Translations under genes and position numbers: made by a program | The notes under the pieces: model-generated | What the model was told of the DNA's origin: nothing | Databases searched by the model: none | What the model saw: only the letters and a program-made list of their open reading frames with translations | NCBI GenBank assembly: GCA_964016885.1 | Contig: OZ024755.1 | Location: 30,256,001-30,320,000, forward strand | Length of the DNA: 64,000 bases | Reading direction: 5' to 3' | Origin: Eledone cirrhosa | Lineage: Eukaryota | Shown here: piece by piece, positions 1 to 64,000 of the stretch | How the letters are laid out: each line of letters starts with the position of its first letter | Position numbering within the stretch: position 1 is the first letter of the stretch

Positions 1-289
1 TGGGGCGCGCTTCTTTTCGCCCCAGTTTCAAACTTTCAGACGTGTAATATTAATCGATAATCTCTTATTTGTACATCAAGTACTGATTGATTAATATAAA
101 ATTGTAGAACATATATTTATTCATATTCTCGAAATATATCATCAAATAAACGAAAAGTGCGAAAATGCTAAAGAAATTAGACAAAAGTAAATGTACGTAT
201 GTATGTATTATGCAGACATGTAGACCAATCCGCCATCTCCAAGTCTTTATGAAATGTAAATATATATAAGACATGCATACATATCTCTC

Positions 290-358
<69 letters not shown>

Positions 359-589
359 TGCAAATCACGCAACTCAGAGTAGCAAAAGTAAGTAATTCTA
401 ATAACATCTTACAATATATATATATATATTATATATATATGTATATATATATATATGTGTGTGTGTGTGAGTGTGTTTGTGTGTGTGTGCGTGTGTGTGT
501 GTGAGTGTGTTTGTGTGTGTGAGCGCCTGTGTGTGTGTATGTGTGTGTTTATACATGAATATATAAATATAAATGCACATACTACATAA

Positions 590-639
<50 letters not shown>

Positions 640-732
640 TTATATATTTGAAATGCGCAACCAGTAAACACACTTAAAACTAACACTGAATACTAACCAA
701 TACAATTACTAATTTATACTTATTCCTAATTA

Positions 733-1376
<644 letters not shown>

Positions 1377-1590
1377 GTAATAATAAATGTGAAGACTAAA
1401 ATCCGAAGAGGGCTCGATAAGATCCCGTTAAGGTTGAAGGCAACGATTATTTGCTTTAACTTTAATTTGTTCTTATAATATATATATATATATATATACA
1501 TACATAGATACATCTGTATGAATGTATGTGTATGTATAGATACCTATGATTATACATATACATACATGAATATATATAAAACTTAGGAAA

Positions 1591-1673
<83 letters not shown>

Positions 1674-2324
1674 AGAGCGAGAAAAAAGAAACAGAGAAAC
1701 ATTTACAAACATTCACAAACACGTGCATGCATACATACATACATACATACATAAACACATACATACATACATACATGTATACATACATACATACATACAT
1801 ACATACATACATACATACATACACATATACACACATACATACATACATACATACATACATACATACATACATACATACATACATACATACATACATACAT
1901 ACATACATACATGTCCACATGCATAATACACACACACCAGCAATCATGTATTCTAGTTTATCTTACCTCTGGTATTGAGTGTTTGTAACTTTATTTTCCC
2001 CTCTGTAAGACGTGTCTTCAAATCAATCTGGGCTTTAAATGGAGACAAGTATATATATGACTTGTTTCATATAACCGAACGCTTATATCAAGCTCTTCAG
2101 CGATTGGGTTATTTGTCAACGTGATCTTGCGACTTGTCATAACATATTCAATAAAATATTTCAGGACATTAAAGTGAGATTTTGAAATCGATTTCTCTAA
2201 TATGGATCTGACCAAATCATTTTATAGTATTTACTATCAATTAGAGTTTTTTTTTCTTAGTATTTTTGTCATAATACATACATACATACCTACAAACACA
2301 CACATATATATATATATACATGTA

Positions 2325-2399
<75 letters not shown>

Positions 2400-2403
<4 letters not shown>

Positions 2404-2682
2404 TGAGATTCTACAGGACTAGAACTGTTTCATTCATTAGAAATCATCAGGAATCTGGGTATCAAAAAATAAAAATGGTATGTATAGGTCTCTACAAGTG
2501 GTAGGAGAGGGTGGGGAGTGGGATGGGTGTAGGTCATTGGTTGATACCCAGATTCCTGATGATTTCTAATGAATGAAACAGTTCTAGTCCTGTAGAATCT
2601 CATCTATATTAAAACTTTTATACTCTGCTATGTATTGAGTACCTTACTTACTGTGGTTACCTCCGATTCAACCCGGAATAAC
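2400..2682. mobile_element. Short PLE-like terminal element with inverted duplication (2400-2465 vs 2541-2606) inserted in (TA)n
   Basis: Perfect inverted repeat containing a hammerhead; a related minus-strand tail lies at about 13282-13375. Confidence 0.7.
2550..2600 (+). ncRNA. Type I hammerhead ribozyme (inverted copy at 2406-2456, minus)
   Basis: AGATTC-CTGATGA-T TTC TAAT GAA T-GAAA CAG..CT-GTA^GAATCT. Confidence 0.8.
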
Positions 2683-2948
2683 GTATATATATATATATAA
2701 TACATGCATATATATATGTGTGTGTATGTATGTATTATATATATATATATATATATAAATAAGCATGTATTATATATATATATATGCATGTATTATATAT
2801 ATGTATATACATACACATACACACACATATATATATATATATAGGAAAATGTATGACCCCGACGGCAGAGCTCAATCCGTTTCGACGGCTATTTCTGGAC
2901 AATTATGGTGCGTTATGGTCCATTTGGTTCCTTACCACAACTCCTTCG

Positions 2949-3039
<91 letters not shown>

Positions 3040-3963
3040 CAGGAGACTGGACTGGTGTATTCCTTAAAAGGTTTATTATACTAGGATCATTTCAATGACC
3101 GGGTTCAGTATTGACCATACGGAATGACCAGTTCTGTCCAGTGGTGAACCAACAAACCTATATATATATATATATATATACGATATTAAATAAATGGAGA
3201 AGGCATAACATATTTTTAATATGATATCCCTGAAATATATATAATTAAATAAATATGGTTTTATAAATATAGTTTCCATTTATTTAATATCGTAAATATA
3301 CTCCAAATACTTGTTGAGTGCTTTTATATCAGTTATAAATATTTACTCGTTGTTAACCCAACAATTTAAATAAAACTTTGCATATATATATATATATATA
3401 TACATATAGAAAATGAGATTTATTTAATTATGTCTCATATAAAATAGTTGTTTCTACTTTTGGCACAAGGCCAGAAATTACCCAGTACATTACTGGTACT
3501 TTATTTTATCGACCCCGTAAGGATGAAAGGGAAAGTTAACCTCGGCGGGATTTGAACTCAGTTCGTAAAGGGACGTAAGTGTGCTGCAAAGCATGGCGTC
3601 TGATCCTCTAGCGATACTGCCAACAGCCGACTATGCATAGAATACAATATAGTTAGCACCCAAACGTATAATTGGGATTATACTTAGGTATTTCCTAATG
3701 TTTGCTGAGTGAGATGAAAGTTGGTCGGCGTATCGCTAAATGCTTTCTCTGTTAATGTATTAAGTATATATGTATGTATTTTATATATATAAATACATAT
3801 ATATATATATTTGTATGTATTTCATATATATAAATACATATATATATGTATGTATTTTATATATATATAAATACATATATATAGTATTAAGGATACTATT
3901 TATGGTTATGTATATACTAAAACCTTTTATAGTTATATATATTTTAAACCCTAAATTGAAAAA

Positions 3964-4012
3964 TTGCTCCGAAGACTCCAAGCCTCGGTTTGGAAGAAAC
4001 AATTGTAAGTGA
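3964..4012 (+). ncRNA. Hammerhead-like motif, CCGAAGA core variant
   Basis: TTGCT-CCGAAGA-C TCCAAGC CTCG GTTTGGA A-GAAAC AATT GTA^AGTGA; palindromic stem III; related degenerate copy at 21793-21840. Confidence 0.6.
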
Positions 4013-4055
4013 ATAAATGGTTTAAACAGAACATTGATTCATGTAATTTCTATAC

Positions 4056-4088
<33 letters not shown>

Positions 4089-4111
4089 TGTATGTATGTA
4101 TGTATGTATGC

Positions 4112-4412
4112 AATCGATAGGTTGTGAGTTCGAATCTTGGCCCGGGTGATGGATGCCTTGTATCCTTGGGCAAGAGCCTTTATTTCACGTTGCTCCAGTT
4201 TAATCAGCGTTAGAAATAATTGGCGATGTCACTGATTCCAAGCTGTTTTCGACCATTACCTGTCCCTTAGACAACATCGGTGCCGTGGAGAATGGAGTCT
4301 GGTATGCACGGGTGACTGCTAGATTCCCACAAACAACCTTGCCCCGACATGTGTCTCAGAGGGGAACTTTCTAGGTGCAAATCCCATGGTCATTTATGAC
4401 GGAAAGTTTTTT
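4112..4412 (+). mobile_element. Second tRNA-derived SINE family
   Basis: GAGTTCGAATC B box, TCCTTGGGCAAG..TATTTCACGTTGCTCCAG; related heads at 44406-44560 and 54348-54470. Confidence 0.7.
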
Positions 4413-4435
4413 ACCCTATATATATATATATCTAT

Positions 4436-5119
4436 CTAGGGCGGGTAAAATTCCCGAGATCCATGGACGAGTTCACTCCAGCGGTCTCTGTCCCTCATTA
4501 TCGCTGCCATGTCCTGCGTCTCCAGCAGACCAGTGTTTGTCCTTAGGGCATCAACATACGTTAACCATGGTCTTCCACTTCCAGTGTGTCCATGTTCGGT
4601 GAGAATGTCCAGCTAACCTCAGTCTCCTCTGTGTCACTTTTGAGCTGACTTTTGGGAGGCTCCCATACAGCTCTGAGTTTTTCATCCTCAGTGTATACTG
4701 ATTAATGTTCAGAGCCATCCTCAGCATTCTCGTGTAGCACCCATCCACCATCTGAGTGAGTTTCTTGGTCAGTGTCCAAGTCTCAAACCCGTACAGCAGC
4801 ACAGACTCCACTACAGCAATGAAGAGGCGGATTTTCAGGTCTTTACGAAGATCCGACTTCCACACCGATCTCAAGCTGTGGCACGCCGCCCAGGCTTTGC
4901 TCTTCCTCTCAACCACATCATCTTCCGTATTCCCAATCTTTGCTCCCAAATACAGGAAGTCCTCAACCAATTCTAGCGGCTTCCCGCCTACATTAGTGAT
5001 CCCCTCTGGCTTCTCAACATTCTCTATCAGATATTTTGTTTTAGTCTCATTCATTCTCAGCCCCACAATCATCGACACAGTCTCAACCTCTCGCATCAAA
5101 ACCTCTGCCTCCTTCACTG
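4436..5119 (-). mobile_element. RTE-clade LINE 3' fragment (RT C-terminus)
   Basis: GLRMNETKTK...VEDFLYLGA...LKIRLFIAVVESVLLYGFETWTLT...RRLRLAGH; internal deletion relative to the 50912 copy. Confidence 0.9.
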
Positions 5120-5181
5120 TATATATATATATATATATATACATATATATATAGTGTGGGTAGTATAGCGAAGTACTGGTT

Positions 5182-5271
5182 TTTGTCAAACGAGCAGATC
5201 GATACTGGAATCGGGCCCATACTTCCTATGGGTTACCTTGAGTCGACCGTCTGCGAAACGCTCGTAACAGG
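5182..5271 (+). ncRNA. Degenerate hammerhead-like motif with long stem II
   Basis: TTTGT-CAAACGA-GCAGA...TCTGC-GAAACG CT CGTA^ACAGG; core deviates from CUGANGA. Confidence 0.4.
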
Positions 5272-5374
5272 TTATACAATAAATATTTTTCAGATGTAAA
5301 CGAAAGTTCCTCCTTTTCTTTTATTATATATACATACATGTACACACACACACCACATATATATATATATATAC

Positions 5375-5464
<90 letters not shown>

Positions 5465-5526
5465 TTATATATATATACATTTATATATATATACATTTAT
5501 ATATATATACATATATATATATATAC

Positions 5527-5576
<50 letters not shown>

Positions 5577-5728
5577 TTATATATATATACATTTATATAT
5601 ATATACATTTATATATATATACATATATATACATTTATATATATATACATATATATATATATACATATATTTATATATATATATATATATATATACATTT
5701 ATATATATATACATTTATATATATATAC

Positions 5729-5785
<57 letters not shown>

Positions 5786-5804
5786 TACATATATATATAT
5801 ATAT

Positions 5805-5879
<75 letters not shown>

Positions 5880-5890
5880 CATATATATAC

Positions 5891-5965
<75 letters not shown>

Positions 5966-5975
5966 TATACACATA

Positions 5976-6072
<97 letters not shown>

Positions 6073-6127
6073 TTCATTTCATTTGAGTTTGAGTCCATGC
6101 TCAGGCCAAGTCGAAGACTCCACCCTG

Positions 6128-6355
<228 letters not shown>

Positions 6356-6391
6356 TATACATTTATATATATATACATATATATATACATT

Positions 6392-6422
<31 letters not shown>

Positions 6423-6545
6423 TTCTACATTTATATATATATATATACATTTATAATATATATATATACATTTATAATATATATATATATATACATTTAT
6501 AATATATATATATATACATTTATAATATATATATATACATTTATA

Positions 6546-6599
<54 letters not shown>

Positions 6600-7207
6600 A
6601 TTGGCATAATTTTGTATTGCATTATTCTTGAAAGCTTTAATGAAATGGTGCTGAGTCAACTCATTGAGATAAAGTAGTACTATTTCTGTTTTCTAATGTT
6701 TGTAATAGATTGGGGGGGGGGGGGGCTTGCTATCGATTATGTTGACTACAGGACATTATATGAAATCACATAAAGCAGAAAGACAAAAAAATATCTTCCC
6801 ACAACATTAATTTATGTAACTATCTAATTGTTTCTATTTTTGGCACAAGGCCAGCAAATACCCAGTGCATTACTGGTACTTTATTTTATCGACCCCCGTA
6901 AGGATGAAAGACAAAATTAACCTCGACGGGATTTGAACTCAGACCGTAAAGGGACATAACTATGATGGAAAGCATGGCGTCCGACCCTCTACTGGTACTG
7001 CCAATATAATGGTTCTTAAGACCAACAATTTCGAAGTGATGGGAAATTCGATTATATTGACCCAAGTACTTCAATTTTACCAACGAAAAATTTGACCCCA
7101 TTCGATATTTGAGAAGAACGCCGTTAGATATTGTAATTTCACTATTGAGACTTTGTTCTTATTCTTCTTGACAATTTTAACACACATACACACGCATACA
7201 CGTTCTT

Positions 7208-7281
<74 letters not shown>

Positions 7282-7284
7282 GTG

Positions 7285-7321
<37 letters not shown>

Positions 7322-7448
7322 CAAGGACGAATGGTTACTCCTTCATTACGTTTATTGGTTGGTGACGCGGGTTTCGCTACTGATCAGCTCAAGGTTCGAT
7401 CTGTATCGATCTGGTCTGACTCTGGAATCAAACGCTCGTCGAACTTCT

Positions 7449-7488
<40 letters not shown>

Positions 7489-7852
7489 AACGGAGTTAAA
7501 GACTCACCTTAATCCCCTATGATTTAATGAACTCAAGGAATAGATTCTGAGCTCTTTATAAATCATCATTGGCAGTATCAGTAGAGGGTCGGACGCCGTA
7601 CTTTCTAGCATAGTTACGTCCCTTTACGATCTGAGTTCAAATCCCGCCGAGGTTGACTTTGCCTTTCATCCTTACGGGGTCGATAAAATAAAGTACCAGT
7701 AATGCACTGGGTAATTGCTGGCCTTGTGCCTAAAGTAGAGACGATTATATAGAGAGAAGTACAGGTATGTGTTTAATCATAGGGGATAAAAAAAACCCAC
7801 CAGAATGATACACACATACATACATAGACACATGACACGCCAACGAATATAT

Positions 7853-7918
<66 letters not shown>

Positions 7919-8066
7919 TTAGAGGGTATGGTAAGATACCAGGTAGAGCATAACGCACCAAAGTACTCAATACTTGGGGTAGTAGAGTGGGTAATATGAA
8001 AAGGGTCAAGATCTAGCTGTCGAAACGGCCAGAGCTCAGCCGTCGGGGTCCTGATTCTCTTCATAG

Positions 8067-8151
<85 letters not shown>

Positions 8152-8749
8152 TAGGTATAAAGAGAAAGAGAGTGTGTCTGTGAGAGAGATAGAGAGACAG
8201 CAAAGATAGGTGGGTACATAGAAGCTTTATAGACTGGCAGGGAGCGAGAAAGTAGGTATCACTGAAAACAAACCATACATATAAAGGATAAGACGTAAAA
8301 CAAAACAAAAAATAGCAATAAAGAAACAATGAATGGTGGTGATGGTGAGGTCAGCAAGAAAACAGCCATAAACGGAAGTATGAACAGTAGGCAAGCAGGC
8401 AAGTAAGCCCACAGGTATTCATAATACACGTATACACATATAGGTTGACAGGGAGACTGATTTTATGGTTATGGGTAAAAAAAAAAAAAAAAATGATGTC
8501 AGCGCGACAATGAAAAGTGTTTCAGTCTCAAGTAAAAAAAAACAAAAAACGTAATTAATTATACTAAAAGGAAAGGGTAATAAAATAGAACTACGGTCTA
8601 GGACATGAAACGTCTATAAGCAATGTGAAAGGGAAAGAGTGAGGAAGATTTAGGCAGTAGAATTAAGTAAAACTTAAGGAAATCTATACAGACTGTGAGT
8701 GTGTGTCGCTATATATTTACCAGTCCTGAACACAAAGGAACCAAACTCC

Positions 8750-9128
8750 CACTGTCACTGCTGCCTCAGTGTGAGTGTGTGTCTGTGAAACATATACATA
8801 TATACCAGGCCCGAACATAAAGTAACTAAACTCCCACTGTCACTGCCTCCGTATTTCCTGCGCTCCCCATTTGTCACTATTGTAAGAAAATGGGGACCCA
8901 CGCCTTGGCTTCGCCGCGGCCACGGTGGACAGAATAGAGAAGGCATTTCCCCGGGGGAGGGGGAGGGAGACGCACTGGACGAGCATTGCAGCTCGTGAGG
9001 CTCACAGCTGCGGATAGATAGCCAACTCTGTCTCAATGGTGGTGAGTAGGGAGGTGGCCCTAGGGCCAAGGACACCAGAAGTCTCCACTGCTACGTGCTC
9101 GACCGCAAACCCGGCCCGAAGTGCAGCA
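8750..9128 (-). mobile_element. CRE-like (RLE) non-LTR retrotransposon 3' fragment
   Basis: Minus: VAVETSGVLGPRATSLLTTI...CEP; homologous to 54990-55300; 3' UTR relative at about 31290-31410 (plus). Confidence 0.7.
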
Positions 9129-9879
9129 GATTGTGGATTGGCAGTATCGGTAGAGGGTCGGGCGCCATGCTTCGACGCATAGAGTTACGTCCCTTTCCAT
9201 TCTGAGTTCAAATCCCGTCAAGGTTAACTTTGCCTTTCATCCTTAATGGGTCGATAAAATAAAGTACCAGTAATGCACTGGGTAATTGCTGGCCTTGTGC
9301 CAAAAGTCGAAACAGTTATAAATGGGTCATTAGATATTTACGATAGGGAAAGAGACAGACGAAGTCTCTTTCAACCTGACAACAAAATAAAAAGCAAAAT
9401 ACAATCTTGAAATTACTAAATGTTGGTAAGAATTTGGGAAGGACAGATGTGAAATATGAAGATATTAAGATATTAGAAAAGAGGGAAGTAGAGATAAAAT
9501 AATGAATCATAATTCAACTAAATTGAGTAAAGAATGGGAGAGGGAGAACAATGTAGGGAGAGAGAGAAAGGATTATTGTTAAAATAAGAGAAGAAAAAGA
9601 GAGGGAAGAAGAGAAAGGAAAGAGGGCTGAAATGTAAAGAGGTGCAGGTAACAACAACAACAACAACAGCAGCAGCAGCAGCAATAGCAAGAATAAGGAC
9701 AAATCATACTATTGAAATGTGTAGTAGTTTCAGTATTCAAGCAATTATAATTATGCGGAAATTATAAGCGGGAAGTTGTTGGACAGACGGAGGGGTAGGT
9801 ATGTTGATATGTAGATAGGTAGGGAGAGAGAGGGGGGTAAGAAGAGGGGAAGAGGGGGGGGGGGAGGACAGAGAGACAG

Positions 9880-10104
9880 ACGGAGAGAGAAGATAGAGCG
9901 AGAGAGAGAGGCAGAGGGAGAGAGAGAGAGGGGAAAGAGAGAGAGAGGGCGTGAGAGGTAGAGAGGGAAAGAGAGAAACAGAGAGAGTGAGTGAGAGACA
10001 GAGAGAGAGAGAGAGACGAAGAGAGAGACAGAGAGAGAGAGAGAGACGAAGAGAGAGACAGAGAGAGAGAGAGAGAAACAGAGAGAGAAACAGAGAGAGA
10101 GAGA

Positions 10105-10135
<31 letters not shown>

Positions 10136-10136
10136 G

Positions 10137-10181
<45 letters not shown>
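9880..10181. repeat. (GA)n-rich tract
   Basis: Directly visible. Confidence 0.95.
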
Positions 10182-10183
<2 letters not shown>

Positions 10184-10339
10184 GTAAAAATTATATTGTT
10201 GGCTCAAGTAGACCAATGCATCGATGTTAATGCGTTTAGTTAAATTTTGTTTTTCATATTTCCACAAGTTTGTGTGCGTGTTTTTAACCCAGAAAAAGGC
10301 TCTTTCAATGGAATTTAGACAACTAGTTAATTATCTGAG

Positions 10340-10815
10340 GCAGTTTTCGTTTGTGTGATAGCTATGGCGAAAGAGGTTGTATGGTGGACGAGGTTGAAAG
10401 GGCTGAGGTCAGACACCTTTCTCTCCGGCCAACAACTGATTCTTTTTTTCAAATACCACTTTGGAAGAAGAATCAGGATGGAGAGAGAGGTGCTGTAGCC
10501 CAGCAAGTTTTATGAAAGGTGGGTGAAAGTGGCGAGAATGGTCCGAGTGGTTGGGCCTTCTCTCTATATCAGCCTGTAGGTTGAGGAAAAAGAGGAAGAG
10601 AGGAAAGGGGTACTCACTCTTCGTACTCCTGGAGATGAGGGTTGCACATTTTTTCGGGGGTATGTGTTACCCATACGTAATGTCTCCCCCTATTGGGGAA
10701 AATCGATTGATTTTCAAAATGCATATATGATAGTATTTTACACGTTTTTATTGTATGTAAACTTCCCCCTTTGTATTTGTCCCCTTCTTTTGTGCCCCTG
10801 TGGCTAATAAAGAAA
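10340..10815 (+). mobile_element. L1/Tx1-like LINE 3' fragment
   Basis: VIAMAKEVVWWTRLKGL...LILFFKYHF..RIRMER..L..SKFYERW; ends ...GTGGCTAATAAAGAAA; similar tails at about 39240-39305 and 41760-41845. Confidence 0.6.
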
Positions 10816-11093
10816 CATATCTATGTTTGTATTTGTGAAGGTGACCAGATATAGATGTCGCCGTATGTCTGGATATATTTTGAATTATATATTATATATT
10901 CATATCTTTCTATATCTTTGTGAGTACTTCCAGTTATTACAGTCTAACATTCGGGAAATGTTTTAAATATTTTTACAGTTCCATTAACACGGAATGTACT
11001 TGAAATATTCTAATTAACCGTGTTCTGTCTGTCTGTATGTATGTATGTACGTATGTGAAATTGAAATTGTCACGAAGCAAGTGATTAATATAT

Positions 11094-11167
<74 letters not shown>

Positions 11168-11255
11168 ACATGAATGGACCTGCTATTTTTATCTAAAGAC
11201 ATGTTTTGCAATTCCAATCCGCCCGTCCCTTCAATCTATCTTATTTCTTACTCTT

Positions 11256-11291
11256 TCTTCTGATGAAAGACTAGCGTCCGAAACGTTAAGA
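11256..11291 (+). ncRNA. Minimal (dimer-type) hammerhead motif
   Basis: TCTT-CTGATGA-AA GAC TAGC GTC C-GAAAC GTT^AAGA; loopless palindromic stem III as in PLE minimal HHRs. Confidence 0.6.
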
Positions 11292-11376
11292 CCCTCTTTC
11301 TTCAATTTCAAGCGTTAACCTAATATATTCCTTTCATGTATTGTACCGATTGTGTTGTTATTTCTGTTTCCCTTTT

Positions 11377-11790
11377 ACATACATACATACATAATACATA
11401 CATACATACATACATACATACATACATACATACATACATGGTGGCTGCCAACTCGTTTTCGAGTACGGCCACTACTTTATATCCATGTAGGAGAACTCCT
11501 ACCAATGCGCTGAACGAATGTGACTTTAGTCCAGCCAGCGACTTGAAAACTCTGGTACAAACACTACACCTGTGACAATTATTGACACATAGTGCTGGGC
11601 CCATGGTACCATGTGACGACAAGTGCAGAGAGATCTCCAGATATAAAGCAATGCCTGTGTCGTGAAGCTTTTATAGTGAGCAAAGGCACTGCACAAAGCC
11701 AGTCCCACTCTCTTAACCAAGATGATATTTACCAAAAAGAAGAACAAGTCAACATCATTGGATACCATCAGAGTTGCAGGTGTTATATCA
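11377..11790 (-). mobile_element. Retroposon with RTE-BovB-like zinc-finger 3' end and (TATG)n tail
   Basis: CSVCTRVFKSLAGLKSH; near-identical to 25017-25430 in the opposite orientation. Confidence 0.7.
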
Positions 11791-11874
11791 GAGTTTTCCT
11801 TCTCCTAGAATTCTGCCTTGACAAAGGCTAAGGGGTCATCTCTCCCAGATGTACATACATACATACATACATAC

Positions 11875-12947
11875 AGTCAGACAGTTCGGGTGTGGCACTA
11901 ACACCTGCTTCCTGAAGCTCCCACACTTCAGTGACGAAATAACAACAGCCATCCGCAGAGCTTATCAGACGAGAGAGACTAGATATCCAACTAGCCCACT
12001 CAGGACCTTCTCTACGCGGACAGCTAACCAAAAGACACTCCACCAGACATGACAACTGCTGCAAGCTAGCCAACTGCCCCATCAACGACACAGACCTATG
12101 CCACCAGGCTTACGTCGTATACAGACTAGAGTGCGACAAATGCAGCAACTTCTACGTAGGTAGCACCAGCAGACCACTTCACATAAGAATAAAAGAACAC
12201 CTCAATACTAACGCTTCCTCATTTAAGAAACACCGAGTGAAATGCAAAAACACCGACAAAAACATAACAGTTAGGATAGAAACTAAGGAAAGAAACCTCG
12301 GCAATCTTAGAATTAAGGAAGCACTGATTATAGACAAAACGCAACCACCAATCAATAATAGACTAGAACTGAACACCCAATTTTTAACATGATAGAGTAC
12401 CTAGCCCCACACTCACACCCACCCTCTCTCACACACACACACACGCTTACACCTCCACTTATTCTCTCTCACACACACATACACATACAAAGACCAGTCT
12501 TAACATGATAGAGCATCTAGCCCCCACATTTACATATAGACATATCTTCTCACACTCACACACACACATATACTTACGCCTTCACGTATTCTCCCACACA
12601 CTTAAACATACATGTACAAAACCCCTTTTAAAGGGAGACAACTCTTTATCCACCTAACCTTCACTCTTTGACATTAGACATAGAATGGAATCTCTATACC
12701 ATTTCCTGTCAGCATGACTTGGCAAGCTGATTAGAACACTGGATTAACCCCTTTACTTCCCTCCGAAGAAGAGATATTATCTCGAAAATTAAGGATATTT
12801 AAATAAATTTAAGGTAAAAGACTAATTGTCAACAATATCTTTTGCATTTGCCTTTATATTCTATATCCATACCTGCATTGTCTTGGCCTTCCAACTCCAA
12901 ACGTGTATATCTCATTACGCAATGCTTCAAGTAAACTACAACTTCCT

Positions 12948-12950
<3 letters not shown>
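11875..12950 (+). mobile_element. 5'-truncated Penelope-like retroelement (RT C-terminal linker, GIY-YIG endonuclease, 3' UTR/pLTR)
   Basis: Translates to FLKLPHFSDEITTAIRRAY, then after a frameshift/stop to CHQAYVVYRLECDKCSNFYVGSTSRPLHIRIKEH...LRIKEALIIDKTQPPINNR; HHR-like motif at 12759-12796; ends in (TA)n. Confidence 0.88.
12051..12392 (+). pseudogene. GIY-YIG endonuclease domain of the Penelope-like element
   Basis: Open frame of 113 codons with VVY-x9-FYVG-ST-R...R-xx-EH...E...P-xx-N motifs, stop TGA at 12390-12392; not in the ORF track (no start codon). Confidence 0.88.
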
Positions 12951-13013
<63 letters not shown>

Positions 13014-13209
13014 AAAACAGGGAGAAAAAGACGATTATTAGGAAGAAAAATATATTTTTTTCCCTTATTATTTCTTTCTCTCTTTTTTTCTGGGTTAGAA
13101 AATGATTAAAACGAAATATTTTACTGTGTTAATGTATTAGTTGATTTATTTATTAATTAACAATGGCATTTATTTATTTATTTATATATTTAATAATTGT
13201 ATATTTTAT

Positions 13210-13281
<72 letters not shown>

Positions 13282-13375
13282 CAGTTTATCCCGGGTTCAA
13301 TCGGGGGTAACCACAGTAAGTTAGGTACTCAATACATAGGAGAGTATAAATATTTAATATAGTCCTGTAGAAGCC

Positions 13376-13422
<47 letters not shown>

Positions 13423-13478
13423 TGAACCTAATAAACTACTATTTGTACTGCCTCTCTGTTTTGTCCCTGTCTAAGATT

Positions 13479-13543
<65 letters not shown>

Positions 13544-14138
13544 GAAGTAATTCCGTCGGAAAAGTCCAGGAAAAAAATGGTTTCTTAAAAGCAAAAAATT
13601 TGGAAATCCAAATTCAATAAACAGACCAGGATTTTTTCATTCTGAGGATTGAAAGCAAAATTTTTTGCTTTTAAGAAACCACTGGTAAATGGAATAATTG
13701 CCTTATGTTGTTTATTACATATATATATAGTTATCATTAACGTCGTTGTATTAGCTCATTGTTATTTTGGAATGAATCATTTTTCATTTTCGTCTTCCGT
13801 AATCTTATTCACTTTAATACATACCAAACCAAACTTGGGTTTCTGGTCATTTTTTTAATTAACAAATCCAGGGTATTTATGATGTGATTACCGTCATGTG
13901 CTCGTTTATAAAACTGTTTCTATCTGCCCTTAGTTCTCATTAATTTTGTTTCCATTAGAAAAATCTATCGAATTGTTTAATTTTCTATTTTGCTATCCGA
14001 TGTAAAACAATTTTATTTAGAAACGTAATTACATAGTTTTAATTAATATCGTGACAATAATATTTAATTCCAAAATACGATTCTGGGAACAGGCTCCATA
14101 CATTTGTATATACAAACACGTATACATTTACATATATA

Positions 14139-14177
<39 letters not shown>

Positions 14178-14549
14178 ACACACACATATATATATATGTA
14201 TGTTTGTATGTGCGTGTGTATGTGTTTGTGAATATTGGAGTGTAAATGAGTCTGTAGTTGTAGTAACACGGTAAGACAGAAATACAGAGTTATTGAATGT
14301 CAGATCGGTAACTTATGGTTAGTTCAAATCAGAACATATATCTAGTAGAAGGATACTCTGAAGAGAAATATTGTTGTTCTTCTGCTTCTATATGTTCCAA
14401 ACAACTTTGGACTACTGATAGGAAAGTAGGTTTTGGGGCGCAAAGTAAATGCAGTTCCGTGTATAATTTGTTTCACTCTTTCGCAAGAAGGTTCAGCGTA
14501 ATGAAATGTGTGAGAATGCTAAGTCTAAAATCTAAAGTCTGTCTTAAGT

Positions 14550-14816
14550 CAGAAGGGTCGTTAGGCTAGTGCTTATCCCGGTTTAAGACGTGAAGTGACT
14601 GAGAGTACAAGACTTCTCCCATGGACAGGACGCCAGTCGAGCGCAGGGTTAAGCCCCCAGCTATTGCTGGTACTTATTTTCAGCTGAGTATACTGGAGCA
14701 ATGTAAACTGAAATGTTTTTCTTAAGCACACAACACACAACCCAGCCCAGGAATCGAACACACAACATTATGATTTTAAGTCCAACATCCTTACCACTAG
14801 GCCACGTTGCTCCACC
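14550..14816 (-). mobile_element. tRNA-derived SINE (third family)
   Basis: Minus strand begins GGTGGAGCAACGTGGCCTAGTGGTAAGG...GTTCGATTCC. Confidence 0.7.
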
Positions 14817-15104
14817 GTGAGAATGCTGGCCCTTTGAAAGAAAAGGGCAATTAATTTTTCACCGCTGAGTGGAGTGCAGCAACTTGAAGTAAAAAAATCA
14901 TATATTTCAAAGGGTCATTCTTGTCATATAATACTTTATACTGAATCTCCCTGAGAACTATGTTAAGCGAGCGCGTGGTTGTGGAATCTACAGTCACTTG
15001 CACGTTGATCTCACGTGTAAGCAGTTCCGTAGTTCGAACAATTAGGAAATTCGTCGTCGGAAACGGCTGAGGTCGAACAACACACGCAGACGCACTAACA
15101 TCTA

Positions 15105-15298
15105 TCTATCTATCTATCTATCTAGGGCGGGTAAAATTCCCGAGATCCACGGACAAGTTCTCTCCAGCGGTCTCTGTCCCTCATCATCGCTGCCATGTCC
15201 TGCGTCTCCAAGAGACCTGTGTCTGTCCTTAGGGCAGGGCATCAACAAGTGTCAATCTCGGTCTCACTCATCTAGTGTGTCCGTGTAGGGGCTCCCAC
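15105..15298 (-). mobile_element. RTE LINE extreme 3' end with (TAGA)n tail
   Basis: Homologous to 4436-4600 and 51125-51305. Confidence 0.85.
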
Positions 15299-15520
15299 AT
15301 ATACATATATATATTCAATTGGTCTAGCAAATGTAAAACCTTTACCGCAGGGCAGAACATCCTTGTAATACATATATATATATATATATGTAGATAAATC
15401 TACCAAGAGTTTACGGTAGTGTCCAATCCGTATGAAGAACTCAATGTAATCCGGATATCATGGAAAGAAGAGATGTAATGAAAAATCACTTTCGGTGAAA
15501 GATAAACGGAATACAGAGTC

Positions 15521-16001
15521 AAGATAAAATATTAAAAAAATAATGAATAAAACAATGAAACAGTTCCTTATATTAAACAAAAAAAGTTCATTATTTAACG
15601 ATCGTTTCTGGGATATATATGTGTTAGAATTGGCATGTATATTTAACAGATCTATGTACAAAATTATACAAAATTATATAAACTATCAAAATTAAATATA
15701 CATACCAACTCATATATATGCCGTCTTCAGAAATAAATCATTTATTTCAGAAATAAATAATTTATTTCCGTCTTCAGAAATAAATAATTTATTTCTGAAG
15801 ACGGCATATATATGAGTTGGTATGTATATTTAATTTTGATAGTTTGTATAATTTTGTATAATTTTGTACATAGATCTGTTAAATATACATGCCAATTCTA
15901 ACACATATATATCCCAGAAACGATCGTTAAATAATGAACTTTTTTTGTTTAATATAAGGAACTGTTTCATTGTTTTATTCATTATTTTTTAAATATTTTA
16001 T
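15521..16001. repeat. Near-perfect inverted repeat with arms of about 230 bp (head-to-head duplicated HHR element)
   Basis: 15521-15750 is the reverse complement of about 15765-16001. Confidence 0.9.
15789..15934 (+). ncRNA. Hammerhead with a 115-nt stem II (inverted copy at 15591-15736)
   Basis: TTATTT-CTGAAGA-[long hairpin GTTGGTATGTATATTTAA/TTAAATATACATGCCAAT]-GAAAC GATC GTT^AAATAA. Confidence 0.7.
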
Positions 16002-16025
16002 ATATATATATATATATAAATATAT

Positions 16026-16163
16026 CAGTAATATTCCGTTATAACAAAAACCATTATAACGAATTTTTCAGTATCACGAATTTTTTTCAATCCCCGGCCA
16101 CACGCTGCATGTGTTGGGTCGATAACGTTATAAAGAATTTTTCGTTATAACGGAATTTCACTG
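16026..16163. mobile_element. MITE with CAGT..TTCCGTTATAAC terminal inverted repeats
   Basis: CAGTAATATTCCGTTATAAC / GTTATAACGGAATTTCACTG in TA context. Confidence 0.7.
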
Positions 16164-16194
<31 letters not shown>

Positions 16195-16342
16195 AAATAA
16201 CCGATTAAAGTTTAAGCAAAGAATCGCTGCTTTCACCCTTAACGGGATCTTCTGAAACTAACAAAGTATCGTCTTCCTGTCTTCCTCCGGTTGCAACGTT
16301 TTTTTGAAATATTCACTTCTGCGTTCACATATTGACTTTGTT

Positions 16343-16393
16343 AGTTTCAGAAGATCCCGTTAAGGGTGAAAGCAGCGATTCTTTGCTTAAACT
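16343..16393 (+). ncRNA. Hammerhead-like motif, CAGAAGA core variant (inverted copy at 16209-16259)
   Basis: AGTTT-CAGAAGA-T CCC GTTAA GGG T-GAAA GCA..TG-CTT^AAACT; IR 16191-16267/16335-16411; related fragment at about 1375-1478. Confidence 0.6.
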
Positions 16394-16641
16394 TTAATCT
16401 GTTATTTTAATAAATATTTGCTCTACGGTTCTTATATATTTGATATATATTTATCCTTATCGAGCCCTCTTTGGATTTTAATCTTCAAATTTATTATTAT
16501 TACTATATCCTACCCCCCACTCTCCTGAGCGTGAATTTAATAAACATTTATTGTACTGCCTCTCTGTTCTGTCCCTGTTCAATTTTTCATTATATATATA
16601 TATATATATATATATTGGAATAAATGCTCTGAAATAGCGAT

Positions 16642-16894
16642 ATATATGTGAAGATAGACATAGAATATTCGAAAATATTCTGTATGTTTATAATAAACAT
16701 TTTGAAGACCTAATCGCTATAGAATAGAATACGTCACGTATTACAATTAGATTCTCGATAAAAGCAAGGGAAGTAACCTACGCGTTTCATTAATTGTAAT
16801 ACGTGACGTATTCTATTCTATAGCGATTAGGTCTTCAAAATGTTTATTATAAACATACAGAATATTTTCGAATATTCTATGTCTACCTTCACAC

Positions 16895-16900
<6 letters not shown>
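16642..16900. repeat. Inverted repeat (arms about 105 bp) in (TA)n, with a degenerate HHR-like motif on minus
   Basis: 16642-16749 mirrors 16791-16900; minus strand reads TTGAAGA...GAAACGCGTA. Confidence 0.7.
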
Positions 16901-16967
<67 letters not shown>

Positions 16968-18254
16968 TGTGTTTATATATACTTAGTCCAACATCAGGTA
17001 ACTGTGTTTTAAAAACACTCCTTTGGAGTCATTGCGTAATTAAACTTAATATTTATCAATGCAATGTATCGACCCGAAATTCTTTAAAGATTTGCCTTAG
17101 TTTCATATCTAAGACATTCAAATATCAATACTATCAATATGCCCATATTTTCTTTGAATATAAAAAAGCCTTTCAAAATTCACATAACAATTGAAATCAA
17201 TAATATACTACTCAATTTGAAAAGAAAATTGACATCAAGAGCTGCCTCCTAAAAAAGAAAAAAAAAACATGTATGTGCCCAGCTGTGTCTTAAGAAATCG
17301 TTTCAGCACTTTTTGGGTCATTGGAAACGTTTAAACATATGGAATGCCAAAGAGAGTGAATTCCTAAACCACAAAATGGGTACATAAAAATCTTCTGAGT
17401 GAAATTTATAAGGTGAAACTGCAATTTAAAATCAATTTAAAATCAAGCTTCGCACATTCGTGAAAGGTTCATAGGGTGACCAATGTGCTCTCATGAAATG
17501 ACCAAATGAGGTTTTTTTTTCTATCTAGCTATCGATCTATTTATTAACATTCCTACCTACACAATCAATATATTTACTTATGAACGCCTGTGTGTATACA
17601 TTTGTAGATGCAAGGTGTGTCCGTATATATGTACGTGGATGTATGCCTTCTAGTAGATACAATATGTATTGCCCACCAAAGCATTTTATATAGGCCAACT
17701 ACAAAATAGATAGTATCTAAAACAAGTAAATGTTATTTTTGTTGTGATTGTTTTTATTTTATTACATATATTAGTAAAAGAGCCTGTCGTTGCCGGTAGA
17801 AAGTCGGACGCCATGCTTCGACGCATAGAGTTACGTTCCTTTCCATTCTGAGTTCAAATCCCGCCGAGGTTAACTTTACCTTTCATCCTTACGGGGTCGC
17901 TAAAATAAAGTACCAGTAATGCACTGGGTAATTGCTGGCCTTGTGCCAAAAGTAGAACAAATATAAATGGATCATTAGATATTTACGTTAGGGAAAGAGA
18001 CAGACGAAGTCTTTTTTAAGCTGCCAACAAAATAAAAAGTAAAATACAATCTTGAAATTACTAAATGTTGGTAAGAATTTGGGAAGGACAGATGTTAAAT
18101 ATAAAGATATTAAGATATTAGAAAAGAGGGAAGTAGAGATAAAATAGTGAATCATAATACAACTGAATTGAGTAAACAAGTAAATATTATTTTTGATGCG
18201 CGGGGGTCAATAGTAAGAGAGAAAGTGAGTGTTTTTATTTTATTACATATTATA

Positions 18255-18524
18255 CTAGCAAAAGAGCCCATCGTTGCCGGGCACATCTTTCACCACTGTA
18301 AATAAAGACCCCCCCCCCCCACACACACACACCCACCTCACTTCTCAACAAGGCAGTCTTTTAATAGCTCCCAGAACTCTGCTATTGCAGGGGATAGCGA
18401 GATTTAAACTATATGTTGACATGCTCCGGGAGCTAAATGATATCAAATTTGAACGAAAGCGGATGGAAACTGTGGAAATGTCTAACTGTATACAGTCAGA
18501 CATGTTCGTCTATATATATATAGA
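18255..18524 (-). mobile_element. Non-autonomous Helitron
   Basis: Minus: 5' TC, 3' GCCCG..TGGGC hairpin then CTAG, inserted between A and T. Confidence 0.7.
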
Positions 18525-19679
18525 TGAAATATTTCCAAGCACATTTTATTCTTTATTTTTTTATCCTTTTAACAAAACACCATATGTTGCTGTTGTGACT
18601 CTATAACATGTCATTTCCAACTTAGTAACGTTGGTAACCATAATGTTAGTTGGGACAAGTAATTAAGGTAAAGGTGAGAGGGACTGAAAAAAAAACTGGG
18701 CTAAAAATGTGGTCCATTGTTATAATTGCAAACACGACAGACTGGTGTGTCTTTGTGTATATACATGTGTGTTTATGGATGCGTGCCCGTCTATATACGT
18801 ATGTGTATGTGCGTGATTCGTTGTGAGAGAGTGTGTACGTATGTGAGAGAGTGTGTGTACGTGTGTGAGTGTGTGAGTGTGTGTGTATGAAGATATTAAT
18901 ATATAAAAGAAAAGCAAAGACGCAAGGAAATAAGAAACACTTAATAGACTTTATACATTTTCTTTCTCATTTACCTCCCTCGCTCTTTCAATATATAGTC
19001 ACACACACACGCGCGCGCACACACACACATATATTGGGTTGTCAAGTATGAAACGTGTAGAAATTAAAAAAAAAAAATATTCTACAAGTTTCATACTTGA
19101 TGACCCAATATATGTAAATATATATATATGCGTGTGTGTGTCAGTGTGTGTGTGTCTGTGTATGTGTGTGTGTGTGTGTGTATGTGTTTCTATATGTCAT
19201 AGATTACACGTATTATCATGACCAATAACACATATTGTAGGGTGAAATATACAACGTGACTTGAAGTTTCACAACGAGAGGTTGCCCTGACTACATATCA
19301 TACGATATCATAAAATCGGTAGATCATCAGACACCATGCTTTGGAGCATAGAGTTATGGCCCTTTACGTTCTGAGTTCAAATCCCGCCGAGCTTAACTTT
19401 GCCTTCCATTTTTACAGGGTTGATAACATAAAGTACCAGTAATACACTGGGTGATTGGTAGCCTGGTGCCAAAAGTAGAACCAATTATTGAACCACATAT
19501 TTACTGTAACACTATTATGTGGGGTTCTCACCTAGCTACTATGGAATTATTACAGCTTCAAACAGCGCTAGTTTATATATGATTATTATATGGAGATACA
19601 CCGTATGTGTCTACATTGATACCTCTATTGTGAATCACATATGCGCGCGCGCAAACCCACTCATACACACACATATATA

Positions 19680-19718
<39 letters not shown>

Positions 19719-20059
19719 ATATAATATAATATAATATATAATATAATATAATATAATATATAATATATTATATTATATATATATATATAATATATATAAT
19801 ATATAATATATTATATTATATATATATATAATATATATAATATATTATATTATATATATAATATATATAATATATAATATATTATATTATATATATATAT
19901 AATATATATAATATATAATATATTATATTATATATATATATAATATATATATTATATTATATTATATATACAATATATATAATATATAATATATTATATT
20001 ATATATATATATATATATATATTATATTATATATACAATATATATAATATATAATATAT

Positions 20060-20108
<49 letters not shown>

Positions 20109-20293
20109 TATATTATATATATATATAATATATATAAAATATAATATATTATATTATATATATATAATATATATAACATAATATATTATATATAATATAT
20201 AATATATAATATTATATATATAATATATATAATATATAATATTATATATATATGTAATATATATAATATATAATATTATATATATATAATATA

Positions 20294-20359
<66 letters not shown>

Positions 20360-20393
20360 ATTATATATATATATATATATATACAAATAAATA

Positions 20394-20534
20394 TATGATA
20401 GGGATAAACACTAATATAAGTATATAAGTGTTTGTATTGCAAATGACCAAGTTAGCTAGATTGAATCTAGCTAACTTGGTCATTTGCAATACAAACACTT
20501 ATATACTTGTATTAGTGTTTATCCCTATCATATA
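20394..20534. repeat. Near-perfect palindrome of about 140 bp next to (TA)n
   Basis: Fold-back centred near 20462-20463; a single-arm relative lies at about 48850-48920. Confidence 0.85.
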
Positions 20535-20677
20535 TCCATTTGTATTTCACGGCTCAGAAATATCCCTCTCTTTGAGCTATTTAATTGTAAAAGACTATTT
20601 GAGTTTATAACTCTCTCTATATATATATAAGTTAAAACAATGAAATAAAAAATCAAGTCATTAGAGATATATTTCAC

Positions 20678-20803
20678 TGCTTTACGATCGTTTCTAGATG
20701 GTGATAATACATTGTATCTATACTCACTTATTGATCTATGTATAAACTATCAGATAGAGAGAATATTTACTTACATGCATATCACCAGCTGTTTTCAAAA
20801 GCA
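20678..20803 (-). ncRNA. Decayed long-stem-II hammerhead
   Basis: TGCTT-TTGAAAA-..TGGTGATA...TATCACCA..-GAAAC GATC GTA^AAGCA; same architecture as 15789-15934, core mutated. Confidence 0.45.
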
Positions 20804-21474
20804 TTGTCAACAATATCTTTTGCATTTGCATTCTTTATTCTATGTCCATACCTGCATTGTTTGGGCTTTATTATACATATAAAAACGTTTATACCTCATT
20901 ACACAATGCTTCAAGTGAACTATAACTTACTCCATATATAATTATATATATATATATGTATAATTATATATATATATAATTATATATGTATATGTATAAT
21001 TATATATATAATTATATATATATATATGTATAATTATATATATATATAATTATATATATATATATATATATGTATAATTATATATATAATTATATATATA
21101 TATGTATAATTATATATATAATTATATATATATATGTATAATTATATATATAATTATATATATATATATATATATGTATAATTATATATATAATTATATA
21201 TATATATATATATATATGTATAATTATATATATATATAATTATATATATATATGTATAATTATATATATGTATAATTATATATATATATATATAATTATA
21301 TATGTATATGTATAATTATATATATATATATATATATATGTATAATTATATATATATATATGTATAATTATATATATATATATGTATAATTATATATATA
21401 TATGTATAATTATATATATATATATATGTATAATTATATATATATATGTATAATTATATATATATATATATGTA

Positions 21475-21519
<45 letters not shown>

Positions 21520-21613
21520 TTATATATACATATATATATATAATTATAATAATAATAATATTATTTATACTTATATATATATATGTATAATTATATATAT
21601 ATATATATATGTA

Positions 21614-21713
<100 letters not shown>

Positions 21714-21891
21714 TTATATATACATATATATATATATAATTATAATAATAATAATATTATTTATACTTATATATACACTATATATAAGTATAAACTCCGA
21801 TGATACCAAACTTTCGTTTGGAAGAAACGATTGTCAGCCATAAAATGTTTTGAACATAATTTTGATTATTCTGTAATTTATATATATAATT

Positions 21892-21954
<63 letters not shown>

Positions 21955-22001
21955 TATATATATATACATATATATATATATGTATATATATATAAATATA
22001 A

Positions 22002-22096
<95 letters not shown>

Positions 22097-22553
22097 AATA
22101 TATATATATGTGTGTATATATATGTATATATGTGTGTATATATGTATATATTTATTTGTGCGTGTAAAAATTTCCAACTTTTGTCATAACTTCTTTCTTT
22201 ATAATTTGATATGTGGAGATACATTTAACCATGATTGAATTCGATTTTTCCCAACATATTATAGGGATTAGCGATTACTAGATGCATTATCTAACATATT
22301 AATGTAACATATGCAAAGGTTATGAAATAAATCTCCTTGTACAGTGAACGGAGTATCCGTGTAAATCTTCATCTAATCATACATACATACATATATATAT
22401 ATATATCTGGTAGACGGAAATTGTCCAGAAGCCCACTGTGTAAATATATGTCTGTATGTATATGCACTGTTTTGCCTTTCATCCTTACGATAAAATAAAG
22501 TACCAGTAATGTACTGGGTAATTGCTGGCCTTGTGCCTAAAGTAGAAACAATT

Positions 22554-22611
<58 letters not shown>

Positions 22612-22614
<3 letters not shown>

Positions 22615-22945
22615 AGGAGGTTATAGTTCACTTGAAGCATTGTGTAATGATGTATAAACTTTTGTATATGTATAATAAAGCCAAGACAATGCAGGTGTGG
22701 ACATAGAATAAAGAATGCAAATGCAAAAGATATTGTTGACAATTAGTCTTTTACCTTAGATTTATTTAAATGTCCGAAATTTTCGAGATAATATCTCTTC
22801 TTCAGAGGGAGTAAAGTTGTCAAACCAGTGTTCTAAATAGCTTGCCAAGTCATGCTGACAGGAAAAGGTATAGAGTATCTATAGAGTATCTTTTGCATTT
22901 GCATTCTTTATTCTATGTCCCTACCTGCACTGTTTTGGCTTTATT
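22612..22945 (-). mobile_element. Second copy of the PLE 3' end/pLTR (minus, 22612-22876) with a short inverted plus piece (about 22887-22945)
   Basis: Homologous to 12690-12950; carries CTGAAGA-AGAGATATTATCTC-GAAA on minus at about 22772-22812; another partial copy at 20804-20935. Confidence 0.75.
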
Positions 22946-22959
22946 ATACATATACAAAT

Positions 22960-23063
<104 letters not shown>

Positions 23064-23792
23064 TGCAATTTTCTCTTTGCTTTCGATACTGAAGGTTTTG
23101 TCGAGAGCTTTGTTGGCTCATTTTTTACTTTTATCAATTTATAAAAATGTACCTGCGTGTTCCTCAAAAATAAGGAATACTTGCTAAGCTCCCTTTCACT
23201 GTCACATGACACTGAAAGTGGCACTGGCTACAGTAGGGGCATTCCACACCAAATATAGTGGGCTGGTGTTTGACTTGTTCCGAAGAGGCTAACACCCCGC
23301 CGATGAAGTTACTCTTCACCGATTAAGTAATGTTTGATAGGATTACCTAATTTCTGTGGATGCCAGTTCGACATGGACTGTCGTCAGCAGATGGGGTAAC
23401 AGAAACTATTGCATTAAATTCTCTACCCATACGACGTCGTTTCTCTATTTAACGTATAGGTGTGCACTCTGCTTCTTTTTTTTTTTTGGCTGATATCTTA
23501 ATGATGGTGGCTTAATTAAAGTATTGAGGGAGTGAGAAGACGGTTGGAGATACACCGGTTCTTCCGATGACTTCGTTTCAATATTTTATATATATATATA
23601 TTTGCTCTGGTCCTAGCGGCCTGCTTATCGGTCGCTGTCTTCAATTTGCATAGCTGTCTAAACGTAATGTTATAACTCTAAGGTAAAATTCCTTATTGAG
23701 TGCTTAGCAGCACATCCCGACTGCATTCGTTAGCTTGGTTGCGACCAGAGCTTCGATTATGCTCTACTTCCTTTTTGTAAATAAATAAATAA

Positions 23793-23847
<55 letters not shown>

Positions 23848-23882
23848 CTGTAGTAAAAGTCCATAAGATGAGTTTGGTATGA

Positions 23883-24037
23883 ATAATTACAACAGTGACA
23901 CAAACAGGTACTTAAGTTTCCTTGGGTTCTGGACACCAACTCATTCCGCCTGTCATAAGAATTTTTCTTATGACAGGTGGAATCAGTTGGTGTCCAGAAC
24001 CCAACGAAACTTAAGTACCTGTTTATGTCACTGTAGC

Positions 24038-24043
<6 letters not shown>
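23883..24043. repeat. Inverted repeat carrying two divergent HHR-like motifs (23904-23953 minus; 23973-24022 plus)
   Basis: ACAGG-(C/T)GGAAT(G/C)A-GTTGG..CCAAC-GAAAC TTAA GTA^CCTGT. Confidence 0.6.
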
Positions 24044-24081
<38 letters not shown>

Positions 24082-24334
24082 CGTCAAGTATGTGTTTATA
24101 TGCACATTGTGAATAAGCCCAATAACATGTTGGTTCGACAGAAGTGATAGATAAATAAATGCCAAACTTGAAAAAGAATTATGATTGACTTTGATTGTAA
24201 TCGACTAAATCTCTTCAACTTGTAGAGAAATGATTGAAACCAGTAAAAAATCAAACGAATATAAGTATGTATGTATGTATGTATGTATGTATGTATGTAT
24301 GTATGTATGTATGTATGTATGTATGTATGTATGT

Positions 24335-24665
24335 AGTCTTACTTTATGACCGCGAAGATGACTTTCGAATCCAGCTTTGCTTAGGCAGAGTCTCGCACGG
24401 ACGCTGCATGTTAGCACCATAGGAGGGCCTTGGCTGTCTGGAAGCGGTTGACTACCAGGCTGCTGTTGAAGATGCTACTCATCATGCTTGCTAAGCATGT
24501 GGTAGAGAATGTAAATCAGCAGGAGGGCTCAAACGACATGCAAAAGTACATGAACTCCAACCATAGCCAGCTATTTCCAGTGAATGTTTTGGTTGCCGAC
24601 TCTGTGCAAGACAATTTAGATCATTGGCTGGGCTAAAAATCCACATTCGATCGCAGCGCTGTTAA
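24335..24665. mobile_element. RTE-BovB-like C-terminal C2H2 zinc-finger fragments (minus then plus)
   Basis: Minus CSVRARLCLSKAGFESHLR plus (CATA)n; plus CGRECKSAGGLKRHAKVH and CRLCARQFRSLAGLKIHIR. Confidence 0.6.
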
Positions 24666-25016
24666 TTGCTATCGTGTGTGTGTGTGTATAGATATGTTTA
24701 TGTGTGTGCGTGTGTGTGTGTATATATATATATATATGTATATTATTATTGCCGAGGTTGACTTTGCCTTTCATCCTTACGGGGTCGATAAAATAAAGTA
24801 CCAGTAATGCACTGGATAATTGCTGGCCTTGTGCCTAAAGTAGAAACAATTATTATTGTTGTTATTATTATTGTTATTATTATGTTTTTTTGTTTTTTTT
24901 TATCGTGCAATGTCCATACTCGATAACGAGGGGGCAGCCATCATGTATGTATGTATGTATGTATGTATGTATGTATGTATGTATGTATGTATGTATGTAT
25001 TATGTATGTATGTATG

Positions 25017-26027
25017 CAACCCTGATGGTATCCAATGATGTTGACTTGTTCTTCTTTTTGGTAAATATCATCTCGGTTAAGAGAGTGGGACTGGTTTTGT
25101 GCAGTGCCTTTGCTCACTATAAAAGCTTCACGGCACAGGCATTGCTTTATATCTGGAGATCTCTCTGCACTTGTCGTCGCGTGGTGCCATGGGCCCAGCG
25201 CTGTGTGTCAATAATTGTCACAAATGTAGTGTTTGTACCAGAGTTTTCAAGTCGCTGACTGGACTAAAAGGTCACACTCGTTCAGCGCATCGGTAGGGGT
25301 TCTCCTACATGGATATAAAGTAGTGGCCGTACTCGAAAACGAATTGGCAGCCACCATGTATGTATGTATGTATGTATGTATGTATGTATGTATGTATGTA
25401 TGTATGTATGTATGTATGTATGTATGTATGCACAGGCATTGCTTTATATCTGAAGATCTCTCTGCACTTGTCGTCACATGGTACCATGGGCCCAGCACTA
25501 TGTGTCAGTAATTGTCACAAGTGTAGTGTTTGTACCAGAGTTTTCAAGTCGCTGGCTGGACTAAAAGGTCACACTCGTTCAGCGCATCGGTAGGGGTTCT
25601 CCTACATGGATATAAAGTAGTGGCCGTACTCGAAAACGAGTTGGCAGCCACCATGTATGTATGTATGTATGTATGTATGTATGTATGTATGTATGTATGT
25701 ATGTATGTATGTATGTATGTATGTATGTATGTATGTATGTATGTATGTATGCACAGGCATTGCTTTATATCTGAAGATCTCTCTGCACTTGTCGTCACAT
25801 GGTACCATGGGCCCAGCACTATGTGTCAGTAATTGTCACAAGTGTAGTGTTTGTACCAGAGTTTTCAAGTCGCTGGCTGGACTAAAAATCACACTCGTTC
25901 AGCGCATCGGTAGGGGTTCTCCTACATGCATATAAAGTAGTGGCCGTACTCGAAAACGAGTTGGCAGCCACCATGTATGTATGTATGTATGTATGTATGT
26001 ATGTATGTATGTATGTATGTATGTATG

Positions 26028-26056
<29 letters not shown>
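25017..26056 (+). mobile_element. Same retroposon family, followed by two further tandem 3' ends, each with a (TATG)n tail
   Basis: Units at about 25017-25356, 25431-25653 and 25751-25973; HKCSVCTRVFKSLAGLKGHTRSAHR. Confidence 0.75.
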
Positions 26057-26060
<4 letters not shown>

Positions 26061-26581
26061 GCTTTTATGTCTGTATGTGCGTGTACTATGTGTGTATATG
26101 TTTGTAGTCGCTGCGTTTGTAAATTAGATCTTGTTTTTTATTGAATCAAATTTTCTATGGCAATTCTCAATTCGAGGATCAAGGCTATAAAGAGAATATT
26201 TACGTTGAACGTTCGGAAAATATGTACTGGATTATATTGAATATAATTTTAGCATGAGAATATAATTGATATCACCATCCTATAAAAATGAAACTATAAT
26301 AACAAAACTGCTCATTTAATATATATGTATGTATGTATATATATATCAATATATATATATGTAAGTATGCATGTATACGTACATACATATATGTATACAG
26401 ACGTACAGTAGCATGCACATATATATATATATATACATATATACATACATATGCATACAGGTACACATACATATATGCACGTATCAGTTTAGCGGCGCTA
26501 ACGTCGCTTTGTTCGTTTGTAAACAAACTGAACAGCCTGAATTTATGCCATACGGTGTTAAGGCAACCACGTCACCTTTTT

Positions 26582-26668
26582 GTTCAACACTGACACAGGA
26601 ACGATGTACTAGTTTCAAGCTTGTTAGCTATCATCAGCACCGTTTACCCATCTGCCAGATAGTTGAAC
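26582..26668 (-). ncRNA. Hammerhead ribozyme, inverted copy in array A
   Basis: Reverse complement of 27263-27349 (TCATCAG at 26631-26637). Confidence 0.88.
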
Positions 26669-27262
26669 GTTCGAAAGTATATACTTTCCTTATGAAAATT
26701 AACGGCTGAGCAGCCTAATTTGCATATTGAGTGAGTTAAATCGGTCAGGCATACCGAAAACGATAAATTGAAACAAAATGAAAACGAAATTTCATTTCTC
26801 ACTCTTAGTATGGCACTTACTTAAATGTAAGTATGCATGCATACGTACATACATATATGTATACAGACGTACAGTAGCATGCACATATATGTATATATAT
26901 ACATATATACATACATATGCATACAGGTACACATACATATATGCACGTATCAGTTTAGCGGCGCTAACGTCGCTTTGTTCGTTTGTAAACAAACTGAACA
27001 GCCTGAATTTATGCCATACGGTGTTAAGGCAACCACGTCACCTTTTTGTTCAACACTGATACGTCTGTATACATATATGTATGTACGTATACATGCATAC
27101 TTACATTTAAGTAAGTGCCATACTAAGAGTGAGAAATGAAATTTCGTTTTCATTTTGTTTCAATTTATCGTTTTCGGTATGCCTGACCGATTTAACTCAC
27201 TCAATATGCAAATTAGGCTGCTCAGCCGTTAATTTTCATAAGGAAAGTATATACTTTCGAAC

Positions 27263-27349
27263 GTTCAACTATCTGGCAGATGGGTAAACGGTGCTGATGA
27301 TAGCTAACAAGCTTGAAACTAGTACATCGTTCCTGTGTCAGTGTTGAAC
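27263..27349 (+). ncRNA. Type I hammerhead ribozyme of array A (plus-strand cores at 27294, 27760, 28226, 28692, 29158, 29624, 30090, 30556)
   Basis: AACGGTG-CTGATGA-T AGCT AACA AGCT T-GAAA-C TA-GTA^CATCGTT; stem I extends via GG/CC past a TA bulge, CTGGCA/TGTCAG and GTTCAAC/GTTGAAC; predicted cut after 27324. Confidence 0.88.
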
Positions 27350-30300
27350 AAAAAGGTGACGTGGTTGCCTTAACACCGTATGGCATAAATTCAGGCTGTT
27401 CAGTTTGTTTACAAACGAACAAAGCGACGTTAGCGCCGCTAAACTGATACGTGCATATATGTATGTGTACCTGTATGCATATGTATGTATATATGTATAT
27501 ATATATATATATGTGCATGCTACTGTACGTCTGTATACATATATGTATGTACGTATACATGCATACTTACATTTAAGTAAGTGCCATACTAAGAGTGAGA
27601 AATGAAATTTCGTTTTCATTTTGTTTCAATTTATCGTTTTCGGTATGCCTGACCGATTTAACTCACTCAATATGCAAATTAGGCTGCTCAGCCGTTAATT
27701 TTCATAAGGAAAGTATATACTTTCGAACGTTCAACTATCTGGCAGATGGGTAAACGGTGCTGATGATAGCTAACAAGCTTGAAACTAGTACATCGTTCCT
27801 GTGTCAGTGTTGAACAAAAAGGTGACGTGGTTGCCTTAACACCGTATGGCATAAATTCAGGCTGTTCAGTTTGTTTACAAACGAACAAAGCGACGTTAGC
27901 GCCGCTAAACTGATACGTGCATATATGTATGTGTACCTGTATGCATATGTATGTATATATGTATATATATATATATATGTGCATGCTACTGTACGTCTGT
28001 ATACATATATGTATGTACGTATACATGCATACTTACATTTAAGTAAGTGCCATACTAAGAGTGAGAAATGAAATTTCGTTTTCATTTTGTTTCAATTTAT
28101 CGTTTTCGGTATGCCTGACCGATTTAACTCACTCAATATGCAAATTAGGCTGCTCAGCCGTTAATTTTCATAAGGAAAGTATATACTTTCGAACGTTCAA
28201 CTATCTGGCAGATGGGTAAACGGTGCTGATGATAGCTAACAAGCTTGAAACTAGTACATCGTTCCTGTGTCAGTGTTGAACAAAAAGGTGACGTGGTTGC
28301 CTTAACACCGTATGGCATAAATTCAGGCTGTTCAGTTTGTTTACAAACGAACAAAGCGACGTTAGCGCCGCTAAACTGATACGTGCATATATGTATGTGT
28401 ACCTGTATGCATATGTATGTATATATGTATATATATATATATATGTGCATGCTACTGTACGTCTGTATACATATATGTATGTACGTATACATGCATACTT
28501 ACATTTAAGTAAGTGCCATACTAAGAGTGAGAAATGAAATTTCGTTTTCATTTTGTTTCAATTTATCGTTTTCGGTATGCCTGACCGATTTAACTCACTC
28601 AATATGCAAATTAGGCTGCTCAGCCGTTAATTTTCATAAGGAAAGTATATACTTTCGAACGTTCAACTATCTGGCAGATGGGTAAACGGTGCTGATGATA
28701 GCTAACAAGCTTGAAACTAGTACATCGTTCCTGTGTCAGTGTTGAACAAAAAGGTGACGTGGTTGCCTTAACACCGTATGGCATAAATTCAGGCTGTTCA
28801 GTTTGTTTACAAACGAACAAAGCGACGTTAGCGCCGCTAAACTGATACGTGCATATATGTATGTGTACCTGTATGCATATGTATGTATATATGTATATAT
28901 ATATATATATGTGCATGCTACTGTACGTCTGTATACATATATGTATGTACGTATACATGCATACTTACATTTAAGTAAGTGCCATACTAAGAGTGAGAAA
29001 TGAAATTTCGTTTTCATTTTGTTTCAATTTATCGTTTTCGGTATGCCTGACCGATTTAACTCACTCAATATGCAAATTAGGCTGCTCAGCCGTTAATTTT
29101 CATAAGGAAAGTATATACTTTCGAACGTTCAACTATCTGGCAGATGGGTAAACGGTGCTGATGATAGCTAACAAGCTTGAAACTAGTACATCGTTCCTGT
29201 GTCAGTGTTGAACAAAAAGGTGACGTGGTTGCCTTAACACCGTATGGCATAAATTCAGGCTGTTCAGTTTGTTTACAAACGAACAAAGCGACGTTAGCGC
29301 CGCTAAACTGATACGTGCATATATGTATGTGTACCTGTATGCATATGTATGTATATATGTATATATATATATATATGTGCATGCTACTGTACGTCTGTAT
29401 ACATATATGTATGTACGTATACATGCATACTTACATTTAAGTAAGTGCCATACTAAGAGTGAGAAATGAAATTTCGTTTTCATTTTGTTTCAATTTATCG
29501 TTTTCGGTATGCCTGACCGATTTAACTCACTCAATATGCAAATTAGGCTGCTCAGCCGTTAATTTTCATAAGGAAAGTATATACTTTCGAACGTTCAACT
29601 ATCTGGCAGATGGGTAAACGGTGCTGATGATAGCTAACAAGCTTGAAACTAGTACATCGTTCCTGTGTCAGTGTTGAACAAAAAGGTGACGTGGTTGCCT
29701 TAACACCGTATGGCATAAATTCAGGCTGTTCAGTTTGTTTACAAACGAACAAAGCGACGTTAGCGCCGCTAAACTGATACGTGCATATATGTATGTGTAC
29801 CTGTATGCATATGTATGTATATATGTATATATATATATATATGTGCATGCTACTGTACGTCTGTATACATATATGTATGTACGTATACATGCATACTTAC
29901 ATTTAAGTAAGTGCCATACTAAGAGTGAGAAATGAAATTTCGTTTTCATTTTGTTTCAATTTATCGTTTTCGGTATGCCTGACCGATTTAACTCACTCAA
30001 TATGCAAATTAGGCTGCTCAGCCGTTAATTTTCATAAGGAAAGTATATACTTTCGAACGTTCAACTATCTGGCAGATGGGTAAACGGTGCTGATGATAGC
30101 TAACAAGCTTGAAACTAGTACATCGTTCCTGTGTCAGTGTTGAACAAAAAGGTGACGTGGTTGCCTTAACACCGTATGGCATAAATTCAGGCTGTTCAGT
30201 TTGTTTACAAACGAACAAAGCGACGTTAGCGCCGCTAAACTGATACGTGCATATATGTATGTGTACCTGTATGCATATGTATGTATATATGTATATATAT

Positions 30301-30888
30301 ATATATATGTGCATGCTACTGTACGTCTGTATACATATATGTATGTACGTATACATGCATACTTACATTTAAGTAAGTGCCATACTAAGAGTGAGAAATG
30401 AAATTTCGTTTTCATTTTGTTTCAATTTATCGTTTTCGGTATGCCTGACCGATTTAACTCACTCAATATGCAAATTAGGCTGCTCAGCCGTTAATTTTCA
30501 TAAGGAAAGTATATACTTTCGAACGTTCAACTATCTGGCAGATGGGTAAACGGTGCTGATGATAGCTAACAAGCTTGAAACTAGTACATCGTTCCTGTGT
30601 CAGTGTTGAACAAAAAGGTGACGTGGTTGCCTTAACACCGTATGGCATAAATTCAGGCTGTTCAGTTTGTTTACAAACGAACAAAGCGACGTTAGCGCTG
30701 CTAAACTGATACGTGCATATATGTATGTGTACCTGTATGCATATGTATGTATATATGTATATATATATATATATGTGCATGCTACTGTACGTCTGTATAC
30801 ATATATGTATGTACGTATACATGCATACTTACATTTAAGTAAGTGCCATACTAAGAGTGAGAAATGAAATTTCGTTTTCATTTTGTTT

Positions 30889-30979
<91 letters not shown>

Positions 30980-30995
30980 TGTATATATGTATATA

Positions 30996-31081
<86 letters not shown>

Positions 31082-32470
31082 TTTGCTTTCCTGGGATTGA
31101 AGAAAATTTGTTCTTTTTCTTGCCTCTAATTTCTTTTTTTTTCCTCACGTAATATAATTAATTATAAACAATACTTTATCTCTGTACCCAGTGACACCCA
31201 TTATGATTTGCCTGTAGCTAGACTCATTAATAATTTTTTTATGATTTTGCCTAACACGGGGTAACGCCTTCTTCATTCCGTCCATCGGGGCCGTGTGGTG
31301 GCCAGTACGTGGGACCCCATTTGCTCATGATAGTGAGAGATGGGAAGGGCGAGAGAGATGGAGGCGATGACAGTGGGAGTTTGTGACTCCTCTGTGTTCA
31401 GGCCTGGTGTACATGTAGGTGCATACTAACTGCCTTATCATTTAGACACACAATATTACTTTTGTAAAATATCAACGGTTTTACTCGTTAACTCTTATAT
31501 GTGAAATCATTCAGATAATCCTTTTCATATGAATGATATAGGTTACTGATTCATCAGAGGGTCTTATATAGCAGAATCTGTCGAACGAAAAACGGAGAAA
31601 TTCCCTTGCGGTATTTATTAGCGCCAATTCATATCCTTTGTTCAATTGCCGTAACGGAAACCTCTGCTTCCACCTGTCCATTGTTGTTCGTTGTATTTTT
31701 GTTTAGTCGCTAGTCGCAGGCCTGCGTGACTCCACTCATCTTTGATCATAAACAACCGACCTCTATCTTGCATTTTCCACTATATGTCGCATAAGACACT
31801 CCCATGTCACATCTTTAGAACCCATACGGTCCAGAATTCCTTACCTAACCATGCCATTCCAACAGCCGCAAACTTAAAGTTCATCAGCTTGATTTTACCG
31901 TATCGATCTCACCAGTGTCGGAATTCCTGGGATATCATAGTCACAGCCCGTTTCTCCAGACCAACAGTAAATACTGAAACCCTATCGAAGTAACTATATC
32001 CCACCAAACTTTACTACATTTTTCAATTCTTAACAACATCAAACCTTCAAGCTACAGATATCATAACATTAATTGACAAATCAAGTTATGTATATTGTCA
32101 ACAGTATTCAATAATTAAATAGTTAATCATTTCAGAAAATCTAATCAATCGAGACAGAGTTAGAATTACGGTGAAATGTAATGAAAACGAAAAAGGAGAA
32201 AATTAGGGACGGAAATATAAACGTTATGAAATAACGATGCAAATATATCAACGTTTATATAAGCGATATGATATAGCGTATATTATATCATAACTGGAAG
32301 GATTGACATTTGAAAATTTTAAGATAAAGTACCAGTAATATACTGGGTAATTGCTGGCCTTGTGCCAAAAGTAGAAACACTTGTATATAAGAATATTTAT
32401 GTTTAATCAGCAGCTACGAAATTTAGTAAATAAATTATATAATATTCATTCATTATTTACTCAAAGTAAA

Positions 32471-32792
32471 GGGCGATGGATTGGCAGTATCGGTAGAGGG
32501 TCGGACGCCATGCTTTGACGCATAGAGTTACGGCCCTTGTCATTCTGAGTTCAAATCCCGCCGAGGTTAACTTTGCCTTTCATGCTTACGGGGTCGATAA
32601 AATAAAGTACCAGTAATACACTGGGTAATTGCTGGCCTTGTGCCAAAAGTAGAAACAATTATTTACTCAAAGTAAATCAAAGTTCAAATCCCGCCGAGGT
32701 TAACTTTGCCTTTCATGCTTACGGGGTCGATAAAATAAAGTACCAGTAATGTACTGGGTATTTGCTGGGTTTGTGCCAAAAGTAGAAACAAT
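32471..32792 (+). mobile_element. Full SINE plus 5'-truncated SINE in tandem
   Basis: TTATTTACTCAAAGTAA occurs before, between and after the two copies. Confidence 0.85.
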
Positions 32793-34566
32793 TATTTACT
32801 CAAAGTAATCCAACTTATTTTACTAACGGGATAAACAAATATATTTAGGACACAGTCCCGCATTCATCCCTTTATTATTAAGATATACATAAAACAGAGT
32901 CCTGTCTTGCAACAGAATGTACTTCTCTAAAGCATCTATGAACCAAATGCTGGTGTTTAACGGAACCGTGCTGTTGCTTGACTCTACGTTATCCCTGATA
33001 CAGCATTTCTATAGTAAAAGGGATGGCAACCATAATCAACTTGTTAATTCTTCTTTCATACATAGTGTATGTTGAACTACATTATTAAATGTGTCATTGA
33101 TTTTCTAAAACAGCAAAATCAAACTCGAGGAACATTTGATCCAGATTTCCAGTGGCTCCTTCTGTCACTGGCACTATAATTGTTTCTACTTTTGGCACAA
33201 GGCCAGCAATTACCCAGTACATTACTGGTACTTTACTTTATCGACCCCCTAAGCATGAAAGGCAAAGTTAACCTCGGCGGGATTTGAACTCAGAACGTAA
33301 AGAGACGTAACTATGCTGGAAAGCATGTCCGACCCTCTACCGATACTGCCAATCCACCGCCCTTGTCACTGGCACTATAATAATACATATTATACGAGTA
33401 CTGGAGCTTTAAATAAGTTTATTCAAGTTGATGGTCACTTATGTAAGGAACGGAGAGTTAGATGTAAAGCGATAAGTGAAAACTATTACTCATAGTAACG
33501 TTGCTTTTTATTTTCCTATAAATATGGCAGAAAATTGCGAACATCATTTTTCTATAGGCAGAAGTTAACCCAGAACGCAAGGAACCGGAATCTGTGTTAT
33601 AATGCTTTTCATCAGACGATCTAACGCTTCTGACAATTCGCTGACTAATCTGTATTTAACCTTATTATTTAACACCAATATGACTTTTATGGCGGAACTA
33701 TAGCATGACGTAATTTGTTGAAGTTATTTTTATTATATTCTCACAAAGCATATTTGAGTTTATATTCTCACAAAGCATATTCGAGTCTACTTTGTTTGTA
33801 TTTATTACGTAGACGTCTACTTATCTATTGCTAATCATAGGAAGGACAGCATACAAGAATCATTTAATGTACATTTTGTTTTATAAATGATTATATACGA
33901 ATCTTTTAACATAAAATTGGCAAAAGATTTATATGATGTTGGTATTTTATGAGTTTCCAAGTTTATAAAGTAATAAAATATTATTCTTACAGCTTTGTAA
34001 TTAATAATCATTCACGTTTACAGACATTGCAACACCTCTAGGTATGTTAGACTTTGATGCAGAAAATAACGTTTCTTATATATATCAGAACCATAATATA
34101 CTAAATGATTTCTGTAAAGACTTCATAGTTGACTCTTGCCCAATTTGCTTTAATAATATGAATTAATTTTCAGATATTAATTGTTAATTTCTTGAAATTA
34201 TTTCCTCATTTTCTAGAGTCATTAACAATTATCGTTAATTTGTTTTTCTTCCTTCGACAACTAAGAGTGAAATTTCAATTAGTTTTTCAAAAAGGTCAGT
34301 CACCTTTATTTAATAAAACTCATGACATTATCCTAATTTTTAATAATTAAATTATACTAGACAAAGATTATTCGTAACCCTTGTTTTATATGTCAAACGT
34401 GTTCCCAGATCAAAGCAGTTATAGTATAACATAGAAGATAGGTGTCACTGTCAACTGGAGGAAGATCCTCGATACTAATAACAGAAGGACATGTGGAATA
34501 CGTTTAATCCTCCAAGTCAAGCACACTCTACTCTCAAACAATCCCATATTATTTCTTGTCACCTTT

Positions 34567-34757
34567 GGGCGGTGGATTGGCAGTAACGGTAGAGGGTCGG
34601 ATGCCATGCTTTGACGTATAGAGTTACGGCCCTTGCCATTCTGAGTTCAAATCCCGCCGAGGTTAACTTTGCCTTTCATCCTTATGGGGTTGATAAAATA
34701 AAGTACCAGTACTACACTGGGTAATTGCTGGCCTTGTGCCAAAACTAGAAACAATTA
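34567..34757 (+). mobile_element. SINE copy with TSD TTATTTCTTGTCACCTT
   Basis: Direct repeat on both flanks. Confidence 0.9.
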
Positions 34758-37700
34758 TTTCTTGTCACCTTCAAAATGAATGAATATATCAGAGTTCGAA
34801 ATTTTAACGTCTTTTCATTTCATTTAAATTAAATCTGCTTCCAAACAAGCAAGTTTATCCAATCGATTTTTAAGTCCCTCATTGGGTTACTGCCTTGATA
34901 ATGGGTTTTTAAACCCGAAAATATTTGGGATCGTTAAATTTGCTAAGGTAAGATTTTTTTGTTATCTTGGCAATTTAATATTCTTCATACGCATTGTTTT
35001 GGTTTTCAAAATTTAAATTTGTGTTTAATAAATATATATAGGTATTTCAAATGTATCCTCCATCACTAATAAACCCTTCTAAAATCAAAGTAGGCTACTT
35101 TGATTTTAGATAATATTGGGACAGGTGGCAGGTTTTATATATACAAAACCTGCCACCCGGCCTAATATTATCGGTTCACATCCATATACATCCACCTACA
35201 TTCAACACTATAGATGTAAGTTTCCTTACAACCACCACTTCTCATAGATTACTTTGCAAACCAACATCCCAAATGGGATAAACTTTCTTTCATTAACCGT
35301 TAATTATATCACTTTCTTTATATCCCACCCAAAAGCCGCCCATGCAACATTACCGCTATGGTTTTCCTTTCTATATTTTCAAGTTCTCCCATTATAACTT
35401 TATATCCTCTCATTCTTTCATTTGTATAAGTATATACCATGTATATTTCATGCACATCTCATATACCTGTTCACATTTTTTCATGTATTTTCGTGTTTCT
35501 TTTCAAGTGGTGTATTCTGTGGTATTTTTCACGTTCGTCACTGGAAATTTTGTTTTATGCTACTTTGAATTGCGTGATTATATTAAATACATATTCTTAA
35601 ACTTCCGCTTAACTATTTTCTCTTCACACAGAAGGAATTCTTAGGAAAATGTCTCATGCAAATATTTAACTTAGTTTTATTGTTGTCAGATCAGACCACA
35701 GAAACAATGTTTCCATTGTTCTTTCCATTGCTGACACTATCTGCGATTGCAAACTCCTGGTAGAAGTGTCACAGTATTTTCACTAATAAAAAGCATGATT
35801 TGAACTTAGAATGCACAGATCCAGAAAGCACAAAGCAGCCTGTCTAACTCTTTAACAATTCCATTAATCCACAGCCTTTCGACTGGTACTATACTTTATC
35901 AACTCACATATCACATCAACATCAATAAATATTTTTATATTTACACAATTTATTGCAATATTGTAATTTTAAAAAACTTTTAAAATGACTTCTTTTGTAT
36001 TTAATACGTGCAATAGTAGATATCTGTTCAGGTTATGAAGTGTCTTTATGTCATTTTCACAATTAATCGAGACTACATCATTTAAGATTGACAATTGTGA
36101 TATTTGCCATAACCTCTCGATAATGAAGATGATTACTAACGATGTTTTCAAAATATTTCCTGTCTGTCAACTCATACAATATTGGGAAATTATCTTAAAA
36201 ATTTAATATGACGATTGTATTAATAAAGTAAACGTAAATAGGGGAAGATATACACATAAAACATAATTGTTTCTACTTTTGGCACAAGGCCAGCAATTAC
36301 CCAGTTTATTACTGGTACTTTATTTTATCGACCCCGTAAGGATGAAAGGCAAAGTTAACCTCGGCGGGATTTGAACTCAGAATGGAAAGAGCCGTAACTC
36401 TCTGCTACAAAGCATGGCGTCTGACGCTCTACCGATACTGCCAATATATAATTAATTGTTTCTACTTTTGGCACAAGCCCAGCAATTATCCCAGTGTATT
36501 ACTGGTAACTCTTTGCGTCAAAGCATGGTGTCCGACCCTCTACCGATACTGCCAATCCAAACATAATAATATCAGTACAGATAATTCTAATTAATTGTTA
36601 CGTAGAAACAAAATCTCAGTCGTTATCGTCATTTCTCTTATATTGTTTATGTAATAAATTTAAATATCAACATCAGTTTATCGTATGTGATTTGCGGGAC
36701 GGAAATACAAATATATGTAAAACAAAACAACACCCATAACATTTACATTGACTGCCGTCTCTGAATCAATTCTATTTTCTGTTTATGTTTACCTTAATCC
36801 AGTCATTGATTACTTAATCTTTGCAATATGTACCTGATGACATCGCCAAATGTCTTACGTCATTGTATGGTCTGATGACGTAAGCAGCTCATAGGAACAC
36901 GTATTGTGAGTTTGCAACTTTATAGTCCGATCTTCTGTTTTCATTGAAGCATATATATATATTGAATATTGAAGCGCATTTCTCTATTGATCAGCTCAAG
37001 GTTCGATCTGTATCGATCTAGTCCAATCTTGCAATCAAAAGCTCGTACATCTGTAGTACCATCTAAATACTGTACATACGGATCTCGTCATACTGTACAT
37101 ACGAGAGCATCTTCTGTTAAAAGAATCTTGACAGATGCCGCAGTCAAAACAGCAAAATAAGTGAGACTCCACTTATCACGTGACAGAATCCATATTCTAG
37201 AACTACTGCTAATATTCAGCAAGTACAGATATGACAAAATTCATCAATAGTATGGAAATAATTAAAGTAGCGCTTCGAAGCCTTTTAATATCGGAACACA
37301 TTTTCAAAAATCAATATTCTACAAATTCTAAATTTTTAATAATTCAAACAATTTTGGAAAAGTTTTATGAAATCAACCACCATTTATTCACTCTGAGTTA
37401 AATTTCATCACAGGGCGGTGGATTGGCAGAGGGTCGGACGCCATGTTTTGACGCATAGAATTACGGCCCTTGCCATTCTGAGTTCAAATCCCGCCGAGGT
37501 CAACTTTGCCTTTCATCCTTACGGGGTCGATAAAATAAAGTACCAGTAATGCACTGGGTTATTTCTGGCCTTTTGCCTCACATAGAAACAATTATTATTA
37601 TGGTAGATTGGCAGTATCGGTAGAGGGTCGGACGCCATGCTTTGACGCATAGAGTTACGGCCCTTGCCATTCTGAGTTCAAATCCCGCCGAGGTCAACTT

Positions 37701-38269
37701 TGCCTTTCATCCTTACGGGGTCGATAAAATAAAGTACCAGTAATGCACTGGGTAATTTACTGGCCTTGTGCTAAAAGTAGAAACAATTATTGTTATGGTA
37801 AGTTCATCGATGAGTACACTTGATTAACGTCAACTTTTGATATGAAGCAATAATCTGTTTTCCTAAAATATAATCTAACATTATTAAATGCAATGTTTAC
37901 GTGTGTATATGCTCAGTTATGTCTATGTATATATCTACGACAAAGATTTATGATTGGCTGAAATGCTGCTGCCGTAAGGAAAAGATATGCTACTTCATGT
38001 CTTAATTTTTATTCTATTTCTTTACAGAAGTTATAATTGGGTAATAAGAAATATTCTATTAAACTTGGTAGACCCTCGAAAATCCTGCGAGGGACATGAA
38101 TTATTGATTCTCACAATGTAATCACTATACAATCTAGAGATTGGTTCCTCTGTGTCCCAACCTGGTGTACATGTGTTTGTAATTTTACACTTATCTAGAA
38201 ATACAGTTTCATATTTTTTTAATATGAATATCAGCTATTTGAAATGTTTTTGTTATTTGAAAGATCGAC

Positions 38270-38315
38270 GTAAAATAAAAATGGAAGTGTGGTGGTAGTG
38301 GTGGTAGAGGTGGTA

Positions 38316-38379
<64 letters not shown>

Positions 38380-38510
38380 CAGTAGTAGATAAAAATGGAA
38401 TTGTGGTACTAGTAGTAGTAGTAGATAAAAATGGAAGAGTGGTGGTAGTAGTAGTAGTAATAGTAGTAGCAGTAGTAGATAAAAATGGAAGTGTGGTGGT
38501 AGTGGTGGTA

Positions 38511-38571
<61 letters not shown>

Positions 38572-38669
38572 CAGTAGTAGATAAAAATGGAAGTGTGGTG
38601 GTATAGTGGTAGAAGTAGTAGTAGTAGTACTAGTAGCAGTAGTAGATAAAAAATGGAAGAGTGGTGGTA

Positions 38670-38729
<60 letters not shown>

Positions 38730-38792
38730 ATAGTAGTAGCAGTAGTAGATAAAAATGGAAGTGTGGTGGTAGTGGTGGTAGTGGTGCTAGTG

Positions 38793-38835
<43 letters not shown>

Positions 38836-38947
38836 CAGTAGTAGATAAAAATGGAAGTGTGGTGGTATAGTGGTAGAAGTAGTAGTAGTAGTAGTAGCAG
38901 TAGTAGATAAAAATGGAAGAGTGGTGGTAGTGGTGGTAGTAGTAGTG

Positions 38948-38996
<49 letters not shown>

Positions 38997-39007
38997 CAGC
39001 AGTAGTA
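38270..39007. repeat. Compound (GTA/GTG)n minisatellite with ATAAAAATGGAAG spacers
   Basis: Directly visible. Confidence 0.95.
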
Positions 39008-39387
39008 CCGATGGCACCGTTGTCACTGTCACAAACAGGACCCTGCACAACTTCTACAGCGTAAAACGGTATCAACGTCACCACCACCATAACTTTCTGC
39101 CCGATCTTCGTAATATTTATCGATCTATCTATCTACCTACCTATCTACCTACCTACCAAATTTATTTTGTTATATTTTATTTTATTTTTATACTTTTATA
39201 TCTTGTTATTGCCTCCTCCATATTGAGGACGCCTTTACATGTAAACCCCCCCCCCCCTTTGTACTTGTCCCACTTTTGATGCCCTGGTGGCAAATAAAAA
39301 GAAAGTTACCTATCTACCTACCACTTACCTATCTAATTATCTATCTATCTGTCTGTCTGTCTATTTATATGTCTGCCTCTCTAACTA

Positions 39388-39758
39388 CCGTATTTCCCGG
39401 CGTCGAAGAGGCTACTTTTTTCCTAAAATAAGTCTCAAAAATCTACCATGCGTCCTGGAGACCGAAGGTTGTTTATTATTTCTTTTTAAAGGGCGGTGGA
39501 TTGGCAGTATCGGTAGAGGGTCGGACGCCATGCTTTCCAGCATAGTTACGTCCCTTTACGATCTGAGTTCAAATCCCGCCGAGGTTGACTTTGCCTTTCA
39601 TCCTTACGGGGTCGATGAAATAAAGTACCAGTAATGCACTGTGATTAATTGCTGGCCTTGTGCCTAAAGTAGAAACAATTATTTCTTTTTAAATTTTTGG
39701 TTATCAAAATTAGGGTGCGTGCTCGAGGACGAAGCGTCTTCGGGGCCGGGAAATACGG
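39388..39758. mobile_element. Tc1/mariner-type MITE (TA TSD) interrupted by a SINE
   Basis: TIR CCGTATTTCCCGG/CCGGGAAATACGG flanked by TA; uninterrupted copy at 43356-43535. Confidence 0.85.
39491..39680 (+). mobile_element. tRNA-derived SINE of about 190 bp (representative copy; about 20 copies or fragments in the window)
   Basis: A box TGGCAGTATCGG, B box GAGTTCAAATCC, body GGGGTCGATAAAATAAAGTACCAG; TSD TTATTTCTTTTTAAA; others near 3448(-), 6827(-), 7568, 9132, 17790, 19315, 22470, 24750, 32471, 32682, 33178(-), 34567, 36265(-), 36455(-), 37412, 37605, 40863, 47435(-), 50272(-), 55558(-), 55757. Confidence 0.92.
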
Positions 39759-40228
39759 TACCTATTCTTCAAAAATTAAGAAAGGTAATATTTCCATTAA
39801 TTTTTGTAATTATTTTAAGAATTACAGAACTTGAAGAGTTAAAATAAATCATTATGTTCAAATATATTTTCAAACAAAATAAACTATTTCTCTTTTATTT
39901 GTCCTGTGGCGTTATTTAAGTAATATGAATCAGCTATATGACATTTACAAAACTCATGAAATATATTTTACATAATAAACCCGTCTCTGTAGATGCTAAA
40001 ACCATCGTAGAAATCACTTTCATTTTGCTTATTTTCACTGAAGACTGAGACAAAAGAACCATATGCTTCACATCTCATATCTCCACCTAACACTAACACT
40101 GACAGGGTTCTTACTTAATCATAGCTAATCTGGAGCTAACAATACTTATCCACGCGTTCATGTAAAAAACAAAATTCTATTAAAGATAGTTTTTTTTTTT
40201 AAATTATTCCCGTCATCACTATAAAGTG

Positions 40229-40425
40229 CAGACCTGTCAACTCTCCCCGTCTGACGGGGAGTTCTGCCGCCTAGTTTGGGGTGGATGAGAGATGTTTTCT
40301 CTTGTGAAAATGGGTATAGTTTTTATTATGTAAAATCTCCACATTTTGCCTCATTTTTCCCCCAGTTTGGGGGCACTTTTTTTCATGGTACTTCTCATTT
40401 GGGTTTTTAGAGATTGGGAGGTCTG
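40229..40425. mobile_element. Possible old hAT-like MITE
   Basis: Imperfect TIR CAGACCTGTCAACTCTC / GAGATTGGGAGGTCTG; no clear TSD. Confidence 0.4.
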
Positions 40426-41842
40426 AATACTACTGATAGGGTTGTTTTCTGTTAGTAACGCTACATGGTCGGGGCATTTAGGTACGGCTTTTATACACTT
40501 TGACCTCACATACGGCCGAGATAACCTTGTCTGTCATTCTTCTCGAGTCAATAAATAAGATGCCATCTAAATATTGAGATCAATCGACTATATCTTCTCA
40601 TAAAGGTCCATTCTTGCTGTACTTGACATAAACATCTTAGTTAAACGGATTCAGCAGTATATGAGTATTTTCTATAAGAAGAGACTGCTAGAACACATCA
40701 CAAACCATCTCTCTTTGTGTACAAAACATGAAAGTTAGTTAGTGGACTGGAAAGAAAGAGAGAAAAGGAAGGGGAAAGATACAGAGAAGAATCGTCCTCG
40801 ATACTTGATCTTCATTCCTTTACTTATCGACAATCAGGAGGAGAAAATATGGTGTAAATTCAAGGGTCTGACGCCATGCTTTGCAACAAAGAGTTACGAC
40901 CCTTTATAGTCTGAGTTCAAATCCCGCCGAGGTTAACTTTGCCTTTCATCCTTACGGGGTCGATAAAATAAAGTACCAGTAATACACTGTGATAATTGCT
41001 GGCCTTGTGCGAAAGGTAGAAACAATTATTTAGACATATTGTATGACCTATACGTGTACATGACCTATGCGTGACCTATGCGTGAACGCAGGCACAGTGA
41101 AGTATTTAAAAAGTTATCTATACAATTATAAGATCCTTGATTCGATAACAATGCGCAGCATATTGGGCAAGTGGGTTTATCATAGGCTCAAATTGATTAT
41201 AGGATTGTACCTATAAATTCAACGTTCCGACCTTGAGCCACACTTTGTCATATTGATTCGGCTCAGTGATTAAATTAAGAGTACACATGCATCTGACACT
41301 TAGCCTTTAACTTAACAAGAACGGTATCAATTTGATCAAACTACTGAATGCTCATCGGCAAAATCGGTGGAGCATCCATCATCTCATGTATTCTTCCTTC
41401 TTTCTTTTTATAAGACGTCTGTAGGAACTTTGTTTACTATTTTCGATAGGTTGAACAGTCGCATAGAAACTTTCTCGCTGGTTCTTCAGGCCAAGATGTC
41501 TACCTTGCAAATTACTTAAGTAAATAACCCGTATTTTGTCAGGTATCAGTGATCTGTTTTTTCTTTATTTTACTCTACTTTGTTAATGCTACTAACATCC
41601 ACATCAAGTTTTGCGTCTGTTGATGATAGCTGTACTACAGCTTGTTTGTTTTATTTTGTTTTTGTTTTGTTTGTAATTTTGCTTTTATTGTTTGTAATAG
41701 TCTTCTTCTTCTTATTATTATTATTATTTTATTTCAACCTCTGTTTATTTACACGCAGAAATGCCCATTTGTACCGTCCTGTATTGTCCTGTACTGTCCT
41801 TAATGTCTACTTTATGTGAACCCTTGTGGTTAATAAAGAAAA

Positions 41843-41878
<36 letters not shown>

Positions 41879-42152
41879 ATATATACATATATAAACATTT
41901 ATATATATATTTATATATATATATATATATTTATACATATATATATATATTATAAAAAATATGAAGAGGGTGTTTAACTCCAACACACTCTAGTATTTTA
42001 ATTCTTACATATATATATACACATATATATATATATATACACATATATATAGGAATATATATATATACACATATATATATATACACACACATATATATAT
42101 ATATATATACACACATATATATATACACACACACATATATATATACATGTAC

Positions 42153-42185
<33 letters not shown>

Positions 42186-42344
42186 CACGTATATATGCAC
42201 ACATATATACATATATATATATATACATGTATATATACATATATACACATATATATACACACATATATACATATATACTATATATATATATATATATATA
42301 CATATATATATACACATATATATATACACACATATATACATATA

Positions 42345-42397
<53 letters not shown>

Positions 42398-42438
42398 TAT
42401 ATACACATATATATATACACACATATATACATATATAC

Positions 42439-42479
<41 letters not shown>

Positions 42480-42481
42480 AC

Positions 42482-42513
<32 letters not shown>

Positions 42514-42646
42514 TATATACATTATATATTACTCTTTTACCTGCTCTGGGGCCATGCTGGGACACCATATACATATGTATGTATATATATATATATATAT
42601 AAAATAAATATATATATATATATAAATATAAATAAATAAATAAGTA

Positions 42647-42858
42647 AACATACATACATACATACATACATACATACATACATACATACATACATACATA
42701 CATACATACATACATACATACATACATACATACATACATACATACATACATACATACATACATACATACATACATACATACATACATACATACATACATA
42801 CATACATACATACATACATACATACATACATACATACATACATACATACATACATACA

Positions 42859-42887
<29 letters not shown>
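42647..42887. repeat. (CATA)n microsatellite
   Basis: Directly visible. Confidence 0.97.
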
Positions 42888-42889
<2 letters not shown>

Positions 42890-43355
42890 CAGTCAATGTT
42901 GCTGTTGTAGATTCCTTGTAGTTATTTATATTCCTCATTTGAGCCTGCATGTTTATTCATGACGTGATTTTGAACTTTTGTCATTACTGTCAGCTCTGCT
43001 TAATCCCAGAATAAATTCCGTGAGCTTTTGAAACTGAAACTTGACTTTACTTGAGCAGATTTGATTTAATATCAACCCTAATATAGAAATAATTTCGGTT
43101 ATTATGGCTGCAACACTTCGTTTTCGTTGTTATTATCGTTGGAGTCATTAAACATTCAGTTATTTGTGTTGTCGTTGTTGTGGCTGCTGTGACTGCTGTA
43201 GTTGTTACTGTTGTTGTAAAGTATTATTCTATCGATAAATTATTATTGATGCAGCGTTCTTATAATGTGTAGTTATATTTTGGCAGGAGGAAGGTTAGGT
43301 TATTGTTCTTTGCAATACATTGATGATGCGAACAGTGAAATATTATGTTATGTTA

Positions 43356-43535
43356 CCGTATTTCCCGGTGCCGAAGACGCTTCGTCCTCGAGGACGCACG
43401 TTAATTTTGACAACCAAAAATTTGAAAAAAATATATATATATATTAATAAACAACCTTCGGCCTCCAGGGCGCATGGTAGAATTTTGAGACTTATTTTAG
43501 GAAGAAAGTAGCGTCTTCGACGCCGGGAAACATGG
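43356..43535. mobile_element. Tc1/mariner-type MITE
   Basis: TA-CCGTATTTCCCGG...CCGGGAAACATGG-TA. Confidence 0.85.
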
Positions 43536-45427
43536 TATGTTATGTTTTTGTTATGTTATATATGTATGCATGCATAAATGTATGTATATATGTATGCATC
43601 ACATGGTCGGGTCGTCGGCGACTGAACCGGCATCCCCACCAAGCTTGCTTGATGAGGAGGGTGATATTTTGACACCCTGCGGGATGAAATACAAGACGCC
43701 GCAAAGGGCAGAGGAACGTCGCAGACTCAACGGCCATCCAAATAGTCCTTTTTTCTTCTTTTTTTACCTGGGAGTGAAAGGCCTCCAGTTGTAGAATCTT
43801 CGTCAAAACACCTTGTTGAATTTAGTTACGACCCATTAGGTTTCTGAATTCAAATGCCAGTGAATGTCGACTTTAACATTTAAACCTCTACGTTTGATAA
43901 AAATGTAACAGTAATGATTGATTTGAGATATAATTGGCTACTAGTACCAGTATGTCAAGTACCGAGAGAAAGATTAATTCGTTTGCGCTTTTTCTGCTGA
44001 TCTTTATTACATCTGTCGGTTTTCTTTTCTTTTATATCTCACCTACCAATTAAGCGCTTTCAACCTGAAAGCATCACTGACCTGAGGTCATTCAAGAGTA
44101 GACGATTCTTTAGCTCTTATATTACAAAGAACATTATCTAACAGCATATTATCTTGTTAATATATTAACGTGTTCAAATCTATTTTAATATCCTCCTTTT
44201 TTCTATTGATTCTTGTCGATAGTTTCATTCTAATTTCATTCAAGATGGCAATTTAATAACTGCAGTTGTTTCATATTCTTATAATAAAATACGATACGAT
44301 TGTGTATATAAACATCCATGATCTCCACTGTGTATATCCAGCAATTTAAGGTCTTAGAGATTGATACGATAGGGATTTGGTCGATATTTTCATCCAGTTT
44401 AATATGTGAAGGCGAATGGCTTAGTGGTTAGAGCATTGGTTTTGCAATCGAAAGGTTTGCAATCAAAAGGACCGGGTGATGTGATGTGTCCTTGAGCAAA
44501 ATACTTTATTTTTCACGTTGCTCCAGTTTACTCAGCTGTAGAAATGAGCTGCGATCCTGCCAAATCAATGAGTGGCAGTAGTTCCAGCTGCACGCATCAA
44601 AAGATTGGTGTAGTGGTTTTGAGAACAATGCGGCTTTGCAGATGATCAATGCAAATTGACAATGGAAAGGCGCTCTCGCTCGAGTTAGAAGAGAACTACT
44701 GACTTTCAGGAGAAGCAGCGACCCCCTGATTGTATTCAGCAACCGAAACAAATATGAAGTACACCAAATCTAATGCTCCTAGGGGTGGCTCTGGTTCTTC
44801 TTATTTGCGAGTGTAAACTCGGCCAGATTAGATTAGATTAGATTTAATCCAGTGCAGATCAAATATCTATAAAAACACTCTATTACCTTTCCTTTGATTA
44901 CAATATTGCATTGAATCAGTGCAAAATCTTGATATTTTTAACAAGAAAAAGCAGCCAGTGTCACTAAGATTAGAATGTGTTTGTTGAGACACGACTTCTT
45001 AGCATGATTGATCATTTACATCTATTTTTGCTTTCTTAATCACTCAGCTCTCAACCCCCCTCTTACCCCCTTTGTTTATCGGTTCCTCTCCCTCATTATC
45101 TCCCCTTGCTGTCTCTCCCCATCGCTCTCTCTATAGAAACCACACTTATGTTTAAAATGCAGAACATAAGAGTTGGTTTAAACTTCAATGCTCTCATAAT
45201 TCGCATAACTTGCTTTTAAGGAGGTTTGCTCTTCAATTTATTTTTAAAAATCTGTAATTATTCCCCAATCACCTATAGCTTGAATATATATATATATATA
45301 CATACATACATACATATATATATATATACATACATACATATATATATATATACATACATACATATATATATAGATACATATATACATACATATATATATA
45401 TGTATATATAATGTATATATATATATG

Positions 45428-45461
<34 letters not shown>

Positions 45462-45509
45462 TGTAAATATATATATGTATATATATATATATATATGTAA
45501 ATATATATA

Positions 45510-45542
<33 letters not shown>

Positions 45543-45567
45543 ATATGTAAATATATATATATATATG

Positions 45568-45616
<49 letters not shown>

Positions 45617-45741
45617 CGAAGGAAGTGAGGTAAGGAACCAGATGGACCATAACGCACCAGAGTACTCGATACTTTGGGTAGTAGAGTGGGTAATAGCCGT
45701 CGAAACAGCTTGAGCTCTGCCGTTGGGGTCCTGAACCTTTT

Positions 45742-45806
<65 letters not shown>

Positions 45807-45928
45807 AACAATTAAAATTTTGAAAATTAAGAAACAAACAACAAATAACTATAATTCAGGCTATAAAGGAAATAATAAAGAGTTGAAGAAACACTTAATG
45901 GTTTTATATATATCCATGTTACAGCCCT

Positions 45929-45994
<66 letters not shown>

Positions 45995-46683
45995 ATTATA
46001 AGTTACAGCTCTTCCAATTCTAATTTTAAAGGTTACAGTTGTGCTGCGGCTCTTTTGTCTGTTCAGTATGCATGCTTTGTTCTACACACACACACACATA
46101 TGTATGTATACATACATATATAACTGCATATGGACACACACATATATACATGTATATATATATACACATATATATATGCACATATACATGCGTATATATG
46201 CATATATATATACATATATATATATACATATATACATACATATATATATATATACATATATAAATGCATATATATATACATATATATATACATATATAAA
46301 TAAATAGATATAAATACACGCATATATATATATATACATGCATATATATGCATATATATATACATGATAATATGTATACATATATATATACATATATATT
46401 TATACATGCATATATATACATATATATAAATAAATAGATATAAATACACGCATATATATAGATATATACATGCATATATATACATATATATACATGATAA
46501 TATGTATACATATATATATACATATATATATATATACATGCATATATATACATATATATATATGATAATATGTATACATATATATATACATGTATATATA
46601 CATACGTATATATATATACATATATATATACGTATATATATATATACATATATATATACATACGTATATATACATACGTATAT

Positions 46684-46726
<43 letters not shown>

Positions 46727-46758
46727 CATACATACGTACATACACACAAACACACACA

Positions 46759-46856
<98 letters not shown>

Positions 46857-48507
46857 CAATTTGATTGATTGGTCAAACCACATAGCTCCGCCCTGTGAGA
46901 AGTAGATTATTTCTATGCAATGCAAGTCAATTTAGAATGTCATATAGCTTTGTTTTCCTTCTTTATTTATTTTAGTAGAAAAATAATATAAACATCTAAT
47001 GTTTTATTATTCCTTCTCATTCCAAGTCACCATTTTTACTCGAAGAGGAGAGAATTGTTGTCAGAGTGTAGTTGTCAGTCAAAATTTCAGCACGAAAGGC
47101 ACGAAAAAACACGCATGCGCAAGCACACAAACACAGACAGACACATAACCACACATACATATAATATGACACATGTACACATCATGTTTTATACACCATA
47201 GGCAGGAAAAAAACACGTATGCGCTAGCACACAGAAACACAAACATACACATAATCACACAAACATACTCACACATTATGCATTAAAGACCACAGCCATG
47301 AAAAGACACGCATGCGCAAGCCCACACATATTATACATTATACAATAGATATGTACAGCAAAGCATGAATAATGATTTCAGATTTAGTTCTTGAGAAGGA
47401 AACATCGTATAATAGGGTCTAATAGGGCCTAATAATTGTTTCTACTTTTGGCACAAGGCCAGCAATTATCCCAGTGCATTACTGGTACTTTATTTTATCG
47501 ACCCCGTAAGGATGAAAGGCAAAGTTAACCTCGGCGGGATTTGAACTCAGAATCAGAATGCAAGGGCCGTAACTCCATGCATCAAAGCAAGGCGTCCGAC
47601 CCTCTACCGATACTGCCAACTAATAATAAGGGTTTGCTATGTCACTCATATTCATCAATAACATCACAGATTGGGATGAAAAAATATTCTGAAATCAATT
47701 AATCAATTAATAAATTAATAAATTGATTATTTAATTAATTAATTATCTAATTGTCTGATACAACTCAAGTGAAACACGAGTGTATGCTCGTGATGCATAT
47801 GCGAACGCGCGCGTGTGTGTGTGTATGTGTGTATGCGCCTGTGTGCATATGTGTACGCGAATGTGTGCATATTTGTATGTGTGTGCTTATGTGTACGCGC
47901 GTGTGTGTATATATTTGTACACACGTGTGTGTACGCGCGTGTGCATATGTGTACGTGATTGTGTACATGTGTGTACGCACGCGTGTGCATGTCTACACAC
48001 GTGTGTGCATATGTGTACGTGCGTGTGTGCATATGTGTATGCGCGTGTGTACATATGTGTACGCAAGTATGTGCATATGTGTAGGCGCGTGTGTGAGTAT
48101 ATTTGTACGTGCGTGTTTATCATCCACTTGGCCGATCCTTTTCAACCCTGAAGCCACAAATCCTAAGAAATAGGCTATGTTAGTGCTACTGCTAACTAAT
48201 CTTAGTCGATCAAGTTGGTATTATATGCAAAGGGACAACTCCAGCTGGTGTTTCATACGTGAAAATTATATCAACTTTAGTTGATTCCTCTGTCAGTACC
48301 GAGTGAATAAATGTCACTGACGACGGATAACAAATCAGAAATACGTGGATGAGATACTGAGCAGCAACGGATGTAGCTGTTACATGATCACATCTTTAAA
48401 TATTCATAGCAAGACTTTTGTGTGCTTACTGTAAATAAACGCATCATATATTCTTTCATATACACCTCTATTGTGAGCCACGAAAAGTTAGTGTTACTGC
48501 TAGTATA

Positions 48508-48636
<129 letters not shown>

Positions 48637-48723
48637 ATAACACACCCAGGAGCTGGGCATATCGATGAATTAACAGGGTAGAATTCATTACATGTTTTCC
48701 TGTTTTTTCTGCCTAAATTCTTA

Positions 48724-48776
48724 CTGCCTGATGAGGCCACAGCCAATAATGGCTGTCATTGAAATATGTATAGCAG
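48724..48776 (+). ncRNA. Type I hammerhead motif
   Basis: CTGC-CTGATGA-..ACAGCCA ATAA TGGCTGT..-GAAA TA TG T-ATA^GCAG. Confidence 0.65.
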
Positions 48777-49766
48777 CGAATTAGAATAAAGGAAGCCAAC
48801 TTTAAGATGTTTGACTTTAACTTATTATATTATATTATACAATTGAATATATGAGAGGGATGAACACCGATACAAGTATACATGTGTTTGAATTGCAAAT
48901 GACCAAGTTAGCCAGGTTGAAAAATACTAATTTAGAACAATATGGCTTACCTGTCTCGATTTAAAGTAATAAATCAATTTTAAAAAAAAACATATATTGG
49001 GCAATCGCCGTTTAGCGGCACGAGTATGAGACGCGCTGGGCGCTGTAACATGTGCGTTTACCAACACATACTTCAGTCTCCTTAGATCTTTTGAAGTGAA
49101 AGGTACGAATTTCCTGGATACCCGCAGAAGAGCACAGGAATGGTGACTTTCACTTAATAATTTAGTAAACAGCTTCGAGTACCATATTCAAGAGAATAAT
49201 TCCAGCATCTGAAATATAAAATAATCGAAGATTGTGTGATGAAATCTCTATGTGTGGGCTAGTGTCAAAATTGCTCAACAACTGTCCATTGATTTCCAAC
49301 TCAATTATTTCGCTTTATCAGTAGAACGTTTTAAAATAAAGAGGGATTGATAATTCACCCGACCCATGTTTGTCTTATATTTAATTGAAAGCAAATATCA
49401 TTTCTTTAAATGATATTCAGCATTTGGTTTTGATAGTTTTAAATATGTGGGATATTTTACACAACTTATAAATTATTTATATTTAATTAACCACCATGAA
49501 TACGAGGATTTATGGATAGAATATTTAGTGTGGGGAAGAATACTAAAGAAAAACACAAAACTTATGTCAACCTTAATTTTCAGAAAAGTTCTGAAATTCT
49601 TTCCTCATTAAGATTGATCGGATTCTGACCAGGCTCGAGACATCTTTCAGACGTTGTAGGGATCTCCAGGAACAGGTGCATTATTCTAGTTTAAACTCCC
49701 CGCAACAAGTATGTGTGAAGAGTACTTTAACAGGGATCTTACATTCTCGAAAGCGACATGCAGCCT

Positions 49767-49853
<87 letters not shown>

Positions 49854-50501
49854 CAGAGGCTGTGTTGTTGCTGGATAAAGTGCATTTATAAATAAGAAGA
49901 AAGCACGAACGGGGGATAATTTCCCTTCATCAGTTTTCCTCAATAACTTTCTTTAGTTATTGACGCACTGGGGCTAGGCATCTTGTCTTTAATGTGTAGA
50001 AATGTCCATCATCTCCAGAAGACAACTGATGAAGGGAAAGCACCCCCCGTCCGTGCTTTCCTCTTATATATATATATCACAGAAAAAAAAGAGAATCAGT
50101 GTTTCGACGAATGGAATTTATTGGACATATTACAAATCGTCGCAACACTGATTCTCTTTTTTTCTGTGATATCATACTCTGCTCTATGAGAACATCGAGT
50201 GCTCATACTGCCTACCGCATACAGACGCTTTAAGAATCCAACACCAATTATATATATGTATATATATATAATTGTTTCTACTCTTGGCACAAGGTCACAA
50301 ATACCCAGTGTATTACTGGTACTTTATTTTATCAACTCCATAAGGATGAAAGGCAAAGTTAACCTCGGGGGGATTTGAACTCAGAATGGCAAAGGCCGTA
50401 ACTCTATACGTCAAAGCACAGCGTCCGACCCTCTACCGATACTGCCAATCCACCGCCCTTATATATATATAATGGCAGCATCTCAGTTTCTGTCACATCA
50501 C

Positions 50502-50590
50502 CAGTCTGAAGAGCAAATAGATTAATGGACTCGGGTACATAACTGCTCTGGGTGATCTTGAGCCAATCCCCTGCGAAACGCGCATAACTG
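50502..50590 (+). ncRNA. Hammerhead motif with long stem II
   Basis: CAGT-CTGAAGA-GCA...TGC-GAAAC GCGC ATA^ACTG (GTA>ATA probably CpG decay). Confidence 0.55.
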
Positions 50591-50699
50591 TTCGATATAC
50601 AATAAATACCTTGTACATGTAAATGAAATTTCTTCGTTTTTTATAATATATATATACATACAATACAATACAATACAATAGGAGAGAACATGATAATAG

Positions 50700-50743
50700 T
50701 ACCACTGATGATGTTGCAGATGTGCAACGAAAGAACTTTGATA
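50700..50743 (+). ncRNA. Minimal hammerhead motif
   Basis: TACCA-CTGATGA-T GTTGCA GATG TGCAAC-GAAAG AA CTT^TGATA. Confidence 0.55.
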
Positions 50744-50911
50744 GACTATATATATATATGTTTATATCTGTATTTTTAACCGTTGGTCAATCAATGATAA
50801 ACTTTGATTGCCAAATAAATTAACTATGAGATATAAAAGATACAGAAGCGAAAACCAACCAAACAGTGAGAGTGTTCGGTTATTATTTCTGGCAATATTA
50901 TTACAACAATA

Positions 50912-51305
50912 TGACCCTCCCCAAGAAACACACTCAGATGGTGGATGGGTGCTACACGAGAATGCTGAGGATGGCTCTGAACATTAATCAGTATGCACTG
51001 AGGATGAAAAACTCAGAGCTGGACGGGAGCCTCCCAAAAGTCAGTTCAAAAGTGACACAGAGGAGATTGAGGTTAGCTGGACATGCTCACCGACATCCAG
51101 AGTTGACACTGCACTCAGTGCTCCTGTGGGAGCCCCTGCATGGACACACTGGTAGAGGAAGACCGAGGTTAACATATGTTGATGCCCTAAGGGCAGACAC
51201 TGGTCTGTTGGAGACGCAGGACACGGCAGCGATAATGAGGGATAGAGACCGCTGGAGAGAACTCGTCCATGGATCTCGGGAATTTTACCCACCCTAGATA
51301 GATAG
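50912..51305 (+). mobile_element. RTE-clade LINE 3' fragment
   Basis: DGCYTRMLRMALNI...RRLRLAGHAHRHPE...LLWEP...GRGRPRLTYVD...DRDRWR; TAGA tail. Confidence 0.9.
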
Positions 51306-51466
51306 CTATAATGGCTGCATCTCGGTTTCGAGAACTGCCATCTCTTGAAGATTTGTCAAACAAGGATGGAATGAACATGACATGTTAACCATGGCAACGA
51401 CATAGATTCCTCTCTGCACATGCTGCAGCGAAAGGGAACAGAAAAAGCCATGCTCACGCAATGCCC

Positions 51467-51527
<61 letters not shown>

Positions 51528-51756
51528 AGACGGCAGTAGTGGTGGTGGATATAGTAGTAGCAGTAGTGATAGTAGTAGTAGAGGCGGCAGTAGTGGTGGT
51601 TGATATAGTAGTAGCAGTAGTGATAGTAGTAGTAGAGGCGGCAGTAGTGGTGGTGGATATAGTAGTAGCAGTGTAACGGTAGTAGTAGTAGTAATAATAG
51701 TAGTCATAGTAGTAGAGACGGCAGTAGTGGTGGTGGATATAGTAGTAGCAGTGTAA

Positions 51757-51789
<33 letters not shown>

Positions 51790-51830
51790 AGATGGCAGTA
51801 GTGGTGGTGGATATAGTAGTAGCAGTGTAA

Positions 51831-51887
<57 letters not shown>

Positions 51888-51911
51888 AGATGGCAGTAGT
51901 GGTGGTGGATA

Positions 51912-51961
<50 letters not shown>

Positions 51962-52018
51962 CTACTACTACTATCACCACTGCTACTACTATCACCACCA
52001 CCACCACCACTATTGCCG

Positions 52019-52069
<51 letters not shown>

Positions 52070-52080
52070 TTATTACTACA
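51467..52080. repeat. Compound (GTA)n minisatellite switching to (CTA)n at about 51960
   Basis: Directly visible. Confidence 0.95.
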
Positions 52081-52707
52081 AGAGTTTCTTCATGTTCTTT
52101 TCGGAACATTGTCAAGAAATTCTTATGAATGTGTAGCTGTAGGTAGATGAGTTTTACTGAAGTGTTCAATTATTTCATTCCAATGATAACATGGTTGCCA
52201 GTAAGTCACATTATCACTTCAAAGTTGCCAGTCCAAAGTCCAGAATTCTGACAGATAAAAAGATATCTTCTAATAGATGTGTAGAGCACGAAACCTATTA
52301 TATATACTATTATATATAATAGCAGAAAAACCGCCCTTCGTGTGGTTTTCTGTTAGCGTGTGTAGTGTGTATATTGATATATACATGTAGATATGATACA
52401 TCAAATAAAATCGTAATTGACAATATATAATACATAGAAATTGAGCGAAGACTGCGTTACACTGTCTTATCTAATCAGTAACGTAATCCATGATACATTT
52501 AAAAAAGACGATATTATATATAAACTGCATTAGGAGAAAATTAGTGATAGAAAATTAGTATGTTTATTTAAGCGATGGCCAACCGGAAGTGTTTTAGAAA
52601 TTTTAAAGAAGTGAATCTTTAAATAAACAAAATATATTTAATCAACAGCCACGAAATTTAGTAGATAAACATGTATATGTGTTTATTTAGTGTATGTATG
52701 TAAGTAC

Positions 52708-52801
<94 letters not shown>

Positions 52802-52903
52802 AACAATGAGTTAGAGATTTTGATGATATGTAATCAACAGAATTATGTTCATAACAGATACGATGCTCTCGACAGTGAACTTTTATCTGGAGTATTATGA
52901 TAA

Positions 52904-53387
52904 TCTAAACTATAATAAAGTAAGGAGCGCGGGTCTGCGTACGGTTTTTATCCCATTAGTAAAATAAGTTGGATTACTTTGAATAAATAATGAATCAATA
53001 TTACATAATTTATCTACTAAATTTCGTGGCTGTTGATTAAATATATTTTGTTTATTTAAGGATTCACTTCTTTAAAATGTCTGAAATGTGAACACTTCCG
53101 GTTGGCCATCCCTTAAATAAACATATTAATTTTCTGTCACTAATTTTCTCCTAATGCAGTTTATATATAATATCGTCTTTTTTAATGCATCATGGATTAC
53201 ATTACTGATTACACAAGACAGTGTAACACAGTCTTCGCTCAATTTCTATGTATTATATATTGTCAAACACGATTTTATTTGATGTATCATATCTACATGT
53301 ATATATATATATATACCTGCGTATAATATCAATATACACACTACACATGCTAGCAGAAAAACACCCGAAGAGTGGTTTTTCTGCTAG
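52904..53387 (+). mobile_element. Non-autonomous Helitron
   Basis: A|TCTAAACTATAATAAAG ... GCAGAAAA..TTTTCTG hairpin ending CTAG|T; inverted truncated copy at 52319-52668; fragment at about 32395-32835. Confidence 0.7.
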
Positions 53388-53430
53388 TAATGGTAATAAA
53401 CGAAATATATAACACTATAGCGTCATTATT

Positions 53431-53490
53431 TATTTCATTATATACATTTCTGGGATGCTAAATTATAGCATGCCTTCTTCAGACAAAATA
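53431..53490 (-). ncRNA. Hammerhead motif
   Basis: Minus: TATTTTGT-CTGAAGA-A GG C ATGCTA TAATT TAGCAT C CC A-GAAA TG TA T-ATA^ATGAAATA. Confidence 0.65.
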
Positions 53491-53621
53491 CAATATTAGA
53501 TGTATAAAATGTTATATAACATACTCATAAAAGTGACCGTATCCGATCCATTTTAAATGGGTATCGATTTAAAATGGATCGGATTTATATAATCATGCTA
53601 TGGTGCTATATCTTTCGTTTA

Positions 53622-53625
53622 TTAC

Positions 53626-53660
<35 letters not shown>

Positions 53661-53930
53661 CTTGAATCTCAGTCATTGATGTTAGTTAACTGGAAAGTCC
53701 GTTGGAATGAATATCAAGCCACTACCTGCAGCCTCAGATATTGAGGACGTATCGGAGGGTTCTTGCTGTTCCCAGCAAGCATGCCTTTTGAAGCGTTCCA
53801 AAAAGCGTGAAGGGGCCGATTTTCTTTAACCATCCCTGTAAACTTTTGGAGATAGTCCCCTGTGCGCCTATGACAATCGGGATCACTTTGACTTCATGGC
53901 AGTTCCAAATCCTTTTTACCTCCCACTTTA
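53622..53930 (-). mobile_element. R4/Dong-like (RLE) LINE 3' fragment with (TAA)n tail
   Basis: EVKRIWNCHEVKVIPIVIGAQGTISK...LQKACLLGTARTLRYVL. Confidence 0.8.
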
Positions 53931-54989
53931 ATATTATTATTATTATATATACTAGACAATGAACTACGCTGGAAATTGATACTTTGAACGTAATGAGGAA
54001 GACCATTGGCCAGAAAATCAAACAATTTTTTTCTAATTTTTAATAATTACAGCAGCTGACCCTAATGTTGGGGGTCAGGGTCAAGGTCAAACAAAACAAA
54101 AAGAAATAAACAGGAGTTCTATCGGGAAAAATGGTGACATCAACAAAATAAAAACACATTGATAAATAGATAAGAATACACAGCAATAAATATATATAAG
54201 TCCAATATACAAACAAGCTAACATCTTCCTAAAAGAAGGCAACCACATTACATAATTCAGAACACACAGAATCCACCCAACCAAGGGTTACCCAGACAAG
54301 CTGAAGCCATATTCTTTCTCGGACCTTTTACCGCCTCTTTTAATCCCGTGAAGGCGTGTGGCTGAGTCGTTAGAGAATTGGATTCACAATCTTGAGATTG
54401 TGAGTTCGATTCCTGGACCGGGCGATGCGTTATGTCCTTGATCAAGACACTTTATTTTCACGTTGCTCCTTCTACCTGGAGTTGCGACCGATAGATAGTA
54501 TTAGCAACTGGAAAGACCGACGAAAACATTGTTTCCTCGGTCCGATTTGACGAAAGTCGATCGATCCTTTAATCCCGTCAATTTCCAGACACTGAACGAA
54601 TATGCGTGATGAGTGATTTCCTGTGATTGCCACCCACGTTCGATTGCTGACAATTCTGATACGGTCATGTGTGTAGAGTTTTAACACCCCCTTTCCCTAA
54701 ATAAATCTCTCTACAGCACTAACTAACAAAGAATCACCCGCAACATGAAGGTTCACCAGGAGTGACTACTCGTCGACGTCCAAATCATTCCCAAATCATT
54801 GTCAGTCATATCCTATACCCAAATATTTAATGAAGCAGATTCGATTTTGTCATATTGTAAATATATCGTTATTGGCACAACCCAAGGTACCGTGAAAGAT
54901 ATGAAGGTCATATATTAAAGTTGAATACAATATAATACTTATATATATATATGAATCACTACCTCCCTACGGACAACTGACGCACACCA

Positions 54990-55310
54990 GGTCCGAACAC
55001 AGAAGAGCCGAACTCCCACTGTCATCCCCTCCAACTCCGCGCTATCTATCCCCATCTCTCTCAAATGGGGTGCCTCGAGCAAATGGGGTGCCTCGTGATG
55101 GCCTCCCCACGGCCCCGGCGTACAGAATGGCGAAGGTGTTTTCCCGGGAGGATGGTAAGGGAGATGCGCTGAAAGAGCCATTCTATCTCGCGAGGCTCAC
55201 ACCTGCGGCTAGCCAGTTCAGCACCTATTGTGGTGAGTGGGGAGGTGGCACTAGGGTCAAGGACACCAGAAGTGTCCACTGCTAGGGGTTCGACTGAAAA
55301 TCTGTCGGAG
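54990..55310 (-). mobile_element. CRE-like (RLE) non-LTR retrotransposon 3' fragment
   Basis: FSVEPLAVDTSGVLDPSATS...EPREIEWLFQRISL resembles the CRE C-terminus. Confidence 0.75.
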
Positions 55311-56405
55311 AGTGATGATTGTGAAAGTTGTCTTTCCACCGAACACATGGTACAACTGGTAATGAGAAAGAAAATGGATTACAGCAACCCAGTATTTGAC
55401 AAAACTTTGTTAGTATTGTATTTTATGGATACTGAATTTTAATGTCGGAATTTAGCTGTACAACACGTAACACCGGAATGAATAATGGAAAGTGTTCTCG
55501 CCGAAGCTCTTACGATTCTGCTAATTCAAAGACCTTAATAGTAATATTAGTAAAATAATTGTTTCTACTTTTGGCAAAAGACCAGCGATTACTCAGTGTA
55601 TTACTGGTACTTTATTTTAGCGACCCCGTAAGGTTGAAAGGCAAAGTTAACCTCGGCGGGATTTGAACTCATATCATAAAGGGACGTAACTCTATTCTTC
55701 AAAGCATTTAATAAAATAATAATAATTAATACTGATACTAATAATAGTTTGAATTGGTTCAAATCCCGCCGAGGTTGACTTTGCCTTTAATCCTTACGGG
55801 GTCGATAAAATAAAGTACCAGTAACGTACTGGGTAATTGCTGGCCTTGTGCCTAAAGTAGAAACAATTATTTAATTGAGATATGAATTTATGATGTAATA
55901 TCAAAAAGAAAAGACTGTGTCTAGAGTTGGAAGAGACAGATTATTGAAATTTTAGCTTCCTTCCAGATTCTTCTCACAGACAGTGCCAGAAACAGAAAAT
56001 AATTAGTGAGAACTCCTTTGGCATAAGTTGTTTTTCAGTTTTATACCTTCACCACCCCATGCTATATTTCAAATTGTGCTTTGATATAACTGACGAGGAG
56101 AAGAATATGAAATATCAAACGAAGAAAGCAAGAAATATGTAGGAATAGCGCAAATAAAAATAATGATAATAATAATAAATAAAAATGAATAGAGAAATTG
56201 AAACAAGAAAAACAACAATAGCAACTATAACGCAAATAATACAAAATGGACGCTTGTTTGCGACGACATATTTCTTTGGAGTTTGAAGAAGAACTGATGC
56301 AGTTGCTGGCATTGGAAAGGATATATGAACGCGAGAGAACAGACAAACAGCCATTACTGCTACATATATATGTTTCAATATCTCCACCCCCCTCTCTCTC
56401 TCTCT

Positions 56406-56469
<64 letters not shown>

Positions 56470-56472
56470 CTT

Positions 56473-56505
<33 letters not shown>

Positions 56506-56565
56506 TATGCATATATATGTGTGTGTGTGTATATATATATATATGTAATATATATATATACAAAA

Positions 56566-56596
<31 letters not shown>

Positions 56597-56661
56597 CAAA
56601 ATATATATTATATATATATATATATAATGTGTGTATACAAAATATATGTATAATATATGTC

Positions 56662-56714
<53 letters not shown>

Positions 56715-56739
56715 ATATAATATATGTATAATATATATC

Positions 56740-56795
<56 letters not shown>

Positions 56796-57045
56796 ATGTA
56801 TATGTACAATATAAATATATAATATATATGCATATATATATATATATATACAATATATATATAATATATATGCATATATATATATATATATATACATATA
56901 TATGAGATATGTATGTATATATATGCATATATATATGTTATATATATGATATATATATATATATATATTATATGTATATCTAATATGTATGTATACATAT
57001 ATATATATGAGATATATATGTATATATATATGCATATATATATGT

Positions 57046-57114
<69 letters not shown>

Positions 57115-57415
57115 ATATATATATATATATGTATATATACAATATATATATATATATATTATATGTATATCTAATATGTATGTATACATATATATATGAG
57201 ATATATATGTATATGTCTGTGTGTGATATCTGAGTGCTGTGAGACTTGATATTGGTCTATTTTGCCAGATCATTTATCAACAGTCTGCTATAACTTCGGA
57301 TAATAAAAACCAAATTAACTTTTGATTTTTTTCTTCGGCAAAAAATAAATAACAGATGACAATATATATATATATCATTATACGAGTGTAGAAATCATTT
57401 GACAATATGTCTCTA

Positions 57416-57456
<41 letters not shown>

Positions 57457-57480
57457 TATATTACAACACAACAGAAAATA

Positions 57481-57544
<64 letters not shown>

Positions 57545-57720
57545 ATACTTTGGGAGGGTCATGTTGCCAATAAGAAACACACGCACCAGTTGCTTTCACT
57601 TCAATTTATTATATATTTATAAATTTATAAATTAAATTAAATTTATAAATTTACAAATCTACAAACTTATAAATTTCTGGTTGGTTGGTTGGTTCCACAA
57701 CCAGATAGTTGTTTATATAT

Positions 57721-57765
57721 AGTCATAGTCCTTTCGTCACACACTCTGCGACCTCTTCAGTGACT
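57721..57765 (-). ncRNA. Minimal hammerhead motif
   Basis: Minus: AGTCA-CTGAAGA-G GTCGCA GAGTG TGTGAC-GAAAG GA CTA^TGACT; same layout as 50700-50743. Confidence 0.7.
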
Positions 57766-57868
57766 GGGGATTCCTTTCTTTGTTTCTGTGCCTTTCCTTT
57801 CTTCTATCCTAATATATATATATATATGTATGTATATACATCACTAGCGTAGATATCATTTGACAATA

Positions 57869-57909
<41 letters not shown>

Positions 57910-58451
57910 ATATATACATCACTAGTGTAGATATCATTGGACAATCTCTCTCCCTCTCTCTCTCTCTCTTTATATATACATCACTAGCGTAGATATCATT
58001 TGGTACTATCTCCCTCTCCTTCTCTCTGACCACACACACGTGTGTGTGTGTGGGTGTACGTGTGTGTGTGTGCGTGTGTGTGTGTGTGTGCGTGCGTGTG
58101 TATGCGTCCATTACAGGTATGCATGTATAATTTCTAGAATGTTGACTATATTACTCGTCATAAAAAAAATTACAAACGTTTGATTCAATGTAGAGAAAGG
58201 ATTTCTTCTATAACAGCCAGTGTGTTGTGTGTATATATATGTTTACAATCTCGCTAGTTCCCCTTATTTACGTGTCCCAACGACTTTCTTTAGCCGTTGC
58301 TCGCACCAACCGGAGGGGTATGGTCTTTAAAGCGATGAAATACCGATGAAGGTTGGAAGATCACTGATGAAGGACTAAATTTATTCATATATATATATAT
58401 GATATATATGATATATATATATATAAACATAGACATATTGTTTGGAAATGA

Positions 58452-58495
<44 letters not shown>

Positions 58496-58502
<7 letters not shown>

Positions 58503-58700
58503 TGCCCTCTCGTTGTCGAGTATGGCCATTCCACGATAAAATATTATTAATAATTATTAATTAATTCAATCGTGCAATGCCTGTGGGTGAAGATATTTTT
58601 TAAAGTGAGGAAAGACTGTGCACTGAGCCAATCCCACTCTCTGAGCGACAGTAGCTATAACCTGGAAAGAAGAAAAGATCAACATCATAGGTAACTACTG
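58496..58700 (-). mobile_element. Diverged relative of the 25017 retroposon
   Basis: Shares CCCACTCTC, TGTGCA, GCAATGCCTGTG and the GGCAGCCATC end. Confidence 0.5.
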
Positions 58701-58708
58701 ATATATAT

Positions 58709-58749
<41 letters not shown>

Positions 58750-58944
58750 GTTAAAGATGTACATCCATATATGTATACTGAAATACTAGTATGTATATGA
58801 ATACACACACGTATACATATGTAGATGTACCAAGTTTTTTCACTGGTCACTTTACTGTGAGTGGCCAGCTATTCTGTATGTAAACACACAGACAAACCGG
58901 TTTTTAGAGTCATACTGGTTTTTGAGGAAACACCTTTCCTCTAT

Positions 58945-59036
58945 TCTCCAGAAAGCCAGACAAGGAATATTGAACTAGTTTCGTTGTTGTTACAACTCAT
59001 CAGCAATATTTACCTATCTTCCGGCCTCTCTAGAGA
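58945..59036 (-). ncRNA. Hammerhead ribozyme in the minus arm of array B (7 copies; TCATCAG at 58997, 59464, 59931, 60398, 60865, 61332, 61799)
   Basis: Reverse complement of 62401-62492. Confidence 0.92.
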
Positions 59037-62000
59037 ATCGTAAAAGCACATATCGTTATATGCTTTTTCTATGAAAATTAGTAGTGGGCAGACTAATTTG
59101 CATAGAGTGTGAGTAAGTACCGGTTCAACGGAGACGATAAAAACAAATAACGAAACGAAATTAAATTTCGTTTCGTTTGTAACTCACTTTTGTATGACTG
59201 ACGCTTAAACAATTAAGTTAAAGATGTACATCCATATATGTATACTGAAATACTAGTATGTATATGAATACACACACGTATACATATGTAGATGTACCAA
59301 GTTTTTTCACTGGTCACTTTACTGTGAGTGGCCAGCTATTCTGTATGTAAACACACAGACAAACCGGTTTTTAGAGTCATACTGGTTTTTGAGGAAACAC
59401 CTTTCCTCTATTCTCCAGAAAGCCAGACAAGGAATATTGAACTAGTTTCGTTGTTGTTACAACTCATCAGCAATATTTACCTATCTTCCGGCCTCTCTAG
59501 AGAATCGTAAAAGCACATATCGTTATATGCTTTTTCTATGAAAATTAGTAGTGGGCAGACTAATTTGCATAGAGTGTGAGTAAGTACCGGTTCAACGGAG
59601 ACGATAAAAACAAATAACGAAACGAAATTAAATTTCGTTTCGTTTGTAACTCACTTTTGTATGACTGACGCTTAAACAATTAAGTTAAAGATGTACATCC
59701 ATATATGTATACTGAAATACTAGTATGTATATGAATACACACACGTATACATATGTAGATGTACCAAGTTTTTTCACTGGTCACTTTACTGTGAGTGGCC
59801 AGCTATTCTGTATGTAAACACACAGACAAACCGGTTTTTAGAGTCATACTGGTTTTTGAGGAAACACCTTTCCTCTATTCTCCAGAAAGCCAGACAAGGA
59901 ATATTGAACTAGTTTCGTTGTTGTTACAACTCATCAGCAATATTTACCTATCTTCCGGCCTCTCTAGAGAATCGTAAAAGCACATATCGTTATATGCTTT
60001 TTCTATGAAAATTAGTAGTGGGCAGACTAATTTGCATAGAGTGTGAGTAAGTACCGGTTCAACGGAGACGATAAAAACAAATAACGAAACGAAATTAAAT
60101 TTCGTTTCGTTTGTAACTCACTTTTGTATGACTGACGCTTAAACAATTAAGTTAAAGATGTACATCCATATATGTATACTGAAATACTAGTATGTATATG
60201 AATACACACACGTATACATATGTAGATGTACCAAGTTTTTTCACTGGTCACTTTACTGTGAGTGGCCAGCTATTCTGTATGTAAACACACAGACAAACCG
60301 GTTTTTAGAGTCATACTGGTTTTTGAGGAAACACCTTTCCTCTATTCTCCAGAAAGCCAGACAAGGAATATTGAACTAGTTTCGTTGTTGTTACAACTCA
60401 TCAGCAATATTTACCTATCTTCCGGCCTCTCTAGAGAATCGTAAAAGCACATATCGTTATATGCTTTTTCTATGAAAATTAGTAGTGGGCAGACTAATTT
60501 GCATAGAGTGTGAGTAAGTACCGGTTCAACGGAGACGATAAAAACAAATAACGAAACGAAATTAAATTTCGTTTCGTTTGTAACTCACTTTTGTATGACT
60601 GACGCTTAAACAATTAAGTTAAAGATGTACATCCATATATGTATACTGAAATACTAGTATGTATATGAATACACACACGTATACATATGTAGATGTACCA
60701 AGTTTTTTCACTGGTCACTTTACTGTGAGTGGCCAGCTATTCTGTATGTAAACACACAGACAAACCGGTTTTTAGAGTCATACTGGTTTTTGAGGAAACA
60801 CCTTTCCTCTATTCTCCAGAAAGCCAGACAAGGAATATTGAACTAGTTTCGTTGTTGTTACAACTCATCAGCAATATTTACCTATCTTCCGGCCTCTCTA
60901 GAGAATCGTAAAAGCACATATCGTTATATGCTTTTTCTATGAAAATTAGTAGTGGGCAGACTAATTTGCATAGAGTGTGAGTAAGTACCGGTTCAACGGA
61001 GACGATAAAAACAAATAACGAAACGAAATTAAATTTCGTTTCGTTTGTAACTCACTTTTGTATGACTGACGCTTAAACAATTAAGTTAAAGATGTACATC
61101 CATATATGTATACTGAAATACTAGTATGTATATGAATACACACACGTATACATATGTAGATGTACCAAGTTTTTTCACTGGTCACTTTACTGTGAGTGGC
61201 CAGCTATTCTGTATGTAAACACACAGACAAACCGGTTTTTAGAGTCATACTGGTTTTTGAGGAAACACCTTTCCTCTATTCTCCAGAAAGCCAGACAAGG
61301 AATATTGAACTAGTTTCGTTGTTGTTACAACTCATCAGCAATATTTACCTATCTTCCGGCCTCTCTAGAGAATCGTAAAAGCACATATCGTTATATGCTT
61401 TTTCTATGAAAATTAGTAGTGGGCAGACTAATTTGCATAGAGTGTGAGTAAGTACCGGTTCAACGGAGACGATAAAAACAAATAACGAAACGAAATTAAA
61501 TTTCGTTTCGTTTGTAACTCACTTTTGTATGACTGACGCTTAAACAATTAAGTTAAAGATGTACATCCATATATGTATACTGAAATACTAGTATGTATAT
61601 GAATACACACACGTATACATATGTAGATGTACCAAGTTTTTTCACTGGTCACTTTACTGTGAGTGGCCAGCTATTCTGTATGTAAACACACAGACAAACC
61701 GGTTTTTAGAGTCATACTGGTTTTTGAGGAAACACCTTTCCTCTATTCTCCAGAAAGCCAGACAAGGAATATTGAACTAGTTTCGTTGTTGTTACAACTC
61801 ATCAGCAATATTTACCTATCTTCCGGCCTCTCTAGAGGATCGTAAAAGCACATATCGTTATATGCTTTTTCTATGAAAATTAGTAGTGGGCAGACTAATT
61901 TGCATAGAGTGTGAGTAAGTACCGGTTCAACGGAGACGATAAAAACAAATAACGAAACGAAATTAAATTTCGTTTCGTTTGTAACTCACTTTTGTATGAC

Positions 62001-62400
62001 TGACGCTTGTCTGGCTTTCTGGAGAATAGAGGAAAGGTGTTTCCTCAAAAACCAGTATGACTCTAAAAACCGGTTTGTCTGTGTGTTTACATACAGAATA
62101 GCTGGCCACTCACAGTAAAGTGACCAGTGAAAAAACTTGGTACATCTACATATGTATACGTGTGTGTATTCATATACATACTAGTATTTCAGTATACATA
62201 TATGGATGTACATCTTTAACTTAATTGTTTAAGCGTCAGTCATACAAAAGTGAGTTACAAACGAAACGAAATTTAATTTCGTTTCGTTATTTGTTTTTAT
62301 CGTCTCCGTTGAACCGGTACTTACTCACACTCTATGCAAATTAGTCTGCCCACTACTAATTTTCATAGAAAAAGCATATAACGATATGTGCTTTTACGAT

Positions 62401-62492
62401 TCTCTAGAGAGGCCGGAAGATAGGTAAATATTGCTGATGAGTTGTAACAACAACGAAACTAGTTCAATATTCCTTGTCTGGCTTTCTGGAGA
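62401..62492 (+). ncRNA. Type I hammerhead ribozyme of array B (plus-strand cores at 62434, 62901, 63368, 63835)
   Basis: AATATTG-CTGATGA-GTTGT AACA ACAAC-GAAA-C TA-GTT^CAATATT; stem I extends AGG/CCT past a TA bulge and TCTCTAGAGAGGCCGGA/TCTGGCTTTCTGGAGA; predicted cut after 62464. Confidence 0.92.
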
Positions 62493-64000
62493 ATAGAGGA
62501 AAGGTGTTTCCTCAAAAACCAGTATGACTCTAAAAACCGGTTTGTCTGTGTGTTTACATACAGAATAGCTGGCCACTCACAGTAAAGTGACCAGTGAAAA
62601 AACTTGGTACATCTACATATGTATACGTGTGTGTATTCATATACATACTAGTATTTCAGTATACATATATGGATGTACATCTTTAACTTAATTGTTTAAG
62701 CGTCAGTCATACAAAAGTGAGTTACAAACGAAACGAAATTTAATTTCGTTTCGTTATTTGTTTTTATCGTCTCCGTTGAACCGGTACTTACTCACACTCT
62801 ATGCAAATTAGTCTGCCCACTACTAATTTTCATAGAAAAAGCATATAACGATATGTGCTTTTACGATTCTCTAGAGAGGCCGGAAGATAGGTAAATATTG
62901 CTGATGAGTTGTAACAACAACGAAACTAGTTCAATATTCCTTGTCTGGCTTTCTGGAGAATAGAGGAAAGGTGTTTCCTCAAAAACCAGTATGACTCTAA
63001 AAACCGGTTTGTCTGTGTGTTTACATACAGAATAGCTGGCCACTCACAGTAAAGTGACCAGTGAAAAAACTTGGTACATCTACATATGTATACGTGTGTG
63101 TATTCATATACATACTAGTATTTCAGTATACATATATGGATGTACATCTTTAACTTAATTGTTTAAGCGTCAGTCATACAAAAGTGAGTTACAAACGAAA
63201 CGAAATTTAATTTCGTTTCGTTATTTGTTTTTATCGTCTCCGTTGAACCGGTACTTACTCACACTCTATGCAAATTAGTCTGCCCACTACTAATTTTCAT
63301 AGAAAAAGCATATAACGATATGTGCTTTTACGATTCTCTAGAGAGGCCGGAAGATAGGTAAATATTGCTGATGAGTTGTAACAACAACGAAACTAGTTCA
63401 ATATTCCTTGTCTGGCTTTCTGGAGAATAGAGGAAAGGTGTTTCCTCAAAAACCAGTATGACTCTAAAAACCGGTTTGTCTGTGTGTTTACATACAGAAT
63501 AGCTGGCCACTCACAGTAAAGTGACCAGTGAAAAAACTTGGTACATCTACATATGTATACGTGTGTGTATTCATATACATACTAGTATTTCAGTATACAT
63601 ATATGGATGTACATCTTTAACTTAATTGTTTAAGCGTCAGTCATACAAAAGTGAGTTACAAACGAAACGAAATTTAATTTCGTTTCGTTATTTGTTTTTA
63701 TCGTCTCCGTTGAACCGGTACTTACTCACACTCTATGCAAATTAGTCTGCCCACTACTAATTTTCATAGAAAAAGCATATAACGATATGTGCTTTTACGA
63801 TTCTCTAGAGAGGCCGGAAGATAGGTAAATATTGCTGATGAGTTGTAACAACAACGAAACTAGTTCAATATTCCTTGTCTGGCTTTCTGGAGAATAGAGG
63901 AAAGGTGTTTCCTCAAAAACCAGTATGACTCTAAAAACCGGTTTGTCTGTGTGTTTACATACAGAATAGCTGGCCACTCACAGTAAAGTGACCAGTGAAA

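What the first reader, a model, noticed from the sequence alone, without database searches (positions are those of the whole stretch)
26359..30892. Array A is a hammerhead-ribozyme satellite (candidate retrozyme / circular-RNA template), not a plain satellite
Seen: each 466-bp unit has exactly one complete type-I hammerhead (CUGAUGA / GAAA / GUA^, extended stem I), 9 copies in total, with no credible ORF. Established: metazoan non-LTR retrozymes are tandem HHR-containing repeats whose transcripts self-cleave to monomers that circularise. Inference: transcription of this array would give a 466-nt monomer or circRNA. That is larger than the retrozymes I recall (about 150-400 nt), and I do not recall a cephalopod example.
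Basis: partly seen in the sequence, partly recalled or inferred. Interest (0 to 1): 0.9.

Follow-up and report, generated by a model that had tools for sequence, protein, structure and literature searches.

The report
Two-armed Penelope-copied hammerhead retrozyme insertion
This repeat is one very young copy of an abundant non-coding mobile element whose units carry a predicted self-cutting RNA motif, and its mirror-image layout and fixed ends suggest that a Penelope-type jumping-gene enzyme wrote it into DNA, likely by copying round one small RNA circle.

Summary
Confirmed with corrections. Nine type I hammerhead motifs sit in 466-bp units, but the array is two opposed arms inside (TA)n, and the motif is non-canonical: U·U at the base of stem II and a 2-bp palindromic stem III. 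It is one young insertion of a dispersed family (24,507 U·U-type cores; 38,315 with the sister family of array B). Stems I and II covary between subfamilies. Insertions end at two fixed sites 59 nt apart; 36 of 40 young two-armed copies have one of each, the Penelope 'tail' signature, also seen on Neptune-type elements here. Variants fixed in a locus occur in both arms (25 of 25), are A/G at all 11 transition sites in a long hairpin (none T/C), and inner arm ends cluster just after the predicted cut. This favours twin target-primed reverse transcription round one RNA circle. Cleavage, circular RNA and the partner element are untested or not found. Known class (animal non-LTR retrozymes); the size is within published ranges; no cephalopod case appeared in my searches. 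This scan already noted sister arrays elsewhere in this genome.

The parts
26356..27059 (-). Inverted arm, about 1.5 units; outer end at monomer position 251 (short end) running into (TA)n; inner end at monomer position 14 after the predicted cut (position 1 = window 27325)
27060..30896 (+). Forward arm, 8.2 units, from monomer position 202 to position 310 (long end; last element-specific base about 30892)
27275..27342 (+). Type I hammerhead motif, first forward copy: core from 27294, U·U at 10.1-11.1, loop II AACA, palindromic stem III, predicted cut after 27324; repeated every 466 bp to core 30556
26589..26656 (-). Ninth hammerhead motif, in the inverted arm
27206..27213 (+). Octamer ATGCAAAT 88 nt upstream of the core (100 nt in family B); candidate internal promoter element, one per unit
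   Evidence: present within 140 nt upstream of 392 of 462 cores (overlapping loci counted more than once); promoter role inferred
27443..27575 (+). Long AT-rich hairpin (monomer 119-251), 8 G·U pairs, far more stable on the + strand; carries the A/G-only fixed variants
30838..30896 (+). 59-nt 'tail' (monomer 252-310) present at one outer end only
26319..26358 (.). Left TA-rich target flank
30891..31041 (.). Right (TA)n target flank
58744..64000 (.). Array B: homologous sister family, 467-bp unit, canonical G10.1-C11.1 hammerhead, same two-armed layout (7 minus, 7 plus cores, 3 of them beyond the window)

Best explanation
Array A is one very young, two-armed insertion of a high-copy non-coding hammerhead repeat family (an animal non-LTR retrozyme) that a Penelope-like (probably Neptune-type) enzyme likely wrote into a (TA)n tract by priming reverse transcription from both DNA strands, probably round one circular 466-nt RNA. 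Shown in sequence: dispersal, two fixed outer ends, one of each per insertion, variable inner junctions, one allele per insertion, hammerhead covariation. Inferred: transcription of the + strand from an internal promoter; slow self-cleavage at GUA, probably as a dimer; ligation to monomer (sometimes dimer) circles; A-to-I editing or G·U-tolerant selection in the hairpin; initiation at monomer positions 310 and 251; rolling copying that often stops when the ribozyme reopens the circle; joining of the two cDNA ends by short microhomology. Odds: Penelope-mobilised retrozyme about 0.9; circular template about 0.7.
For: Copy number: 10,792 exact cores, 24,507 U·U-type cores, 38,315 family-wide, reversed-pattern controls 0. 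Covariation: 9 of 21 pairs change on both sides, 91.7% paired against at most 49.7% for slid controls, 16 sequences. Ends: 55 of 77 arms end exactly at 251 or 310; 2,698 short-end (control 151) and 1,486 long-end (control 0) junctions into TA; 15 of 16 divergent end pairs are short+long; 36 of 40 young two-armed clusters are short+long, none long+long or short+short, 4 with one end unclassified. Same signature on Neptune-type elements with RT and C-terminal GIY-YIG in this genome. PMC8557442 describes the tail and inverted arm; PMC11167929 shows a Penelope-like protein cutting and extending both strands of AT-rich DNA from two internal RNA sites. Single template: 25 of 25 locus-fixed variants covered by both arms are in both; unit-length alleles are shared across arms. 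RNA stage: hairpin-fixed transitions are A/G at 11 sites, T/C at 0, while unit-private ones are 32 against 25 (Fisher p 0.005). Cut site used: 16 of 58 inner ends lie 1-35 nt after the predicted cut (6.2 expected, p 3e-4) against 4 in the 35 nt before it. + strand folds better than - as a circle (-152 against -114 kcal/mol).
Against: No cleavage or RNA data. The ribozyme is weakened (U·U; stem I pair probabilities 0.18-0.80 in the circle against 0.63-0.94 for family B). PMC11167929 reports that cleavage was not needed for insertion and unprocessed RNA was the main substrate; the 2026 preprint saw cleavage in 1 of 9 frog dimers. No autonomous element with terminal-repeat homology to this unit among 50 GIY-YIG loci. 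A 31-unit sister array shows higher-order duplications, so DNA-level expansion also occurs. Inner-end clustering could be stalling at a helix. Covariation rests on few subfamilies; the count of double-change pairs was reached by 120 of 500 shuffles. All comparison loci come from contig C1 and most young ones were picked by their long end.
Confidence: 0.72

Rival explanations
1. Same Penelope machinery, but the template is an uncut linear multimer read through a homogeneous source array; the hammerhead is inherited from a Penelope terminal repeat and plays little part.
For: Internal initiation makes fixed ends possible without a circle, and unprocessed RNA was the main substrate in vitro (PMC11167929). 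Some alleles are shared among loci (163 in 24 clusters). Weak ribozyme.
Against: Many alleles are private to one cluster yet fixed in all its units and both arms; the A/G bias is in fixed, not unit-private, variants, which needs a one-unit bottleneck. Inner ends cluster after the cut site. Stems covary and the core is kept in tens of thousands of copies.
Confidence: 0.2
2. Short insertions (one to two units) later grew into arrays by unequal exchange or slippage, as ordinary satellites do.
For: Higher-order duplications in the 31-unit array L164-L165; period-2 arrays L035 and L195 fit dimer duplication as well as dimer circles; model stated in 10.64898/2026.07.22.740005.
Against: The youngest arrays are already long in both arms (L189, L241, array B); array A has 3 differences in 4.5 kb; unequal exchange does not homogenise opposed arms.
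Confidence: 0.06
3. Plain satellite with a chance motif, or an assembly fold-back artefact.
For: No Rfam hit at gathering score; units identical; no public contig was listed that bridges this array's inner junction.
Against: Covariation, motif rare in shuffles, asymmetric fixed ends that a fold-back cannot make, long-end-to-TA junction seen in public contigs at 27168.
Confidence: 0.02

Closest known systems
Animal non-LTR retrozymes: coral, mussel, axolotl, newt satellite 2 (PMC7229834, parts 2-4 of 6 read; 10.64898/2026.07.22.740005, parts 1-3 of 5 read)
   Same: Non-coding, low-GC tandem units with one type I hammerhead each; U·U at the base of helix II as in axolotl HHR_Amex2; palindromic short helix III as in HHR_Amex1; strongly self-paired monomer; coexistence with Penelope-like elements.
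   Different: Two-armed insertions with paired fixed ends, (TA)n targeting, single-allele arrays and strand-specific variants are not described in the parts read; molluscan example there is a mussel; cleavage and circles were shown there and are untested here.
Penelope-like elements, Neptune clade and Anolis Poseidon PAc (PMC8557442, passages; PMC11167929, parts 1-2 of 4)
   Same: Inverted 5'-truncated arm, tail at one end only, AT-rich or microsatellite target, two internal initiation sites, hammerhead upstream of the ends.
   Different: No RT or endonuclease frame; tail 59 nt against 30-40 nt; up to 14 or more identical short units; strict one-short-one-long pairing, whereas PAc showed no strand difference in start site.
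LINE-1 5' inversions by twin priming (recalled)
   Same: Two opposed cDNA arms joined by microhomology.
   Different: Both priming sites are fixed, no poly(A), no discernible target-site duplication.

Membership tests
Animal non-LTR retrozyme | Short tandem unit of a few hundred bp, GC under 50% | tested here: met
   466 bp, GC about 36%; published 150-450 and 51-972 bp
Animal non-LTR retrozyme | One type I hammerhead per unit with conserved core | tested here: met
   U·U variant has an axolotl precedent; below Rfam gathering scores
Animal non-LTR retrozyme | No protein-coding frame | tested here: met
   unit length varies by 2-nt steps
Animal non-LTR retrozyme | Dispersed at many loci as a mobile element | tested here: met
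Animal non-LTR retrozyme | Self-cleavage of the transcript | not testable with these tools
   indirect only: inner ends cluster after the cut
Animal non-LTR retrozyme | Monomeric linear and circular RNA in tissues | not testable with these tools
   no run on record as RNA was offered
Animal non-LTR retrozyme | Target-site duplication longer than 4 bp when present | tested here: inconclusive
   both flanks are (TA)n
Penelope-mobilised non-autonomous element | Fixed 3' ends with a tail at one end only | tested here: met
Penelope-mobilised non-autonomous element | Inverted 5'-truncated arm | tested here: met
Penelope-mobilised non-autonomous element | AT-rich or microsatellite target | tested here: met
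Penelope-mobilised non-autonomous element | Sequence homology to the terminal repeat of an autonomous element | tested here: inconclusive
   none among 50 loci taken from 150 scored of 10,597 GIY-YIG candidates
Autonomous Penelope-like element | RT plus GIY-YIG frame | tested here: not met
Plain satellite DNA | Local head-to-tail array with arbitrary ends and no RNA-level constraint | tested here: not met

The most novel reading that the evidence does not exclude
Each insertion is the record of two Penelope reverse transcriptases, primed from the two strands of a (TA)n break, loading 59 nt apart on one ADAR-edited RNA circle and rolling round it until the hammerhead reopens the circle, so that a deliberately weak ribozyme sets array length; about half a percent of this genome was built this way.
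Probability: 0.4. Interest if true: 0.78.

Novelty: new member of a known kind. Interest (0 to 1): 0.56.

Why it matters
Rolling-circle reverse transcription of retrozyme circles by Penelope-like enzymes is proposed in the papers read but not shown. This family gives exact start sites, target, template strand and a probable stop site, plus a natural pair of ribozymes (U·U and G-C) in one backbone, so the step can be reconstituted in vitro. It also explains tens of thousands of repeats in this genome and suggests that RNA editing marks can be fixed in new DNA copies.

Tried and rejected
DNA search of the own genome returned nothing because common words are skipped; patterns were used instead. 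No RNA holder listed; the runs laid are contigs of unknown kind and say nothing on expression; none listed bridges the inner junction, where the tool skips repeats. L1-type twin priming with a TCAATATATATATA duplication was considered and dropped: both ends are family-fixed and the right-hand match is the element's own end. Three scripts were faulty and are not used: end pairing part 1, 5' ends and junctions (TA hairpin mis-anchoring); replace them. No A>G excess among unit-private or rare variants. No period-2 signal in most arrays; clear in L035 and L195, weak in L166. No partner element by blastn or nhmmer. miRNA-family hits are TA-hairpin noise far below gathering scores. The newt promoter paper was not held.

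Full report
Observation. The forward array has period 466 and 8.2 copies; its 7 complete units are identical. Eight hammerhead cores lie on + and one on -. The segment 26359-27059 is the reverse complement of 1.5 units with 2 substitutions, joined without filler to the forward arm (monomer positions 14 and 202, position 1 being the base after the predicted cut). Both outer ends run into (TA)n. The motif has all conserved core bases, a 7-bp stem I with bulge and distal extension, stem II of 4 bp on a U·U, and a 2-bp stem III whose palindrome would pair between two copies. Rfam does not call it (0 at gathering; HH9 18.5 bits); 3 of 20,000 shuffles give a relaxed motif. There is no credible frame.

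A family, not a local satellite. Exact cores number 10,792, 24,507 for U·U variants and 38,315 with sister families; at about 450 bp each that is roughly 0.5% of 3.0 Gb (my estimate). Array B in this window is a homologue along its whole length with a canonical G-C. Across 16 chosen variants, 9 of 21 pairs change on both sides and slid controls fall to 30-50% paired; these are few related subfamilies, and the pair count alone was reached by 120 of 500 shuffles. Among 250 cores in fetched loci 10.1-11.1 is U·U 180, G-C 68, C-G 2 (part 2; overlapping loci included). U·U is thus a family state. In axolotl a U·U hammerhead cleaved 22% in 1 h as monomer and much better as dimer (PMC7229834). An octamer sits at a fixed distance upstream of the core in A and B (392 of 462 cores) and in a third family (L123); newt satellite 2 has an snRNA-type promoter (cited in PMC2220036, passage only); that the octamer is part of it is recalled.

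Ends. In 52 stretches round the first 100 listed cores of contig C1, plus the window, 55 of 77 arms end exactly at position 251 or 310 and run into TA. Genome-wide there are 2,698 short-end (control 151) and 1,486 long-end (control 0) junctions (the patterns differ in strictness, so the ratio means little). Of 22 end pairs within 8 kb, 16 are divergent and 15 of those are short+long. In 110 stretches, 67 clusters passed a young-subfamily filter; 40 were two-armed, 36 short+long, 4 with one end unclassified; 27 were scored one-armed, some being halves split at a junction gap (L203 dropped as mis-fetched). Most young loci were chosen by their long end, so the test is that the other end is short. 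Array A itself is short on the left, long on the right. This matches the Penelope layout with a tail at one end and an inverted truncated arm (PMC8557442, passages) and the in vitro finding of cutting and extension of both strands from two internal RNA sites (PMC11167929). The genome holds elements with RT, a Cx4CxxC motif and C-terminal GIY-YIG, some with open frames of 938 and 1,096 aa; the Neptune label is my reading of that motif. Two such families show two ends about 50-65 nt apart into TA (L129, L121, L117; L125, L114). None of 50 such loci shares a terminal repeat with the unit, so the partner is unidentified.

Template. Young insertions carry one allele throughout: 25 of 25 locus-fixed variants covered by both arms occur in both, and unit lengths of 466, 468, 472 or 474 are shared across arms. 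In the long hairpin the fixed variants are A/G at 11 sites, T/C at none, one G>C; outside it 6 A/G against 5 T/C; unit-private changes in the hairpin are 32 against 25 (Fisher p 0.005). Editing by ADAR or selection for G·U pairs both require a + strand RNA stage; fixation in all units requires a one-unit bottleneck, most simply a circle. Two arrays alternate two unit types (L035, L195), as a dimer circle or a dimer duplication would give. Of 43 loci, 39 gave a junction; of 78 inner ends 20 in the hairpin were set aside; 16 of the other 58 lie 1-35 nt after the predicted cut (6.2 expected, p 3e-4) and 4 in the 35 nt before it. Array A's inverted arm stops at 14. This suggests copying ends at a ribozyme-made 5' end, or stalls at a helix. 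Of 20 junctions with both ends outside the hairpin, 11 show 1-5 nt microhomology, 4 are flush and 5 have filler.

Against. No cleavage or RNA data. The ribozyme fold is less stable in A than in B. For Anolis PAc cleavage needed protein and was dispensable for insertion; 1 of 9 frog dimers cleaved. A 31-unit sister array shows higher-order duplication, so DNA-level growth also happens. Consensus polishing could hide unit differences, though other arrays in the same assembly show them.

Comparison and novelty. It works like, and meets every testable feature of, an animal non-LTR retrozyme; cleavage and circular RNA could not be tested. The size is within published ranges. The link to Penelope-like elements is already proposed. 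Searches for retrozyme+hammerhead+octopus, octopus+hammerhead ribozyme, octopus+Penelope+tandem repeat+satellite, cephalopod+retrozyme and Penelope+tail+inverted+pLTR+rolling circle listed no paper on a cephalopod retrozyme or on this anatomy; I saw listings only, apart from the papers named, and no supplements. This scan noted the same anatomy for sister arrays elsewhere in this genome, nothing near this place. Verdict: a new member of a known kind, with good genomic evidence on an unproven mobilisation step; interest 0.56.

Noticed in passing
window 58744-64000 and L031:1-2569: Array B: sister family with canonical hammerhead, 12 identical full units over two arms, ends at about 227 and 303; better substrate for cleavage tests.
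   Followed up: yes
window 2450 (-) and 2556 (+): Divergent pair of another hammerhead family (U·U at stem II base, long stem III) with two ends about 68 nt apart into (TA)n; many copies in fetched loci.
   Followed up: partly
window 11260 and 11979-12389: Minimal Penelope-type hammerhead motif, and a fragment 93% identical to the C-terminal GIY-YIG part of the L124 frame.
   Followed up: no
window 48728 (+), 57760 (-): Further hammerhead-like motifs of other TA-targeted families.
   Followed up: no
window 25133-26047: Three 297-bp units each with an (ATGT)n tract; a relative lies in L128 between TA tracts; no hammerhead seen.
   Followed up: no
L113, L117, L118, L121, L129: Neptune-type family whose terminal repeat carries a U·U hammerhead with palindromic stem III; L129 is an inverted pair with one short and one long end.
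   Followed up: partly
L114, L115, L119, L123 about 1.1-1.3 kb after the frame: Hammerhead-shaped stems with an altered core (no CUGANGA) in a family with a 938-aa open frame.
   Followed up: no
L123:1100-1800, L094, L126: Third hammerhead family with the same upstream octamer and TATA-like box.
   Followed up: no
L164-L165: 31-unit sister array with higher-order duplication blocks.
   Followed up: partly
window 32548-32808: Two 133-bp units resembling a tRNA-derived SINE recalled from octopus genomes.
   Followed up: no

What the first reader, a model, noticed from the sequence alone, without database searches (positions are those of the whole stretch)
27040..27110. Array A inversion junction starts 13 nt after the predicted ribozyme cut, with twin-priming-like geometry
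Seen: the arms are head-to-head. The minus arm starts (27059, TCAGTG...) 13 nt downstream of GUA^CATCGTTCCTGTG and ends at ...CTTACAT at (TA)n. The plus arm starts (27060) about 46 nt before that end point in unit phase. Established: this is the layout of twin-primed 5' inversions in non-LTR retrotransposition, and PLEs also produce inverted 5' segments. Inference: the template was a multimeric RNA whose 5' end was made by self-cleavage.
Basis: partly seen in the sequence, partly recalled or inferred. Interest (0 to 1): 0.75.

Follow-up and report, generated by a model that had tools for sequence, protein, structure and literature searches.

The report
Two-armed ribozyme repeat, Penelope-type insertion
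This is a young back-to-back insertion of a repeat carrying a predicted self-cutting RNA motif, likely written from both ends of a DNA cut by a Penelope-type retrotransposon enzyme; the joint does lie 13 bases past the predicted cut site, but that closeness is probably chance rather than proof that the RNA began at the cut.

Summary
The geometry is real: the minus arm starts 13 nt after the predicted hammerhead cut, the plus arm 46-47 nt before the minus arm's outer end. The element is a 466-bp non-LTR retrozyme array, 1.5 + 8.2 units head-to-head in (TA)n, with a 15-nt candidate target duplication and outer ends 58 nt apart: the Penelope-like (PLE) footprint, not L1 twin priming. The 46-nt overlap means little in a tandem unit (36% by chance). 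The claim that self-cleavage made the RNA's 5' end is not established. For it: array B also joins 8 nt after its cut (5.9% by chance) and two contigs hint at ends at the cut. Against it: copying passed nine cut sites; three other hammerhead-like elements start 86-147 nt upstream of theirs; seven short two-armed inserts show the same inversion without a cut end; contigs show no pile-up at the cut (weak test). No genome was held, so breakpoints could not be mapped. The scan found this kind of element many times on other DNA of this genome, and two unchecked notes call cut-site proximity coincidence. Likely PLE two-ended priming; cut-made end about 25%.

The parts
26346..26360 (+). Left copy of candidate 15-nt target-site duplication; last 2 nt shared with the minus arm
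   Evidence: identical to 30888-30902; the CA interruption before an AT run occurs at 14 of 588 run ends in the window
26359..27059 (-). Short (inverted) arm, 1.5 units, RNA-sense from phase 14 to phase 248; 2 private substitutions (26891, 26840)
26607..26637 (-). Hammerhead core of the minus arm, copied intact across its cut site
27055..27064 (.). Head-to-head inversion joint (27059/27060); blunt, or 4-nt microhomology with one extra base
27060..30892 (+). Long arm, 8.2 units of 466 bp, phase 202 to phase 306; 7 full cut-to-cut units identical, 1 substitution at 30699
27288..27330 (+). First plus-arm type I hammerhead (stem I 6 bp, stem II with U.U first pair, 2-bp palindromic stem III); predicted cut after 27324, repeated every 466 nt
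30835..30892 (+). One-sided 58-nt extension (phases 249-306) between the two outer ends, PLE 'tail'-like
30888..30902 (+). Right copy of candidate target duplication; first 5 nt also match the element end; runs into a long (TA)n
58744..64000 (.). Array B, related 467-bp family (261 of 484 columns identical to A): minus arm 62008 (phase 234) to 58744 (phase 229), plus arm from 62006 (phase 9, 3-nt microhomology) running off the window; internal replicate

Best explanation
The locus is a head-to-head, 1.5 + 8.2-unit array of a 466-bp hammerhead-bearing repeat in (TA)n, likely made in one event when a Penelope-like retrotransposon protein nicked both DNA strands and primed reverse transcription from each end at two preferred internal RNA sites, and the joint is probably just where the two cDNAs stopped and were joined. 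Shown: arms, phases, flanks, candidate target duplication, 58-nt offset, near-identity of both arms. Inferred: PLE protein in trans; start sites at phases 248 and about 302-306; a template whose hammerheads were uncut or rejoined when copied (circle or uncut multimer; I lean to a circle, not tested); the 13-nt distance to the cut is most likely chance.
For: Outer ends 58 nt apart, both at (TA)n, as in PLE copies with an inverted 5'-truncated copy and a one-sided tail (PMC8557442, PMC3846280, passages). A purified PLE protein nicks and extends both strands at AT-rich DNA and starts at two internal RNA sites whose spacing is the tail; hammerhead cleavage was not needed and uncut RNA was the main substrate (PMC11167929). 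The short-arm outer end falls in the loop of a similarly placed small hairpin in both A (248) and B (229) (homology judged by eye). One X8 contig leaves the unit at phase 310 into (AT)n, next to the long-arm end. Copying crossed 9 cut sites in A. 7 of 57 TA-bounded segments elsewhere in the window are short two-armed inserts with one arm flush to TA and a one-sided extension of 31-181 nt; none has a complete hammerhead in my scan. 3 of 3 other hammerhead-like elements begin 86, 136 and 147 nt upstream of their predicted cut. 0 of 20 loose-end rows shown lie 5' of cut+1..+30; the one inversion joint seen in family contigs is at phases 386/44. 3 substitutions in 4.5 kb although the family is polymorphic: one template lineage for both arms.
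Against: Both arrays in the window have one inner end 8-13 nt after the cut (5.9% for B alone; 1.2% for B repeating both features of A). One X2 contig joins (TA)n at 27789, which with the shared TA is a 5' end at the cut, and X1 record 7 begins at cut+2 with 25 unaligned letters before it. The contig tests are weak: 90 and 55 loose-end rows hidden, phases 100-242 masked, only 1 joint among 4258 X1 contigs. Two substitutions in the inner 453 nt of the short arm differ from the same phases in its outer part, which a single circle does not predict. The tail (58 nt) is longer than the 30-40 nt in print. No PLE partner was shown (no genome). The short inserts and the 3 other hammerhead-like elements are other families.
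Confidence: 0.6

Rival explanations
1. One reading: same two-ended PLE priming, but one cDNA ran off a 5' end made by hammerhead cleavage (linear multimer, or a circle opened by its own ribozyme during copying), stopping 8-13 nt short, and the other cDNA stopped near the second priming region.
For: 2 of 2 arrays have one inner end at phase 9-14 and the other at phase 202-237. One (TA)n-joined end at the cut and one contig starting at cut+2. Hammerhead pairing is kept by compensatory change. Linear cut monomers and multimers exist in other animals' retrozymes (PMC7229834).
Against: Neither end is at the cut itself. In A the near-cut end belongs to the arm with the short outer end, in B to the other arm. 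A's hammerhead has U.U at the first stem II pair, and 8 of 9 Xenopus retrozyme dimers did not cleave in vitro (preprint 10.64898/2026.07.22.740005). No pile-up in contigs (weak). Two earlier scan notes on this genome call such proximity coincidence (unchecked).
Confidence: 0.25
2. One cDNA with fold-back or self-priming on an antisense template made the inverted arm, as proposed for rotifer Penelope palindromes.
For: Proposed in PMC3846280 (passage). Two short inserts in the window are near-perfect hairpins (spacers 1 and 3 nt). The 10 nt across the joint also occur at phase 119 of the unit.
Against: A's arms begin at different phases (14 and 202), with no palindrome at the joint. A 10-nt match arises in 17% of random joints. 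It does not explain a fixed outer end of the inverted arm.
Confidence: 0.08
3. The inversion is a later rearrangement, two separate insertions in one TA run, or an assembly artefact.
For: The joint was not seen in independent reads (could not be: its right side is in the masked part). Best runs hold 0.87-0.89 of the words of the joint stretch. Perfect units may be partly assembly smoothing.
Against: Unique, unmirrored flanks; one 15-nt duplication brackets both arms; the arms share one haplotype yet the short arm has private changes; the same build recurs in array B and 7 short inserts.
Confidence: 0.07

Closest known systems
Metazoan non-LTR retrozymes (Cervera and de la Pena 2020, PMC7229834, passages and Discussion read; Li, Clavereau, Pollet 2026, 10.64898/2026.07.22.740005, parts 1 and 3 of 5 and passages read)
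   Same: Non-coding, low-GC tandem units each with a type I hammerhead, short stem III, long target duplication, proposed PLE mobilisation and rolling-circle copying.
   Different: Unit (466 bp) is just above the 150-450 bp range given. In the text I searched neither paper describes inverted two-armed insertions ('inverted' 0 times in PMC7229834, once in the preprint, in a reference). Expression, circles and cleavage are untested here.
Endonuclease-bearing Penelope-like elements (PMC8557442, PMC3846280, passages read; PMC11167929, parts 1-2 of 4 read)
   Same: Inverted 5'-truncated copy head-to-head with partial tandems, one-sided tail, (TA)n targets, target duplication, two internal start sites, both strands extended in vitro.
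   Different: No ORF; both arms are multimers of a small unit; tail 58 nt rather than 30-40 nt; no partner element identified.
L1 twin priming (as described in 10.1101/2024.08.27.596794, passages read)
   Same: Both nicked strands prime on RNA, giving a 5' inversion with target duplication and a short duplication or deletion at the joint (medians 22 and 14.5 bp there).
   Different: No poly(A) primer; second start appears to be a set site of the element, not chance complementarity; in a tandem unit the overlap is defined only modulo 466.

Membership tests
Metazoan non-LTR retrozyme | Tandem repeats of a few hundred bp (150-450) | tested here: met
   466-bp period, slightly above range
Metazoan non-LTR retrozyme | Type I hammerhead in every unit | tested here: met
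   9 of 9 cores in A, 11 of 11 in B; 6 of 13 pairs compensatory A vs B, one U.U in A; below Rfam gathering
Metazoan non-LTR retrozyme | Non-coding, GC under 50% | tested here: met
   GC 0.35-0.36; none of 30 stop-to-stop frames of 150 aa or more overlaps the arrays
Metazoan non-LTR retrozyme | Target duplication longer than 4 bp, when present | tested here: met
   15-nt candidate; mostly TA, empty site not seen
Metazoan non-LTR retrozyme | Expressed as self-cleaved linear and circular RNA | not testable with these tools
   needs RNA experiments
PLE-type insertion | Inverted 5'-truncated copy head-to-head with tandem copies | tested here: met
PLE-type insertion | One-sided 30-40 bp tail between two start sites | tested here: inconclusive
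   one-sided offset present but 58 nt; one locus
PLE-type insertion | AT-rich / (TA)n target | tested here: met
   both flanks
PLE-type insertion | Autonomous PLE with related terminal repeat in the genome | not testable with these tools
   no genome held; 0 of 6 window frames scanned hit RT or GIY-YIG
L1 twin priming | First primer on a 3' poly(A) tail | tested here: not met
   long arm ends inside the unit at phase 306
L1 twin priming | Second primer at a chance internal complementarity | tested here: inconclusive
   2-nt match only; site is at a similar hairpin loop in A and B, which suggests a set site; n = 2
L1 twin priming | Short deletion or duplication where first cDNA meets second primer | tested here: inconclusive
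   47-nt duplication in phase, 36% by chance; B's second outer end is outside the window
L1 twin priming | Microhomology at the joint | tested here: inconclusive
   A: 0 nt, or 4 nt with one extra base; B: 3 nt

The most novel reading that the evidence does not exclude
The hammerhead is the stop signal of rolling-circle reverse transcription: two PLE reverse transcriptases copy one retrozyme circle from both ends of the DNA cut until the circle cleaves itself, so that one arm of each insertion ends just past the cut and array length records the ribozyme's lifetime. This would be the first genomic footprint of a role for hammerhead cleavage in PLE-driven transposition.
Probability: 0.15. Interest if true: 0.7.

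Novelty: new member of a known kind. Interest (0 to 1): 0.3.

Why it matters
How animal retrozymes are copied into DNA, and what PLE hammerheads are for, are both left open in the papers read (PMC7229834, PMC8557442, PMC11167929). Two-armed arrays link retrozymes to the two-strand, two-start-site chemistry shown in vitro for a PLE, and the phase of the inner joints across loci is a direct test of linear cut RNA against circle. This locus poses the test but does not answer it, and the scan has many other loci of the same build.

Tried and rejected
Whole genome: none held, so breakpoints could not be mapped. Run search: 20 of 24 rows hold part of the stretch, 15 studies; no RNA holder listed. 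Laying unit A: X4 and X24 gave 0 records (no test); phases 100-242 masked, so this locus's own joint could not show. Laying the cut region: no joints; contig ends near the cut in X8 are not usable, since contigs cannot show RNA ends and nearby variants break contigs. Viral contigs: 58 motif hits, none similar to either unit. Metagenome contigs: 2 hits, neither similar to the units or the window. Rfam: miRNA-family matches come from the TA-rich hairpin and are far below gathering. The 10-nt match of the joint to phase 119: chance (17%). Fold of the A hammerhead region alone is not better than shuffles (z -1.43 and -0.54; B -2.88). Pfam on 6 of 30 long frames: only a sub-cutoff DUF6451. Empty-allele test not attempted: 31-letter contigs cannot span the long TA run. 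Paper searches for Penelope + twin priming + inversion (3 papers, none on this by title or abstract) and retrozyme + head-to-head/inverted (15 of 1,025 listed) showed no report of two-armed retrozyme insertions; the library lacks most subscription papers, and supplements of PMC7229834 (Fig. S9) and PMC11167929 (Figs S1, S2), not opened, may bear on this.

Full report
Observation. With phase 1 as the first base after the predicted GUA^ cut, array A has eight plus-strand cuts at 27324 + 466n and one minus-strand cut at 26607. The minus arm runs from 27059 (phase 14) to 26359 (phase 248), the plus arm from 27060 (phase 202) to 30892 (phase 306). The joint is blunt, or has 4 nt of microhomology with one extra base. 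Only three substitutions occur in 4.5 kb, two in the inner part of the short arm and one in the last plus unit.

The unit. It is non-coding and about 35% GC. Each copy has the type I hammerhead core with a 6-bp stem I, a stem II whose first pair is U.U, and a 2-bp palindromic stem III. Rfam does not reach its cut-off, but against the related array B (261 of 484 columns identical) 6 of 13 pairs change on both sides and slid controls give at most 1 (two sequences, structure drawn by me from the standard hammerhead numbering, which is recalled). This fits a metazoan non-LTR retrozyme (PMC7229834). Cleavage is predicted, not shown; 8 of 9 Xenopus dimers did not cleave in vitro. Earlier scan notes call the host a cephalopod; I did not test that.

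The ends. Both flanks are (TA)n. A 15-nt string at 26346-26360 recurs at 30888-30902; its first 5 nt also match the long arm's end and its last 2 the short arm's end. The CA interruption that makes it distinctive precedes 14 of 588 AT-run ends in the window (arrays included). I read it as a target duplication with short primer-template matches; the empty site was not seen. The outer ends are 58 nt apart in phase. PLE insertions are described with an inverted 5'-truncated copy, a one-sided 30-40 bp tail and microsatellite targets (PMC8557442, PMC3846280), and a purified PLE protein nicks and extends both strands and starts at two internal sites that bound the tail, without needing hammerhead cleavage (PMC11167929). 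B's visible outer end (phase 229) lies in the loop of a small hairpin placed like the one holding A's 248 (correspondence judged by eye, the machine alignment is loose there). One X8 contig leaves unit A at phase 310 into (AT)n.

Is it twin priming? It works like it in that both nicked strands would prime. It is not the L1 process: there is no poly(A) end, and the second start looks set by the element. In L1 the duplication at the joint has a median of 22 bp, so 47 is not out of range, but here the overlap is defined only modulo 466 and one inner end falls within 46 nt of the short outer end 36% of the time by chance.

Did self-cleavage make the 5' end? For: array B's joint is 8 nt after its cut (5.9% by chance for 14 nt or less; 1.2% for repeating both features of A); one X2 contig joins (TA)n at the cut and one X1 contig begins at cut+2. 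Against: neither array end is at the cut; the near-cut end belongs to the arm with the short outer end in A but to the other arm in B; nine cut sites were crossed in A; 3 of 3 other hammerhead-like elements in the window start 86-147 nt upstream of their cuts; 7 of 57 TA-bounded segments are short two-armed inserts with one-sided extensions and no complete hammerhead in my scan (an eighth hit was array A itself; 3 of the 7 hold a CTGAnGA heptamer, and in 2402-2683 both arms start upstream of it). In contigs of organism A the family is abundant (4258 contigs laid in X1), but there is no listed place where many begin, the only inversion joint is at phases 386/44, and 0 of 20 loose-end rows shown are 5' ends at cut+1 to +30. 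These tests are weak: 90 and 55 rows were hidden, phases 100-242 were masked, X1-X3 are one sample, and short joint contigs are probably lost. Two earlier notes on other pieces of this genome conclude that such proximity is coincidence; they are unchecked, I could test them only partly, and they moved my odds down from my first reading.

Mechanism. Most likely (0.6): a PLE protein bound the retrozyme RNA, nicked both strands of a TA run about 15 nt apart, started cDNA from each end at phases about 302-306 and 248, copied through uncut hammerheads (circle or uncut multimer), and the two cDNAs were joined where they stopped. The anatomy is shown; enzyme, template form and order of steps are inferred. 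A cut-made end, including a circle opened by its own ribozyme, keeps 0.25; fold-back 0.08; later rearrangement or artefact 0.07. The two private changes in the inner short arm are unexplained and sit poorly with one circle.

Novelty. The element class and the inverted PLE footprint are each in print; my searches showed no paper on two-armed retrozyme arrays, but this scan has reported them many times in this and other genomes. What is special to this finding, the link between joint and cut, is unproven and probably chance. Papers seen: PMC11167929 parts 1-2 of 4; 10.64898/2026.07.22.740005 parts 1 and 3 of 5 and passages; PMC7229834 passages and Discussion; PMC8557442, PMC3846280 and 10.1101/2024.08.27.596794 passages; no supplements. 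Interest 0.3.

Noticed in passing
window 58744-64000: Array B: its minus arm is almost exactly 7 units (starts phase 234, ends phase 229); the other outer end is beyond the window and is predicted near phase 288 if the two-site model holds.
   Followed up: partly
window 2402-2683, 15390-15998, 16193-16590, 16616-16894, 20384-20617, 22613-22962, 23842-24040: Seven short inverted-arm inserts between TA runs, one arm flush with TA and a one-sided extension of 79, 137, 181, 31, 75, 44 and 44 nt; they look like MITEs but fit short two-ended PLE-type insertions.
   Followed up: partly
window 22613, 12949, 20933: Three copies of one small family end at the same base against TA; the inverted arm ends about 40 nt earlier.
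   Followed up: partly
window 13642 (+), 48728 (+), 57760 (-): Three further, unrelated type I hammerhead-like motifs in single elements next to TA runs.
   Followed up: partly
window 25017-26057 and 11440-11778: Three tandem copies of a unit of about 220 bp separated by (ATGT)n runs, with an inverted copy at 11.4 kb; no hammerhead found.
   Followed up: no
window 26891 and 26840: Both private substitutions of the short arm lie in its inner 453 nt and differ from the same phases in its outer part; possible second template or hairpin-linked mutation.
   Followed up: partly
window 27447-27571 (unit phases about 120-245): Each unit holds a long TA-rich hairpin; A and B are predicted to share an overall branched fold despite about 54% identity.
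   Followed up: no
window 26875-27337: Runs labelled as 14 different organisms and one wastewater metagenome hold 0.26-0.89 of this stretch's words; only organism A was confirmed by laying, X4 and X24 gave nothing.
   Followed up: partly
window 32470-32800 and about 20 other places: A dispersed repeat of about 190 bp, 80-97% alike, SINE-like by my recall.
   Followed up: no

Follow-up and report, generated by a model that had tools for sequence, protein, structure and literature searches.

A two-armed hammerhead retrozyme insertion in the Eledone cirrhosa genome, probably copied from a small RNA circle by a Penelope-type enzyme

Array B, which runs over the right edge of the window (the whole 64,000-nt stretch of Eledone cirrhosa DNA analysed here), is probably a single, young insertion of a non-coding hammerhead element with two arms, derived from a predicted 467-nt RNA circle that a Penelope-type reverse transcriptase (RT) copied over and over from both cut ends of a (TA)n target. 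Layout, fixed ends and copy numbers are read directly from the genome, and so are the sequence shared by the arms and the repeated A-to-G clusters. By its sequence features, array B is a non-LTR retrozyme, a class already known, and it offers unusually clear genomic evidence for the mechanism.

Results

Array B consists of tandem 467-bp units set in (TA)n, as a sequence-only reading of the same DNA had stated; the left (TA)n tract (58701..58743) lies in the window, and past the window's edge the right arm gives way to a comparable (AT)n tract. Two arms stand head to head between these tracts. The left arm (58744..62008) comprises 7.0 units and 7 hammerheads with the ribozyme sense on the minus strand, and the right arm on the plus strand (62006..64000, continuing to window-equivalent 65569) comprises 7.6 units and 7 hammerheads, 4 of them in the window. 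The earlier count of 11 motifs in the window, one per unit, is thus correct (7 minus, 4 plus), and the entire array holds 14. The arms share a 3-bp CTT at their junction (62006..62008), which is unit position 234 of the left arm and 9 of the right. At its outer end, the left arm stops at unit 229 (the "short" end, without a tail) and the right arm at unit 303 (the "long" end, with a tail). On the plus strand of the right arm, the short-end site, fixed family-wide (unit 229-234, 62226..62231), is followed by the tail of ~70 nt (unit 235-303, 62232..62300), which contains a hairpin of 13 bp as well as five T in a row (T5, 62294-62298) and closes at the likewise fixed long end (62300); these two sites may be the first and second starts of reverse transcription, respectively. 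The copies are identical except for a single base at 61838, which amounts to one difference in 6,550 compared bases.

The unit has a GC content of 35% and its longest ATG ORF spans 30 codons. No ORF for RT and GIY-YIG was found in array B, which is therefore not an autonomous Penelope-like element. A single unit, taken between two successive cut sites (62465..62931, plus strand), corresponds to the predicted 467-nt monomer, whose predicted fold is strongly self-paired (-155.4 kcal/mol, z = -11.4); of 150 consensus pairs, both sides are changed in only 5 across the seven units compared. Non-LTR retrozymes are recognized by tandem units a few hundred bp long that each bear one hammerhead, by the lack of an ORF, low GC, many dispersed loci and a highly self-paired monomer, and array B and its family show all of these. 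The label "satellite" given earlier is right about the tandem repeat and understates the rest, as array B behaves as a dispersed insertion.

The hammerhead at 62422..62474 (plus strand) exemplifies the type I ribozyme, with the core CUGANGA / GAAA / UH and three helices of which helix I is open. Here helix I is bulged, the core reads CUGAUGA/GAAA, the 5-bp helix II carries an AACA loop, and helix III is minimal and palindromic. The motif described previously was recovered in all its parts (stem I AATATTG/CAATATT, core CTGATGA...GAAA, stem II GTTGT-AACA-ACAAC with G10.1-C11.1), and the GUU site, with the predicted cut after 62464, agrees at the motif level. Its description as canonical applies only in the sense of PMC4209133, where helix III has 1-2 bp and a palindromic loop, which implies dimer-dependent cleavage. 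Paired changes between subfamilies occur in helix II (U-A to A-U) and in helix I, and H17 is U, C or A. An Rfam search gave no match at the gathering score; the best sub-threshold match of the hammerhead was Hammerhead_HH9 (37.7 bits versus the cut-off of 52, E 4.8e-8). We infer that the unit can cleave itself. Counting against an explanation with self-cleavage, helix III cannot close at low cost in the monomer. Xenopus retrozyme dimers are reported to cleave in just one of nine cases (10.64898/2026.07.22.740005), and ribozyme cleavage was unnecessary for insertion in vitro (PMC11167929).

Array A (26356..30896) is two-armed likewise, with 1.5 units on the minus strand and 8.2 on the plus strand, and its outer ends lie at unit 251 and 310. 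Its alignment with B spans the whole unit with 305 identities in 431 aligned columns (~71%) and scores 368, compared with 177 +/- 10.5 for 200 shuffles. The proposal of two distinct, independent families therefore fails, since A and B are homologous along the whole unit and have the same two-armed layout and homologous ends; array A represents a sister subfamily, and from their sequences we place both within one lineage. The tail is 55-60 nt in A and ~70 nt in B.

Genome-wide copies were counted as exact pattern matches. The 34-mer of the B ribozyme gave 5,136 matches and its reversed control none, so that chance can be dismissed, and there were 10,394 matches for A and 19,085 for a pattern shared by both. 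Junctions of B's two fixed ends gave 1,970 and 1,409 exact matches (controls 0); the separate B insertion ends joined to (AT)n number 1,970 or more. Occurrence at a single locus is excluded by these counts, and the expectation of an abundant, young class in this genome is upheld, its youth by the near identity of the copies in array B.

B loci were sampled in two ways, 32 by their ribozyme and 89 by their long end, with 16 loci in both samples; array B excepted, all come from the start of contig C1. Of 100 listed long-end matches, 10 were left out. L270 was dropped as a duplicate of L269, and L272, L286, L287, L299 and L328 were discarded because each was a short match in TA-rich flank. Among the ribozyme-picked loci, a head-to-head layout is seen in 25 and a single arm in 7, with none tail to tail, and the outer ends of the head-to-head loci fall at 301-304 plus 228-234 in 24 of 25, the second arm being just 12-16 nt long in 4. 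In the long-end sample an inverted second arm was present at 65/89 loci, and where the end of this arm was resolved it lay at 228-235 in 49 of 53, (TA)n adjoining 46 of these 49. The pairing of ends is not strict, given that 7 of the 32 loci are single-armed, 4 of the 53 resolved second arms end elsewhere, short ends are paired with short ends at 2 head-to-head loci among the first 100 short-end matches, and one A locus carries two short ends. Arm lengths are continuous and inner ends scattered. Long arms have a median of 567 nt and cross the cut site in 69/89 cases, and the 148 inner ends do not accumulate at this site (13 near it, 10.5 expected).

The arms of one locus resemble each other more than they resemble other loci (0.7% versus 3.9% difference, at 22 of 22 loci), from which it appears that both were copied from one template. 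Among differences fixed in all copies of a locus, A>G outnumbers T>C by 60 to 23 (98 loci, P 6e-5); 9 of 107 loci were left out for want of three neighbours, and position 391 of L276 was not counted, as its G is the family majority. Some A>G clusters are repeated: 11 changes in successive units of L276, 7 in both arms of L275, and 3 in all units of C1_30830346. They are identical wherever partial and full units overlap, as would be expected of an edited RNA circle copied round, and they point to an RNA stage. Array B itself bears no A>G mark. L275 and L317 have 4 A>G changes in common, hence some of the changes are inherited. Closure at 467 was seen in contigs from four sequencing runs, and this was rejected as evidence for a circle, because tandem DNA gives the same result.

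Each unit also carries a motif (unit 334-355; 62331..62352, plus strand) that resembles the upstream element of host U6/U6atac genes and not the host U2 upstream region. It matches host U6 promoters at -79..-58, and its first 14 bases are identical to the -78 element of one host U6 gene. Scored with a profile from four host Pol III snRNA promoters, B reached 22.1 and A 16.1, compared with a background maximum of 14.2 over 582,096 positions, so that by this four-sequence profile the unit contains the host upstream element of a U6-type snRNA promoter. A TATA-like hexamer (62377..62382, plus strand) follows 43 nt after the motif; the spacing is 42-43 nt in A and B units versus 46-48 nt in four host genes, which is 4-5 nt short. 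Unit 334-400 varies by 0.5-2.0%, compared with 5-9% in most of the body. The profile scores and the low variation suggest that the U6-type element may drive transcription from about unit 410-414 (predicted start 62407-62411, plus strand), a start at which arm lengths weakly hint. Against this, the TATA spacing is short, the profile was built on four sequences only, the T runs of each unit (one T5, two T4) would stop Pol III, and metazoan retrozymes seem to lack promoters according to a review (PMC7761336). A fixed -70..-45 slice of the U6/U2 promoters matched the units no better than shuffles, and no similarity was found upstream of the single RNase P match. A U2-type promoter was rejected, as neither an octamer-like motif nor similarity upstream of five U2 genes was detected. 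The motif is also one strand of a predicted RNA hairpin, which counts against its reading as a promoter, and it is the main site of the A-to-G changes.

The genome holds 10,596 GIY-YIG candidates, of which 150 were scored, with stop-free frames of 844-1,096 aa. At 5 of 20 loci of autonomous RT and GIY-YIG elements (L106, L107, L110, L112 and L116), a tailless inverted arm and an arm with a tail of 40-62 nt are set in (TA)n. The array B family has this same combination of an inverted partner copy and a one-sided tail at AT-rich targets. A Penelope protein is reported to cut and extend both strands at AT-rich DNA and to use two internal RNA start sites that define the tail (PMC11167929). We infer that a Penelope-type enzyme is the copying partner. 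The pLTR regions of six host Penelope-like families matched the A and B units no better than shuffles, 40 GIY-YIG loci gave only 30-nt antisense matches to both units (E 0.69), and no B arm fused to a Penelope ORF was seen among 90 loci.

Discussion

The following order of events may be proposed. The internal U6-type element would direct transcription from just 5' of the hammerhead, with some read-through into the next units. Paired hammerheads are predicted to cut the multimers into 467-nt monomers, which a host ligase would close; such closing has been shown in coral, mussel and axolotl (PMC7229834). The double-stranded RNA would undergo occasional A-to-I editing. As the junctions suggest, a Penelope-like RT/GIY-YIG protein would then cut both (TA)n strands, and cDNA would begin at two fixed internal sites ~70 nt apart, one for each DNA end. 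The two cDNAs would stop at scattered positions, and their head-to-head joining would in most cases involve no overlap or a small one. Later alteration of arrays by mutation and local duplication, as seen in old loci, would complete the sequence.

Another explanation keeps the Penelope-type enzyme and dispenses with the circle: the template would be a linear, multimeric read-through transcript, and unit 303 would be where a Pol III transcript ends in oligo-U. Reading on from the predicted start, the first run of at least four T is indeed the T5 at unit 297-301, which lies at the long end, and five of the long arms terminate 343-360 nt from the end, close to that start, compared with 1.6 expected (P 0.027, the window having been chosen post hoc). 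Identical arms would also be expected from a homogeneous donor array, and uncleaved RNA was the main substrate in vitro (PMC11167929). However, if units were edited one by one, the same multi-site A>G cluster would not be expected to recur from unit to unit and in both arms; the long end of array A lies 8-12 nt beyond the first T4 runs, and both arms are often longer than one unit, with overlapping content. We consider a linear template unlikely.

It is improbable that a Penelope-type enzyme inserted about one unit per arm and that the arrays then grew in place by unequal crossing-over or gene conversion, a kind of growth proposed in 10.64898/2026.07.22.740005. In some long arrays (the 31-mer C1_5735500, C1_56385000 and C1_54242400), variants fall into blocks or recur with a period of 2 or 3, which implies that part of the array length may stem from duplication after insertion; the short median of the long arm also fits, and conversion between inverted arms could make them alike. 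Yet the youngest arrays hold many identical units on both arms (a single difference over 8,873 bases in one array and over 6,550 in another), and the continuous arm lengths, scattered inner ends and identical edited clusters across partial and full units argue against growth in place.

L1-type twin priming also yields head-to-head inversions, RTE-type elements are common in this genome, and B locus L033 contains a 1,040-aa ORF of that type. Its nested position within an arm, together with a short duplication, marks this LINE as a later arrival. Twin priming predicts a variable second start and an inner end that meets the outer end of the other arm, in contrast to the fixed starts and scattered inner ends seen here, and the arrays end without a LINE-type tail; copying by a LINE is thus very improbable. 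Inverted repeats are a known long-read artefact, but it is hardly conceivable that assembly or fold-back gave an ordinary satellite this inversion as an artefact, because the polarity and the two ends recur at dozens of loci with differing junctions, and in run X1, which may be the source sample, 12 contigs have loose ends into (AT)n at 62300.

Like metazoan non-LTR retrozymes as described in PMC7229834 and 10.64898/2026.07.22.740005, array B is a non-coding tandem unit with one type I hammerhead, 35% GC and a self-paired monomer, and its family has thousands of dispersed copies, from monomers to 31-mers, alongside Penelope-like elements. Its 467 nt lie slightly above the 150-450 bp given for metazoan retrozymes. 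Its head-to-head arms with their two fixed ends, its U6-type motif and the A>G clusters repeated at some loci of the family go beyond the metazoan retrozymes described in these sources, whose main texts do not contain "inverted" (outside a reference), "tail" or "orientation". Unlike Xenopus retrozymes, which have pLTR homology, the family showed none to host pLTRs (six families). In literature listings with subscription journals and supplements outside their scope, neither the family itself nor any inverted, tailed or edited retrozyme insertion was the subject of a paper.

Penelope-like elements have been proposed as retrozyme partners from co-occurrence and end homology, rolling-circle copying being a model. 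Endonuclease-bearing Penelope-like elements share with array B an inverted 5'-truncated copy, a one-sided tail and microsatellite or AT-rich targets (10.1101/2021.04.23.441226; PMC11167929), as well as a hammerhead upstream of the ends and two internal start sites. Array B differs from them in having no ORF and a longer tail (~70 nt, 55-60 nt in A, versus the usual 30-40, or 40-62 in host elements), and in carrying the U6-type motif where host Penelope-like elements, judged by eye, have a CCAAT/TATA-like pLTR sequence.

The family names positions that can be tested: the starts at unit 229-234 and 303, the candidate promoter at 334-385, the transcription start at 410-414, and the cut and editing sites. 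With this family, the two-start-site finding made for the anole Penelope protein would extend to a passenger without coding capacity, and a single RNA would seem to serve both DNA ends. If insertion of a circle is true, the spread of such elements has an explanation that can be tested. A bolder version, which we hold only tentatively and think somewhat doubtful, is a self-promoting RNA circle with a captured U6-type promoter, inheritable only through circularity. A-to-I editing, mostly in the promoter hairpin, would give promoter-damaged insertions, and a dimeric Penelope enzyme would copy one circle into both ends of the break. If so, thousands of insertions in the genome would each preserve, as DNA, one edited RNA molecule, and a ribozyme retroelement would be held in check by editing.

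In newt satellite 2 and schistosome hammerhead repeats, a promoter inside the unit drives the next unit, as proposed here for array B, and a short helix III works as a dimer (PMC6765202, PMC2220036). Their promoters are of snRNA type and Pol II in the newt and Pol III in the schistosome, and the candidate in array B is a U6/U6atac-like motif.

Structure and lineage of array B

The 467-bp repeat of array B starts at 58744 and reaches the window end. A motif scan recovered the 11 hammerhead copies in 467-bp units counted in the sequence-only reading, 7 of them encoded by the minus strand and the other 4 by the plus strand; array B therefore consists of two arms placed head to head: a left arm at 58744-62008 (minus strand, 7.0 units) and a right arm from 62006 to window-equivalent position 65569 (plus strand, 7.6 units). 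Three bases at the junction, CTT, are common to both arms, (TA)n adjoins both outer ends, and a single base differs among all copies. Units are numbered from the predicted cut, with 62465 as position 1.

The hammerhead has the core CUGAUGA/GAAA, a helix I of 7 bp, a 2-nt bulge and 3 further bp, a 5-bp helix II with an AACA loop, and a minimal helix III with a palindromic loop, the predicted cleavage site being GUU. It found no match in Rfam at the gathering score, the best model below the cut-off being HH9 (37.7 vs 52 bits). Closure of helix III in the monomer is computed to cost ~6 kcal/mol, and pairing of the palindrome between two copies to give -4.8 kcal/mol; PMC4209133 describes such a helix III as the common form in animal type I motifs, with activity in the dimer. 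The monomer contains no ORF of >30 codons, and its predicted fold reaches -155.4 kcal/mol (z = -11.4).

Array A (26356..30896) had been read as a distinct, independent family. Instead, end-to-end alignment of the A and B units gives 305 identical columns of 431, far above shuffles, and array A is likewise two-armed, its ends lying at unit 251 and 310; A and B belong to one lineage. Helix II and helix I are changed on both sides between subfamilies, and the site base is U, C or A. Judged by eye, the layout and ends of array A recur in some 19 of 29 A loci with two arms; an unstable TA tract in A leaves most of the others ambiguous. The expected abundance is borne out by exact ribozyme matches genome-wide (B, 5,136; A, 10,394; shared pattern, 19,085).

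Insertion layout and relation to Penelope-like elements

In a first sample of 32 loci (27 behind the first 100 B matches listed, plus 5 of one variant subfamily), 25 were head to head, 7 single-armed and none tail to tail. The ends were paired as 301-304 (long end, with tail) and 228-234 (short end, without tail) in 24 of the 25 head-to-head loci. Exact matches to the junction of the long end with (AT)n number 1,970 in the genome, and those to the junction of the short end with (TA)n 1,409. Among 89 loci selected by the former, 65 carry a second, inverted arm; in 12 it extended past the fetched stretch, and 49 of the 53 resolved ones end at unit 228-235, 46 of them against (TA)n. Exceptions to the pairing are two short-short pairs among the first 100 short-end matches listed, one A locus, and single-armed loci.

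This geometry, with an inverted copy, a one-sided tail and two fixed ends, is of Penelope type. Inverted copies and one-sided tails are described as Penelope marks in 10.1101/2021.04.23.441226, and, in PMC11167929, a Penelope protein cuts and extends both strands and starts at two internal RNA sites, which bound the tail. GIY-YIG frames are numerous in the genome (10,596 candidates, 150 scored), and several also have RT, stop-free over 844-1,096 aa. In 5 of 20 fetched loci, autonomous elements in (TA)n have an inverted arm without tail and a main arm with a 40-62-nt tail. Five of six Penelope-like families carry the CX2-5CxxC motif, which 10.1101/2021.04.23.441226 associates with enzymes of the Neptune/Nematis/Naiad type and, tentatively, with (TA)n targets. 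No partner for array B was found by sequence in the six families, nor homology of the element to their pLTRs.

The array B element carries the sequence-level marks of non-LTR retrozymes set out in parts of PMC7229834 and is, by these marks, a member of that known class. It behaves like a Penelope passenger, with cleavage and a circle predicted. Penelope partners are proposed for retrozymes in passages of PMC7229834 and 10.64898/2026.07.22.740005, and term searches of both main texts returned no inverted or tailed insertions.

A LINE within L033, a B locus, was rejected as partner, being a later insertion. This RTE-type element (L033:3448-8210) is nested in a B arm, encodes an endonuclease, RT and PHD finger in one open frame of 1,040 aa, and has its 5' region in three tandem copies.

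Template and A>G changes

Arms of one locus diverge by 0.7%, against 3.9% to the median other locus, and are mutually closer in 22/22 two-armed loci. The cut site is crossed by 69/89 long and 51/65 short arms, and inner ends were not piled there in the arms of the 89 long-end loci. We conclude that both arms were copied from one template, which was probably a circle.

Among differences that every copy at a locus shares, A>G (60) outnumbers T>C (23; 98 loci, P 6e-5), counted along the ribozyme strand, in which A is as frequent as T. Eleven A>G changes recur in successive units of the B locus L276, 5 of them absent from the other loci; 7 recur in both arms of another (L275), and all units of C1_30830346 carry the same 3. 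Such a repeated multi-site pattern is consistent with several copies of one edited monomer, although related loci have some A>G changes in common and array B itself carries no such mark. Also against it, variants in some long arrays form blocks or periodic patterns, which suggests that units were duplicated after insertion or that the template was multimeric. L178-L179 (C1:5738093-5752746) combines a 31-unit arm, along which shared variants occur in blocks, with a 0.7-unit arm. Differences between copies within 107 B loci show G>A 123 vs C>T 51 (ribozyme strand), which could reflect single-stranded cDNA deamination, enzyme error or transcription-linked repair.

Candidate promoter

An element at -77 to -79 with a TATA at -30 is found in three distinct host U6 upstream regions and the best U6atac match; it is absent from 14 other U6 matches, 5 other U6atac matches, 5 U2 genes and the RNase P match. 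Unit B is identical to one host element over 14/14 bases. A profile built from these four sequences scored B at 22.1 and A at 16.1, with left-out genes at 11.4-22.8 and a background maximum of 14.2 in 582,096 positions. Transcription is predicted to start at 410-414, a short distance before the ribozyme. Least variable among 107 loci are unit 334-400 and both end regions, the low variation of the tail being biased by locus selection; variation at 334-350 is nearly all A>G.

It is somewhat more likely than not that each unit contains a U6-type promoter. Against this, the profile has only four training sequences, the TATA is 4-5 nt closer than in host genes, T runs in the unit would be expected to stop Pol III, and the motif doubles as a hairpin strand. 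Promoters are seemingly absent from animal retrozymes according to part of PMC7761336; newt and schistosome hammerhead repeats offer precedents in passages of PMC6765202 and PMC2220036.

Upstream of the RNase P match (L218), the motif resembles that of U2 (loci L121, L123, L239) rather than the U6 type, a hint that Pol II transcribes it. A variant U6 gene and U2 genes form large tandem arrays at G000:C19:31.78-31.84 Mb and C3:307.35-307.45 Mb.

Further hammerhead-like elements

One kb left of array B, an unrelated element at 57540-57780 (minus strand), likewise ending in (TA)n, contains a single hammerhead with core CUGAAGA at 57760; related sequence adjoins three fetched loci (L102, L103, L116). 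Another hammerhead-like motif occurs at 2450 (minus) and 2556 (plus), head to head, ~100 bp apart and flanked by (AT)n tracts. The pair represents a two-armed insertion of very small size, from yet another family that is also present in L103, L106, L110 and L117. Adjoining array A, a 297-bp unit is repeated three times at 25133-26047 with (ATGT)n tracts between copies, and related sequence flanks L107, an autonomous Penelope-like locus. A Penelope-like ORF fragment at 11979-12389 is 93% identical to the L111 family, and a hammerhead-like motif lies ~1.2 kb downstream, at 13642. In the 3' regions of L110 and L107, upstream of where the elements end, inspection by eye shows minimal variants of the hammerhead that have a U3-A8 pair, that of L107 also having GCAA in place of GAAA.

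What the first reader, a model, noticed from the sequence alone, without database searches (positions are those of the whole stretch)
61990..62030. Array B inversion also maps next to the cleavage site; left arm is almost exactly 7 units
Seen: the plus arm starts at 62006 (CTTGTCTGG), 8 nt downstream of GUU^CAATATTC, joined by a CTT microhomology. The minus arm 58744-62008 is 3265 bp, which is 7x467 minus 4. This independently repeats the array A pattern. Inference: one shared RT-mediated integration mechanism. Under twin priming, the plus arm should end outside the window near the TTAACTTAATTGTTTAAGCG phase, in (TA)n.
Basis: partly seen in the sequence, partly recalled or inferred. Interest (0 to 1): 0.72.

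Follow-up and report, generated by a model that had tools for sequence, protein, structure and literature searches.

The report
Ribozyme repeat copied from both ends
Two back-to-back runs of a 467-base repeat carrying a predicted self-cutting RNA motif meet close to the predicted cut site, a layout likely left when a Penelope-type jumping-gene enzyme copied one small RNA into both ends of a DNA break, which would make a proposed but unshown copying step testable.

Summary
The numbers are right. The minus arm 58744-62008 is 3265 nt (7x467-4), the plus arm starts 8 nt after a type I hammerhead cut, and both share CTT. A junction end this near the cut in 2 of 2 arrays has a chance of 0.35-1.4%; the CTT (6.7%) and the '7 units minus 4' (2-6%) are weak.

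The arrays are metazoan retrozymes with the Penelope (PLE) footprint: head-to-head arms, outer ends in (TA)n, and a one-sided tail.

Array A ends at two different phases (248, 306). The family's commonest (TA)n end is phase 303 (12 contigs in each of two runs). None of 9 other TA-anchored fold-backs in the window is symmetric.

Best model: both DNA ends primed at two fixed sites on one RNA, probably a ring; a linear cut multimer is the main rival. The far end could not be seen, and no read spans the junction. The scan found this system before on other DNA of this genome.

The parts
58701..58743 (.). (TA)n target at the left outer end of array B
58744..62008 (-). Array B minus arm, 3265 nt; RNA sense runs from phase 234 (62008) to phase 229 (58744); 7 hammerheads; one substitution at 61838
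62006..62008 (.). CTT shared by both arms at the head-to-head junction
62006..64000 (+). Array B plus arm, from phase 9; at least 1995 nt, 4 hammerheads, runs off the window
62427..62471 (+). Type I hammerhead (example copy): 7-bp stem I, CUGAUGA, 5-bp stem II, GAAA, palindromic CUAG at helix III; predicted cut 62464^62465
   Evidence: (RF02275, 37.7 bits, below gathering 52; E 4.8e-08); pair 62442:62453 swapped T-A to A-T in one contig of X4
61768..61812 (-). Hammerhead of the minus arm nearest the junction (predicted cut after 61775)
62687..62700 (+). Predicted small hairpin (phases 223-236) holding the proximal end zone: phase 229 (left end of B) and 234 (TA ends in X2; inner end of the minus arm)
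62767..62767 (+). Phase 303, the commonest (TA)n-joined end of the family in runs X1 and X2; inferred distal start site
   Evidence: 12 contigs in each run; A's end at 306 aligns to B 299
62801..62808 (+). ATGCAAAT octamer, at the equivalent place in units A and B; possible promoter element, untested
26359..27059 (-). Array A minus arm, 701 nt, phase 14 to 248, outer end in (TA)n
27060..30892 (+). Array A plus arm, 3833 nt, phase 202 to 306, outer end in (TA)n
11943..12949 (+). 5'-truncated Penelope-like element (GIY-YIG frame, 3' region, end in (TA)n); the kind of enzyme that could serve as helper, link not shown

Best explanation
Array B is two head-to-head runs of a 467-bp hammerhead-bearing repeat (a retrozyme), likely made in one insertion in which a Penelope-type enzyme cut a (TA)n tract and both DNA ends primed reverse transcription at two fixed sites about 60-75 nt apart on the same RNA, probably a ring copied round several times. 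Shown: the arms, their phases, their near-identity, the (TA)n ends and the CTT overlap. Inferred: (1) the unit is transcribed, cuts itself and is circularised; (2) one DNA end starts at the proximal hairpin (phase 229; 248 in A) and the other at the distal site (phase about 303; 306 in A), which gives the one-sided PLE tail; (3) the two cDNAs tend to stop at two places, near the cut/ligation site (phases 9, 14, 2) and near the proximal start zone (234, 202), so '7 units minus 4' would be an enzyme stalling as it returns to its own start; (4) the cDNA ends anneal through a few bases and are joined. Prediction: the plus arm ends in (TA)n at phase about 303 (64168+467k). Double-ended PLE-type priming alone I put near 0.8; the ring is the weaker step.
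For: 3 of 3 visible outer ends enter (TA)n with 1-3 nt of overlap. A's ends differ by 58 nt in phase, and the B family uses phases 303 and 234. Of 9 TA-anchored fold-backs (13 listed) 5 carry a 41-81 nt one-sided extension against a background of 8.9% (P 5e-4), and none is symmetric. PLE papers describe inverted copies with a tail at one end (PMC8557442, PMC3846280) and a PLE protein that cuts and extends both strands from two internal RNA sites (PMC11167929). For one template: the arms are identical but for 1 substitution in B and 3 in A, while 481 of 1107 contigs laid in X1 are under 99% alike. For a ring: in A the arm that reaches the cut region is 701 nt and its partner 3833 nt, which priming in one unit of a linear RNA cannot give (inference); all 20 hammerhead contexts are seamless; a ring template was proposed in PMC7229834. 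The units fold far better than shuffles (z -11.4 and -7.8). A PLE endonuclease remnant in the window also ends in (TA)n.
Against: The far end of B was not seen (no genome held), and no contig or read showed the junction. A ring has no 5' end, so stops near the cut need a ligation scar or re-opening, for which I have no evidence; a linear cut RNA explains them more simply. In vitro the Anolis PLE used unprocessed RNA, and its authors found no reads ending at the cut. Of 5 shown 5'-side loose ends that are not plain diverged unit sequence, only 1 is near the cut (phases 2, 53, 134, 240, 407; one search showed 14 of 88 rows). The 58-74 nt spacing exceeds the 30-40 bp tail in the papers. MAFFT aligns A 248 to B 244, not 229, so the equivalence rests on the predicted hairpin. 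No RNA evidence, and n is 2 arrays.
Confidence: 0.45

Rival explanations
1. Twin priming on one linear multimeric transcript whose 5' end is a ribozyme cut. The first cDNA starts at phase 229, runs 7 units and stops where the second primer sits; the second cDNA runs to the cut 5' end.
For: It explains the near-cut ends (phases 9, 14, 2) directly. The minus arm stops at 234, an observed TA-joined end (4 contigs in X2). A 4-nt gap fits the 1-10 bp deletions and duplications at L1 inversions (PMC11702581). A helix III of this kind cuts poorly as a monomer (PMC4209133), so long uncut RNAs are possible.
Against: It needs an RNA with 11 or more uncut ribozymes, although tandem copies can cut as dimers. 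The offset in A is 47 nt. It predicts near-symmetric outer ends for B, whereas A and 9 of 9 other fold-backs are asymmetric. Arrays could only shrink from one round to the next (inference).
Confidence: 0.3
2. Two separate RNA molecules, one per DNA end, each copied from its own start site and joined afterwards.
For: The PLE protein is predicted to be a dimer acting on both strands (PMC11167929). L1 insertions drawn from two transcripts are known (PMC11702581). Arm lengths would be independent, as in A.
Against: The arms are near-identical in both arrays although the family is polymorphic; one source locus would have to dominate the RNA pool.
Confidence: 0.1
3. Fold-back: one cDNA reaches phase 9, its 3' end re-anneals on itself through CTT 225 nt back and copies itself toward the target. 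This is akin to the self-priming proposed for PLE palindromes.
For: It gives the same junction and the CTT. Palindromic PLE junctions are read as self-priming (PMC3846280). The X1 contig at phase 2 is such a palindrome.
Against: Neither junction in the window is a palindrome (inner phases differ by 225 and 188 nt). In A the near-cut arm is the short one, so nearest-site fold-back fails.
Confidence: 0.07
4. Assembly or library chimera, or a later DNA inversion inside an ordinary satellite array.
For: The junction is unconfirmed by reads. Near-identical arrays are prone to misassembly. Local expansion by unequal crossover has been suggested for retrozymes (10.64898/2026.07.22.740005).
Against: The junction is not a mirror image. 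Array A has the same layout with different flanks on each side. Both arms have their RNA-3' ends at the outside in (TA)n, at phases used family-wide. Junction phases would be random (0.35-1.4%).
Confidence: 0.06

Closest known systems
Metazoan non-LTR retrozymes (Cervera and de la Pena 2020, PMC7229834, passages and Discussion read; Li et al. 2026, 10.64898/2026.07.22.740005, parts 1-3 of 5 read)
   Same: Non-coding tandem units, a type I hammerhead in every unit, low GC, strong predicted fold, PLE remnant in the same window.
   Different: The unit is 466-467 bp (150-450 bp in PMC7229834; 51-972 bp in Li et al.). The text read does not describe two-armed inverted arrays, fixed (TA)n end points or junction phases.
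Endonuclease-bearing Penelope-like elements: inverted 5'-truncated copy with one-sided tail (PMC8557442, PMC3846280, passages); two internal RT start sites of Poseidon_Ac (PMC11167929, parts 1-2 of 4)
   Same: Head-to-head arms, (TA)n target, two end points, little homology at the primed ends, hammerhead.
   Different: No ORF; each arm is a multimer; the spacing of ends is 58-74 nt rather than 30-40; the junctions here are offset by about 200 nt rather than palindromic.
L1 twin priming (as described in PMC2912911 and PMC11702581, passages)
   Same: Inverted arms primed from both DNA ends, short microhomology at the inner junction.
   Different: No poly(A); the second start appears to be a fixed site rather than chance annealing; the offset in array A is 47 nt; no target-site duplication can be read in (TA)n.

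Membership tests
Metazoan non-LTR retrozyme | Type I hammerhead in every tandem unit | tested here: met
   11 of 11 cores in B and 9 of 9 in A are intact; RF02275 match below the gathering score; one compensatory pair change
Metazoan non-LTR retrozyme | Short, low-GC, non-coding tandem unit without LTR features | tested here: met
   467 bp, 35% GC; no frame of 100 aa or more in B, and one 114-aa antisense frame per unit in A that was not searched against families
Metazoan non-LTR retrozyme | Self-cleavage of the RNA | not testable with these tools
   needs an in vitro assay
Metazoan non-LTR retrozyme | Expressed as linear and circular RNA | tested here: inconclusive
   no holder on record as RNA; contigs cannot tell a ring from a tandem array
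PLE-type insertion | Head-to-head inverted copy at the 5' side | tested here: met
   2 of 2 arrays
PLE-type insertion | Tail at one outer end only | tested here: inconclusive
   met in A (248 vs 306); far end of B not visible; family ends at 303 and 234
PLE-type insertion | AT-rich or (TA)n target | tested here: met
   3 of 3 visible outer ends
Autonomous PLE | RT plus GIY-YIG ORF | tested here: not met
   absent from the arrays; a separate remnant at 11943-12392
L1-type twin priming | Inner breakpoints within about 10 nt on the template | tested here: inconclusive
   not met in A (47 nt); in B it depends on the unseen far end
L1-type twin priming | Microhomology at the inversion junction | tested here: inconclusive
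   3 nt in B (chance 6.7%), 0 nt in A
L1-type twin priming | Target-site duplication and poly(A) tail | tested here: not met
   no poly(A) at any visible end; a duplication cannot be read inside (TA)n

The most novel reading that the evidence does not exclude
A Penelope-type reverse transcriptase copies one small RNA ring round and round from both ends of a DNA break, and the inner junction of each array records two roadblocks on the ring: the ribozyme cut/ligation site and the enzyme's own start site. Each array would then be a fossil read-out of rolling-circle reverse transcription, including its processivity (7 full turns here).
Probability: 0.3. Interest if true: 0.72.

Novelty: new variant of a known kind. 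Interest (0 to 1): 0.5.

Why it matters
How ribozyme repeats are copied into animal genomes, and how Penelope-like elements build their inverted ends, are both stated as open in the papers read (PMC7229834, PMC8557442, 10.64898/2026.07.22.740005). Because the unit is short and the copies young, every end of an array can be given a phase on the RNA. That turns ring versus linear template, and one RNA versus two, into countable predictions, starting with the far end of this array (phase 303 or 224-244). The finding itself adds one half-visible locus.

Tried and rejected
Whole-genome search: no genome is held, so the far end could not be read.

Junction support: no strand-change joint in the contigs of X1, X2, X10, X4 or X5, X6. 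This is no test, because contigs drop rare joints, and X1/X2 carry other majority letters at 62643 and (X2) 62669 and may not be the window's individual. Hi-C runs X21 and X22 laid 0 of about 12.8 million records each (1-2% of each run read): no test of the junction.

No RNA holder was listed.

Spread over many organisms: 17 organism codes held part of the stretch. I laid runs of 4 of them. B, C and D showed 1, 10 and 3 contigs, and organism D's raw reads showed none. Carry-over between samples seems likelier than horizontal transfer; not pursued.

Rfam at gathering level found nothing in the window.

A 10-nt third-site match across A's junction (phase 119, a possible hairpin skip) has a chance of 6.3% in 3000 simulated junctions; dropped. 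No third-site match covers B's junction.

A hammerhead-like core in the PLE remnant near 12762-12790 did not fold better than shuffles (z +0.8) or align with the array ribozymes; not counted as a link.

A bulged stem behind the end points, mentioned in scan notes, was not apparent by eye in A or B.

The repeat finder was swamped by microsatellites. No earlier finding matched by sequence, by words or nearby.

Full report
What is there. The window is AT- and microsatellite-rich animal DNA. A GIY-YIG frame in it is 67% identical to a protein that a source labels Octopus bimaculoides, so the host is probably an octopus. Two tandem arrays, A (466 bp) and B (467 bp), are 58% identical in 440 aligned columns. 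Every unit holds a type I hammerhead core: 9 of 9 in A and 11 of 11 in B. Rfam gives RF02275 at 37.7 bits, below its gathering score of 52, E 4.8e-08. One contig of run X4 has stem II pair 62442:62453 swapped from T-A to A-T and the cut triplet changed to GUC, which suggests the fold is maintained. The monomers fold far better than shuffles (z -11.4 and -7.8). Cleavage itself is predicted, not shown.

The observation. With phase 1 as the first base after the predicted cut, B's minus arm runs from phase 234 (62008) to 229 (58744, into (TA)n), 3265 nt. The plus arm starts at phase 9 (62006), with CTT shared. A's minus arm runs from 14 to 248 (701 nt) and its plus arm from 202 to 306 (3833 nt), both ending in (TA)n. 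A junction end within 14 nt after the cut in both arrays has a chance of 0.35% (1.4% two-sided, window chosen afterwards). The CTT has 6.7%, and '7 units minus 4' has 1.9% per arm or 5.7% for any of three arms. The pattern is shared only in part: each array has one inner end near the cut and one at 202-234, but the arm that starts in the small hairpin loop stops near the cut in A and at 234 in B.

Evidence from other copies. No genome is held, so I laid public contigs on one B monomer. In runs X1 and X2 (one sample of organism A) 1107 and 1047 contigs were laid, and 481 of the 1107 were under 99% alike. The best-supported loose end in both runs is (TA)n behind 62767, phase 303 (12 contigs each). 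X2 also has (TA)n behind phase 234 (4 contigs). Only 14 of 88 loose ends were shown, and contigs are not loci. A's end at 306 aligns to B 299. Both left ends (B 229, A 248) fall in the loop of a small predicted hairpin, although MAFFT aligns A 248 to B 244. One X1 contig continues before phase 2 with the reverse complement of phases 8-19 (1 mismatch), centred on the palindrome at phases 2-7: a third head-to-head junction at the cut, from one contig, and possibly a library fold-back. Four other shown 5'-side loose ends lie at phases 53, 134, 240 and 407, so 5' ends are not confined to the cut. No run showed the window's own junction, and this is not an informative negative.

Evidence within the window. 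Prompted by scan notes, I listed 13 other self-palindromic fold-backs. Nine have an outer end in (TA)n; the other 4 were left out. In 5 of the 9 the other arm runs on 41-81 nt before (TA)n, against 8.9% of random positions (P 5e-4). The rest differ by 25, 25, 134 and 504 nt; the one that looked symmetric (16591-16945) has about 25 extra bases on the left. These belong to other families. So unequal outer ends are the local rule. A truncated PLE at 11943-12949 (PF01541, E 5e-07; 60% identical over 141 aa to an RT plus GIY-YIG protein) also ends in (TA)n. No sequence link to the arrays was found.

How it most likely works. PLE insertions often carry an inverted 5'-truncated copy and a 30-40 bp tail at one end (PMC8557442, PMC3846280; passages). 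A purified PLE protein cuts and extends both strands of AT-rich DNA and starts at two internal RNA sites that bracket the tail (PMC11167929, parts 1-2 of 4). Arrays A and B read as this footprint on a multimer: both DNA ends primed on one RNA at a proximal site (229-234; 248) and a distal site (303; 306). I noted this reading before seeing the scan's notes. One template is favoured because the arms are near-identical (1 substitution in B, 3 in A) in a polymorphic family. A ring is favoured because, if both primers start in one unit as in the simple fold-backs, a linear RNA cannot give A's 701-nt near-cut arm beside a 3833-nt partner. A ring also makes '7 units minus 4' a return to the enzyme's own start. 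A ring template was proposed, not shown, in PMC7229834 (passages and Discussion). Scan notes mostly favour a ring and one favours cut units; they are unchecked, and they raised my lean to the ring somewhat. L1 twin priming leaves inner offsets of 1-10 bp (PMC11702581, passages; model in PMC2912911, passages), which A does not meet. The models differ at the unseen far end: 64168+467k for phase 303, 64094-64099+467k for 229-234, and exactly 65495 or 65569 for fold-back.

Comparison and novelty. The element fits metazoan non-LTR retrozymes on the sequence features I could test; cleavage and ring RNA are untested. Their PLE origin is argued in 10.64898/2026.07.22.740005 (parts 1-3 of 5 and a term search; supplements not seen), where 'head-to-head', 'octopus' and 'target site' do not occur. 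I also saw passages of PMC11722881, PMC6431247 and PMC4209133. Nine library searches turned up no description of two-armed retrozyme arrays or their junction phases; most subscription papers are not in the library, and the supplement of PMC7229834 with its model figure was not seen. The scan has noted this system many times on other DNA of this genome.

Verdict. Observation confirmed; interpretation partly supported; the specific far-end prediction is less likely than phase 303. New variant of a known kind, interest 0.5.

Noticed in passing
window 11943-12949: 5'-truncated Penelope-like element with a GIY-YIG frame, a hammerhead-like core variant near 12762-12790 and a 3' end in (TA)n.
   Followed up: partly
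window 2397-2609, 3173-3300, 20381-20545, 23883-24043, 50074-50172: Fold-backs with one end in (TA)n and a 41-81 nt extension at the other; 2397-2609 carries a hammerhead-like core in both arms.
   Followed up: partly
window 62801-62808 and phase 348 of unit A: ATGCAAAT octamer in a conserved block 119-131 nt before the cut in both units. An snRNA-type promoter, as I recall for newt satellite 2, is possible (recalled, not checked).
   Followed up: no
run X4, laid on 62330-62796: One 497-nt contig that closes on itself as a single unit (depth 11), with a compensatory stem II swap and a GUC cut triplet; similar low-depth copies in X5 and X6, none in the raw reads X21 and X22.
   Followed up: partly
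window 25133-26047, related to 11440-11770 and 58497-58700: 297-bp repeat whose copies are separated by (ATGT)n; a related piece lies just left of array B. Looks like the 3' end of another retroelement.
   Followed up: no
window 27055-27064: The 10 bases across A's junction also occur at phase 119 of the unit, a possible hairpin skip; chance 6.3%.
   Followed up: yes
window 26840, 26891, 30699, 61838: All four single-copy differences in the arrays are transitions (A>G, T>C, C>T, T>C in RNA sense).
   Followed up: no
window 4551-5225 and 50830-51297: Two related LINE-like frames (DUF6451 match below its cut-off in the first).
   Followed up: no
window 15524-16001: 478-bp fold-back with a 20-bp tandem unit at its centre, right end in (TA)n and a 134-nt extension on the left.
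   Followed up: no
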